The notes under the pieces were generated by a model. That model was not told the DNA's origin and did not search any database. It saw only the letters and a program-made list of their open reading frames with translations. The position numbers were made by a program, and so were the translations under genes. DNA of 38,293 nucleotides. Origin: Candidatus Sericytochromatia bacterium (lineage in GTDB: Bacteria > Cyanobacteriota > Sericytochromatia > S15B-MN24 > JAQBPE01). The stretch lies in contig JBBAPZ010000001.1 of NCBI GenBank assembly GCA_040400605.1, positions 222,544-260,836 on the forward strand. The letters run 5' to 3'. Of this stretch, positions 1-38,293 are shown in pieces. The stretch's first letter is position 1; every line of letters begins with the position of its first letter.

Positions 1-1
1 G

Positions 2-250
2 GCGCTCAAGACGCGAGCGGCGCTGATTGCGCCGCTCGGTTCGAATTATGTTCGCAGGTTCGCGATAATCCAGGCTGGCGTGATCAATGCATTGCTTTTT
101 GTGACCATTTATCAGCTGAGTCAGTATCAGGGTTGGGGTGGCGCCAACTTGAATTGGGTCATGCCGGGTTTGTACGGTTGTTTGTTTTATGCCTACAGTG
201 TGTCCAATGTAGACTGGACGATCGCCAAGTTTCACGCTGAAGAACACTAA
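2..250 (+). CDS. 3' end of a hypothetical membrane protein (truncated by window start)
   Basis: Frame from position 2 is open to TAA 248-250 (ALKTRAALIAPLGSNYVRRFAIIQAGVINALLFVTIYQL...KFHAEEH*). It has two hydrophobic stretches, and the stop directly abuts the next ATG at 251. Confidence 0.6.
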   Translation, partial: ALKTRAALIAPLGSNYVRRFAIIQAGVINALLFVTIYQLSQYQGWGGANLNWVMPGLYGCLFYAYSVSNVDWTIAKFHAEEH

Positions 251-1048
251 ATGTGGCGCACCCTGACATGCTTGGCGATTACTGGTGTTACCTGGTTGAC
301 GTTCGATTCGGCTGCCATCGCACTGCCAACAGGTTTGCGTCCTTTGGGTATCACTGCTGAATCGGCTCGCAATGTTGAACCGGGACATGGCATGCTTGAG
401 ATCGGCGCGTTGCTGCCACAGTGGGATGGTGCTGCAGTGGCCATATCAGGGCCCGAAGACGAGCGTATATTTGAGCGCTGGCGTCAACTAAGCGCTTGGC
501 CTTCGCTCACTGTGCAGGTTCCTTTCCGAGAACTGGAAGCATTGCTGGTTCACGTCGGGCCGCTGGTTGGCGCATCTTACCGGATGCCTTTGTTGTACGC
601 CGACGCACCTTGGGGTAATGAATACGTCCGTTGTGTGTTTCAAGCCGGTGGTGGCTTTCATTTGGCGAGTCATCGGCCTGGGGCCCATGTTCGGTTGCCC
701 GTTATCTATGAGAAGGACACCTGGGCTTTTCACGTGATACCGGGCGGCTATTATCTGTTCAATGATCAACCGATTGCGGATGTTCAGATTGGTCTGGAGC
801 ACCGTCCTTGGTCATTCATACAAGCGGGTATGGGGGTGCATTTGCGCATGGATACCAAAAAAATCACCCCTCAAGAAGGCACGTGGTCGTTTGGTGCGGG
901 CCTTGGAATTCACGTGGCTGAGGGACTGCAAGTCAGAGGTGAGTGGTTGACGGATAACGGCTTGCCTGAGGCACCTGGCGCAAAGCCGGCCTTTCAGGTG
1001 GAGTTTCCTGGACAAAGGTTATCCGTCAGCTTGAATGTCATTTGGTAG
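251..1048 (+). CDS. Secreted protein, probable outer-membrane beta-barrel
   Basis: N-terminal signal-peptide-like segment, amphipathic strands (WSFGAGLGIHV, LQVRGEW) and a C-terminal aromatic beta-signal-like end (LSVSLNVIW). Confidence 0.6.
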   Translation: MWRTLTCLAITGVTWLTFDSAAIALPTGLRPLGITAESARNVEPGHGMLEIGALLPQWDGAAVAISGPEDERIFERWRQLSAWPSLTVQVPFRELEALLVHVGPLVGASYRMPLLYADAPWGNEYVRCVFQAGGGFHLASHRPGAHVRLPVIYEKDTWAFHVIPGGYYLFNDQPIADVQIGLEHRPWSFIQAGMGVHLRMDTKKITPQEGTWSFGAGLGIHVAEGLQVRGEWLTDNGLPEAPGAKPAFQVEFPGQRLSVSLNVIW

Positions 1049-1095
1049 TCTGAATTTGAAACATCAGACACGCCGCCAACGCGTGAGAAGCGCGG

Positions 1096-2688
1096 TCATT
1101 CAACCGTCAGGCTGAGGTTGTTCCGATTCAGGTAGCGTTTGCCGTGATAGCCATTTTGCAACGTGACACGGTCCTGCCAAACTAGAAAGCGGTTAGACTC
1201 ATCGGCCACGGCAATCAGATAATAACGGCCTGCTGGCAACGTCTGCAGGATAAAACGACCCGCGCGATCCGACTCACAATCAGCGATGATAACACCTTCA
1301 CGCAACATGTCTCGGATACGTTTCCGGTATCGTGATCGCAGGAGACGGGCATCCGCCTGTGAAAGGCGCAACACCCTTCTGTCCAAATTGTCTTCAATGG
1401 GGCGTTCACTCAAATAGAACTGTACACCATCCAGATAAGTGATGGCCCCGCTTTTCGGGTCAAACAGGCTGACCAATCCAGACAGGGTCGCACTGCCAAA
1501 CGGCACCCGCACGGTCGGCGTGTTCGCCACAGGAAACCGCGAAGGCACAGCACTTTTCAAGACAGGCTCCGACACCACCGAAGGCCTTGCGGCAGGCACC
1601 AGCACAAAAGGGGTCCGCAAAACACTTGGGACAGGTACTGTCACAACCACAGGCAGACTGGACACTTTCGGCCCAGGCGAAGGGCTCAGCGAACTAGCCG
1701 CGGGCACAGGCGGTTGGCTAACCAGCGCGATTGATCGCGCCGACGGCTTGGCACTCGGCATCAACACAGGGGTTGCCGTAACAAGGGGCGTTGGCAAAAC
1801 ACTTGGGACAGGTGTAGCCAACACGACAGGCAGACTGGACACGTTCGGCCCAAGCGACGGGATTACCGTACTAGCCATCGGTACAGGCGGTTGGCTCACC
1901 ACCGCGCTCGCTTGAACTGACGGCTTTGAGCTCGGCATGAACACAGGGGTTGCCGTAACAAGGAGCGTTGGCAAAACACTTGGGACAGGCGAAGCCAACA
2001 CCACAGGAGAACTGGACACGTTCGGCCCAGGCGACGGGCTCAGTTTCACAGCCGTCGGCACAGGCGTTTGGCTCACGTGTACGACAGGTTGGACTGATGC
2101 CTTTTTCCCGGCGCCCGTCACAGCAGTTGGACTTAACGATGGACGGGTGTCTGGGCCCTTGTTCGCGATACGTCTGATTGACGGGTATTGCAACACGCGC
2201 ACCAACTGGCCTGTTGCATCAAAACTCAGATCATATTCCCATCGTGGATGAATCGCACGCATTCCTCTGTTGGCGAGCGTTTCCTGAAACGACGCAGGAC
2301 CCAATTTTTGTTCAACGACCGTCAAGGCCATTCCCAAAGTCAACCCAGGTTTAAGAAACCCTCGGAAGCTTGGTGAATAGAGCAACGCGACGACTCTGTC
2401 CCCTGCATCGAGTGCGAAGGCAACGCCACGTTGGCGGTAGAAATACCACAGGATCACGGGTTCTGTTGGTAAATCATAAATTTTTTGAGGCGCTGAAACA
2501 TCCTCTGGAAGTCCGAAGCGCTTCTCCATCAGGTCGCCGGACTTGCCAAGCAAGTCAGCGTAACCGCGCGTGGACTCAGTGGATACCGGCCCAGAGCGGG
2601 ACGAACGTGCCTCCACTGCCAGAGGATCACCAAACGATGACCCCAAAAGCGTTATCGCAGTCAACAGTGTGCAAGCTTTCCTGCGCAT
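1096..2688 (-). CDS. Secreted protein with Pro/Ser/Val-rich 59-aa tandem repeats and a C-terminal carboxypeptidase-regulatory/transthyretin-like beta-sandwich
   Basis: Start moved to ATG 2688 (AGGAG RBS upstream; signal peptide MRRKACTLLTAITLLG). C-terminal motif SDRAGRFILQTLPAGRYYL. Confidence 0.75.
   Translation of the reverse strand: MRRKACTLLTAITLLGSSFGDPLAVEARSSRSGPVSTESTRGYADLLGKSGDLMEKRFGLPEDVSAPQKIYDLPTEPVILWYFYRQRGVAFALDAGDRVVALLYSPSFRGFLKPGLTLGMALTVVEQKLGPASFQETLANRGMRAIHPRWEYDLSFDATGQLVRVLQYPSIRRIANKGPDTRPSLSPTAVTGAGKKASVQPVVHVSQTPVPTAVKLSPSPGPNVSSSPVVLASPVPSVLPTLLVTATPVFMPSSKPSVQASAVVSQPPVPMASTVIPSLGPNVSSLPVVLATPVPSVLPTPLVTATPVLMPSAKPSARSIALVSQPPVPAASSLSPSPGPKVSSLPVVVTVPVPSVLRTPFVLVPAARPSVVSEPVLKSAVPSRFPVANTPTVRVPFGSATLSGLVSLFDPKSGAITYLDGVQFYLSERPIEDNLDRRVLRLSQADARLLRSRYRKRIRDMLREGVIIADCESDRAGRFILQTLPAGRYYLIAVADESNRFLVWQDRVTLQNGYHGKRYLNRNNLSLTVE
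1600..2073 (-). repeat. Intragenic 177-bp (59-aa) tandem repeat, about 2.7 copies
   Basis: AACACTTGGGACAGG recurs at 1621, 1798 and 1975 (177-bp period). Units begin SQTPVP / SQPPVP / SQPPVP. Confidence 0.95.
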
Positions 2689-2716
2689 GATCGATCTCCT
2701 GAGCAGACAACACCCC

Positions 2717-2745
2717 ATTATAGGACAATCAACCCACGCTGTCTC
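2717..2745 (-). promoter_or_regulatory. Putative sigma70 promoter for the repeat-containing secreted protein
   Basis: Minus strand GAGACA-17 bp-TATAAT, about 30 bp upstream of ATG 2688. Confidence 0.5.
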
Positions 2746-3051
2746 GTCAGGCCAGACTGAATGACGCAACATTCGACCGTTACCTGTACCAAGCCCGGAA
2801 TTCAAGTCGCGGTGCGGCGAAGAACGCCAGTCAAACCATGAAACGAGCGGCGATCACCAGTTTCGGATGTGCAGCGATCACAAACAACATCGTTATGTTG
2901 TGCTAATGAATGATGGGGTTGAGGCGTGCAGACTGCTTTCATCGACGCTACATGACACTGCGGAGGGTACAACCGTGTCGCTATTGATGTTGGTGCTGGC
3001 ATTGGCAATGGTGGGACTGGACTTGTCATTCTAGCCGGGCTTGGCAAAAGC

Positions 3052-3155
3052 TGACGCACATGTTGCTGGTAAAAACCTGTGCGGCAATCCTGGAGAAGTC
3101 AGGTTCTCACGTGCCGACAGGCTGCAACCGCCAAAATTTAGGCACCAATCAACGC
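3052..3155 (+). repeat. Dispersed 104-bp intergenic element, copy 1
   Basis: Aligns without gaps to 35315-35418 (69/104 identical, hand count). Shared blocks include TGACGCACA, CTCACGTGC and CACCAnTCAACGC. Confidence 0.85.
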
Positions 3156-3350
3156 TCTGAGTTTAGCCCGCTCGCGCAACACCAGCAGAAACTTGTGCAC
3201 CTGATGCCTGTCATATCGCGCCATCAGGGCGCCGACCCGACTCGTTCATCACAAGCATTGGCCTCGAACCAGCAGGCCTAGCGACCGAACCGCGACTTGC
3301 TGCCAATGCGGCGTGCGCTGGCTTGCCATCACGAACACAAGCTGTTATGC

Positions 3351-3821
3351 CTACCGCCTGCTTTGTCTTTTGACTTCAAAAAACGAGGATAACAGCGTTT
3401 GACACCGCTGCTCCTCGACTCCTGCGATGACCTCAACCACATGGTTGAAGCGAGGTTCGTGCGTCAGGTTCCAAACGGTCCCACATGCGCCAACCTTGGG
3501 ATCCATCGCGCCGAAGACCACGCGATCGACGCGCGCTTGCACCAAGGCAGCCGCGCACATCGGACAAGGTTCGAGGGTCACGTAGAGCGTACAGCCCGTA
3601 AGCCGCCACCGTCCAAGTCTTTGTGCGGCCTCTTTCAAAACGGTCAGCTCCGCGTGACCGAGTGGGTCGTGCTGCGCCTCACGCGTATTGAACGCCCCGG
3701 CGAGCAACCGACCGTCGTAAACCATCACCGCACCAACAGGAATATCGCCACAATCTTTTGCGCGCATGGCAAGGGTCAACGCAGCGTCCATCCAATGGGC
3801 GTGTCGTCTGGGCTGCATCAT
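3351..3821 (-). CDS. tadA: tRNA adenosine(34) deaminase
   Basis: PVGAV, HAE, LYVTLEPCPMC and FNH motifs. Start at ATG 3821 overlaps the coaE stop (ATGA). Confidence 0.95.
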   Translation of the reverse strand: MMQPRRHAHWMDAALTLAMRAKDCGDIPVGAVMVYDGRLLAGAFNTREAQHDPLGHAELTVLKEAAQRLGRWRLTGCTLYVTLEPCPMCAAALVQARVDRVVFGAMDPKVGACGTVWNLTHEPRFNHVVEVIAGVEEQRCQTLLSSFFEVKRQSRR

Positions 3822-4453
3822 GCGGGTGTGCGCAACACGCTTTCGCGCCAACGGTGACGTACCGCTGCTTCCAGCGAATGTGCATCGCCGGCATTGGCAA
3901 TGATATGCGTCGCCCATTCCTGTTTTTGAGCAAGTGGCATCTGTGATGCGATGCGCGCCCGTGCATCATCGGCACTCAGACCGTCACGACGTTGCATGCG
4001 TTCCACTTGCAGTGTTTCCGGTGTGTAGACCAGCCACGTCTCCGTAAAGGCGTCCTGCAAACCGTTCTCGAATAACAGTGGTATCACCATGACAACAGCG
4101 GGCGGTTTAGGCTCAGCCTGCTGAATCTGCGCCAAGGCGGCGTTCATTGTCTGACGCACCCGCGGGTGAGTATACTGGTTTAGGCGTAACCGCGCGGCCT
4201 CATCCTTGAACACGCGGACACCCAGTGCTGCGCGATCGAGTTGCCCGTCCGGCAAAACCACGCCAGGGCCAAAGTCCTTGACGATCGCCTCGTAGGCAGG
4301 TGCGCCTGGCTGTACCACTTCCCGCGCAACCACATCCGCATCGATAATGGCCGCGCCAAATGAAGCTAACAGGTTGGCAACCGTAGTTTTTCCTGACGCA
4401 ATGCCGCCAGTCAATCCGATCACGGGCAGGGCACAGTGCGCTGGAGCAATCAT
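3818..4453 (-). CDS. coaE: Dephospho-CoA kinase
   Basis: IGLTGGIASGKT P-loop, DAD, LDR, HP, IPLLFE and SQM motifs. AAAGGAGG RBS before ATG 4453. Confidence 0.95.
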   Translation of the reverse strand: MIAPAHCALPVIGLTGGIASGKTTVANLLASFGAAIIDADVVAREVVQPGAPAYEAIVKDFGPGVVLPDGQLDRAALGVRVFKDEAARLRLNQYTHPRVRQTMNAALAQIQQAEPKPPAVVMVIPLLFENGLQDAFTETWLVYTPETLQVERMQRRDGLSADDARARIASQMPLAQKQEWATHIIANAGDAHSLEAAVRHRWRESVLRTPA

Positions 4454-4469
4454 TGGCAGCCCTCCTTTC

Positions 4470-5444
4470 TCACACGACCCAATTCGCTCTAAAGACCCGT
4501 AACCAGTTCTCACCGAGGATTTTTTTTACGACAGGTTCTGAATAGCCCCTGACTATCAAAGCCTCCGTCAAACGCGGCAAAAACCCCATATGCGGCAAGC
4601 CGACCGGGGTCTGAGAGATGCCATCGAAGTCTGAACCCAAAGCGACAACATCAGGACCCGCCAACTCACAGACATGATCGATATGTCGGACGATCGCTTC
4701 AATCCCGGGTGCGCCTGGCCCAAGAAAGGCGGGGACATAGGTGATACCCAAAACCCCGTTTTGCTGGGCCAAAGCCTTGATCTGAGCATCGGTCAGGTTA
4801 CGCCTGTGGTCACAAACGGCGCGCGCATTGGCGTGGCTCACCACCACCGGTTTCGAACTTGATTCGAGCAAATCCCAAAAACCCGGTTCAGCCAAATGGG
4901 CCGCATCCACCACGATGCCAATCTCCTGCATATGCGCCACGAGTTCACGACCGGGTTGGGTCAATCCCCCGGGCTTTGCCACCCCAACGCCGTCAGCCAG
5001 CTCATTACGACCGTTCCACGTCAATCCGATCATCCGAACACCTGTCGCATACAAAGCGTCCACGTGTCGCACACTGCCCATACACGGTGCGGCATCTTCC
5101 AGACTCAATACATAACCTTCACTCAGATCACCGAGGTCGGCCAGACTGGTCACGAGGCGCAGGCCATGGGTCCTCGCTAAGTCATGAAAACAGCCGATTT
5201 TTGCCATGCAACGCGAAAAAGCGTGATGACCGATGTAGTCGGGTTCATTCCAGCAAGCCATCACTTGCAAATTGACATGACCTTGACGCAATTTCGGTCG
5301 GTCAATCTGCAAAGCGCAATCGCCCGTTGCGAATGCCAGGCCTTCATCCAGCACGCGTGACAGGGTGTCACAGTGTCCATCCACCACGAAGGCGGATGCG
5401 TGGAACGCCAAGGCCTCAGCATGGTACGATGAGTTGTGATTCAC
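4470..5444 (-). CDS. Membrane dipeptidase (peptidase M19 family)
   Basis: DGHCDT, GLTWN, SHAN, RN.TD and GSDFDG motifs. GTG start at 5444 with AAGGAG RBS. Confidence 0.9.
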   Translation of the reverse strand: MNHNSSYHAEALAFHASAFVVDGHCDTLSRVLDEGLAFATGDCALQIDRPKLRQGHVNLQVMACWNEPDYIGHHAFSRCMAKIGCFHDLARTHGLRLVTSLADLGDLSEGYVLSLEDAAPCMGSVRHVDALYATGVRMIGLTWNGRNELADGVGVAKPGGLTQPGRELVAHMQEIGIVVDAAHLAEPGFWDLLESSSKPVVVSHANARAVCDHRRNLTDAQIKALAQQNGVLGITYVPAFLGPGAPGIEAIVRHIDHVCELAGPDVVALGSDFDGISQTPVGLPHMGFLPRLTEALIVRGYSEPVVKKILGENWLRVFRANWVV

Positions 5445-5481
5445 GCGCGCGTCTCCTTTGCCCAGACCATGGAGTTGTACC

Positions 5482-7278
5482 ATGACGTGGCCTGACTTGC
5501 CGACAGCCCTACAGGGACCAATAGCGTGCTTGACCAAGTCCTGGCCCGGCACGTTGAGTCTTGCGTGCGAGCATCTGCGCACGGGCGAGCGTTGGCGCCT
5601 GAATGACGTCGTAATGCCGGCCGCCAGCTTGATAAAGGTCCCACTGGCGATCGCTGCCTACAAGGCCCACGAAACTGGCAAATTGAATTTGAACGAACGG
5701 GTGTGCGTACCACCTGTGGCCACTGATACTGAAGCGGAATTCGACAATCTGGGTCTGGCGCCGCCATTCACCACGTCTAGCTGGCGCAAGGTAGTTGATC
5801 GGATGCTGACAGAGAGCGACAACGCCGCAACCAATGCGTTGATCGAACGCCTTGGCCTTGATGCGCTGGAAGGTTTGGGTCGGTCTCTCGGTTGGACGCA
5901 GACGCGGCTCCAGCGTTTGATGTTGGATGGTGCCGCTCGCGAGGCTGGGCGAGAGAATTGGACAACAGCGATTGAAATGGCGAGCGTATTGAGCGCGCTG
6001 GCGCGTGGCCAGTTGGTGTCACCGCTGCATACCCGCGAACTGCTGGGATTGTTGGCGCAGCAGCGAAGCGATGACAAATTGGCAGCCGGCTTTGGTCCCG
6101 ATCGTCATTTTGCCCATAAAACGGGCGAATTGCCCGGCTTTCGGCACGACCTGGGCCTTGTGGACGGTTGTGATGGATGGGTGGTGTCCGCCTTGCTTGG
6201 TGGCCCCGCGACGGACTGGATGCAGGCGGATGCGCTTCTGGGGGAATTGGCGAGAATACTTGAGTCATATTGGCAAAACCAGGTGTCACGGGAGCAGGCG
6301 CTCACGCATTTCCTGCGGACACAGCAACAGGCATTGGTTCGTGATCCCCGACTGGCCCACGACCAATTGCAGCTGACGTGGCAACAGGATGCGTGGTGTG
6401 TTACCGGCGTGACAACTTTACCGGAGCGGCTTGTCATGCCCGATCGGACGGTTCGATGTGAGGCAATTCTGCTGCAGGCGGTCCGTGCCGTTGTATGCGT
6501 TCCTTTATTGCAGTTGCGCTCCGTCCCGGGTCATCACGGCGAGCTCGTCTCGCAGTTACGCCTCGGCGATACGGTTGATGTTCTGCAGTGGGATGACGAT
6601 TGGGTTTTGTTGCGCGGCCATGATGGCTACGTATCGTGGGGGAAACGGAACAATGTGACAGATGGGGTGTCGTGGTCCCCAACGCACCAGGTGGTGGTGC
6701 CGGTCATCACGGTCCGCGATCAAGGTGGCGTGGTCTGGCAGCTGGGGGCGATGAGTCGTTTGCGGCAGGTCGGTTCTGATACGTTTGCCTTACCGCGGGG
6801 GCAGATTGTTCATTTACCGGCCGATGCCGTGGCGTCGTTGGATGGTTCAGGGAGCGTATCAGGCGCACTTGCTTTTGCTGAAGCGATGCTCGGATTGCCT
6901 TATTTATGGGGTGGGGCGAGTGGGTGGGGCGTTGATTGCAGTGGTCTTGTGCAGCTCGCCTTCGCTTCACAGGGCGTATGGTTGCCACGCGATGCTGATC
7001 AGCAAGAAACGCACACCACGCCTGTGAGCGACCGGGCGGCGCTTTGCCCGGGTGACCTCCTGTATTTTCCAGGACACGTTGCCATTTACACAGACAATGG
7101 GCGTTACATCCATGCGTCAGCCAAATTCGGATGTGTCACGATCAACAGTCTGGTTTCAACGGACAACTGTTACGAGCCGAAACTGGCCGATTCGCTCCAC
7201 GCCATTGGGCGCACAACGTTGCGCCACAACGTGGAACAACCGTTCATCGGACCGTCCCAACCGACAAGCAGGCGCTGA
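5482..7278 (+). CDS. Fusion of class A beta-lactamase-like serine hydrolase, SH3-like domain and NlpC/P60 (C40) peptidase
   Basis: SxxK (SLIK), SDN and KTG motifs; SH3-like LRSVP...SQLRLGD...GYVSW; PYLWGG...DCSGLV...GHVAIY...IHAS. ATG 5482 with GGAG RBS. Confidence 0.9.
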   Translation: MTWPDLPTALQGPIACLTKSWPGTLSLACEHLRTGERWRLNDVVMPAASLIKVPLAIAAYKAHETGKLNLNERVCVPPVATDTEAEFDNLGLAPPFTTSSWRKVVDRMLTESDNAATNALIERLGLDALEGLGRSLGWTQTRLQRLMLDGAAREAGRENWTTAIEMASVLSALARGQLVSPLHTRELLGLLAQQRSDDKLAAGFGPDRHFAHKTGELPGFRHDLGLVDGCDGWVVSALLGGPATDWMQADALLGELARILESYWQNQVSREQALTHFLRTQQQALVRDPRLAHDQLQLTWQQDAWCVTGVTTLPERLVMPDRTVRCEAILLQAVRAVVCVPLLQLRSVPGHHGELVSQLRLGDTVDVLQWDDDWVLLRGHDGYVSWGKRNNVTDGVSWSPTHQVVVPVITVRDQGGVVWQLGAMSRLRQVGSDTFALPRGQIVHLPADAVASLDGSGSVSGALAFAEAMLGLPYLWGGASGWGVDCSGLVQLAFASQGVWLPRDADQQETHTTPVSDRAALCPGDLLYFPGHVAIYTDNGRYIHASAKFGCVTINSLVSTDNCYEPKLADSLHAIGRTTLRHNVEQPFIGPSQPTSRR

Positions 7279-7462
7279 AAAACGATTAATGCGTCAATTT
7301 CAAACAAGTGTGGCCAGTCATCATCACAACCGTTTCTGTTCAAAAAACAGACTTTTGGCATTGCCCGTCAACGGCATTCACGGTCGAAGCCAGGCGTTGA
7401 GGGCTACGGGCAACCGTCCGATGGTTTGCGCTCCTGAAACGCGCAAGGCGAACGCCCGGTTC

Positions 7463-7765
7463 TCAGAGGGGAAGATTGATGCGGAGGTATCCCGCGCATA
7501 AAGCACCTGCGATATCCGCACTCAAATCACCGAAGTCGAAAGTCCCGCGTCGTGAGTCAAGTAACTCCTTGGTCAGACCAATGCCAATCACACCGAAGAT
7601 CGCCCAATCCGTGGGAGCGCCGACCCGCACCAATTGGTCGGTCATGACATATGACAAGCCGAAGTGTGCGGCTTTGTCAGTGAAAGGTGTGATTTCGGCG
7701 TACGCTGGCCTCACCCACAAGCAAACAACCAACAGAACGACGCCAATCAATTCACTTTTCAACAT
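7463..7765 (-). CDS. Small membrane or secreted protein, YfiM/DUF2279-like
   Basis: Signal-like N-terminus followed by the DKAAHF...KELLD...FDFGDLSADIAG pattern. Confidence 0.65.
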   Translation of the reverse strand: MLKSELIGVVLLVVCLWVRPAYAEITPFTDKAAHFGLSYVMTDQLVRVGAPTDWAIFGVIGIGLTKELLDSRRGTFDFGDLSADIAGALCAGYLRINLPL

Positions 7766-7941
7766 CACATCCCACGCAGCGTTAAACATTGGATCGAACA
7801 AGCGTATTATACCCATCCGGCAAGGCTGGCTCGCCAGCCTCCTCGCATCGTGTTTCCGCAAAAAACCGGTGTCGCGATATCCAGGCCGATCAAATTGAAT
7901 GGTGACAATGGGCGATGATTGTGGCCCGTTTTGTTGCAACT

Positions 7942-7950
7942 TGTTACACT
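7942..7950 (+). promoter_or_regulatory. Putative extended -10 promoter for the ligase operon
   Basis: TG-T-TACACT about 85 bp upstream of the first ligase start. Confidence 0.35.
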
Positions 7951-8035
7951 TAAGGCGGTGTGACGTCGCGCACGTTTTGTTCGGGGCACACGGCGAGGGG
8001 CGGTTGAAACGAGTTAAATTGAAGGGCGAGGGTTG

Positions 8036-9433
8036 ATGCCGGAATTGACGAAAACCACAACCAGTGAGTCGGTTGTAGCGGAGGCGATCGCACACTATGA
8101 CGACCTGCTGCGCGCCGCCAACCTCACTGACGCGGATTATGCCGAGTTTCAGGATAAGGTCGTTTCAAACCGCATCACGTTTGGTGGCCGATCATCGTGC
8201 CCCTACCTGCGGCCGCAATTTGTGAGCGCCGAGCAGTGGGAGGCCGTGAAGCAGACGTCTGTCCAGGTCAATGCCGCGATGGACAAGGTTGGTGCGATCA
8301 TTCAGGCCGACCCCTCAATTCGGGAACTCCTGTGTTTAACCGAAGGTGAGCGGACAGTGATTGCCCCGGACCCGGGTTACCCATGGTTGACGCCCACATG
8401 TCGCTATGACTCATTTTTGGGCGAACACCACTTTGCGTATGTCGAACTGAACGCTGAGTGCCCGGCTGGCCCGGCATTTACGACTGCTTTGGCGAATTTG
8501 TGGTTGGAATTGCCGATTATGAAAGCGTTCAAGGAACGCTTTGTTGTCGAGACCTTTGATGTCCGGCAGCCGTTGTTGGCGATGCTCTTGAGGGTGTATG
8601 CGACGTGGCGTGAAAACACCGCGCTTGACCGTCCGGAGCGCCCCACCATTGCAGTGGTTGACTACCTGGATGTACCCACGGTGCAGGAGTTCGAGTTGTG
8701 TCGTGAGTATTTTGAATCGTGCGGTTATCGTACTTTGGTGGCTGATCCACGGGATCTGCGCTATGAAGGCGGTCGTTTGCGTTCCAAAGATGGCGAAGCC
8801 ATTGATCTCGTCTATCGCCGTTTGCTGACGAATGAATTTCTCGACCGTTTTGACGAGTTGCAGGACTTTTGGCTCAGTTATCGCGATGGTGCCGTGTGCG
8901 TCGTGAATCCTTTTCGTTCAAAGCTGTTGCACAAAAAGATGATCTTTGGGATTTTGACCGACCAACGGGTGTTGTCAACGCTCAGCAGCGAGGAGCAGGC
9001 AGCCATCAAGCGGACGGTGCCGTGGACGCGCCTGGTGCGTGCCGGTGAAACGACAACACTGGATGGCCAGACCATTGATTTGTTGCCGTGGATACGGGCG
9101 AATCGGGAGCAACTGGTACTGAAGCCGAATGACGAGTATGGTGGCAAAGGTATATACATCGGTTGGGAATCCAGTGAGTCCCAATGGGAAGCAGGCTTGG
9201 TAGAAGCGCAACAATCGCCCTACGTGGTTCAATGGCGTGTGCACGCGCCTCAGGTGGCTTTCCCGGTGTGGGGCGAAGCAGGACTCACGTGGGAAGTGCA
9301 GACAATTGACCTTGATCCTTATATGTTTTTTGGCGAAGCGTATGGTTTTTTGACGCGTTTATCAACAACGGCGTTGTGCAACGTCACTGCTGGCGGCGGG
9401 ATTGTCCCAACTTTCGTTGTTTCAAAAAAGTGA
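8036..9433 (+). CDS. Circularly permuted ATP-grasp amidoligase (glutathionylspermidine synthase/CP_ATPgrasp-like)
   Basis: RYD...VELNAECPAG in the N-half, then LVYRR, VNP..SKLLHKK, VLKPNDEYGGKG, YVVQ and C-terminal RLS...NVTAGGG. Confidence 0.88.
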   Translation: MPELTKTTTSESVVAEAIAHYDDLLRAANLTDADYAEFQDKVVSNRITFGGRSSCPYLRPQFVSAEQWEAVKQTSVQVNAAMDKVGAIIQADPSIRELLCLTEGERTVIAPDPGYPWLTPTCRYDSFLGEHHFAYVELNAECPAGPAFTTALANLWLELPIMKAFKERFVVETFDVRQPLLAMLLRVYATWRENTALDRPERPTIAVVDYLDVPTVQEFELCREYFESCGYRTLVADPRDLRYEGGRLRSKDGEAIDLVYRRLLTNEFLDRFDELQDFWLSYRDGAVCVVNPFRSKLLHKKMIFGILTDQRVLSTLSSEEQAAIKRTVPWTRLVRAGETTTLDGQTIDLLPWIRANREQLVLKPNDEYGGKGIYIGWESSESQWEAGLVEAQQSPYVVQWRVHAPQVAFPVWGEAGLTWEVQTIDLDPYMFFGEAYGFLTRLSTTALCNVTAGGGIVPTFVVSKK

Positions 9434-9462
9434 GTTCCCTTTCAGTTTGATACGGAGGCCAC

Positions 9463-10599
9463 GTGCTCGAACAATTCACCATTGGTGTTGAAGAGGAGTA
9501 TCAGATTGTCGACCCTGTGACGCGGGAGCTTCGCAGTCATGTGTCGGCGATGTTGGAAGAAGGCGGACGCGTACTGGGTGACCAGATCAAGGCTGAGATG
9601 CATCAGTCGGTGATTGAGGTGGGAACAAACATTTGTCGAAACGTGACGGAGGCACGGGCGGATGTGACCCGGTTACGTTCGACGGTGGCTGCGCTTGCTG
9701 AACGGAGCAATCTGCGGATTGTGGCGGCGTCGACCCATCCGTTCAGTGATTGGCAGAAGCAGGATATCACTGACCGCGATCGTTACCATATGATCGTCGA
9801 GGACTTGCAGGATGTCGCGCGGGGTAACCTGGTGTTTGGCTTGCACGTGCACATTGGCATTCAGGATCGGAACCTGGCAATTGAGATCATGAATGAAGCG
9901 CGGTACTTTTTGCCGCACCTTTTGGCATTGTCAACGTCGTCGCCATTCTGGCTCGGGCGCAAGACCGGGTTGAAGTCGACCCGGTGTTCCGTGTTTAAAA
10001 TGTTTCCTCGCACTGGTGTACCGGATACGTTTTCAAGTTGGAACGACTTTGAGTCGTATGTCGATACGCTGGTCAAGACCCACTGTATTGATGATGGCAA
10101 GCGGATTTGGTGGGATTTGCGGCCACATGCCTTTTTTAACACGATTGAATTCCGGTTATGTGATTTGCCGACTGATGTCAACGACACCTTGGCGATTGTG
10201 GCCCTCATTCAGGCCATTGTTGCGAAGCTTTATGTGTTGCGAAGCAAAAACCAAGGGTTCAGGGTGTATAACCGGGCATTGATTGAAGAAAACAAGTGGC
10301 GGGCGTATCGTTATGGTCTCGACGGCAAGTTGATCGACTTCGGCAAACGTTCGGAATTGCCTGCGCGTGAGTTGATCCTTGAACTGTTAGCGTTTGTTGA
10401 CGAAGTGATTGACCCACTTGGCAGTCGTGGAGAGATCGAGCACATTCATCGCATCTTGGAGCGTGGAACGAGTGCGGATCGGCAATTGGCCGTTTACGAC
10501 GAAACCAACGACCTGCGTGCGGTGGTAGACTGGCTGATTCAGCAGACGCTCAATGGTGTACCCACCTCCGAAACGAATTCCATCTCGCCTGTCTCGTAG
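9463..10599 (+). CDS. Carboxylate-amine ligase, YbdK/GCS2 (glutamate--cysteine ligase 2) family
   Basis: TIGVEEEYQIVD, STHPF, GLHVHIG, SSPFW.G, FPRTG, WWDLRPH and TIEFRLCD motifs. GGAGG RBS. Confidence 0.93.
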   Translation: MLEQFTIGVEEEYQIVDPVTRELRSHVSAMLEEGGRVLGDQIKAEMHQSVIEVGTNICRNVTEARADVTRLRSTVAALAERSNLRIVAASTHPFSDWQKQDITDRDRYHMIVEDLQDVARGNLVFGLHVHIGIQDRNLAIEIMNEARYFLPHLLALSTSSPFWLGRKTGLKSTRCSVFKMFPRTGVPDTFSSWNDFESYVDTLVKTHCIDDGKRIWWDLRPHAFFNTIEFRLCDLPTDVNDTLAIVALIQAIVAKLYVLRSKNQGFRVYNRALIEENKWRAYRYGLDGKLIDFGKRSELPARELILELLAFVDEVIDPLGSRGEIEHIHRILERGTSADRQLAVYDETNDLRAVVDWLIQQTLNGVPTSETNSISPVS

Positions 10600-10676
10600 C
10601 AAAGACTTGGGCGATTCTTAACCACGGTTGTCGTATCAAAACTGAGCATTCGTGCTCTATGCCCGGGAGATTTAAA

Positions 10677-11639
10677 ATGGCACCCAAAAAAATTGGTATC
10701 TTGGTCGGTTTCGAGGACAGTTTTCCTCACGCGTTCATCAAACGTGTCAATGAACTGGAGGGAACAGACATCGTTGCCGAGTTTGTGCGGGTTGGTGCTC
10801 CCAGAATGGGAGAGCCTTCCGGTTATGATCTTATCGTGGATCGCATTTCTCACGAGATTATGACGTACAAACCGTTTTTGAAAAACGCTGTTTTGACGGG
10901 AACCTATGTTGTCAACGATCCGTTCTGGTGGTTGGCGGACGACAAGTTTTTTGACGGTGCGTTGGTCAGCCAACTGGGTGTTGCGCACCCCAAAACCGCA
11001 ATCATTCCGGCAAAGAAACGTTTTCCGAGAACCACCGAGATGTCGTATCGCAACCAGGCATTGGTTGATTGGAAAGAAGTGTTTGATTACATTGGCTTTC
11101 CTGCCATTCTGAAGCCTTATGATGGTGGCGGTTGGCGTAACGTGTACAAGGTCAACAACCCGCAAGAGTTCTTCAGGGCTTATGAAGAGACAGGCACCCT
11201 GGTGATGATTTTGCAGGAATGCATTGATTTCGACGATTATTTCCGGTGTCTCTCGATCGGCAAGGACAACATTTTGCCGATTCGCTATAATCCACGGGCT
11301 TACTTCCACGAGCGTTATGTGGCTGGCCCGGTCAATTATGACGATCCGTTGGTGGCGCGCGTGGTGCGTGATGCCCGAACCATCTGCCACGCGTTGGGTT
11401 ACGATATGAATTCTGTTGAGTTTGCTTGCAAAGATGGCATTCCATACGCCATTGATTTCATGAACCCGGCGCCTGATATGGATTACCATTCCATTCGCCC
11501 TGAGAACTTCGATTGGGTGGTAAATGCCATGGCGGACATGTGCATTCGCTATGTGAAAGAAGGCCGCAAAATGTCCTTGCATCACAACTGGCAAGCGATG
11601 CTGGCTAAGCAGCAACCAGCGCAGGTCGTCCTGCAATAA
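10677..11639 (+). CDS. RimK-like ATP-grasp ligase
   Basis: DRISHE, DDKFF, FPAILKPYDGGGW, LQECI, VEFA and AIDFMNPAPD motifs. GGAGA RBS before ATG 10677. Confidence 0.85.
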   Translation: MAPKKIGILVGFEDSFPHAFIKRVNELEGTDIVAEFVRVGAPRMGEPSGYDLIVDRISHEIMTYKPFLKNAVLTGTYVVNDPFWWLADDKFFDGALVSQLGVAHPKTAIIPAKKRFPRTTEMSYRNQALVDWKEVFDYIGFPAILKPYDGGGWRNVYKVNNPQEFFRAYEETGTLVMILQECIDFDDYFRCLSIGKDNILPIRYNPRAYFHERYVAGPVNYDDPLVARVVRDARTICHALGYDMNSVEFACKDGIPYAIDFMNPAPDMDYHSIRPENFDWVVNAMADMCIRYVKEGRKMSLHHNWQAMLAKQQPAQVVLQ

Positions 11640-11647
11640 TAATCGCC

Positions 11648-11681
11648 GGCCGTCGTTTCCAACGAACTGGATGCGGCGGCC
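11648..11681 (+). terminator. GC-rich stem-loop after the ligase operon (no U-tract)
   Basis: GGCCGTCGTTTCCA / TGGATGCGGCGGCC pair with G-U wobbles around a 6-nt loop. Confidence 0.4.
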
Positions 11682-11773
11682 CGATGACTTCGATTCAGTG
11701 GCTATTGTTGTGATTTCACGGTGATACCTGCTAGCATGGTGTGTTCGAATTGGGTGAGAGAGGGTGTAGCGCC

Positions 11774-12967
11774 GTGAAACGAGGAATACTTGCCGGATTA
11801 GCCGCTGCGAGTTTGTTGTTGTCACAAGGGTGTAGCGCGCTGAGCCAAAGTGGGCAATCCATTGGCAGTGATATCAGTTCCCGTTTTCCTGTCAATTTTG
11901 TTTACACGACTTTGTTCGCGAAAAACGCAATTCTTGAGATCAATTCGATTCAGTCGCGAATCGACCACGATCCGATTCTGGTGCCCAATGGGCCCAGGGC
12001 GTTGGCGATTGATCCGCGCGAGCGCGGCACTTTTCTGTACGTGGTCTGCGAGTTGGGTAACGTTTTGTCGGTGGTGGATCGTCGCACACGCTTGATCAGT
12101 CGGAACATCAATGTCGGGCAACGTCCTTATGACGTGGCCATCTCACCGAATGGCACCCGGGCGTTCGTCACGAACATGGATGACGATACCGTCTCGGTGA
12201 TTGATACCCAGCAAAATATCGTTTTACAAACGGTAGCCCTGAAGCAGCCAACGGGGGCGTCCACGACGCCGGCTGCCCCAACGCTATCAAATGTTCGTTT
12301 ACGCCCGATGGGCATTGCGACGAATGCTACCGGCACCCGGGTCTATGTTGCTTGCGCCAGTGGCTATTTGACTGTGCTTGAGGGCAATCCCGGCACAATC
12401 GTGAGTGGGGATCCGTCGCGAATCAACACAGGCAACAACGGCAGCCCTTATTCTGCGGTTCGCAATATTTTGCTGACGGGAGCGGTGGCACCTTTAAATG
12501 TCGCGGTTGCAAATTTGTCCCAAGAGGGTGAAACCGTCTATATAACGGACCCTCAGAGCAATCGTCTCTTCTTCGCCAACAGTCAGAACCTGAACAGCAT
12601 CCAAACCCAGGAAGTTCAGGGAACGCCTTGGGGTGTTGCGGTGGGACAGAATCCCCTGACGGGCAGACCCGACAAGCTTTATGTGACCCAAGAGTCTTTA
12701 AATGGTATTCGGGTGTTTGATTTGGCGAACATGCAGGGGACCGCGATTCAGACGGAGTTCAAGAACCCGCAGCATGTGGCCGTTTCTCCAAATGGGGATG
12801 AGATTTTCGTTTCAATGAGTGGCAGTAACAATGTCAGTTACAGCCGTCGTACGCTGGATGGTCAAATTCCGCTGAGTCGTTTCGAGGCATTTAACCTGCA
12901 GCAATTGGATCCGCGATTCATTGCGCCTACTGGGGACATCGCTCTCGGTGGTTTCTTGTACCAGTAA
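11774..12967 (+). CDS. YncE/YVTN-family beta-propeller lipoprotein
   Basis: GTG start and lipobox-like LLLSQGC. Repeats such as VGQRPYDVAISPNGTRAFVTNMDDDTVSVID. Confidence 0.85.
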   Translation: MKRGILAGLAAASLLLSQGCSALSQSGQSIGSDISSRFPVNFVYTTLFAKNAILEINSIQSRIDHDPILVPNGPRALAIDPRERGTFLYVVCELGNVLSVVDRRTRLISRNINVGQRPYDVAISPNGTRAFVTNMDDDTVSVIDTQQNIVLQTVALKQPTGASTTPAAPTLSNVRLRPMGIATNATGTRVYVACASGYLTVLEGNPGTIVSGDPSRINTGNNGSPYSAVRNILLTGAVAPLNVAVANLSQEGETVYITDPQSNRLFFANSQNLNSIQTQEVQGTPWGVAVGQNPLTGRPDKLYVTQESLNGIRVFDLANMQGTAIQTEFKNPQHVAVSPNGDEIFVSMSGSNNVSYSRRTLDGQIPLSRFEAFNLQQLDPRFIAPTGDIALGGFLYQ

Positions 12968-12990
12968 GGCCTTGGTGAAAGGGTAGTACT

Positions 12991-14328
12991 GTGACTGCGC
13001 GTGTTGGTCTTGTTAATCTTGGTTGTGCCAAGAACCTGGTTGATTCAGAAATCATGATGGGTCTTTTGGATCAGGCGGGCTTTGAGTTGTTATCGGATGA
13101 GACGCAGGCAGACGTGGTCGTCGTGAACACGTGTGGGTTCTTGCTCAGTGCCGAACAGGAGTCGGTGCAGCGCATACTGGCGTTGGGTGAAGGGGGTGCC
13201 AAAATCGTGATGGCGGGTTGCATGGTGCAGCGTCATCGTGAAGAAGTGTTGGAGGCATTGCCTGAGGTGTCAGCGGCAATTGGGTCCGGTGACCTCAAAC
13301 ACATTGTAAAGGTGGTGGAACGGGTATTGGATGGCGAGCGTTTCAGTGTCATTTCGGAGCGCCCTTCTTATACCTATGATGAGGTATTGCCCCGTGTGCA
13401 GGCGACGATGGGCCCTTCGGCGTACCTGAAGATTTCGGAGGGTTGTGATCACCAATGCGCGTTTTGCATCATTCCCAAATTGCGTGGACCTCATCGCTCT
13501 CGGCCAATTGAAACGATTGTCGCGGAGGCGCGGCAACTTGTCGGAGGTGGCATCAAGGAGTTGGTGTTGATTGCGCAGGACTCAACGCGTTACGGGCTGG
13601 ATATCTATCAGCGTGCTGCGCTTCCGGAGTTGTTGCGCGCACTCAATGACCAGGTCGAGGGCCTGCAATGGATACGGGTTCATTATGCCTATCCGATGTA
13701 TGTTAACGAGGCTTTTTTGACAGCGTTGCGTGAGCTCCCGAAAGTGGCGAAGTACCTTGATATCCCGCTTCAGCATGCGAGTCGTGACGTATTGCGACGG
13801 ATGCGGCGTCCAACCAACGAGTGGGTGGGTGACCTGGTTGATCGCATTCGCGCTCACGTGCCCGGGATTGTGATTCGCACGTCATTCATTGTCGGTTTTC
13901 CCGGTGAAACCGAGGCGGAGTTTGAAGAGCTGTATCAGTTTGTTAAAGACTATCGTTTGGATCATGTCGGTGTGTTTGTTTTTTCGCCAGAGGAGGGCAC
14001 GACTGCGTTCGCACACGAGAAGCGCGTACCCAAACGGATCGCGCAACAACGTCGCTCCCGTTTGATGGCTTTGCAGCAAGAGGTATCGCAGTCAATCCAC
14101 GATACACTCGTTGGCACTCAACTCACAATGCTGGTTGAAGCAGTGGAAAACAAGAGTGGTCTTCTGATTGGTCGTTCGTTTCGTGATGCACCGGATGTTG
14201 ATGGTACGCTATTCGCGCGTTGCGAAAATTTTGATGTTGAGGCGGGGGATCTCATTGAAGTGGCCATCACGGAAGCGAAACCTTACGATCTCCACGGTGT
14301 CGTGGTTGGCACTCACGTAACGGCATGA
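12991..14328 (+). CDS. rimO: Ribosomal protein S12 methylthiotransferase
   Basis: LGCAKNLVDSE, NTCGF, radical-SAM CDHQCAFC, IVGFPGETE and a TRAM domain with APDVDG. Adjacent to pgsA. Confidence 0.96.
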   Translation: MTARVGLVNLGCAKNLVDSEIMMGLLDQAGFELLSDETQADVVVVNTCGFLLSAEQESVQRILALGEGGAKIVMAGCMVQRHREEVLEALPEVSAAIGSGDLKHIVKVVERVLDGERFSVISERPSYTYDEVLPRVQATMGPSAYLKISEGCDHQCAFCIIPKLRGPHRSRPIETIVAEARQLVGGGIKELVLIAQDSTRYGLDIYQRAALPELLRALNDQVEGLQWIRVHYAYPMYVNEAFLTALRELPKVAKYLDIPLQHASRDVLRRMRRPTNEWVGDLVDRIRAHVPGIVIRTSFIVGFPGETEAEFEELYQFVKDYRLDHVGVFVFSPEEGTTAFAHEKRVPKRIAQQRRSRLMALQQEVSQSIHDTLVGTQLTMLVEAVENKSGLLIGRSFRDAPDVDGTLFARCENFDVEAGDLIEVAITEAKPYDLHGVVVGTHVTA

Positions 14329-14876
14329 ACCTTCCCAATTCAATCACGCTGATGCGGCTGTTGATGGTTCTTCCATTCAGCCTTTTGATGGAAGATGAAA
14401 AATACGTTGCAATAGCGGCTTGTATTTTTATGCTGGCTGCCGTGACCGATTGGTTGGATGGTTATCTGGCGCGCCGGCTCAATCAGGTGACCGAATTGGG
14501 CCAGTTACTGGATCCATTGGTGGACAAGGTGCTGGTTGCAGGCGCTTTGACCGCCTTGGTTGGTCATCATGTTGTACCGGCGTGGAGCGTGACCCTGTTA
14601 TTGTTCAGGGAGTTTTTCGTGACCGGTCTGCGTGCTTTGGAAGCCCACCACGGGGTCATCATTCCCGCTGGCATGATGGGTAAGTTAAAAGCCGCTCTCC
14701 AAATGGTTGCTATCATCTTTTTGATGGCCGGCATGATTGCACACGTCTATGCAGACATCGCGGCGTGGATGGGGCAAGCGTTGTATTGGCTGTCATTCGC
14801 CCTGAGTGTCACCTCTGCGTTTGAATATGCGTGGCAATCAAGGCGCCTGTGGCAAGCATCCGAACCTCGGATTTGA
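14325..14876 (+). CDS. pgsA: CDP-diacylglycerol--glycerol-3-phosphate 3-phosphatidyltransferase
   Basis: MNLPN.IT..R and TDWLDGYLARR...GQLLDPLVDK signature. Confidence 0.95.
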   Translation: MNLPNSITLMRLLMVLPFSLLMEDEKYVAIAACIFMLAAVTDWLDGYLARRLNQVTELGQLLDPLVDKVLVAGALTALVGHHVVPAWSVTLLLFREFFVTGLRALEAHHGVIIPAGMMGKLKAALQMVAIIFLMAGMIAHVYADIAAWMGQALYWLSFALSVTSAFEYAWQSRRLWQASEPRI

Positions 14877-14996
14877 GCGTGTGTTTCAAACGGTCGGTAT
14901 GGTGGTGTTGCTGAATCTGTTCACGATGAGGCACCAATCGCGACAGAAATTGAGCCACGAACACGTGACAGTTGCGTGCAGGAAACGGTGATCCGG

Positions 14997-15100
14997 TGTC
15001 GCATCGATTTCTGTCCAAAGCCTGGTCAGAAAACACAAAAACATCAAATAATCACACGCTGTTGTCAAAAGACAGCAAATTTTTAATCACCAATCAGCGC
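14997..15100 (+). repeat. Dispersed 104-bp intergenic element, copy 2
   Basis: Aligns without gaps to 35315-35418 (65/104 identical, hand count). Shared blocks include TTTCTGT, AAAACATC, TCAC and ATCACCAnTCAnCGC. Confidence 0.85.
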
Positions 15101-15350
15101 GTTTCTGTATCGCTGCCCGGTTATCATCGTTTCGTTGTCGAACCCGGTGTTGATTTCGTTGATTGTTCGTTAAATGGTGGTCGACAGATGAGACTTTTTC
15201 TCGCGTGATTTGGTCACGCTTCGACGTCGAACCCTAATCGTTCTGCGTGGCGTATCAACAAAACTGGTGATGCTGTTTTTGCTTGGTCGATAAACCCCTG
15301 CTTGCATTGGGTACATCACCCTTGGTGCAGGCATTGAGTAAAGGGCGACC

Positions 15351-17141
15351 GTGATAGCACGTTGGAAATCCTGGTTGAGACAGTTTACATTGAAGTCTTC
15401 ACAGCAGCAACCACGTGAAGCCAGGCTGGAATTGGCGCAGGTAATTCAAGACGCCAAAGTGAGGGAAGGAGGATATAAGCTGCTGTTTGAACAGCTTGCG
15501 TTTGCGTTGCAGGCAGCGGAGAGCCGTATACCGATTGATCGTCAGACCGTTCCGCTTAATCTGCCGCTGGGGCCGAGTAAAATCAAGGAATTGGCAGCGC
15601 AGCTTAAACTGTCAACCTTTCTTCGTGGCAACATTGAGGCATTGCTCTTTCATTTTCGAGAGAATCAGAGAGACTTGCGCAATGCGGAAAAAGCGGCCAA
15701 TCTGTTGAATGATCATCCCTCGCTCAAAGTTCGTCCCGAGGCCATTGGTTTGGTGAGGGAATTGTTTCAGTTTATGGGCGCCAGTCGCGAAAAATTTCGG
15801 GATTACCCATTATTTTTTCAATTGCTTGCAGACTCCAATGACGGGGATGACGCGAGTTTTACGCCCATCCCGGAAGAATTGCAGTATCTGCTGACGCAAG
15901 CTGATGCATCGGATTTGCCGGAAGGGCAGCTGGGTCTGTTGGAATCTGCCACGGAGGTGTCATCGCGCGGTTCTGGCATTGGGGGGGCCGGTTTGGCGAG
16001 TCCGATCCTGGATGTTGTGGTGCCACCGGCGTTATTGTTGGAGGTGGGACTTGATTTGTTGCCGTTGATCGACCCATCCCTTGGTAGCGATTTTATTGAC
16101 AAGGTTGCAGAGGTGAGGGAGGAGTTGGCGCAAACCTTGGGATTGGTTTTGCCTGCGGTTCAATTGCGTTACAACGAAGCGCTGTCACAAGGTTGTTATG
16201 CATTTCAGATACGTGGCAACACGGTTGGCAGCGGTGACATCATGGTTGGCTACCATTTGGCCGTGCCACTTGATCCGACCGAAACGCTTGAGTCGGAGTT
16301 TTCGATCGTTGGATTTCCGACCCACGACAGTGTAACAGGGCACACAGCGCTGTGGGTGACGCGTCAAGAAGGTCGACGGGCGGCACGGTGCGGCTATGAT
16401 GTCATCGAAACGGCGCAGGTTTTGGTGCGACATCTCAAGGAGATTGCCTATGGTCATGCGTCGGAGATTCTTTCGCTGGAGGATGTTAACGCCACGCTAA
16501 ACCATTTGCGCGAGCGCATTCCTGTCACAATTGAGACGCTGATACCTGACAAGCTTGATATTGCGGACTACCATCTGATTTTGAAAATCCTTTTAAGGGA
16601 ACGGGTGAGCATTCGGGACCAGGTCACGATTTTAGAGTGTCTTAACCATAAAGCAAAGCCACCCCATCCGCTTTATCTGATGGACCGGTTTGGGGATGGC
16701 AAAGCCTCGATGGAGTCGCTGATGTTACTGGAGTTGTCGGCGCAGATTCGTCCACTAACGGATGCGAGTGTTTTGTCTGAACTGGTGCGGCAAGGATTGA
16801 GTCGACAAATTTGTGAAGCGCTGACGGATGCACAAGCTACCATTGATGTGGTCAGTTTGTCTGGAGCGGTCGAGGCGGTCATCGCGGAGGCTATTCGCAC
16901 GCACGCAACGGGGCAGAGTTTACAGTTGCCGACTGCGAAATCGGAATGGTTGGTTGGTCGTGTCTTGGCGGAATGTCATGGCAAAGCGGTGCCGGTATTG
17001 ATCTGCGACGCAAGAATCAGACCATTCGTCAAGCAATTGACCAGCCGCGCGCTGCCCAAGCTTCACGTACTGGCGCGTAGCGAGTTGCACCCAGACTATC
17101 GCATTCACGTGGTGGGAACGATATCACCGACCGACCCGTAA
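15351..17141 (+). CDS. FHIPEP (FlhA/SctV cytoplasmic) domain protein lacking the transmembrane domain
   Basis: From about residue 228: LLLEVGLDLLPLID...REELAQTLGLVLPAV, ALWV, LLRERVSIRD, ELVRQGLSRQI, VLARSEL. No transmembrane-like segments in the N-terminal ~225 aa. Confidence 0.88.
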   Translation: MIARWKSWLRQFTLKSSQQQPREARLELAQVIQDAKVREGGYKLLFEQLAFALQAAESRIPIDRQTVPLNLPLGPSKIKELAAQLKLSTFLRGNIEALLFHFRENQRDLRNAEKAANLLNDHPSLKVRPEAIGLVRELFQFMGASREKFRDYPLFFQLLADSNDGDDASFTPIPEELQYLLTQADASDLPEGQLGLLESATEVSSRGSGIGGAGLASPILDVVVPPALLLEVGLDLLPLIDPSLGSDFIDKVAEVREELAQTLGLVLPAVQLRYNEALSQGCYAFQIRGNTVGSGDIMVGYHLAVPLDPTETLESEFSIVGFPTHDSVTGHTALWVTRQEGRRAARCGYDVIETAQVLVRHLKEIAYGHASEILSLEDVNATLNHLRERIPVTIETLIPDKLDIADYHLILKILLRERVSIRDQVTILECLNHKAKPPHPLYLMDRFGDGKASMESLMLLELSAQIRPLTDASVLSELVRQGLSRQICEALTDAQATIDVVSLSGAVEAVIAEAIRTHATGQSLQLPTAKSEWLVGRVLAECHGKAVPVLICDARIRPFVKQLTSRALPKLHVLARSELHPDYRIHVVGTISPTDP

Positions 17142-17142
17142 A

Positions 17143-18822
17143 CTAACCGCCAGGTATGATTAAAACCTGACCCGGGAAAATTAGACGTGGCTCTCGCACT
17201 TTGCCGCGATTGAGCTGATAGAGCCCCTTCCACCTGGTAGAGCTGCCCAGCAGACGTTGCGCAATCGCACTGAGACAATCACCGGATCGGACCACATAAC
17301 GGGCATTGGTCACTTTGACAGGGCCTGCGCTGCCTTTCAAGCGAAGTTGCAAGCCAGGCAGGATCAGGGCAGGTCTGGCGATGCGGTCACGATTCAGCGC
17401 ATAAATTTCGGGCCATCTGTTCGCGTTACCCAGCACCTGCTGCGCGATCGCACCCAAGGTATCCCCGCGGCGCACGCGGTAGGTTACCGCGTCAGCACCC
17501 TGGCTGGAAACCGGTATGTCGAGGTTCGACAACTTCAATCGTCGGGCAGGCTGCGATAACACAGCGGGTTCAACTGGACGTTTGACCCCATCATAGTGAG
17601 CTTGACGCGCCGACCGAACCTTCTCAACTCGGGGTGGCACAGGCACGTTTACCGCAAGTTTGGAGAACTTTCTGGCTTCTCGACTCACACTGGCTTCACT
17701 CGGCGCTGGTTTGACGGGCAATTCGAGACGAGGTGTCCGCTCCCCGACAGGTGGACCAGCCAAAGGAAATCGTTCACCACCGCTTGCAACACCAGTGTTT
17801 TCCCGATGCGGTTTCACAGACAGTCCCAAAGTACGTGTATCACCCGTTTGGACGTGCTCACCGGCATTGACGCCAACGTCGTGTGCCACCGCATTATGAG
17901 CTGCGACGGTGGTTGCATGCACACCAACACGAGTGTGTGGATCTTTTTTGACTACCCCGTCCGTACGCAAATGGGGGGCTTTCGGTGCGAGCACCAACGG
18001 CGCGCCCGGCGCTACTCCCAACCGGTTGTCTGACTTGTGCACGATGGGCGGCGTAACCGGTTTGATCGCAATTCCTCTTGGGTTGCGTATCTCCTGCATG
18101 GCAATCACATTCCGACCGGAGAGCTGCGATTTCTCAAGCAGATACAATTCATAGCCGTCCTTTTCGAGCGTCAGCACATCTGATTCTCGGTACCCCGTCC
18201 CCAGCGTCGCTTGACCGTTTTCATCAGTCACCCCGACAACCCGTTCATCCGAGGTCTTAATCCGCACACCGGCGATGACGGAACCCGCACGCCCATCAAC
18301 GACTCGAACGACAGGCGCCGATGCAGCAGCCCAGTCCGTGCGTTCGGCCCCAGCGGCCGCAGTCGCAACCATCGGGGTGACTGTTAACTGTCCAACAGCA
18401 AGTACCGCAGCAGCAGCCAATCGTGCAGCAGAACCCGCAACGCCGCTCAATCCGCGAATCCGATCGCGCAGCGCCAACGCATCGAGAGGCTCCACCTGTT
18501 CCTGTGCGGTGACGCCAAGTGCCTTTAATTGCCGCATCAGCGTCTCGAGCGGAACCGTTTCCAAGGCCAACACAGCCTCCAAAAACAGCATTTCGTACAC
18601 CAAATGGTCCTGACTGGCCAAACCATCCGCAGTCATTGCCGCCAACGCGTTGCAGATACCAGACAGTTCCGACAACACCTGCTCACTATGCTGTCCCAAG
18701 GCCACTGGTCGTCCGGGATTTTCAGCCTCAGCGGACACACCAGACACCGAGGGCGACCAGGCCATCTCGCGCCCCAAAAGACTTTGCGACGGATTCGTTT
18801 CAATGCGTTCGGACGCGTTCAC
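17143..18822 (-). CDS. LysM x2 protein with a carboxypeptidase-regulatory-like domain
   Basis: C-terminal YRVRRGDTLGAIA...PALILPG and YVVRSGDCLSAIA...PRLIFPGQ; GVTDENGQ...EKDGY. AGAGGAG RBS before GTG. Confidence 0.85.
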   Translation of the reverse strand: MNASERIETNPSQSLLGREMAWSPSVSGVSAEAENPGRPVALGQHSEQVLSELSGICNALAAMTADGLASQDHLVYEMLFLEAVLALETVPLETLMRQLKALGVTAQEQVEPLDALALRDRIRGLSGVAGSAARLAAAAVLAVGQLTVTPMVATAAAGAERTDWAAASAPVVRVVDGRAGSVIAGVRIKTSDERVVGVTDENGQATLGTGYRESDVLTLEKDGYELYLLEKSQLSGRNVIAMQEIRNPRGIAIKPVTPPIVHKSDNRLGVAPGAPLVLAPKAPHLRTDGVVKKDPHTRVGVHATTVAAHNAVAHDVGVNAGEHVQTGDTRTLGLSVKPHRENTGVASGGERFPLAGPPVGERTPRLELPVKPAPSEASVSREARKFSKLAVNVPVPPRVEKVRSARQAHYDGVKRPVEPAVLSQPARRLKLSNLDIPVSSQGADAVTYRVRRGDTLGAIAQQVLGNANRWPEIYALNRDRIARPALILPGLQLRLKGSAGPVKVTNARYVVRSGDCLSAIAQRLLGSSTRWKGLYQLNRGKVREPRLIFPGQVLIIPGG

Positions 18823-18959
18823 AATTAAGTTCTCCTCTCTACGGTATCCCAGTTACCTTGAGGGACACATCGTAGCGGCTCATTCAGGTGCCCATTTTAC
18901 AACAAATTGCTGGCGCCCGCACCGCCCTTACATTGACACGGACAAGGAGAGAAATAGGT

Positions 18960-18975
18960 GCCCGTGATCACGGGC
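18960..18975. promoter_or_regulatory. Perfect 16-bp palindrome in the divergent LysM/gltX promoter region
   Basis: GCCCGTGATCACGGGC. Confidence 0.4.
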
Positions 18976-19142
18976 TACGACAAATCCTTGAGCGAAGTGT
19001 TGGTTTGGGCGCTTTTCCCGGAAAGTAGAACCACAAGCGCTGGCAGTTAGCAAAAAATCTCGTCAGTGACGTGAACACAGACGGTTACCAGAGGGGTCTG
19101 TTAAAATTCAGGTTGTTCTGGGAGTGGTACGGAGGAATAGCG

Positions 19143-20621
19143 ATGAGCGCGGTGCGCGTGCGGTTTGCGCCGAGTCCGACAGGATACCTGCATGTTGGCG
19201 GAGCCCGCACCGCCCTTTTTAATTGGTTGTACGCCCGCCACAACGGCGGTGTCTTTATTTTGCGCGTCGAAGATACCGATTTGGCGCGTTCGACCCCGGA
19301 GTCTGTTGACGCCATTTTTGAAGGTATGCGGTGGTTGGGGTTGAATTGGGATGAAGGTCCCGGAAGCTTGGAGCCGCACGGACCCTACTTTCAAACCGAA
19401 CGCAAGATCATTTACGACCGCTACGTGGGAAAACTGTTACAGGCGGGCGCCGCGTATCGCTGTTATCGAAGCGCCGCGGAGCTGGAAGGGTTGAGGCAAG
19501 AGCAGGCTGCGAAAGGTCTGCAGCCTCGTTATGACCGCGCGTGGGCCGAGCGTGATCCGGAAGTCCTGCAGCGGTACGACGCCCAAGGGCGACCGTTCGT
19601 GGTGCGATTCAAGTCGCCGGGCGCGGGTTCGGTCACGGTCAATGACATTTTACGCGGCGATATCGTGTTTGATGTCGCAGAAATGGTCGATGATTTTGTC
19701 TTGATCAAGCAGGATGGCATACCCACCTACAATTTTGCCGCAGTCGTTGATGATATTGAGATGGGGATCACGCATGTGATTCGGGGTGATGATCATCTGT
19801 CCAACACGCCCAAGCAAGTTGCCTTGTATGAAGCCTTCGACGCGGCAAAGCCACTGTTTTGTCATTTGCCGATGATTCTTGGTCCGGACAAGAGCAAGCT
19901 GTCCAAGCGCCACGGCACAACCTCGGTCATGAAGTTTGCGCAGGAAGGTTATCTGCCCGAAGCCTTGCTCAACTACCTGGTACGTCTTGGCTGGGCGCAT
20001 GGCGACCAGGAGATTTTTTCCATTGATGAAATGGTCAAGCTCTTCGAGCTGAAAGAATTGAACAAAACCGCCGCCGTCTTCGACGTCGCCAAATTGGATT
20101 GGTTGAATGCGCATTATTTGAGACATTTGGATGACGAGCGTCTGTTGATCTTGATGGGGCGTTATTGGGACGCGAAAGAATTGCCTTGGGCGACGCACTC
20201 ACCAAACTGGCTTAAGTCACTGAATCGCGCCTTGGTTGAACGTTCCCGAACCCTGTTGGAATTGGCTGAGCACGCCCGCTGTTTCTTCGATGTGGATATT
20301 GCCTACGACCCCGACGCGGTTGCGAAATTCCTGGATACACCGCAGCGGAGCTTGTTAAATGAGCTTGCTGAGGAACTGCGTGCGGTTTCGACGTGGGATG
20401 AGGCATTATTGGAACAGTGTATCGTGCAATTTACAAAAAGCCGTGCAATCAAATTGGGGGCGGTGATGCAGCCATTGCGAGTGGCTCTCACGGGAAAAAC
20501 AACCAGTCCAGGCATGTACGTCGTTCTCGCACTTTTCGGTAAGGATTTATGTTTCAAGCGCTTGTCACACGTGCTGAGTTCCGATTTTTCAGTGGCCACC
20601 CCGGCAAACGTGGAATCGTGA
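19143..20621 (+). CDS. gltX: Glutamate--tRNA ligase
   Basis: RFAPSPTGYLHVGG, LRVEDTD, HVIRGDDH and KLSKR motifs. GGAGG RBS before ATG 19143. Confidence 0.97.
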   Translation: MSAVRVRFAPSPTGYLHVGGARTALFNWLYARHNGGVFILRVEDTDLARSTPESVDAIFEGMRWLGLNWDEGPGSLEPHGPYFQTERKIIYDRYVGKLLQAGAAYRCYRSAAELEGLRQEQAAKGLQPRYDRAWAERDPEVLQRYDAQGRPFVVRFKSPGAGSVTVNDILRGDIVFDVAEMVDDFVLIKQDGIPTYNFAAVVDDIEMGITHVIRGDDHLSNTPKQVALYEAFDAAKPLFCHLPMILGPDKSKLSKRHGTTSVMKFAQEGYLPEALLNYLVRLGWAHGDQEIFSIDEMVKLFELKELNKTAAVFDVAKLDWLNAHYLRHLDDERLLILMGRYWDAKELPWATHSPNWLKSLNRALVERSRTLLELAEHARCFFDVDIAYDPDAVAKFLDTPQRSLLNELAEELRAVSTWDEALLEQCIVQFTKSRAIKLGAVMQPLRVALTGKTTSPGMYVVLALFGKDLCFKRLSHVLSSDFSVATPANVES

Positions 20622-20651
20622 ACTGAGCCTGTCTCTAAAGAGAACCAACTG

Positions 20652-21959
20652 TTGAGGACCCGTAAGAATACAGGCCAACTCGGTGCAAAGACCGGTCCAC
20701 TCAGCGGCCGACGCAAGCGTCGCACGCGTATCCGATGGAAACGTTTGCTGTTCAGTGTGATCCTGTTTTTGGGCCTGACGACCTCAGGCATTTATGCCGC
20801 TTTGTACCACCTGTTAACCACGTTGTCTGCAAACGAGGCGGTGGCCACGGCGCCCGGAGACTGGCGCAATGGGCTCACGCCGTTGTGGGAACACCGCAAT
20901 ATTCTGGTCATGGGCACAGATTATTCTTACCAGGATGGCAAACGGGACAGCAATCTCCCTGTTCGTTCGGACTCCCTGTTGGTGGTTTCACTCAGTCCAC
21001 TTCGTCGCGATGTTACCGTTTTATCGATCCCGCGTGATACGGGTGTCTATATCAACGATCGTTTTGATAAAATCAACGCCGCTTTGAGTCTTGGTGGGCC
21101 GAAACTGGCAAGCCAGGTCACCGAAGACCTGCTAGGTGTGCCCATCGAGCGATGGATGACGGTTAACACCACCGGATTGGAGAAAGTGGTTGATGCCTTG
21201 GGCGGCGTTCCGATAACGGTGGAGCATCCCATGCGGTATGCGGATCGCACGGCCAAACTTGACATCAACATCCCACAAGGCCATCAGGTATTAACAGGCA
21301 AGACCGCCCACCAATATGTGCGATTCAGACACGACGCACTGGGAGACATCGGTCGGGTACAGCGCCAACAAAAATTTCTTCAGGCACTCTCAGGTGTCCT
21401 GCTGTCACCTGCCACAGTGCTCAAACTGCCCCAGGTCATCAACAGCGCAACGGAATCCATTTCAACCAACATGTCAGGTAGCGAGCTCATGCAAGTCGTC
21501 ACCCACTGTATCAAACTGAAACGTGAACAGGTTCATATGGTGATGCTGCCGGGCCATTTTTCACAGAGCGAATACAGCACAAGCTACTGGCTGGTATCGA
21601 ACGAAGCGGCTTATGCCTTGGGGCAACGTGTCTTGAGCGACCGCACGGCAAACGGTCCACTGCCGGATCGCTCACTGGTCAAATTGACGGTTCTGAACGG
21701 CACCCGTCACCCGTCACTCGCCTCAAACACCGCCAGACGCTTGCGTGAAGCCGGCTGGAACGTTCACGCCTTTGGGGACGCCCCAATGCCAAATCGTGGC
21801 CCGACCCAAATCATCGTACAGACTGGTTTGACTGAGTTCGTTTCAGCACTGCAAAGCGACCTCAAGGTCAAGACAGACTGTATCCATGCGAGTGTCGGAG
21901 ACTTGACCACCGATTTTACGATCATACTGAATGACGACATGGCGAAACAAAAAGACTAA
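20652..21959 (+). CDS. LCP (LytR-CpsA-Psr) family protein with LytR_C domain
   Basis: Basic N-terminus and one TM helix; RSDS, SIPRDT, KINAA, RFRHD..GDIGRVQRQQ; C-terminal VLNGT domain. Confidence 0.92.
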   Translation: MRTRKNTGQLGAKTGPLSGRRKRRTRIRWKRLLFSVILFLGLTTSGIYAALYHLLTTLSANEAVATAPGDWRNGLTPLWEHRNILVMGTDYSYQDGKRDSNLPVRSDSLLVVSLSPLRRDVTVLSIPRDTGVYINDRFDKINAALSLGGPKLASQVTEDLLGVPIERWMTVNTTGLEKVVDALGGVPITVEHPMRYADRTAKLDINIPQGHQVLTGKTAHQYVRFRHDALGDIGRVQRQQKFLQALSGVLLSPATVLKLPQVINSATESISTNMSGSELMQVVTHCIKLKREQVHMVMLPGHFSQSEYSTSYWLVSNEAAYALGQRVLSDRTANGPLPDRSLVKLTVLNGTRHPSLASNTARRLREAGWNVHAFGDAPMPNRGPTQIIVQTGLTEFVSALQSDLKVKTDCIHASVGDLTTDFTIILNDDMAKQKD

Positions 21960-22001
21960 TGGTTGTGCCTGCCGCGCCCCTTCAGCAACGCGGGGAAACT
22001 G

Positions 22002-22712
22002 CTACTTGTTGTCGCCCGATTCTAGCAAGCCTTGACTGGAGCCAGTGCCGATCGACTTGTTGCGCGCCGCTTTCAACAATGCCAACTCATCATCAACAGC
22101 CGGACCCGATCCCAAGGCAGCAAAACGATCTTCGAGCGAATCCCGATTCAACTCACCAAAAGCAGCGGCTTGGGATTCCTTGTCCAGAACCCGTGCTTCC
22201 ATTCGGTCAAAAGCCGACATCGCATCACTGGTGCCTGCGCGCCCGAGAGTCTGCTGAATGCGTTTTTCAGCCTCTGCGCGCCTGTGGCGAGCAATCAACA
22301 AGTCTTTCTTTGTCTTGGTTTCCGCAATCTTCGATTCGAGTTGCGCATAATTTTCCTTTAACAGCGCCACGCTTTTTTTCTGTTCTTCCCATTGCTGCCT
22401 GAAACCATCGGCGGTCTGTTGCGCCGTCGCGCGACGCTTCAATGCCTCACGCGCCAGCTCATCCTCATTGCGATCGACAGCCAACTCCGCCTTCTGTTGC
22501 CATTTGTCCGCTTCTTCCTGCGCTTGGCGGGCCTTTTGGGACAACTGCTTTTCAATCGCGATCGCACCTGCGACTTGGGTCTTCACCTGAATCAAATCAG
22601 CACTCAACTCCTCGCTGATTTGATTCAACATTTTTTCAGGATCCTCAGCCTGCGTGATTGCATCATTGATGTTCGCGCTCAGGATGCGTTTCAGTCGATC
22701 AAAAATGCCCAT
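22002..22712 (-). CDS. pspA: PspA/IM30 family protein
   Basis: MGIFDRL...AEDPEKML, ELAREAL, FDRME.RV, LEDRFAAL and DDELALLK motifs. Confidence 0.92.
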   Translation of the reverse strand: MGIFDRLKRILSANINDAITQAEDPEKMLNQISEELSADLIQVKTQVAGAIAIEKQLSQKARQAQEEADKWQQKAELAVDRNEDELAREALKRRATAQQTADGFRQQWEEQKKSVALLKENYAQLESKIAETKTKKDLLIARHRRAEAEKRIQQTLGRAGTSDAMSAFDRMEARVLDKESQAAAFGELNRDSLEDRFAALGSGPAVDDELALLKAARNKSIGTGSSQGLLESGDNK

Positions 22713-22757
22713 AACTTTCGAACTCCTTTGCTCGGCCAGAATCCAGTGATGTGACGA

Positions 22758-23789
22758 TTATACCCTATTTGTATAAGCAGGCTTGAACAGTCCGTCTTCG
22801 GCACTCAAACGGTGATCCACAACCTCCACTTGCGTCGCAAGACGATTGTGTCTGACAAGACAGTGATCGGACGCCACTTCACTCATTCCCCACTCACGCA
22901 GCGCCTTTTGCTTGGCCGGCTGATAATCCGGCGCCCAGGCCAAAACAGGCCTTTTCGGAAAATCAGACAAGACCGCGGAAGCATGCGCAAGCACCACGTC
23001 ATAGAGTGATTCATAACCCGGGTGCACCATCAATTGCAAAGTGTGCGGCAACTGACGATACTGCGCCATAATGCGCAGGTACGCCACCACATGGCCCCCA
23101 TCACAAAATACGTAACGCAAATCGTCACGATGTTTCAAACAGCGACGCACACCATTCAGGACGTATTCCCAGGTGCTGATGGCGAAATCGACCGGTTCTT
23201 TCCCGTCCACCAACCGCACCACGGCGGGAGTGCAGGCGACGTACAACTGATAAATCGCCGCGTTCCAACAGCGGCGCGCAGGTTGCGCCTCTGGATCGCG
23301 CACAGAGTGACGGTCGGGTTGCTCATCGATACGGTAGTAAGTGTTGACCGCATACGTGTGGAAGCCTAGTTTCTCATAGAAACGTCTGGCTCCCTGATTG
23401 TCATGATCAACTTCCAGCGTAAAACGCATGACGCCTTGCCGACCATACCGGTCCATCACATACTCAACCAATTCACGTCCCAGGCCTTGGCCGTGGTTTT
23501 CCGGTGCCACGGCCACGAAATCAATATGCCAGCGCGAATGTTGGCGATTGCCAGGCGCGGTTTGAATGAAGCCACAGATGCGGGATTCCGCTTCAACCAC
23601 GTGAATGTTCAGGGTGTATCGCGAGGGATTGGGAAACCAGGACAGTACCCGCAGCAAAGGGTAGTATCGGCGATAACGCATCACCCGTGCACCGATATCG
23701 ACCCCGCGGCGGGCATACTCCGCGTCAAAGAGCGAGACAAAAATGTCGCGCACTCGAATCAAATCAGCCCGTCGTACCAATCGGATCAC
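22758..23789 (-). CDS. GNAT family acetyltransferase (two-domain, cyanobacterial-like)
   Basis: VAVAPENHGQGLG motif A and LEVDHDNQGARRFYEKLGF. GTG 23789 with GGGAG RBS overlaps the upstream gene end. Confidence 0.85.
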   Translation of the reverse strand: MIRLVRRADLIRVRDIFVSLFDAEYARRGVDIGARVMRYRRYYPLLRVLSWFPNPSRYTLNIHVVEAESRICGFIQTAPGNRQHSRWHIDFVAVAPENHGQGLGRELVEYVMDRYGRQGVMRFTLEVDHDNQGARRFYEKLGFHTYAVNTYYRIDEQPDRHSVRDPEAQPARRCWNAAIYQLYVACTPAVVRLVDGKEPVDFAISTWEYVLNGVRRCLKHRDDLRYVFCDGGHVVAYLRIMAQYRQLPHTLQLMVHPGYESLYDVVLAHASAVLSDFPKRPVLAWAPDYQPAKQKALREWGMSEVASDHCLVRHNRLATQVEVVDHRLSAEDGLFKPAYTNRV

Positions 23790-24963
23790 GTGTCGCCTCT
23801 CCCTTTTCACACCCACCCAATGCTCGCAGAACCACGATGGGAGTTTGTTCGTCACCGTTTCCAAATGGATTGTCGATCAGTATGCGACCGAGATCATCCG
23901 CTGAGATACCCGGCGTGTGCGCCAACACCATGACGCGCTTGAGATCATTGGCATCCACGATCGCTGCCTCCATGGCCGTCTTCGCGCGAATGCGATCCAC
24001 AACATCACGGGCGTTCACAGGGCCAGCGACAATGTATTTGTCAAACGGTGGCATGGTGCCCGTAATGTCATCGATCAACTCGGCCGGCTGACCGGCCAAC
24101 GCATAGAACAAACCCTTGATGCCAAAAAGCTTGCCGACGGCTCCGACAAAAAACGCCATCAACATTCGGACCGTGCCGACTTGCGCCATGGCCAGCTCAA
24201 AACCGTGAGGAGAACTCAAACTGCCTTTCGACGGCACAAAGTAACAGAGGCGTTTGGCCCAGAAACCGGGCCGCACCGCCTGCGGCTCGTAGTATTGCCC
24301 CTGGGTGATCGCAACAACGCTTTCCGCAACGGCGACCACATCGCCTGGTCGCCGAAAATCCGCCGTTTGTCGATCGATGACATCGACGATATCGTCGGCC
24401 GCCGTCAGAATCGGGGTTGGCACGCACTGAACGGCATAACGCTGGCCCAAGCGCGGTTGTGGTAATGGCTTGACCCGCGCGAGCGGTAAAATGACGGTGG
24501 CCGTGCAGGTTTGTAGGTCCCGCCGCCCATAAGTTTTGTATTGCAGCGTCACAACCGCCGCAGTGGCCCGTTCCAACGCATCTGTAGCGCCGCGGAGGGT
24601 GACGTGAAGTTCACAGTGCAACATCTCACCCGGAGCAAGCAATTGCGCTTGCCAGTAACCGTCTTCGCGCTCAAAGCCACCCACGCACCTGACCCTGACT
24701 TCCCCTGACACGCACCCGACGGCCGTTAAAACACGAACCTCTCCCGCCACATCAACCAATGTCTGTTCGTAGTACGGATTCTGGTTCACGATCGGCAGTC
24801 GCGTTTTAAAGCGGCGCTCGGTTGGTGAATGCGCAGCTTCTTCCCACCCGATATGCTCATTAGGCTTCAAAACGATCGACTTCGCATCGCGAAAGCGGTA
24901 CAAAAGTTCAAAGAGGACACCGGCTGTCAAGATGGCCGTCCCGACAACCATAAAAATTCCCAT
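23764..24963 (-). CDS. F420-0:gamma-glutamyl ligase (CofE)-like protein with N-terminal TM helix
   Basis: GDVVAVAESVVAITQG, IDDITGTMPPFD, IVDANDL and DNPFGNGDEQTP motifs. Hydrophobic N-terminus. Confidence 0.82.
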   Translation of the reverse strand: MGIFMVVGTAILTAGVLFELLYRFRDAKSIVLKPNEHIGWEEAAHSPTERRFKTRLPIVNQNPYYEQTLVDVAGEVRVLTAVGCVSGEVRVRCVGGFEREDGYWQAQLLAPGEMLHCELHVTLRGATDALERATAAVVTLQYKTYGRRDLQTCTATVILPLARVKPLPQPRLGQRYAVQCVPTPILTAADDIVDVIDRQTADFRRPGDVVAVAESVVAITQGQYYEPQAVRPGFWAKRLCYFVPSKGSLSSPHGFELAMAQVGTVRMLMAFFVGAVGKLFGIKGLFYALAGQPAELIDDITGTMPPFDKYIVAGPVNARDVVDRIRAKTAMEAAIVDANDLKRVMVLAHTPGISADDLGRILIDNPFGNGDEQTPIVVLRALGGCEKGEATRDPIGTTG

Positions 24964-25196
24964 TGTCAACACCCACTGTCTTGGCCACACTCACCCCACG
25001 AATGTTAAAATTTTAGCGAAATCAACACCCTACCGCAATCCTGGGATTGATCCGTCACTGTTCCGTTGCCACCAGCACACCATCAGGCAACGGTTGACGC
25101 CTTTGCAGCAAGTCGGCATTTGTGTCACCGTCCGGCCGGTGCCGCCTGCGATGGGAGGGATGGATGCCTAGTCCTCATTAACACGAAGGAAAATCA

Positions 25197-26108
25197 ATGA
25201 ATTATTGTGAAGTGGCCATTTGGGTACAACCTGTTTTTGCGGAAAGCCTGGCTTGGCATCTTCAAGGGATGGGTGTGCAAGGTGTGGGGGTGTCTGAATT
25301 TCCAGCGGTGGGCCCGGTGCCGGACACCGTGGCGGTTAGGGTCTATCAGGCGGAAAGTGTGGCCGAGTTGGGTGCTTTCGAGGCGCGTATCGCGGAAGGG
25401 GTCGCTTTTTTTGCCCGTCATTTTGAGGGGTTGGACTATCAGATAATGGGTTCCGTCCTGCCGTCTGAAGACTGGGAGAGCAGTTGGAAGCGGCACTGGC
25501 ATACACAGTGCGTGGGAGAACGCCTGGTGATTAAGCCCAGTTGGGAGAATTTTCAACCCGCGTCGCACCAAGTCGTGATTGAATTGGATCCGAAGCAGGC
25601 ATTTGGCACAGGCACGCATCCAACGACCCAGTTATGTTTACAGGCACTGGAAAGAAGCGTGGGGGCTTACGATGCCCCATTCGTCCACGACGTGGGAACG
25701 GGGTCCGGCATTTTGGGGATTGCTGCTTTGAAACTTGGCGCGCGGCAGGTTTTGGCCTGTGACACCGATCCGGTTGCGACAGGAGCCGCCAGGGAAAATG
25801 CGGAGGCCAATCAGGTTCTCGATCGTTTCGTCGTTCACACAGGTGGTATTGAGGTGCTGAGGGGTGAGGCAGACATCGTGGTGATTAACATCCTGGCTGA
25901 GGTTATCGTTGACTTGGCTGAGGCGATCGCTGCGCGGGTACGACCCGGCGGGCTGGTGATCGCCTCAGGTATCATTCGTTCACGTCAGGAGTCGGTCGAG
26001 CGTGCTTTTCAGGCAGTCGGACTCTTGCCGCAAACGTGTACGTACCAGGGTGAGTGGTTGGTGCTTGAGGCATCCAAACCCGGTCCTGCGCCTTCAGACG
26101 TTTCGTGA
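25197..26108 (+). CDS. prmA: 50S ribosomal protein L11 methyltransferase
   Basis: EDWESSWK, LDPKQAFGTGTHPTT, DVGTGSGIL, NILA and SGII motifs. Confidence 0.95.
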   Translation: MNYCEVAIWVQPVFAESLAWHLQGMGVQGVGVSEFPAVGPVPDTVAVRVYQAESVAELGAFEARIAEGVAFFARHFEGLDYQIMGSVLPSEDWESSWKRHWHTQCVGERLVIKPSWENFQPASHQVVIELDPKQAFGTGTHPTTQLCLQALERSVGAYDAPFVHDVGTGSGILGIAALKLGARQVLACDTDPVATGAARENAEANQVLDRFVVHTGGIEVLRGEADIVVINILAEVIVDLAEAIAARVRPGGLVIASGIIRSRQESVERAFQAVGLLPQTCTYQGEWLVLEASKPGPAPSDVS

Positions 26109-26118
26109 GGTATCGCTT

Positions 26119-26790
26119 GTGCGAGAATCCTTGTTGCCGCTGTTCATACTCGATGTGGTGTTGTTTCCGGGCATGGTCTTGCCGCTGCGAATATTTGAGC
26201 CGCGTTATCAATTGATGATCCGGCGTTGCATCGAAACCGACAAACGCTTTGGCGTGGTCTTGCGTCGCCAGTCAGATGAGGGTGGGACAAAGGATCAGCC
26301 CCACCGTATGGGCACAATTGCAGAATTAAGCGGCTGGGAGGTTTTACCAAACGGTCACGTGATGCTCGTTTGCGTGGGTGTCACTCGTTTTCGAATCCTG
26401 GAACTTTCAGATTCAGAACCGTACCTGACAGCCCGGGTCGAGACGCTCGATGAACAGTCAATATTGCCTGTAAAAGAACCAGATCTCCTGACACAGGTAC
26501 GGACACAACTGGTTCAGTACATCGCGATTCTGCAGCAACTAAGCCCCACACCGATTGCGCCGCCCGAAACCGATTTGGAGGCCGAAGCGCTTGGGTATTA
26601 CTTGTTGGCGGTCCTTCAGATCGACAATGAACGCAAGCAAGCCCTGCTGGAACTTCACGATTCGTGGGTACGTCTGCAACAAGGGGCTCAAAGTCTCACG
26701 ACTGAACTGAGCGAATTGCAGGCGTTCATCACGCGCGTGAGGGACCAGGGCGATTATTTTTATCGCGGAAAACGCCTGTCCAGAAATTAA
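26119..26790 (+). CDS. LON peptidase substrate-binding domain protein
   Basis: LPLF.LD.VLFPG..LPLRIFEPRY, RFRI and KQALLE motifs. GTG 26119 with GAGG RBS. Confidence 0.9.
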   Translation: MRESLLPLFILDVVLFPGMVLPLRIFEPRYQLMIRRCIETDKRFGVVLRRQSDEGGTKDQPHRMGTIAELSGWEVLPNGHVMLVCVGVTRFRILELSDSEPYLTARVETLDEQSILPVKEPDLLTQVRTQLVQYIAILQQLSPTPIAPPETDLEAEALGYYLLAVLQIDNERKQALLELHDSWVRLQQGAQSLTTELSELQAFITRVRDQGDYFYRGKRLSRN

Positions 26791-26867
26791 AAGCGATGCC
26801 CAACGGAATATGGTCGGTGAGACCACGGCATGTTACGATTCCGCGGTGATGTGTGCCTTGACCAGAA

Positions 26868-27878
26868 ATGATGCCTGCTAACTTGCAACCAACCAACGAC
26901 AAACAGTGTCACTTGAGTGAATCTGAATGGCAGGGTTTTCGCGCGTTGTCGCTGGACAACGGGTTGTTGCGCGCAGTGGTTTTACCCGATTTGGGTGGCA
27001 AGATCGTGAGTCTGTGGCAGCATAGAACGCAACGGGAGTGGTTGTGGCACAACCCCGACCTGTCGCTTGCGGCTGGTCATTACGATGGCGACTATGTCCG
27101 ATGTTTTGATACCGGTGGCATGGACGAATGTTTTCCCAGTGTGGCATCATGTCATTATCCACACTGGCCTTGGGCGGGTACGCGGATTCCGGACCATGGT
27201 GAACTTTGGGCTTTGCCTTGGCATGTGCAGGTCTTTGAGGATGCGTCGGTCATCGAGTTACGGATGCGGGTGCACGGGGTTCGTTTTCCTTATCGCTTCG
27301 AGCGCGTAATCTGGTTGGAAGCAGGCCACGCCGCGTTGCGTTTCAGTTATCGGGTAGAAAATCTCAGTCCCTTTCCATTCTCGTTTCTTTGGAGTTCACA
27401 CCCCGTGCTGGCGCTTGAGCCTGGCATGCGTGTGTTGCTACAACCTCAGCCGATGCGTGTTTATGGGTCGCCCGGTGAGCGTTTGGGACGCTTCGGTGAT
27501 GTGCTCACGTGGCCAACGATTAAAGATGACCATGGGCGCGAGTGGCACCTTGATGTCGCACCACCGCAAAATAGCGCATTGGCGGTCAAATTGTGGGGAC
27601 GCGCCCCGGTTTATGGCGTTGTCGGATTGCGCCACGAGGCAAGTGACTCAGAATTGCAGTTTCATGTCGACCCCACGGAGATCACCCATTTGGGCCTGTG
27701 GCTCAACTATGGTGGTTGGAGTGGCGTCGATGCAGCCAGGCCGTATTACAATTTGGCGATTGAGCCGTGTCTTGGTGCCCAGGACAGTTTGGCGATCGCA
27801 TCGGATAACCTTGCAGACTGCGCCGTCGTAGGCGGTTTTGAACATCGTGGCTGGCAAATGGAGCTGAAACTGATATGA
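26868..27878 (+). CDS. Galactose mutarotase-like (aldose 1-epimerase fold, DUF5107-like) protein
   Basis: LPDLGGKIVSL, GGMDECFP, DHGELW, WSSHP and LAIEP motifs. Lies upstream of galETK. Confidence 0.75.
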   Translation: MMPANLQPTNDKQCHLSESEWQGFRALSLDNGLLRAVVLPDLGGKIVSLWQHRTQREWLWHNPDLSLAAGHYDGDYVRCFDTGGMDECFPSVASCHYPHWPWAGTRIPDHGELWALPWHVQVFEDASVIELRMRVHGVRFPYRFERVIWLEAGHAALRFSYRVENLSPFPFSFLWSSHPVLALEPGMRVLLQPQPMRVYGSPGERLGRFGDVLTWPTIKDDHGREWHLDVAPPQNSALAVKLWGRAPVYGVVGLRHEASDSELQFHVDPTEITHLGLWLNYGGWSGVDAARPYYNLAIEPCLGAQDSLAIASDNLADCAVVGGFEHRGWQMELKLI

Positions 27879-28020
27879 CGAACGAGCACGCAGCAACCCA
27901 CAACACCCAAACCTTTCGTGAGCACATGCACAAGGAAGTCACGCTCAAAGAAGACGGCCGTCGACTGATTTTTTATACTTTCACAAATACTGAAACCGAC
28001 ACCCTGGAGGAGGACAAAGC

Positions 28021-29025
28021 ATGACCATTTTGGTATTGGGGGGCGCCGGCTATATCGGTTCCGTCACCACGGCATGTTTGCTTGCGCGGGGTCACCAGGT
28101 GGTGGTGTTCGACAATTTGAGCAAGGGGCACCCGGAAGCCGTGCCCCAAGCAGCAACGCTCATTGCGGGTGACATGGGTGACAAAGCGGCCTTGCGACAG
28201 GTTTTCGCCACGCATTCCATCGATGCGGTGATGCACTTCGCCGCGTTATCGCTGGTGGGGGAATCCGTTCAGGAACCGGCACGCTATTTTGAGAATAATG
28301 TGGCCAAGGCATTGGTCTTGCTGGATACGATGCGTGAATTTGGCGTCCACAAACTGGTTTTTTCATCCACGGCTGCGGTGTACGGAGAGCCAACACACTG
28401 GCCGATTACGGAAGACGCCCCCCAACAGCCCACCAACCCATACGGCGAAAGCAAACTGGCTTTCGAAAAAATCCTGAAGTGGTACGAACAGGCTTATGGC
28501 TTGCGCTTTGTGTGCCTGCGCTATTTCAATGCAGCGGGTGCGATGCCGTGCGCGGGTGAGGACCATCACCCAGAGACGCATCTGATTCCTTTGGTGTTGC
28601 AAGTGGCGGCAGGACAGCGTGAGGCGATCAGCATCTTTGGCAATGATTACCCAACGCCAGATGGCACGTGTATCCGGGATTACATTCATGTGTTAGACCT
28701 TGCCGACGCGCACATTCTGGCGTTGGATGCACTCGCCACACGCAGTGCGACCTACAATCTGGGCAATGGCACCGGTTTTTCGGTGCTGGATGTGGTTGAG
28801 AGTGCGAGACGGGTAACCGGAAAAACGATTCCCGTGACGGTAGCAGATCGTCGGGCAGGGGATCCCGCCGTGCTGGTGGCATCGAGTGCCCGCATCCGTG
28901 AGGAACTGGGCTGGAATCCCCAACATGCTCACCTGGACACGATCGTGGCTGATGCGTGGCAGTGGTTTCAGGCCCATCCCCACGGTTACGAGACGCGCGT
29001 CCAAGCGGAGAAAAATCGTGTCTGA
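28021..29025 (+). CDS. galE: UDP-glucose 4-epimerase
   Basis: GGAGYIGS, FSSTAAVYG, YGESK, LRYFN and DGTCIRDYIHV motifs. Confidence 0.97.
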   Translation: MTILVLGGAGYIGSVTTACLLARGHQVVVFDNLSKGHPEAVPQAATLIAGDMGDKAALRQVFATHSIDAVMHFAALSLVGESVQEPARYFENNVAKALVLLDTMREFGVHKLVFSSTAAVYGEPTHWPITEDAPQQPTNPYGESKLAFEKILKWYEQAYGLRFVCLRYFNAAGAMPCAGEDHHPETHLIPLVLQVAAGQREAISIFGNDYPTPDGTCIRDYIHVLDLADAHILALDALATRSATYNLGNGTGFSVLDVVESARRVTGKTIPVTVADRRAGDPAVLVASSARIREELGWNPQHAHLDTIVADAWQWFQAHPHGYETRVQAEKNRV

Positions 29026-29998
29026 ATTGCGCTGGCACCCGTTTTTGGAAGAGTGGGTGGTCACTGCGACCCATCGTCAGGATCGCACGTTTCTGCCACC
29101 TGCCAATTATTGCCCTCTTTGCCCAACTTCCCCGGGCGGATTTCCAACCGAGGTTCCGCGCGACGCGTACGAGTTTGTGGTGTTCGACAATCGTTTTCCT
29201 AGCTTTCGCGAGCATCCGGAGGCGCCTGCCGTGCTGGAACGGCCCCTGTATCCGGTTAAGCCTGCCACAGGTGCCTGTGAGGTGGTTCTTTATACGCCGG
29301 AGCACAACAGCACGCTGGCGGCCAGAAGTGTGCGTGAATTGGTGCGACTGGTGCGCGTATGGCGTGACCGCTACCTGGAGTTGAGTGCGCGCCCGGATAT
29401 TGAGTATGTTTTCATTTTTGAGAACAAGGGCGAAGCGATCGGTGTCACGTTGCACCATCCCCATGGCCAAATTTATGCGTTCCCGTACATTCCACCCAAA
29501 ATTGGCCGCGAACTGGACGCCGCACGGGCCCATCACGCGCAAACGGGCCGTTGTTTGCACTGTGAGGTCATTCAAGAGGAGTGTGACGATGGGCGTCGCT
29601 TAGTGGCAGAGAATCAGCATTTTGTGGCGCTGATTCCCTTCTATGCGCGTTATCCCTACGAACTGCACCTTTATGCACGGGATCACCTGGAGAGTCTTGC
29701 GGACTTTACGCCGCAACATGACTTGGCATTTGCGCAGATCCTGCAGATTGTCCTGCGCAAGTACGACGCACTTTGGGAGCGCAGCATGCCGTATATGATG
29801 GTCATTCACCAACGCCCCAGCAAACGGACGCAGGATCCGGGCAGCCACTTCCATGTCGAATTTTATCCGCCATTACGGACGCCTGAAAAGCTCAAGTACC
29901 TCGCGGGATGCGAGTCGGGGGCAGGAACGTTTATCAATGACACCTTGCCTGAAGCAAAAGCCGCCGAGTTGAGGGCGTTGGAGGTGGTCAGCGAATGA
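29018..29998 (+). CDS. galT: Galactose-1-phosphate uridylyltransferase
   Basis: CPLCP, FDNRFP, FENKG...HPHGQ and KYLAG.E motifs. GTG 29018 overlaps the galE end. Confidence 0.95.
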   Translation: MSELRWHPFLEEWVVTATHRQDRTFLPPANYCPLCPTSPGGFPTEVPRDAYEFVVFDNRFPSFREHPEAPAVLERPLYPVKPATGACEVVLYTPEHNSTLAARSVRELVRLVRVWRDRYLELSARPDIEYVFIFENKGEAIGVTLHHPHGQIYAFPYIPPKIGRELDAARAHHAQTGRCLHCEVIQEECDDGRRLVAENQHFVALIPFYARYPYELHLYARDHLESLADFTPQHDLAFAQILQIVLRKYDALWERSMPYMMVIHQRPSKRTQDPGSHFHVEFYPPLRTPEKLKYLAGCESGAGTFINDTLPEAKAAELRALEVVSE

Positions 29999-31200
29999 TG
30001 GATGCCATCGAGCAGGTTTTTCTGGATACCTGGAACGCCCAGCCTTCCGTTGTGGTGCGTGCACCCGGTCGGGTCAACCTGATTGGTGAGCATACGGATT
30101 ACAATGACGGCTTCGTGTTGCCGATCGCCATCGACCACGCCATGGTCATGGCTGCACGTCCCAATGGCACGATGTGTGTCAATGCGTATTCAATGGACTA
30201 CAACAGCCACGTGTCGCTCGATTGGGAGAATCTTGATCGTGTTCAAGGGCCGACGCAGTGGCATCATTATCTGGCTGGCATGCTCGCTGTGTGGCGCGAC
30301 GCTGGATTCCGTGCCGTTGGTTTTGACGCGGTGCTTGCAGGCGATGTGCCCCAAGGCGCGGGACTCAGTTCCAGTGCCGCCTTTGAGGTCGCCACAGGCA
30401 CTTTGCTCAACGCACTGACGGGCGCCGGAGTGGATGGCGTGACGCTTGCCTTGTTGGCTCAAAAAGCCGAGAATGACGTCATTGGGGTACGCTGCGGCAT
30501 CATGGACCAATTCGTATCGGCAATGGGGGTTGAAGACGCAGCGTTGCTTATTGATTGTCGCGACCTCAGTTACCGTGCCGTGTCGCTGCAACTTGAGCCA
30601 CACGACTTGGCCGTTGCCGTGGTGCATAGCGGCGTCAGGCGCGGTTTGGTCGAATCGGCCTACAACGAGCGGCGGGAACAGTGCGAGCGGGGTGTTGCAT
30701 TGCTTGGCACCTTGCTCAATCGCACGGACGTGCGCCATTTGCGCGATGTCACCGAAGCGGAATTAAGGTCCGTCGAGGCCCTGTTGCCTGAACCCGTGCG
30801 TCGGCGCTGCAGACACGTCATCGGTGAGAACGAGCGGGTGCAAAGCGCTGTTTTGGCGCTTGAGGCGAATGATATGGTGAAGTTTGGCGCGTTGATGAAC
30901 GCCTCGCACCAGTCCTTGACGGTTGATTTTGAAGTGAGCACAAAGGAACTTGATGCCCTCGTGCGCAGGTCTTGGGACCACCCTGGTGTTTTAGGCGCGC
31001 GTTTGACAGGGGCGGGTTTTGGCGGTTGCGTAGTGGTTCTTTTGCAACGAGAGGCTTTGGAGGGGTACCAACGCGACGTGTTAACGGCCTATGCGCAAGA
31101 GACGGGTTGTACCCCGCGCCTTTGGATCACCCGCGCGCGTCGCGGGGCGCAGGTGCTTGTGCCAGGCGATCGCTCGCAAGCAACCATTCCAGTACCGTAG
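29995..31200 (+). CDS. galK: Galactokinase
   Basis: APGRVNLIGEHTDYN, GAGLSSSA, CGIMDQ and GARLTGAGFGG motifs. Confidence 0.97.
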   Translation: MMDAIEQVFLDTWNAQPSVVVRAPGRVNLIGEHTDYNDGFVLPIAIDHAMVMAARPNGTMCVNAYSMDYNSHVSLDWENLDRVQGPTQWHHYLAGMLAVWRDAGFRAVGFDAVLAGDVPQGAGLSSSAAFEVATGTLLNALTGAGVDGVTLALLAQKAENDVIGVRCGIMDQFVSAMGVEDAALLIDCRDLSYRAVSLQLEPHDLAVAVVHSGVRRGLVESAYNERREQCERGVALLGTLLNRTDVRHLRDVTEAELRSVEALLPEPVRRRCRHVIGENERVQSAVLALEANDMVKFGALMNASHQSLTVDFEVSTKELDALVRRSWDHPGVLGARLTGAGFGGCVVVLLQREALEGYQRDVLTAYAQETGCTPRLWITRARRGAQVLVPGDRSQATIPVP

Positions 31201-31996
31201 CGGCCCCTGCCTCCTTGACGTGGCCCGTGACACAGTGGGCGATCGCCTTGAGTGACGGATGCGCATTGCCCATGGCAACCGCCAGACCTGCACTGGCCAA
31301 CATGTCGTGATCATTGCAGCCATCTCCAATGGCCACCGTTTCGCTCAGGGGCACGCCCAATTGCTTGGCGACCCACGCGAGCGCTTGCCCCTTGCCGGCC
31401 AAGGGATGGCAAACCTCCAAAAAATTTGGCTGTGAGGAGTGTAACCAGACCTGGCCTTGCCAGATTGCCCGCAGGGATCCCTCAGCACGGGCAACCTGTT
31501 CAGGGCTTGCGATGGCGACCAGTTTGGTCGGATGATCGGCTGGATCTTCGTGACTGATTGAATCCCAAAAGCGTTGCCAACATGCCGGGACAAAGGCTTC
31601 AACCTGAGCCAGATCGGTATAGGCGGCAACGCGCGCGTTGTATTCAGGAACGTAAAGGACATCATTCACATAAACGTTGATGTGAAAGCCCATGGATTCA
31701 AGGGTCATGGCGATGGAACGGGCAAGGTGCGGATCCAGTCTGCGATGCGTTAATTGCCGAGCGCCGTCCGGGGTCACAATCATGGCCCCGTGATAGCAAA
31801 TCATTGGCGTGGTGATGGCGAGCGCTTCGGCATACGGCAGGGTCGAGCGACACATCCGACCGGTTGCAAGCACGAAGGCCACCTGACGTCGTTGAATCGC
31901 GCGAATGGCCTCGAGCGTGCGCGACGGGACCGTTCGACTCTGATCGAACAAGGTCCCGTCCATATCGGCTGCAATCAGGCGGTAGCGTCTCATCAC
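31127..31996 (-). CDS. Cof-type HAD-IIB hydrolase
   Basis: DMDGTL, ATGR, KG.AL and GDGCNDHDM..AMGNA motifs. 3' end overlaps galK by 74 bp. Confidence 0.92.
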   Translation of the reverse strand: MMRRYRLIAADMDGTLFDQSRTVPSRTLEAIRAIQRRQVAFVLATGRMCRSTLPYAEALAITTPMICYHGAMIVTPDGARQLTHRRLDPHLARSIAMTLESMGFHINVYVNDVLYVPEYNARVAAYTDLAQVEAFVPACWQRFWDSISHEDPADHPTKLVAIASPEQVARAEGSLRAIWQGQVWLHSSQPNFLEVCHPLAGKGQALAWVAKQLGVPLSETVAIGDGCNDHDMLASAGLAVAMGNAHPSLKAIAHCVTGHVKEAGAATVLEWLLASDRLAQAPAPRDARG

Positions 31997-32068
31997 ACCC
32001 GTATAGTAACATGACCGTCAGACGCGAACCGCTTTTGTTGACCTGTGTCAGATGGAGCGCCCCAGACG

Positions 32069-33001
32069 ATGACACCCCCTGAGCAAATCCTGGTTATCAC
32101 AGGCTTGTCCGGCGCCGGCAAGACGCGCGCGCTGCGCTGTTTTGAGGATCTCGGTTATTTTTGTGTTGACAACTTGATCCCGCCATTGCTCCCGCAACTC
32201 ATTTTAATGGCGTTGCCGCGCTTCGGCCGCTTGGCCGTCGTGATGGACATTCGCGGCGGTGCGTTTTTTGGTGAATTGGCGGGTGCCCTTGAAGAAGCCT
32301 TCGATGCGGGTCATCCCGTAAAGGTTCTGTTTTTGGAGGCCGCAGACGAAGCGTTGGTGAAGCGCTTCAGCGAAACGCGTCGACGCCATCCCATGACGGG
32401 CCTGGATACACCCTTGCTCCTTGGCATTCGGGCCGAGCGCGAGCGCTTGGTTCCAATTCGGGCAGAAGCCGATTCCATCGTCGACACGACGGAACTGTCG
32501 CCGCGGCAGTTGAAAGAAAAGTTATTGTCCCTGTTTGCGCAATCGGATTCGCAACATGATGCCTTGCAGGTAACGGTTCAGAGTTTTGGCTATAAATTTG
32601 GCGCGCCCCTGGATGCTGATCTCGTCATGGATGTCCGATTCTTGCCCAACCCCCATTACGATCTCAACTTGAGACCCTTTACCGGACTGAATGAACCGGT
32701 GCGCGATTTTGTACTGCAGCATCATGTCACGCAAGCATTCATGACCCGCTACATCGACTTGCTGAATTTTTTGTTGCCGCATTACCGGGATGAAGGGAAG
32801 ATGCACCTCACCCTCGCGGTTGGATGTACCGGGGGCCGTCATCGCTCCGTTGCCATCACGCATCATTTGGCTGACTATCTCAAACAGTTGGGTTACCGCG
32901 TTGTCGAAAGTCATCGAGACATCGAGCGCCACCCAGGTGATTATGTGGTGAATCAGGCGCCGACACCGGTGGAGCACGCCGGTTTGGAGCCTTTGCCTTG
33001 A
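32069..33001 (+). CDS. rapZ: RNase adapter RapZ (YvcJ)
   Basis: ITGLSGAGKT, CVDNL, ETRRRHP, SFGYK.G, DVRFLPNP and GCTGGRHRSV motifs. Confidence 0.95.
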   Translation: MTPPEQILVITGLSGAGKTRALRCFEDLGYFCVDNLIPPLLPQLILMALPRFGRLAVVMDIRGGAFFGELAGALEEAFDAGHPVKVLFLEAADEALVKRFSETRRRHPMTGLDTPLLLGIRAERERLVPIRAEADSIVDTTELSPRQLKEKLLSLFAQSDSQHDALQVTVQSFGYKFGAPLDADLVMDVRFLPNPHYDLNLRPFTGLNEPVRDFVLQHHVTQAFMTRYIDLLNFLLPHYRDEGKMHLTLAVGCTGGRHRSVAITHHLADYLKQLGYRVVESHRDIERHPGDYVVNQAPTPVEHAGLEPLP

Positions 33002-34305
33002 ACGTATCGAGTGGGTGGAAATACTGGGCGTGGGTGTTGCCTGGTATGGGGATCAAACGCTGGCTCACGATGACCGCTTGTGGCATTTTGGCCATCAATG
33101 CGGCAGTTGGGCTGTGGGTCTACCAGATGATGCGGCAGCCTTTGGTCCACGCCTTGCTGGCGTGGGCTTGTCTGGCACTTGGGCTCATTGGGGTGGGGAT
33201 TGGCATCAGCCGCATCATGGCAGCCGTTGTCGCGGTACTCAGACCCGACGCCGACCTGCTTGAGGCACTGTATCTCAACCGCAGTCGCAATCGGGGACCC
33301 AAACTGGTCGCGATTGGCGGCGGGACTGGCCTTTCAACCCTGTTGCGCGGACTCAAGGTCTACTCGAACAACATCACGGCGATCGTCACGGTGGCGGATG
33401 ATGGGGGCAGTTCGGGACGTTTGCGAACGGAGTTGGGTGTCTTGCCGCCGGGTGACATTCGCAATTGCCTGACAGCGCTCGCCGGCGAAGAGCGCCTGTT
33501 GACGGATCTCTTCCGATTTCGCTTTCCCGGTGAGTCAACCCTCGGTGGCCATGCCTTCGGTAACCTGTTTTTGGCTGCCATGGTTGGTGTCACAGGCGAT
33601 TTGATGAACGCAATTCGCTCCGCAAGCCGGGTACTCGCCGTTCGCGGTGAGGTGTTACCCGCCACGATGACGCAGATGACGCTGGTCGCCAGCTATGAGG
33701 ATGGCAGCGAAGTGAAAGGCGAATCCCACATCACCGCGCAAAAGGGGCGAATCACCAACCTGTGGTGCGAACCACACCTGCCGGATGTTCTCCCTGAAGC
33801 CGTGCGTGCAATCGAAGAAGCCGACGCCATCATCATCGGCCCGGGCAGCCTTTATACCAGCCTGGTTCCGCATCTGCTGATTCCAGGTTTGCGTCTGGCC
33901 CTCGAACGCGCCAAGGCCCCCGTTATTTATGTCTGCAACGTGATGACACAAACCGGTGAAAGCGACCATCTCAGCGCAGGTGACCACCTCGCCGTGCTTC
34001 AACGTTTCGGTGGCACATCTTTTATTGACAGCATTCTGGTCAATGACGTCATGCCGTCGCGCCTCCTCAATCATTATTCGACCCAAGGGCAATTTCCGGT
34101 GGTGGTCGACGAGGAACGTCTTGCAGCCATGGGCGTTGAACTCTTCAAAGGGGCACTCATTGATGAAGCCGAAAGCGTCCGGCATCATCCGGCTCAGTTG
34201 GCCGCTGCCATCATGCAATGGTTTGGTGCACGCCTCCCCAAACACTACGCTGCCATCCGTCCCAATCAACGAGAATTCGCCAACCCGTCAAGAGGAGAGA
34301 CCTGA
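32998..34305 (+). CDS. yvcK: YvcK/GlmR family protein with N-terminal TM helices
   Basis: PG.GIKRW plus two hydrophobic segments; IGGGTGLS, VADDGGSSGRLR, PPGDIRNC and GPGSLYTS motifs. Confidence 0.93.
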   Translation: MNVSSGWKYWAWVLPGMGIKRWLTMTACGILAINAAVGLWVYQMMRQPLVHALLAWACLALGLIGVGIGISRIMAAVVAVLRPDADLLEALYLNRSRNRGPKLVAIGGGTGLSTLLRGLKVYSNNITAIVTVADDGGSSGRLRTELGVLPPGDIRNCLTALAGEERLLTDLFRFRFPGESTLGGHAFGNLFLAAMVGVTGDLMNAIRSASRVLAVRGEVLPATMTQMTLVASYEDGSEVKGESHITAQKGRITNLWCEPHLPDVLPEAVRAIEEADAIIIGPGSLYTSLVPHLLIPGLRLALERAKAPVIYVCNVMTQTGESDHLSAGDHLAVLQRFGGTSFIDSILVNDVMPSRLLNHYSTQGQFPVVVDEERLAAMGVELFKGALIDEAESVRHHPAQLAAAIMQWFGARLPKHYAAIRPNQREFANPSRGET

Positions 34306-35231
34306 TGTCGTTCTCACGGGATGTGCGCAATCAGGTGTCACAATTGCCGATCGAGAAAATGTGTTGTCGACAGTCGCAGTTACTGGCGCTCACGGTCGTC
34401 TCGACAACCAGCAGCTATCAGCGTGACGGCGTGGCTTACCTGCTATTTTCAGTGGATAACGCGGCGGTGGCCCGACACCTGTTCAAACTTGGAAAAGCCA
34501 TTTACGGGCGGTCACCGCGTGTCGAAACCCTGCTTGACACCCCTGGTCAAAAGCATGCATCGTTTCGCGTTTTGATCCCTTTGGAGGATATGGGTCGCGT
34601 GCCAACCAGCCTCACGTTTGCGCAACTGAAAACGACGTTAAATCGCAAAGCATGCTGTCGCCGCGCATTTTTACGGGGCGCCTTTATGGGTTGTGGTTCA
34701 CTGGTGACACCGCACAAAGCCTATCACCTGGAATTCAATGCCGGCGAAGACGTCTGCGCATGGCTAGTTGATTTATTACACACCGAAGGGCTGCAAGGCC
34801 GGGCGTATCAACGCAGCCATTCATCCGATATCTGGACCGTGTATGTCAAAGATGGCAACGAGATTGCGCAGTTTCTCTCGCTCATCGGGGCCCATCAGGC
34901 ACTGATTCAGTGGGAGGAGGTGCGGGTTGGCAAGGATCTGGTTAACAACGTTCAGCGCGTCGTCAACTGCGAAACCGCCAACTTGAATCGCACCTTGCAA
35001 TCCGCTGAACGCCAGGTCAAGGAGATACAGTTTCTGCTGGATCACGGGCATTTGAACCAGGTGCCAGATGATTGGCGCGCGATCGCACTCGCACGGCTCG
35101 AACTGCCCTACGCCAGCCTCACCGAATTGGGTCGTCAGGTCTCACCACCGCTCAGCAAATCCGCCGTCAACCATCGCTTGCGCCTGTTGCATCAACACTT
35201 TGAAAGCCGCTTCGAGCGAGGCACAATGTAA
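34305..35231 (+). CDS. whiA: DNA-binding protein WhiA
   Basis: MSFS..V, FLRGAF..GS...YHLEF, RVVNCETANL and SKSAVNHRLR motifs. Start overlaps the yvcK stop (TGATG). Confidence 0.93.
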   Translation: MSFSRDVRNQVSQLPIEKMCCRQSQLLALTVVSTTSSYQRDGVAYLLFSVDNAAVARHLFKLGKAIYGRSPRVETLLDTPGQKHASFRVLIPLEDMGRVPTSLTFAQLKTTLNRKACCRRAFLRGAFMGCGSLVTPHKAYHLEFNAGEDVCAWLVDLLHTEGLQGRAYQRSHSSDIWTVYVKDGNEIAQFLSLIGAHQALIQWEEVRVGKDLVNNVQRVVNCETANLNRTLQSAERQVKEIQFLLDHGHLNQVPDDWRAIALARLELPYASLTELGRQVSPPLSKSAVNHRLRLLHQHFESRFERGTM

Positions 35232-35314
35232 CGGGGCCAAGCGCCTCAGCAAGCGTCAGGCGCCTGTCAGCACCCGATGGGGACAAAACGCCGTGTGATG
35301 GCAAAGCGGTACCG

Positions 35315-35418
35315 TGACGCACAGGTTTCTGTTAAAACCTTGTGTGAAAAACCTCAAAACATCTGTCACTCACGTGCTGCTATTCAACACGAGCCATCAT
35401 CTGATCACCACTCAACGC
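35315..35418 (+). repeat. Dispersed 104-bp intergenic element, copy 3
   Basis: Ungapped homology to 3052-3155 and 14997-15100. Confidence 0.85.
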
Positions 35419-35509
35419 GTTTTCGTGTGGGCGTCAGGGACCAAGTGGGCCCGGTGGGCACCGGTGCCGCGAACACACGCCCAGATGTGATGTGAGCCAG
35501 ATATAATTC

Positions 35510-35537
35510 TTGCAAATTGGGCATGAGTCACTATAAT
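35510..35537 (+). promoter_or_regulatory. sigma70-type promoter of hpf
   Basis: TTGCAA-16 bp-TATAAT, about 100 bp upstream of ATG 35640. Confidence 0.65.
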
Positions 35538-35639
35538 TGGGGCGGCAGTGAGGGGTGTGACGGTATGTTGTGTCAGACACCCACTGCCCTTGGCGGACAG
35601 TCCAATCGGACGATGTTGAAACATTGAGAGGGGCTTGCG

Positions 35640-36215
35640 ATGGATCTGCTGATCAGAGGCAAGAATGTAGATGTGACTGAATCACTGCGTGACTACGCGC
35701 ACCAGAAGCTCGGTCGCATAACCAAGATTCTCGACGGCATCATCGACGCGCAGGTGGGGTTTAACGTCATCAAAAACAAGAGTGTCCACAACAACCAGAT
35801 TGTCGAGGTGACCCTGCATCTTTCAGGGGGCGTGATTCGCGCGGAAGAAGCCAAAGACAACATGTATGCGGCAATCGATTTGGTGACGGACAAACTGGAG
35901 CGGCAACTCCGGCGCTTCAAAGGCAAACACCACACCAACTTTGAACGGGTCAAAACCTCAGGCGGCGTTTTGGAACTCGAACCACCGGCCGCCGTCGTCA
36001 GTGCGGAGGAGTTTGAGGAAGAGAGTGACACCCCACAAATCGTTCGCAACAAGAGTTTCGAGGTCAAGCAGATGGACCCGGGCGAAGCGGCGCGTCAGAT
36101 GGAATTGCTCGGCCACAACTTTTTTGTGTTCCTCAATGCGGAAAACGATAAAATCAACGTACTGTATCACCGTCGCGACGGTCATTACGGGCTGATCGAA
36201 CCAGTCTTGGCCTGA
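35640..36215 (+). CDS. hpf: Ribosome hibernation promoting factor, long form (HPF/RaiA)
   Basis: IRGKNVDVT, MYAAIDLVTDKLERQLRRFK and C-terminal QMELLGHNFFVF...YHRRDGHYGLIEP. Confidence 0.95.
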   Translation: MDLLIRGKNVDVTESLRDYAHQKLGRITKILDGIIDAQVGFNVIKNKSVHNNQIVEVTLHLSGGVIRAEEAKDNMYAAIDLVTDKLERQLRRFKGKHHTNFERVKTSGGVLELEPPAAVVSAEEFEEESDTPQIVRNKSFEVKQMDPGEAARQMELLGHNFFVFLNAENDKINVLYHRRDGHYGLIEPVLA

Positions 36216-36250
36216 TTGATCCCGCGTGGTACGTCTCCACGCTACCGCTT

Positions 36251-36283
36251 GTGGCGCCGCACAGTAGTGCGGCGCCACCTTTG
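36251..36283 (+). terminator. Perfect 12-bp stem-loop after hpf (terminator or stability hairpin)
   Basis: GTGGCGCCGCAC-AGTA-GTGCGGCGCCAC followed by CTTT. Confidence 0.65.
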
Positions 36284-36296
36284 ATGAGAGATACCC

Positions 36297-37082
36297 GTGC
36301 ACCCCGTAACCCACGATGACGATTTGAGCACGCCTGCTACCGCCTCACAACCACACGCCAACGCAGAACGTCAGATGAGCGTCGTTGAGCACTTTGAGGA
36401 ACTCCGCACCCGGCTCATCATCTGCTTGATCGCAATCGTCTTGGCAAGCTTGCTGGTGTTTGCTTACCAGGAAAGCCTGTTCGAGGTTCTGCAATGGCCA
36501 CTCCGTGGCGCGGGCGGTGCCAAGACGACACTCGAATTGATTATCACCGCGCCGGGCGAGTATTTCGTGTCAATCGTCAAGGTATCGTTACTGGGTGGCA
36601 TCGCCCTCTCACTGCCCCTCTTGCTGTACCAACTGCTCGCCTTCATCGGGCCTGGACTTCTCGAAGCAGAAAAACGTTGGGCGTTTCCGGTCGTTATCGG
36701 GGCCTGTGTCTCCTTCGGCCTTGGCGCGTGGTTCGGTTTTGCGCTGCTCTTGCCGGTTGGCTTACAATTCCTGCTCGGCATCGCCCCCCAGGATGTTCGA
36801 CCGATGCTCTCCGTTGGCAAGTACCTAAGTTTCGCCGCCGGACTGGTCTTTGCCACAGGCCTGTGCTTCGAACTGCCCATTTTCCTTCTGGCAGCATCCC
36901 GCATTGGCGTCGTCACGAGTTACTCACTGGTACGCTACCGCAAAAATGTCCTGGTCGGCGCCTTCATCCTCGCTGCCATCATCACCCCCTCGATTGATGT
37001 TTTCACCCAAGGCCTCCTTGCAGGGGCCATCTACGCACTGTTTGAATTCAGTATTCTGCTCATCCGCATCACGGGGCGTTAA
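36297..37082 (+). CDS. tatC: Twin-arginine translocase subunit TatC
   Basis: EHFEELRTRL, YQL..FI.PGL...EK, FELP and AAIITP.D motifs, with multiple TM helices. Confidence 0.95.
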   Translation: MHPVTHDDDLSTPATASQPHANAERQMSVVEHFEELRTRLIICLIAIVLASLLVFAYQESLFEVLQWPLRGAGGAKTTLELIITAPGEYFVSIVKVSLLGGIALSLPLLLYQLLAFIGPGLLEAEKRWAFPVVIGACVSFGLGAWFGFALLLPVGLQFLLGIAPQDVRPMLSVGKYLSFAAGLVFATGLCFELPIFLLAASRIGVVTSYSLVRYRKNVLVGAFILAAIITPSIDVFTQGLLAGAIYALFEFSILLIRITGR

Positions 37083-37431
37083 AGATGCGCGCGGTGGTGG
37101 GGGGGGCACGGTCGATCATTTATCCGACCTTCTGTGACAACTGCAATACCGGCGGCTTTCAATTTCGTGTCGGAGAGAAGCTGAGCAGCGTCTGAAACGT
37201 CAACACGGTGAGCAAAACCAGTCGTGACATGGTCAGGCAAAGCGCATCCATCAGACTGAATGACTGATTGTTCGTTAAATATTCGTTGTGGCCATGCCGC
37301 ACGTAACACCCGAAAATGGGTCTGCCAACCCCTGCGTCTTGTTCTGAGGGACAGCGTCCGATCAGTGAAATTGATGGTTGGCAAACAACACTGCTTGGTT
37401 GGTGAATCACCACGTTATCTGATTCACTCGC

Positions 37432-37535
37432 GCACGCAATGGTGACCGGATTTTAAACTGATACGACGTATCCACAGGTGCTTTCCCGATTTTTTTGCAT
37501 TCAACATCCAAGTTTTGAACAATGCCGATACGTAA
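37432..37535 (-). repeat. Dispersed 104-bp intergenic element, copy 4 (more diverged, inverted)
   Basis: Reverse complement matches copy 2 at about 29/46 in the 5' half with one gap. It keeps CACnTG and TCACCA at the expected spacing, and the total span is again 104 bp. Confidence 0.6.
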
Positions 37536-37628
37536 ACGTCCGGGCATTGACACACCTTGAACGCAAATAATGCGGACATTGGCGTATCCAATGCCCGCAT
37601 CCAAGATCGTATGCAGCCCGTCTCCCGA

Positions 37629-38293
37629 CTACTTGGTTGGCGCCTTGAACAAGTGAACCTGGTTGGTTGCGCCGTCGCTAACATACAGGTTGCCCTGCGC
37701 ATCTTGAACGACGGAGCGGGGTTGGCTGACTTGATCCTGCCCAAAGCTCACGACAATCTCATTCTGCTGCACACGCTCAAGGCCTTTGGCTGCCAGACGC
37801 ATCATATGTCCCGTCTTGGAATTAACAACAAATGACGTGGCTGGCAAGCTACCATCTTCGGTTCTGAGCAGTTTCCCATTCATGTCAAAGACATAGCGTT
37901 TGGTTGCGTCGGCTGCCACCACCGTTTGATTGACGATTTGCACGCGATCGACCGTGAACGGCATGTTACGGAACCCCAACACCCCAACATTCTCAAAACT
38001 TCGGGTAAACGTACCCGTCGCCAAACTGTATTGCCTGACTGCCGCATATTTGCCGAGCAGGCCTGACCGCTGATTATCCACCACAAAAATTGACGTACCA
38101 TCAATTGCCAAGCCTTGCACCGCGCTCAAGCCGGAGCCGACCAGCGCCTTGTCATAAGCAGGCGTCAACGCCTGCTTCAGCGCTTCCGCCTCCGCCTTTT
38201 TGCGCGCCTCTTCTTCAGCCTTCAGCCGGGCTTCTTCTTCCGCCTTTTTGCGCGCTTCCTCTTCGGCCTTCAGCCTCGCTTCTTCCTCAGCCT
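37629..38293 (-). CDS. 3' part of an NHL-repeat/beta-propeller protein with an Ala/Glu/Arg/Lys-rich helical stalk (truncated by window end)
   Basis: Frame is open from the window end: AEEEARLK-AEEEARKK repeats, then QGLAIDG..IFVVD and SQPRSVVQDAQGNLYVSDGATNQV. Confidence 0.8.
   Translation of the reverse strand, partial: AEEEARLKAEEEARKKAEEEARLKAEEEARKKAEAEALKQALTPAYDKALVGSGLSAVQGLAIDGTSIFVVDNQRSGLLGKYAAVRQYSLATGTFTRSFENVGVLGFRNMPFTVDRVQIVNQTVVAADATKRYVFDMNGKLLRTEDGSLPATSFVVNSKTGHMMRLAAKGLERVQQNEIVVSFGQDQVSQPRSVVQDAQGNLYVSDGATNQVHLFKAPTK
38196..38291 (-). repeat. 24-bp (8-aa) tandem repeat with a 48-bp higher-order period
   Basis: AEEEARLK AEEEARKK AEEEARLK AEEEARKK, reaching the window edge. 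Confidence 0.92.

Follow-up and report, generated by a model that had tools for sequence, protein, structure and literature searches.

The question raised by this locus is what three adjacent amidoligase genes, here called A, B and C, make together. They lie in the window—the whole stretch of DNA analysed, 38,293 nucleotides from a Candidatus Sericytochromatia bacterium—and are preceded by a promoter-like element:

7922..7950, + strand: promoter-like element, with an extended -10 TG-n-TACACT at 7942-7950 and a TGGCC block ~17 bp upstream
8036-9433, + strand: gene A, ATG..TGA, 465 aa
9463-10599, + strand: gene B, GTG..TAG, 378 aa
10677-11639, + strand: gene C, ATG..TAA, 320 aa

All three frames are intact and co-oriented, and the close spacing given in the original prediction is reproduced exactly, with gaps of 29 bp between A and B and 77 bp between B and C. 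Equally in line with that prediction, no ORF for a precursor, peptidase, esterase or amidotransferase lies between the three genes. The cluster flanks show no sign of a precursor-like short ORF, and no small ORF recurs beside the cluster among the clustered neighbours with minimum ORF lengths of 90 and 45 residues. Purifying selection is indicated for frames B and C because 16 of the 17 coding differences tested, among the matches listed to RNA contigs of close strains, are synonymous; strand, level and a single transcript are not readable from these contigs, and stretches left uncovered carry no meaning. The element at 7922..7950 is the best-conserved block in an alignment of the upstream region with five genomes of the same family, in which the -10 reads TG-n-TAGAAT, TG-n-TAAGAT or TG-n-TAAAAT and TGGCC is conserved. 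It is the probable promoter of the A-B-C operon, predicted to be of the housekeeping sigma-70 type. A consensus scan for promoters and terminators did no better than chance (6 vs 3.3 and 5 vs 6.4 sites), and the element is absent from its list.

The labels that the genes had been given beforehand—circularly permuted ATP-grasp for A, YbdK/GCS2 carboxylate-amine ligase for B and RimK-like ATP-grasp for C—are borne out by predicted folds for A and C and by profile scores for B. The predicted model of A (pLDDT 95.8) matches 26 permuted ATP-grasp entries with VIA Z scores of 25.2-30.9 over residues ~11-463, vs at most 12 for all non-permuted entries and at most 9.8 for canonical grasps, which cover residues 200-463 only. 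As judged by this model, A belongs to the circularly permuted ATP-grasp superfamily, with the fold of YjfC, GspS and eukaryotic glutathione synthetase (GS). The top matches are YjfC (Z 30.9, rmsd 3.4, 374 aligned residues), YgiC (30.6) and GspS (29.6), while human GS reaches Z 28.7 (rmsd 3.5, 418 aligned). The structurally nearest entries are hence peptidyl-polyamine ligases, slightly above eukaryotic GS, an order that runs against the reading preferred below. The N-terminal amidase domain of GspS is absent from A, which aligns only with GspS residues ~180/207-618. A PDB search with the sequence of A alone gave no match; an A profile retrieved 3n6x (E 2e-8) and, weakly, Cp1B. Neither A nor C reaches the Pfam/NCBIfam cut-offs: PF14403 (CP_ATPgrasp_2) gives 22.8 bits for A against a gathering score of 32, TIGR00768 gives 27.7 bits for C against 143, and PF02655 stays at 22.5 against 23.2. 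Since seven of 16 chosen A homologues pass PF14403, at 32-41 bits, the A family sits at the edge of that model.

Across 114 homologues of A, the residues R123, D125, E137, N139, Y260, R262, K363, G369, G370 and R441 are invariant, and the R-x-D plus E-x-N quartet, the lid Lys and the Gly-rich loop are present in all 114. R123/D125/E137/N139 align with R316/D318/E330/N332 of E. coli GspS, in a weak alignment (E 0.003); for Cp1B, the available part of PMC12568646 describes the same quartet as required for acyl-phosphate formation. A further features the invariant Y260-x-R262 and, near the C-terminus, a T-R441 that leads into a Gly-rich loop. In eukaryotic GS, according to the excerpted text of PMC2845819, a Tyr-x-Arg pair holds the glutamyl carboxylate, the C-terminal Arg and the A-loop bind the incoming amino acid, and an S-loop Tyr at +5 stacks on cysteine. 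The fit of Y260-x-R262 and R441 to these motifs suggests equivalence, as read from the motifs alone; by motif spacing, the position of the Cys-stacking Tyr is occupied in A by T265 (T 53%, V 36%).

B is, on profile evidence, a plain YbdK-type GCS2 of the PRK13515 family: it scores 203.5 bits with PF04107 (cut-off 21), 553 with NF010039/PRK13515 (371) and 299 with TIGR02050 (176), and matches E. coli YbdK (1r8g) at E 9.5e-54. It is not a cyanobacterial GshA, for which TIGR02048 gives 84 bits against a cut-off of 249. The GhExE signature—a metal/ATP signature of GCS2 in the portion of PMC2588565 available—is present as G8-V-E10-E-E12 and, like H128/H130, D218/R220 and E229/R231, is invariant in 50 of 50 homologues.

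C is, on its predicted model (pLDDT 90.2), a canonical ATP-grasp ligase with a RimK/LysX/ArgX-like fold in a separate, unnamed family. RimK (Z 22.0, rmsd 3.0, 264 aligned), ArgX (21.2) and LysX (20.7) precede Ddl (19.7), and the top nine VIA rows all belong to the first three (Z 20.7-22.0). These nearest structures are enzymes that act on proteins or carrier proteins, which likewise runs against the preferred reading. Sequence comparison places C further away: hhalign with E. coli RimK gives a probability of 87%, PF08443 is matched at E <=0.001 by five of 86 C-family members, the PDB search returned weak matches only, the ESM Atlas returned unnamed ATP-grasp clusters only, and no C homologue was found in the plasmid collection. 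Among the 86 homologues, K90, K146, Q180, R190, E248, D260 and N263 are invariant. K90, K146 and R190, like the acidic residues of the metal site, have aligned counterparts in RimK; in contrast, C carries D260-x-x-N263 for E260-x-N262 and E248 for D248, so its chemistry could differ. No LysW-like carrier recurs nearby. At 10-20%, the identity of A and C to all solved relatives is too low for transferring specificity.

The arrangement is not due to chance, since of 80 genome loci anchored on C, 27 contain all three ligases, as do 43 of 80 metagenome loci with A as anchor, many of the latter being short contigs. A survey of neighbourhoods was meant to reveal such conserved co-occurrence. The locus is a real further instance of a predicted, uncharacterised ligase system. 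Gene orders vary (A-B-C, A-B-M29-(EST)-C, EST-C-A-B and B-C-A-M29), and the ligases stay together. The nearest relatives are found in Ca. Sericytochromatia, where A is present in 24, C in 23, the esterase in 25 and G2, a fourth ATP-grasp, in 26 of the 27 genomes of the order; the same gene set recurs across phyla. Host groups are followed by the trees of A and B (the latter by a quick method), and vertical inheritance is part of the preferred reading. Distant A and C homologues in genomes of the same class, at 26-29% identity, lacked every other gene of the cluster in the flanks retrieved and were left out of account.

The notion of a minimal three-step line without hydrolases did not hold up: among well-flanked three-ligase loci, a hydrolase is missing in only four of 20 from genomes and two of 16 from metagenomes, and most related loci carry an esterase, an aminopeptidase or a gamma-glutamyl hydrolase. 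In the present genome, contig C2 carries another conserved unit, made up of an esterase, G2 and an HNH gene, and contig C8 encodes a C26 hydrolase homologue. Identities to in-cluster genes of other lineages are 35-49% for the esterase, 42-47% for G2 and 40% for the C26 protein, and both the C2 unit and the C8 gene are putatively linked to the A-B-C operon; the C26 gene follows an apparent peptide ABC-transporter operon and may be unrelated. G2 is an ATP-grasp_4 protein, weakly like the L-amino-acid ligases BacD and DdaF. The in-cluster C26 protein scores best with PuuD, the gamma-glutamyl-GABA hydrolase, below cut-off (131 vs 266 bits). An alpha/beta-hydrolase and an amidohydrolase are adjacent in sister families, but here their homologues lie on contigs C2 and C8. 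The peptidases are mutually unrelated: M29 in other Sericytochromatia, M17 and S8 in myxobacteria and C26 in Gemmatimonadota. Recruitment of unrelated peptidases mirrors gamma-glutamyl peptide turnover.

Iyer, Abhiman, Burroughs and Aravind reportedly noted in 2009 (Mol Biosyst 5:1636), by comparative genomics, PF14403 neighbourhoods with a GCS2-like ligase, an alpha/beta-hydrolase, an amidohydrolase and an M20 peptidase, and predicted small peptides. The present locus resembles these in the GCS2-like ligase adjoining the permuted grasp, here at 29 bp. It differs in that A falls below PF14403 and that in the host family only the three ligases stay together, M29 being found in none of eight genomes and the esterase lying elsewhere with G2 and HNH. 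The statement that such neighbourhoods had been noticed with their product uncharacterised agrees with the literature searched, in which neither a characterised orthologous cluster nor a product of the gene set came up.

Ribosome-independent gamma-glutamyl peptide synthesis is kept as the likeliest reading on the strength of folds, catalytic residues and co-occurrence: the ligase folds of A, B and C are intact, and the ATP/Mg and acyl-phosphate residues are conserved. In the form to which about even confidence is given, A-B-C would be the ligase core of a larger system by which a small soluble gamma-glutamyl oligopeptide is made and turned over, independently of ribosomes and NRPS. B would phosphorylate the gamma-carboxyl of glutamate and couple this to X, an amine or amino acid; A would use gamma-Glu-X as acyl donor and add a C-terminal amino acid, like eukaryotic GS; C, being RimK/LysX-like, would attach a further residue, most plausibly glutamate. 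G2 may provide an alpha-dipeptide, and a C26 or GATase-like enzyme, an M29/M17 aminopeptidase and the alpha/beta-hydrolase would dismantle or trim the product. Cysteine, as in a thiol buffer of the glutathione type, is probably not the identity of X; both the sequence of the steps and every substrate are given as we infer them. Small gamma-Glu dipeptides such as thioglutine are produced by RimK-like and YbdK-like enzymes, as described in the accessible part of PMC13674229. There, the thioglutine (tgi) clusters are defined by a neighbouring NHISS sulfoxide synthase; in contrast, no such gene stood out among the neighbours that recur at the present loci, and EgtB exceeds its cut-off in 0/5 genomes.

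The gene set is near-universal in an order of non-photosynthetic cyanobacterial relatives and is often met with in several phyla that abound in soil and freshwater. Knowing its product would bring to light either a peptide metabolite of wide occurrence or a new protein tag, together with three ligase families, unassigned so far, that may be useful in biocatalysis. Because the ligases already stand apart from the hydrolases, the locus suits clean reconstitution; it is also misleading, since the fourth ligase and the esterase are encoded elsewhere and must be included.

Two alternatives are protein tagging and amine conjugation. RimK, LysX and the GCS2-derived Pup ligase attach residues to proteins, and in a reversible protein-tagging system B and/or C would attach glutamate or a short peptide, A would extend it, and the hydrolases and peptidases would remove the tag or degrade tagged proteins. 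Such a system is consistent with the ranking of RimK, ArgX and LysX above Ddl for C, with an S8 protease adjacent in 22 of 80 genome loci, with the evolution of PafA from GCS2 (in the part of PMC2588565 available) and with the related CP_ATPgrasp_1/Alpha-E system, described in the available text of PMC3597751 as a peptide synthesis/modification system. However, no small carrier or tag ORF recurs among the clustered neighbours, no acceptor tail is conserved at the C-termini of A, B, C or the esterase (every third homologue viewed), B is a plain YbdK-type GCS2, and the recurring partners are small-molecule-type hydrolases; tagging is considered unlikely. The same doubt applies to its widest version, in which the four ligases and the hydrolases make up a reversible system, so far undescribed, that builds a defined gamma-glutamyl peptide and attaches it to proteins, a core function that Sericytochromatia would have in common with Chloroflexota, Gemmatimonadota, Acidobacteriota and myxobacteria; if true, it would stand beside pupylation and RimK glutamylation as a new widespread bacterial post-translational modification. 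Quite improbable is amine conjugation, by which gamma-glutamyl-amine or peptidyl-polyamine conjugates—compare glutathionylspermidine, the YgiC/YjfC products and gamma-glutamyl-putrescine—would be made and hydrolysed, storing or buffering polyamines. It draws on YjfC, YgiC and GspS as best structures for A, all at Z 29.6-30.9 and sharing the R/D/E/N quartet, on the term peptidylpolyamine synthetases for YgiC and YjfC in the excerpted PMC12568646, and on PuuD as best, sub-threshold match of the in-cluster C26 protein. Yet human GS, ~2 Z units lower, aligns with A over more residues, identity to GspS and YgiC/YjfC is 11-15%, the amidase domain is missing, A has Y-x-R where GspS has W-K-T, and the Gly-rich C-terminal loop of A is absent from the GspS C-terminus. 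Among the neighbours that recur, no gene was recognisable as a polyamine gene, as judged by recognition rather than by a family scan.

The gamma-glutamyl oligopeptide reading has also to be set against glutathione itself. The survey of canonical glutathione genes that had been proposed gave a divided result: a separate cyanobacterial-type gshA is encoded on contig C7 (TIGR02048 331 bits, cut-off 249), but no gshB was found, the only TIGR01380 match in the 94.55% complete genome being a cyanophycin synthetase at 18.7 bits. GshB exceeds its cut-off in none of the 27 genomes of the order and cyanobacterial-type gshA does so in seven of eight of the host family, so a source of gamma-Glu-Cys is present and the canonical second step is missing. 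B and A, or the cyanobacterial-type GshA and A, could then replace GshA/GshB and yield glutathione or a homoglutathione-like thiol; the locus resembles glutathione synthesis in pairing a gamma-glutamyl-activating ligase with a GS-fold ligase that carries Y-x-R and C-terminal Arg motifs. GshB and A also seemed mutually exclusive when A alone was counted (both in two of the 50 genomes tested, out of 80). This exclusion is an artefact: of the 25 GshB-positive genomes, 24 carry a divergent, permuted-grasp-like A' (hhalign to A by sequence only, probability 62%, E 7.7e-5) and the 25th carries A, with A or A' present in 47 of 50. The "glutathione-like" product, taken as a glutathione substitute, is thereby disfavoured, and this explanation is judged very improbable: the system coexists with GshB in myxobacteria, two more ATP-grasps, C and G2, are left unexplained, and the Cys-stacking Tyr of GS is Thr or Val in A. 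The host lineage is moreover almost devoid of GSTs and glutathione reductase, with GST_N not found in any of 25 relatives from the three cluster-carrying families, one 129-aa GST_N frame in the host genome vs 4-7 matches per GshB-bearing genome of the same class, and glutathione reductase over cut-off in 0/5 genomes. BshC was not found and EgtB stayed under cut-off in five of five genomes; no other thiol pathway thus came to light. The occurrence of cyanobacterial-type gshA without gshB in the host family bears on the origin of thiol metabolism near the cyanobacterial root.

The locus is real and belongs to a predicted, uncharacterised kind of system. It features three ligase genes, A (circularly permuted ATP-grasp, 465 aa), B (GCS2/YbdK ligase, 378 aa) and C (RimK/LysX-fold ATP-grasp, 320 aa), which are co-oriented and closely spaced, with gaps of 29 bp (A–B) and 77 bp (B–C), as the original prediction had it.

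Features of the locus (positions in the window)
7463–7750, minus strand, small divergent gene upstream of A (95 aa), weak match to YfiM-family lipoprotein
8036–9433, plus strand, A (ORF call)
9463–10599, plus strand, B (ORF call)
10677–11639, plus strand, C (ORF call)

The YfiM-like gene occupies the same position in three same-family loci (L002, L004 and L008). A beta-propeller protein, rimO and a CDP-alcohol phosphatidyltransferase begin 101 bp 3′ of C and do not recur next to the cluster outside close kin. The host genome has a size of 3.7 Mb and a completeness of 94.55%, and the top homologues of C (82–86% identity) come mostly from Candidatus Sericytochromatia. Farther upstream, a class A beta-lactamase-like domain is fused with SH3 and NlpC/P60 domains (5458–7278, plus strand), every beta-lactamase family score being far under cut-off, and an M19 dipeptidase gene (4470–5582, minus strand) is divergent from it; both probably act in cell-wall peptide recycling.

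A scores 22.8 bits against the PF14403 cut-off of 32 bits, which 7 of 16 chosen homologues exceed. Its predicted model (pLDDT 95.8) matches 26 permuted ATP-grasp entries across the whole chain with Z 25–31, but canonical grasps over half of the chain only and with Z <10; the ranking is led by YjfC, YgiC and GspS, followed by eukaryotic glutathione synthetases (GS), at 11–17% identity. All 114 homologues keep residues R123, D125, E137 and N139, which pair, in a weak alignment, with R316, D318, E330 and N332 of GspS; a passage of PMC12568646 reports that mutation of the equivalent quartet impairs Cp1B. In eukaryotic GS, as described in parts of PMC2845819 and bioRxiv 10.64898/2026.06.09.730884, a Tyr-x-Arg of the S-loop binds the glutamyl carboxylate, and a C-terminal Arg and the A-loop hold the incoming amino acid. 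By motif reading, these elements resemble the invariant Y260-x-R262 of A and its R441 followed by N-V-T-x-G-x-G, whereas the Tyr covering the cysteine thiol in GS is Thr or Val in A. In myxobacterial clusters, a 395-aa protein, A′, appears to stand in for A as a divergent permuted ATP-grasp: it faces B in 12 of 80 loci (e.g. L032:10241–11428, minus strand), is related to A according to a profile-to-profile match (probability 62%, E 7.7e-5) and belongs to a family without a Pfam or NCBIfam match.

B is, by profile, a clear GCS2/YbdK ligase—above the cut-offs of PF04107, TIGR02050 and NF010039/PRK13515—and carries the GhExE motif, given as the GCS2 signature in a section of PMC2588565, invariantly in 50 of 50 aligned homologues. 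PRK13515 appears in a review (PMC3462692) solely as an entry among GshA-like clusters. An assignment of B as cyanobacterial GshA is ruled out (84 bits against a cut-off of 249). Two Chloroflexota loci (L019:10516–12761 and L020:3746–5580) carry two tandem GCS2 paralogues after A. C reaches no named family over cut-off among the Pfam and NCBIfam profiles. Its predicted model (pLDDT 90.2) is closest to RimK, ArgX and LysX (Z 20.7–22.0), with Ddl at 19.7. The invariant K90, K146, R190, E248, D260 and N263 pair with K100, K141, R189, D248, E260 and N262 of RimK, which serve ATP and metal binding in that enzyme; the Asp/Glu swap at two positions of the metal site fits an active yet distinct site. 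In two Polyangiaceae loci (L058:6064–7839 and L078:6169–7926), the gene immediately upstream of C encodes an alpha-amylase that has a glycogen-binding-like module.

The co-occurrence of A, B and C is conserved. Anchored on C, the best 80 of 216 genome loci contain B in 52, A in 36 and all three ligases in 27, together with esterase (PF00756) in 36, S8 in 22, GATase-like in 21, C26 in 11 and M29 in 10; of the top 80 among 597 metagenome loci anchored on A, 58 contain C, 50 contain B and 43 the whole trio, with an esterase in 37 and M29 in 19. Gene order varies with lineage, and A, B and C remain together. In loci flanked by 3 kb or more per side, the three ligases occur together in 20 of 49 (genomes) and 16 of 19 (metagenomes). 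The view of a minimal hydrolase-free assembly line is not supported, as a hydrolase accompanies all but 4 of these 20 and 2 of these 16 loci; three of the four genome cases are from the window's own family, and the bare trio thus represents a family-specific reduction. A second conserved unit on host contig C2 (L088:6725–9741) consists, in this order, of an esterase, an HNH gene and G2, a fourth ligase (ATP-grasp_4, PF13535). Three relatives with enough flank (L093–L095) share this layout, and two others have the esterase and HNH genes. The nearest match of the C2 esterase (44–49%) is the second esterase of the clusters in myxobacteria and Gemmatimonadales, while the G2 that myxobacteria carry within the cluster shares 42–47% identity with the C2 copy. 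The HNH endonuclease-domain gene retains 68–73% identity across five family relatives, an oddity in a gene that looks mobile. Relatives have 1–5 G2-type matches each; in the host, a second paralogue on contig C21 (L090:6255–7436) is 44% identical to the C2 copy. A peptidase C26 gene on contig C8 (L089:5036–5863) directly follows an apparent peptide ABC-transporter operon; its link to the ligase cluster is tentative.

Iyer et al. 2009 and Pfam PF14403 reportedly describe the type of neighbourhood found here, of a permuted grasp, a GCS2-like ligase, an alpha/beta-hydrolase, an amidohydrolase and a peptidase, and predict from it a pathway to small peptides. PMC4431377 and PMC3597751 cite Iyer et al. 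2009. A search of article texts found no paper characterising an orthologous cluster. The nearest published chemistry found is that of thioglutine, which, according to an excerpt of PMC13674229, needs a sulfoxide synthase; none was recognised among the neighbours of the A–B–C cluster. New here are the near-universal presence in the order, the division of the system between two units, one family's loss of M29 together with its gain of gshA, and a tested case against glutathione replacement.

Across the order, host included, A is present in 24 of 27 genomes, C in 23, the esterase in 25 and G2 in 26. M29 is found in none of 8 genomes of the window's family compared with 16 of 18 in two sister families. 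Cyanobacterial-type gshA is confined, within the order, to the window's family, where 7 of 8 genomes pass the cut-off, the host gene lying on contig C7 (L082:1462–2604, 331 bits); GshB is over cut-off in none of the 27 genomes, the host included. With gshA and no gshB, gamma-Glu-Cys may be where the pathway ends or may serve A as a donor. In 24-row trees of A (careful) and B (quick), the window and four same-family loci form a well-supported set and the Gemmatimonadota stay together, consistent with vertical inheritance.

The leading reading, about as likely as not, is a system for synthesis and turnover of a gamma-glutamyl peptide. B would most likely produce gamma-Glu-X, because GCS2 enzymes activate the glutamate gamma-carboxyl (PMC2588565). 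The motif readings of A point to a gamma-glutamyl compound as acyl donor, in which a residue other than Cys could stand second; C would append a further residue, and G2 may form an alpha-dipeptide. That unrelated aminopeptidases (M29 and M17), and also amidohydrolases, have been recruited repeatedly fits peptide turnover. Use of the ligases for protein tagging is unlikely, the formation of amine or polyamine conjugates slightly more so, and other chemistry is improbable.

That the product is glutathione itself is the least probable reading. Replacement of GshB by A was suggested by 50 of the 80 C-bearing genomes, where GshB occurs in 25, A in 22 and both in 2. This is undone by A′, present in 26 of the 50; among the 25 GshB genomes, 24 have A′ and the remaining one has A. 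A or A′ is found in 47 of 50, and in all GshB genomes, so the system exists alongside the canonical route to glutathione. The lineage has hardly any glutathione users: GST_N has no match in 25 relatives from the three cluster-bearing families and one 129-aa frame in the host (compared with 4–7 matches apiece in three same-class genomes that carry GshB), and none of 5 genomes reaches the cut-off for glutathione reductase, although gamma-glutamyltranspeptidase is found in 4 of 5. The Thr/Val at the thiol-covering position argues likewise against glutathione.

Metatranscriptome contigs from three freshwater runs of one study (90–99% alike) span parts of A, B and C, one of them bridging the B–C gap (10336 to 11666); in region 4400–7939, depth is present in one of ten bins only, in one run. 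These contigs are a weak hint of transcription, because they reveal neither strand nor single transcripts. Among the coding differences listed for B and C, 16 of the 17 tested are synonymous. An extended −10 element approximately 86 bp before A is the top-conserved upstream block in six genomes of the window's family. Elsewhere in the host, a member of a non-photosynthetic lineage, contig C11 (L083) carries genes for cyanophycin synthetase and cyanophycinase that both exceed their cut-offs.
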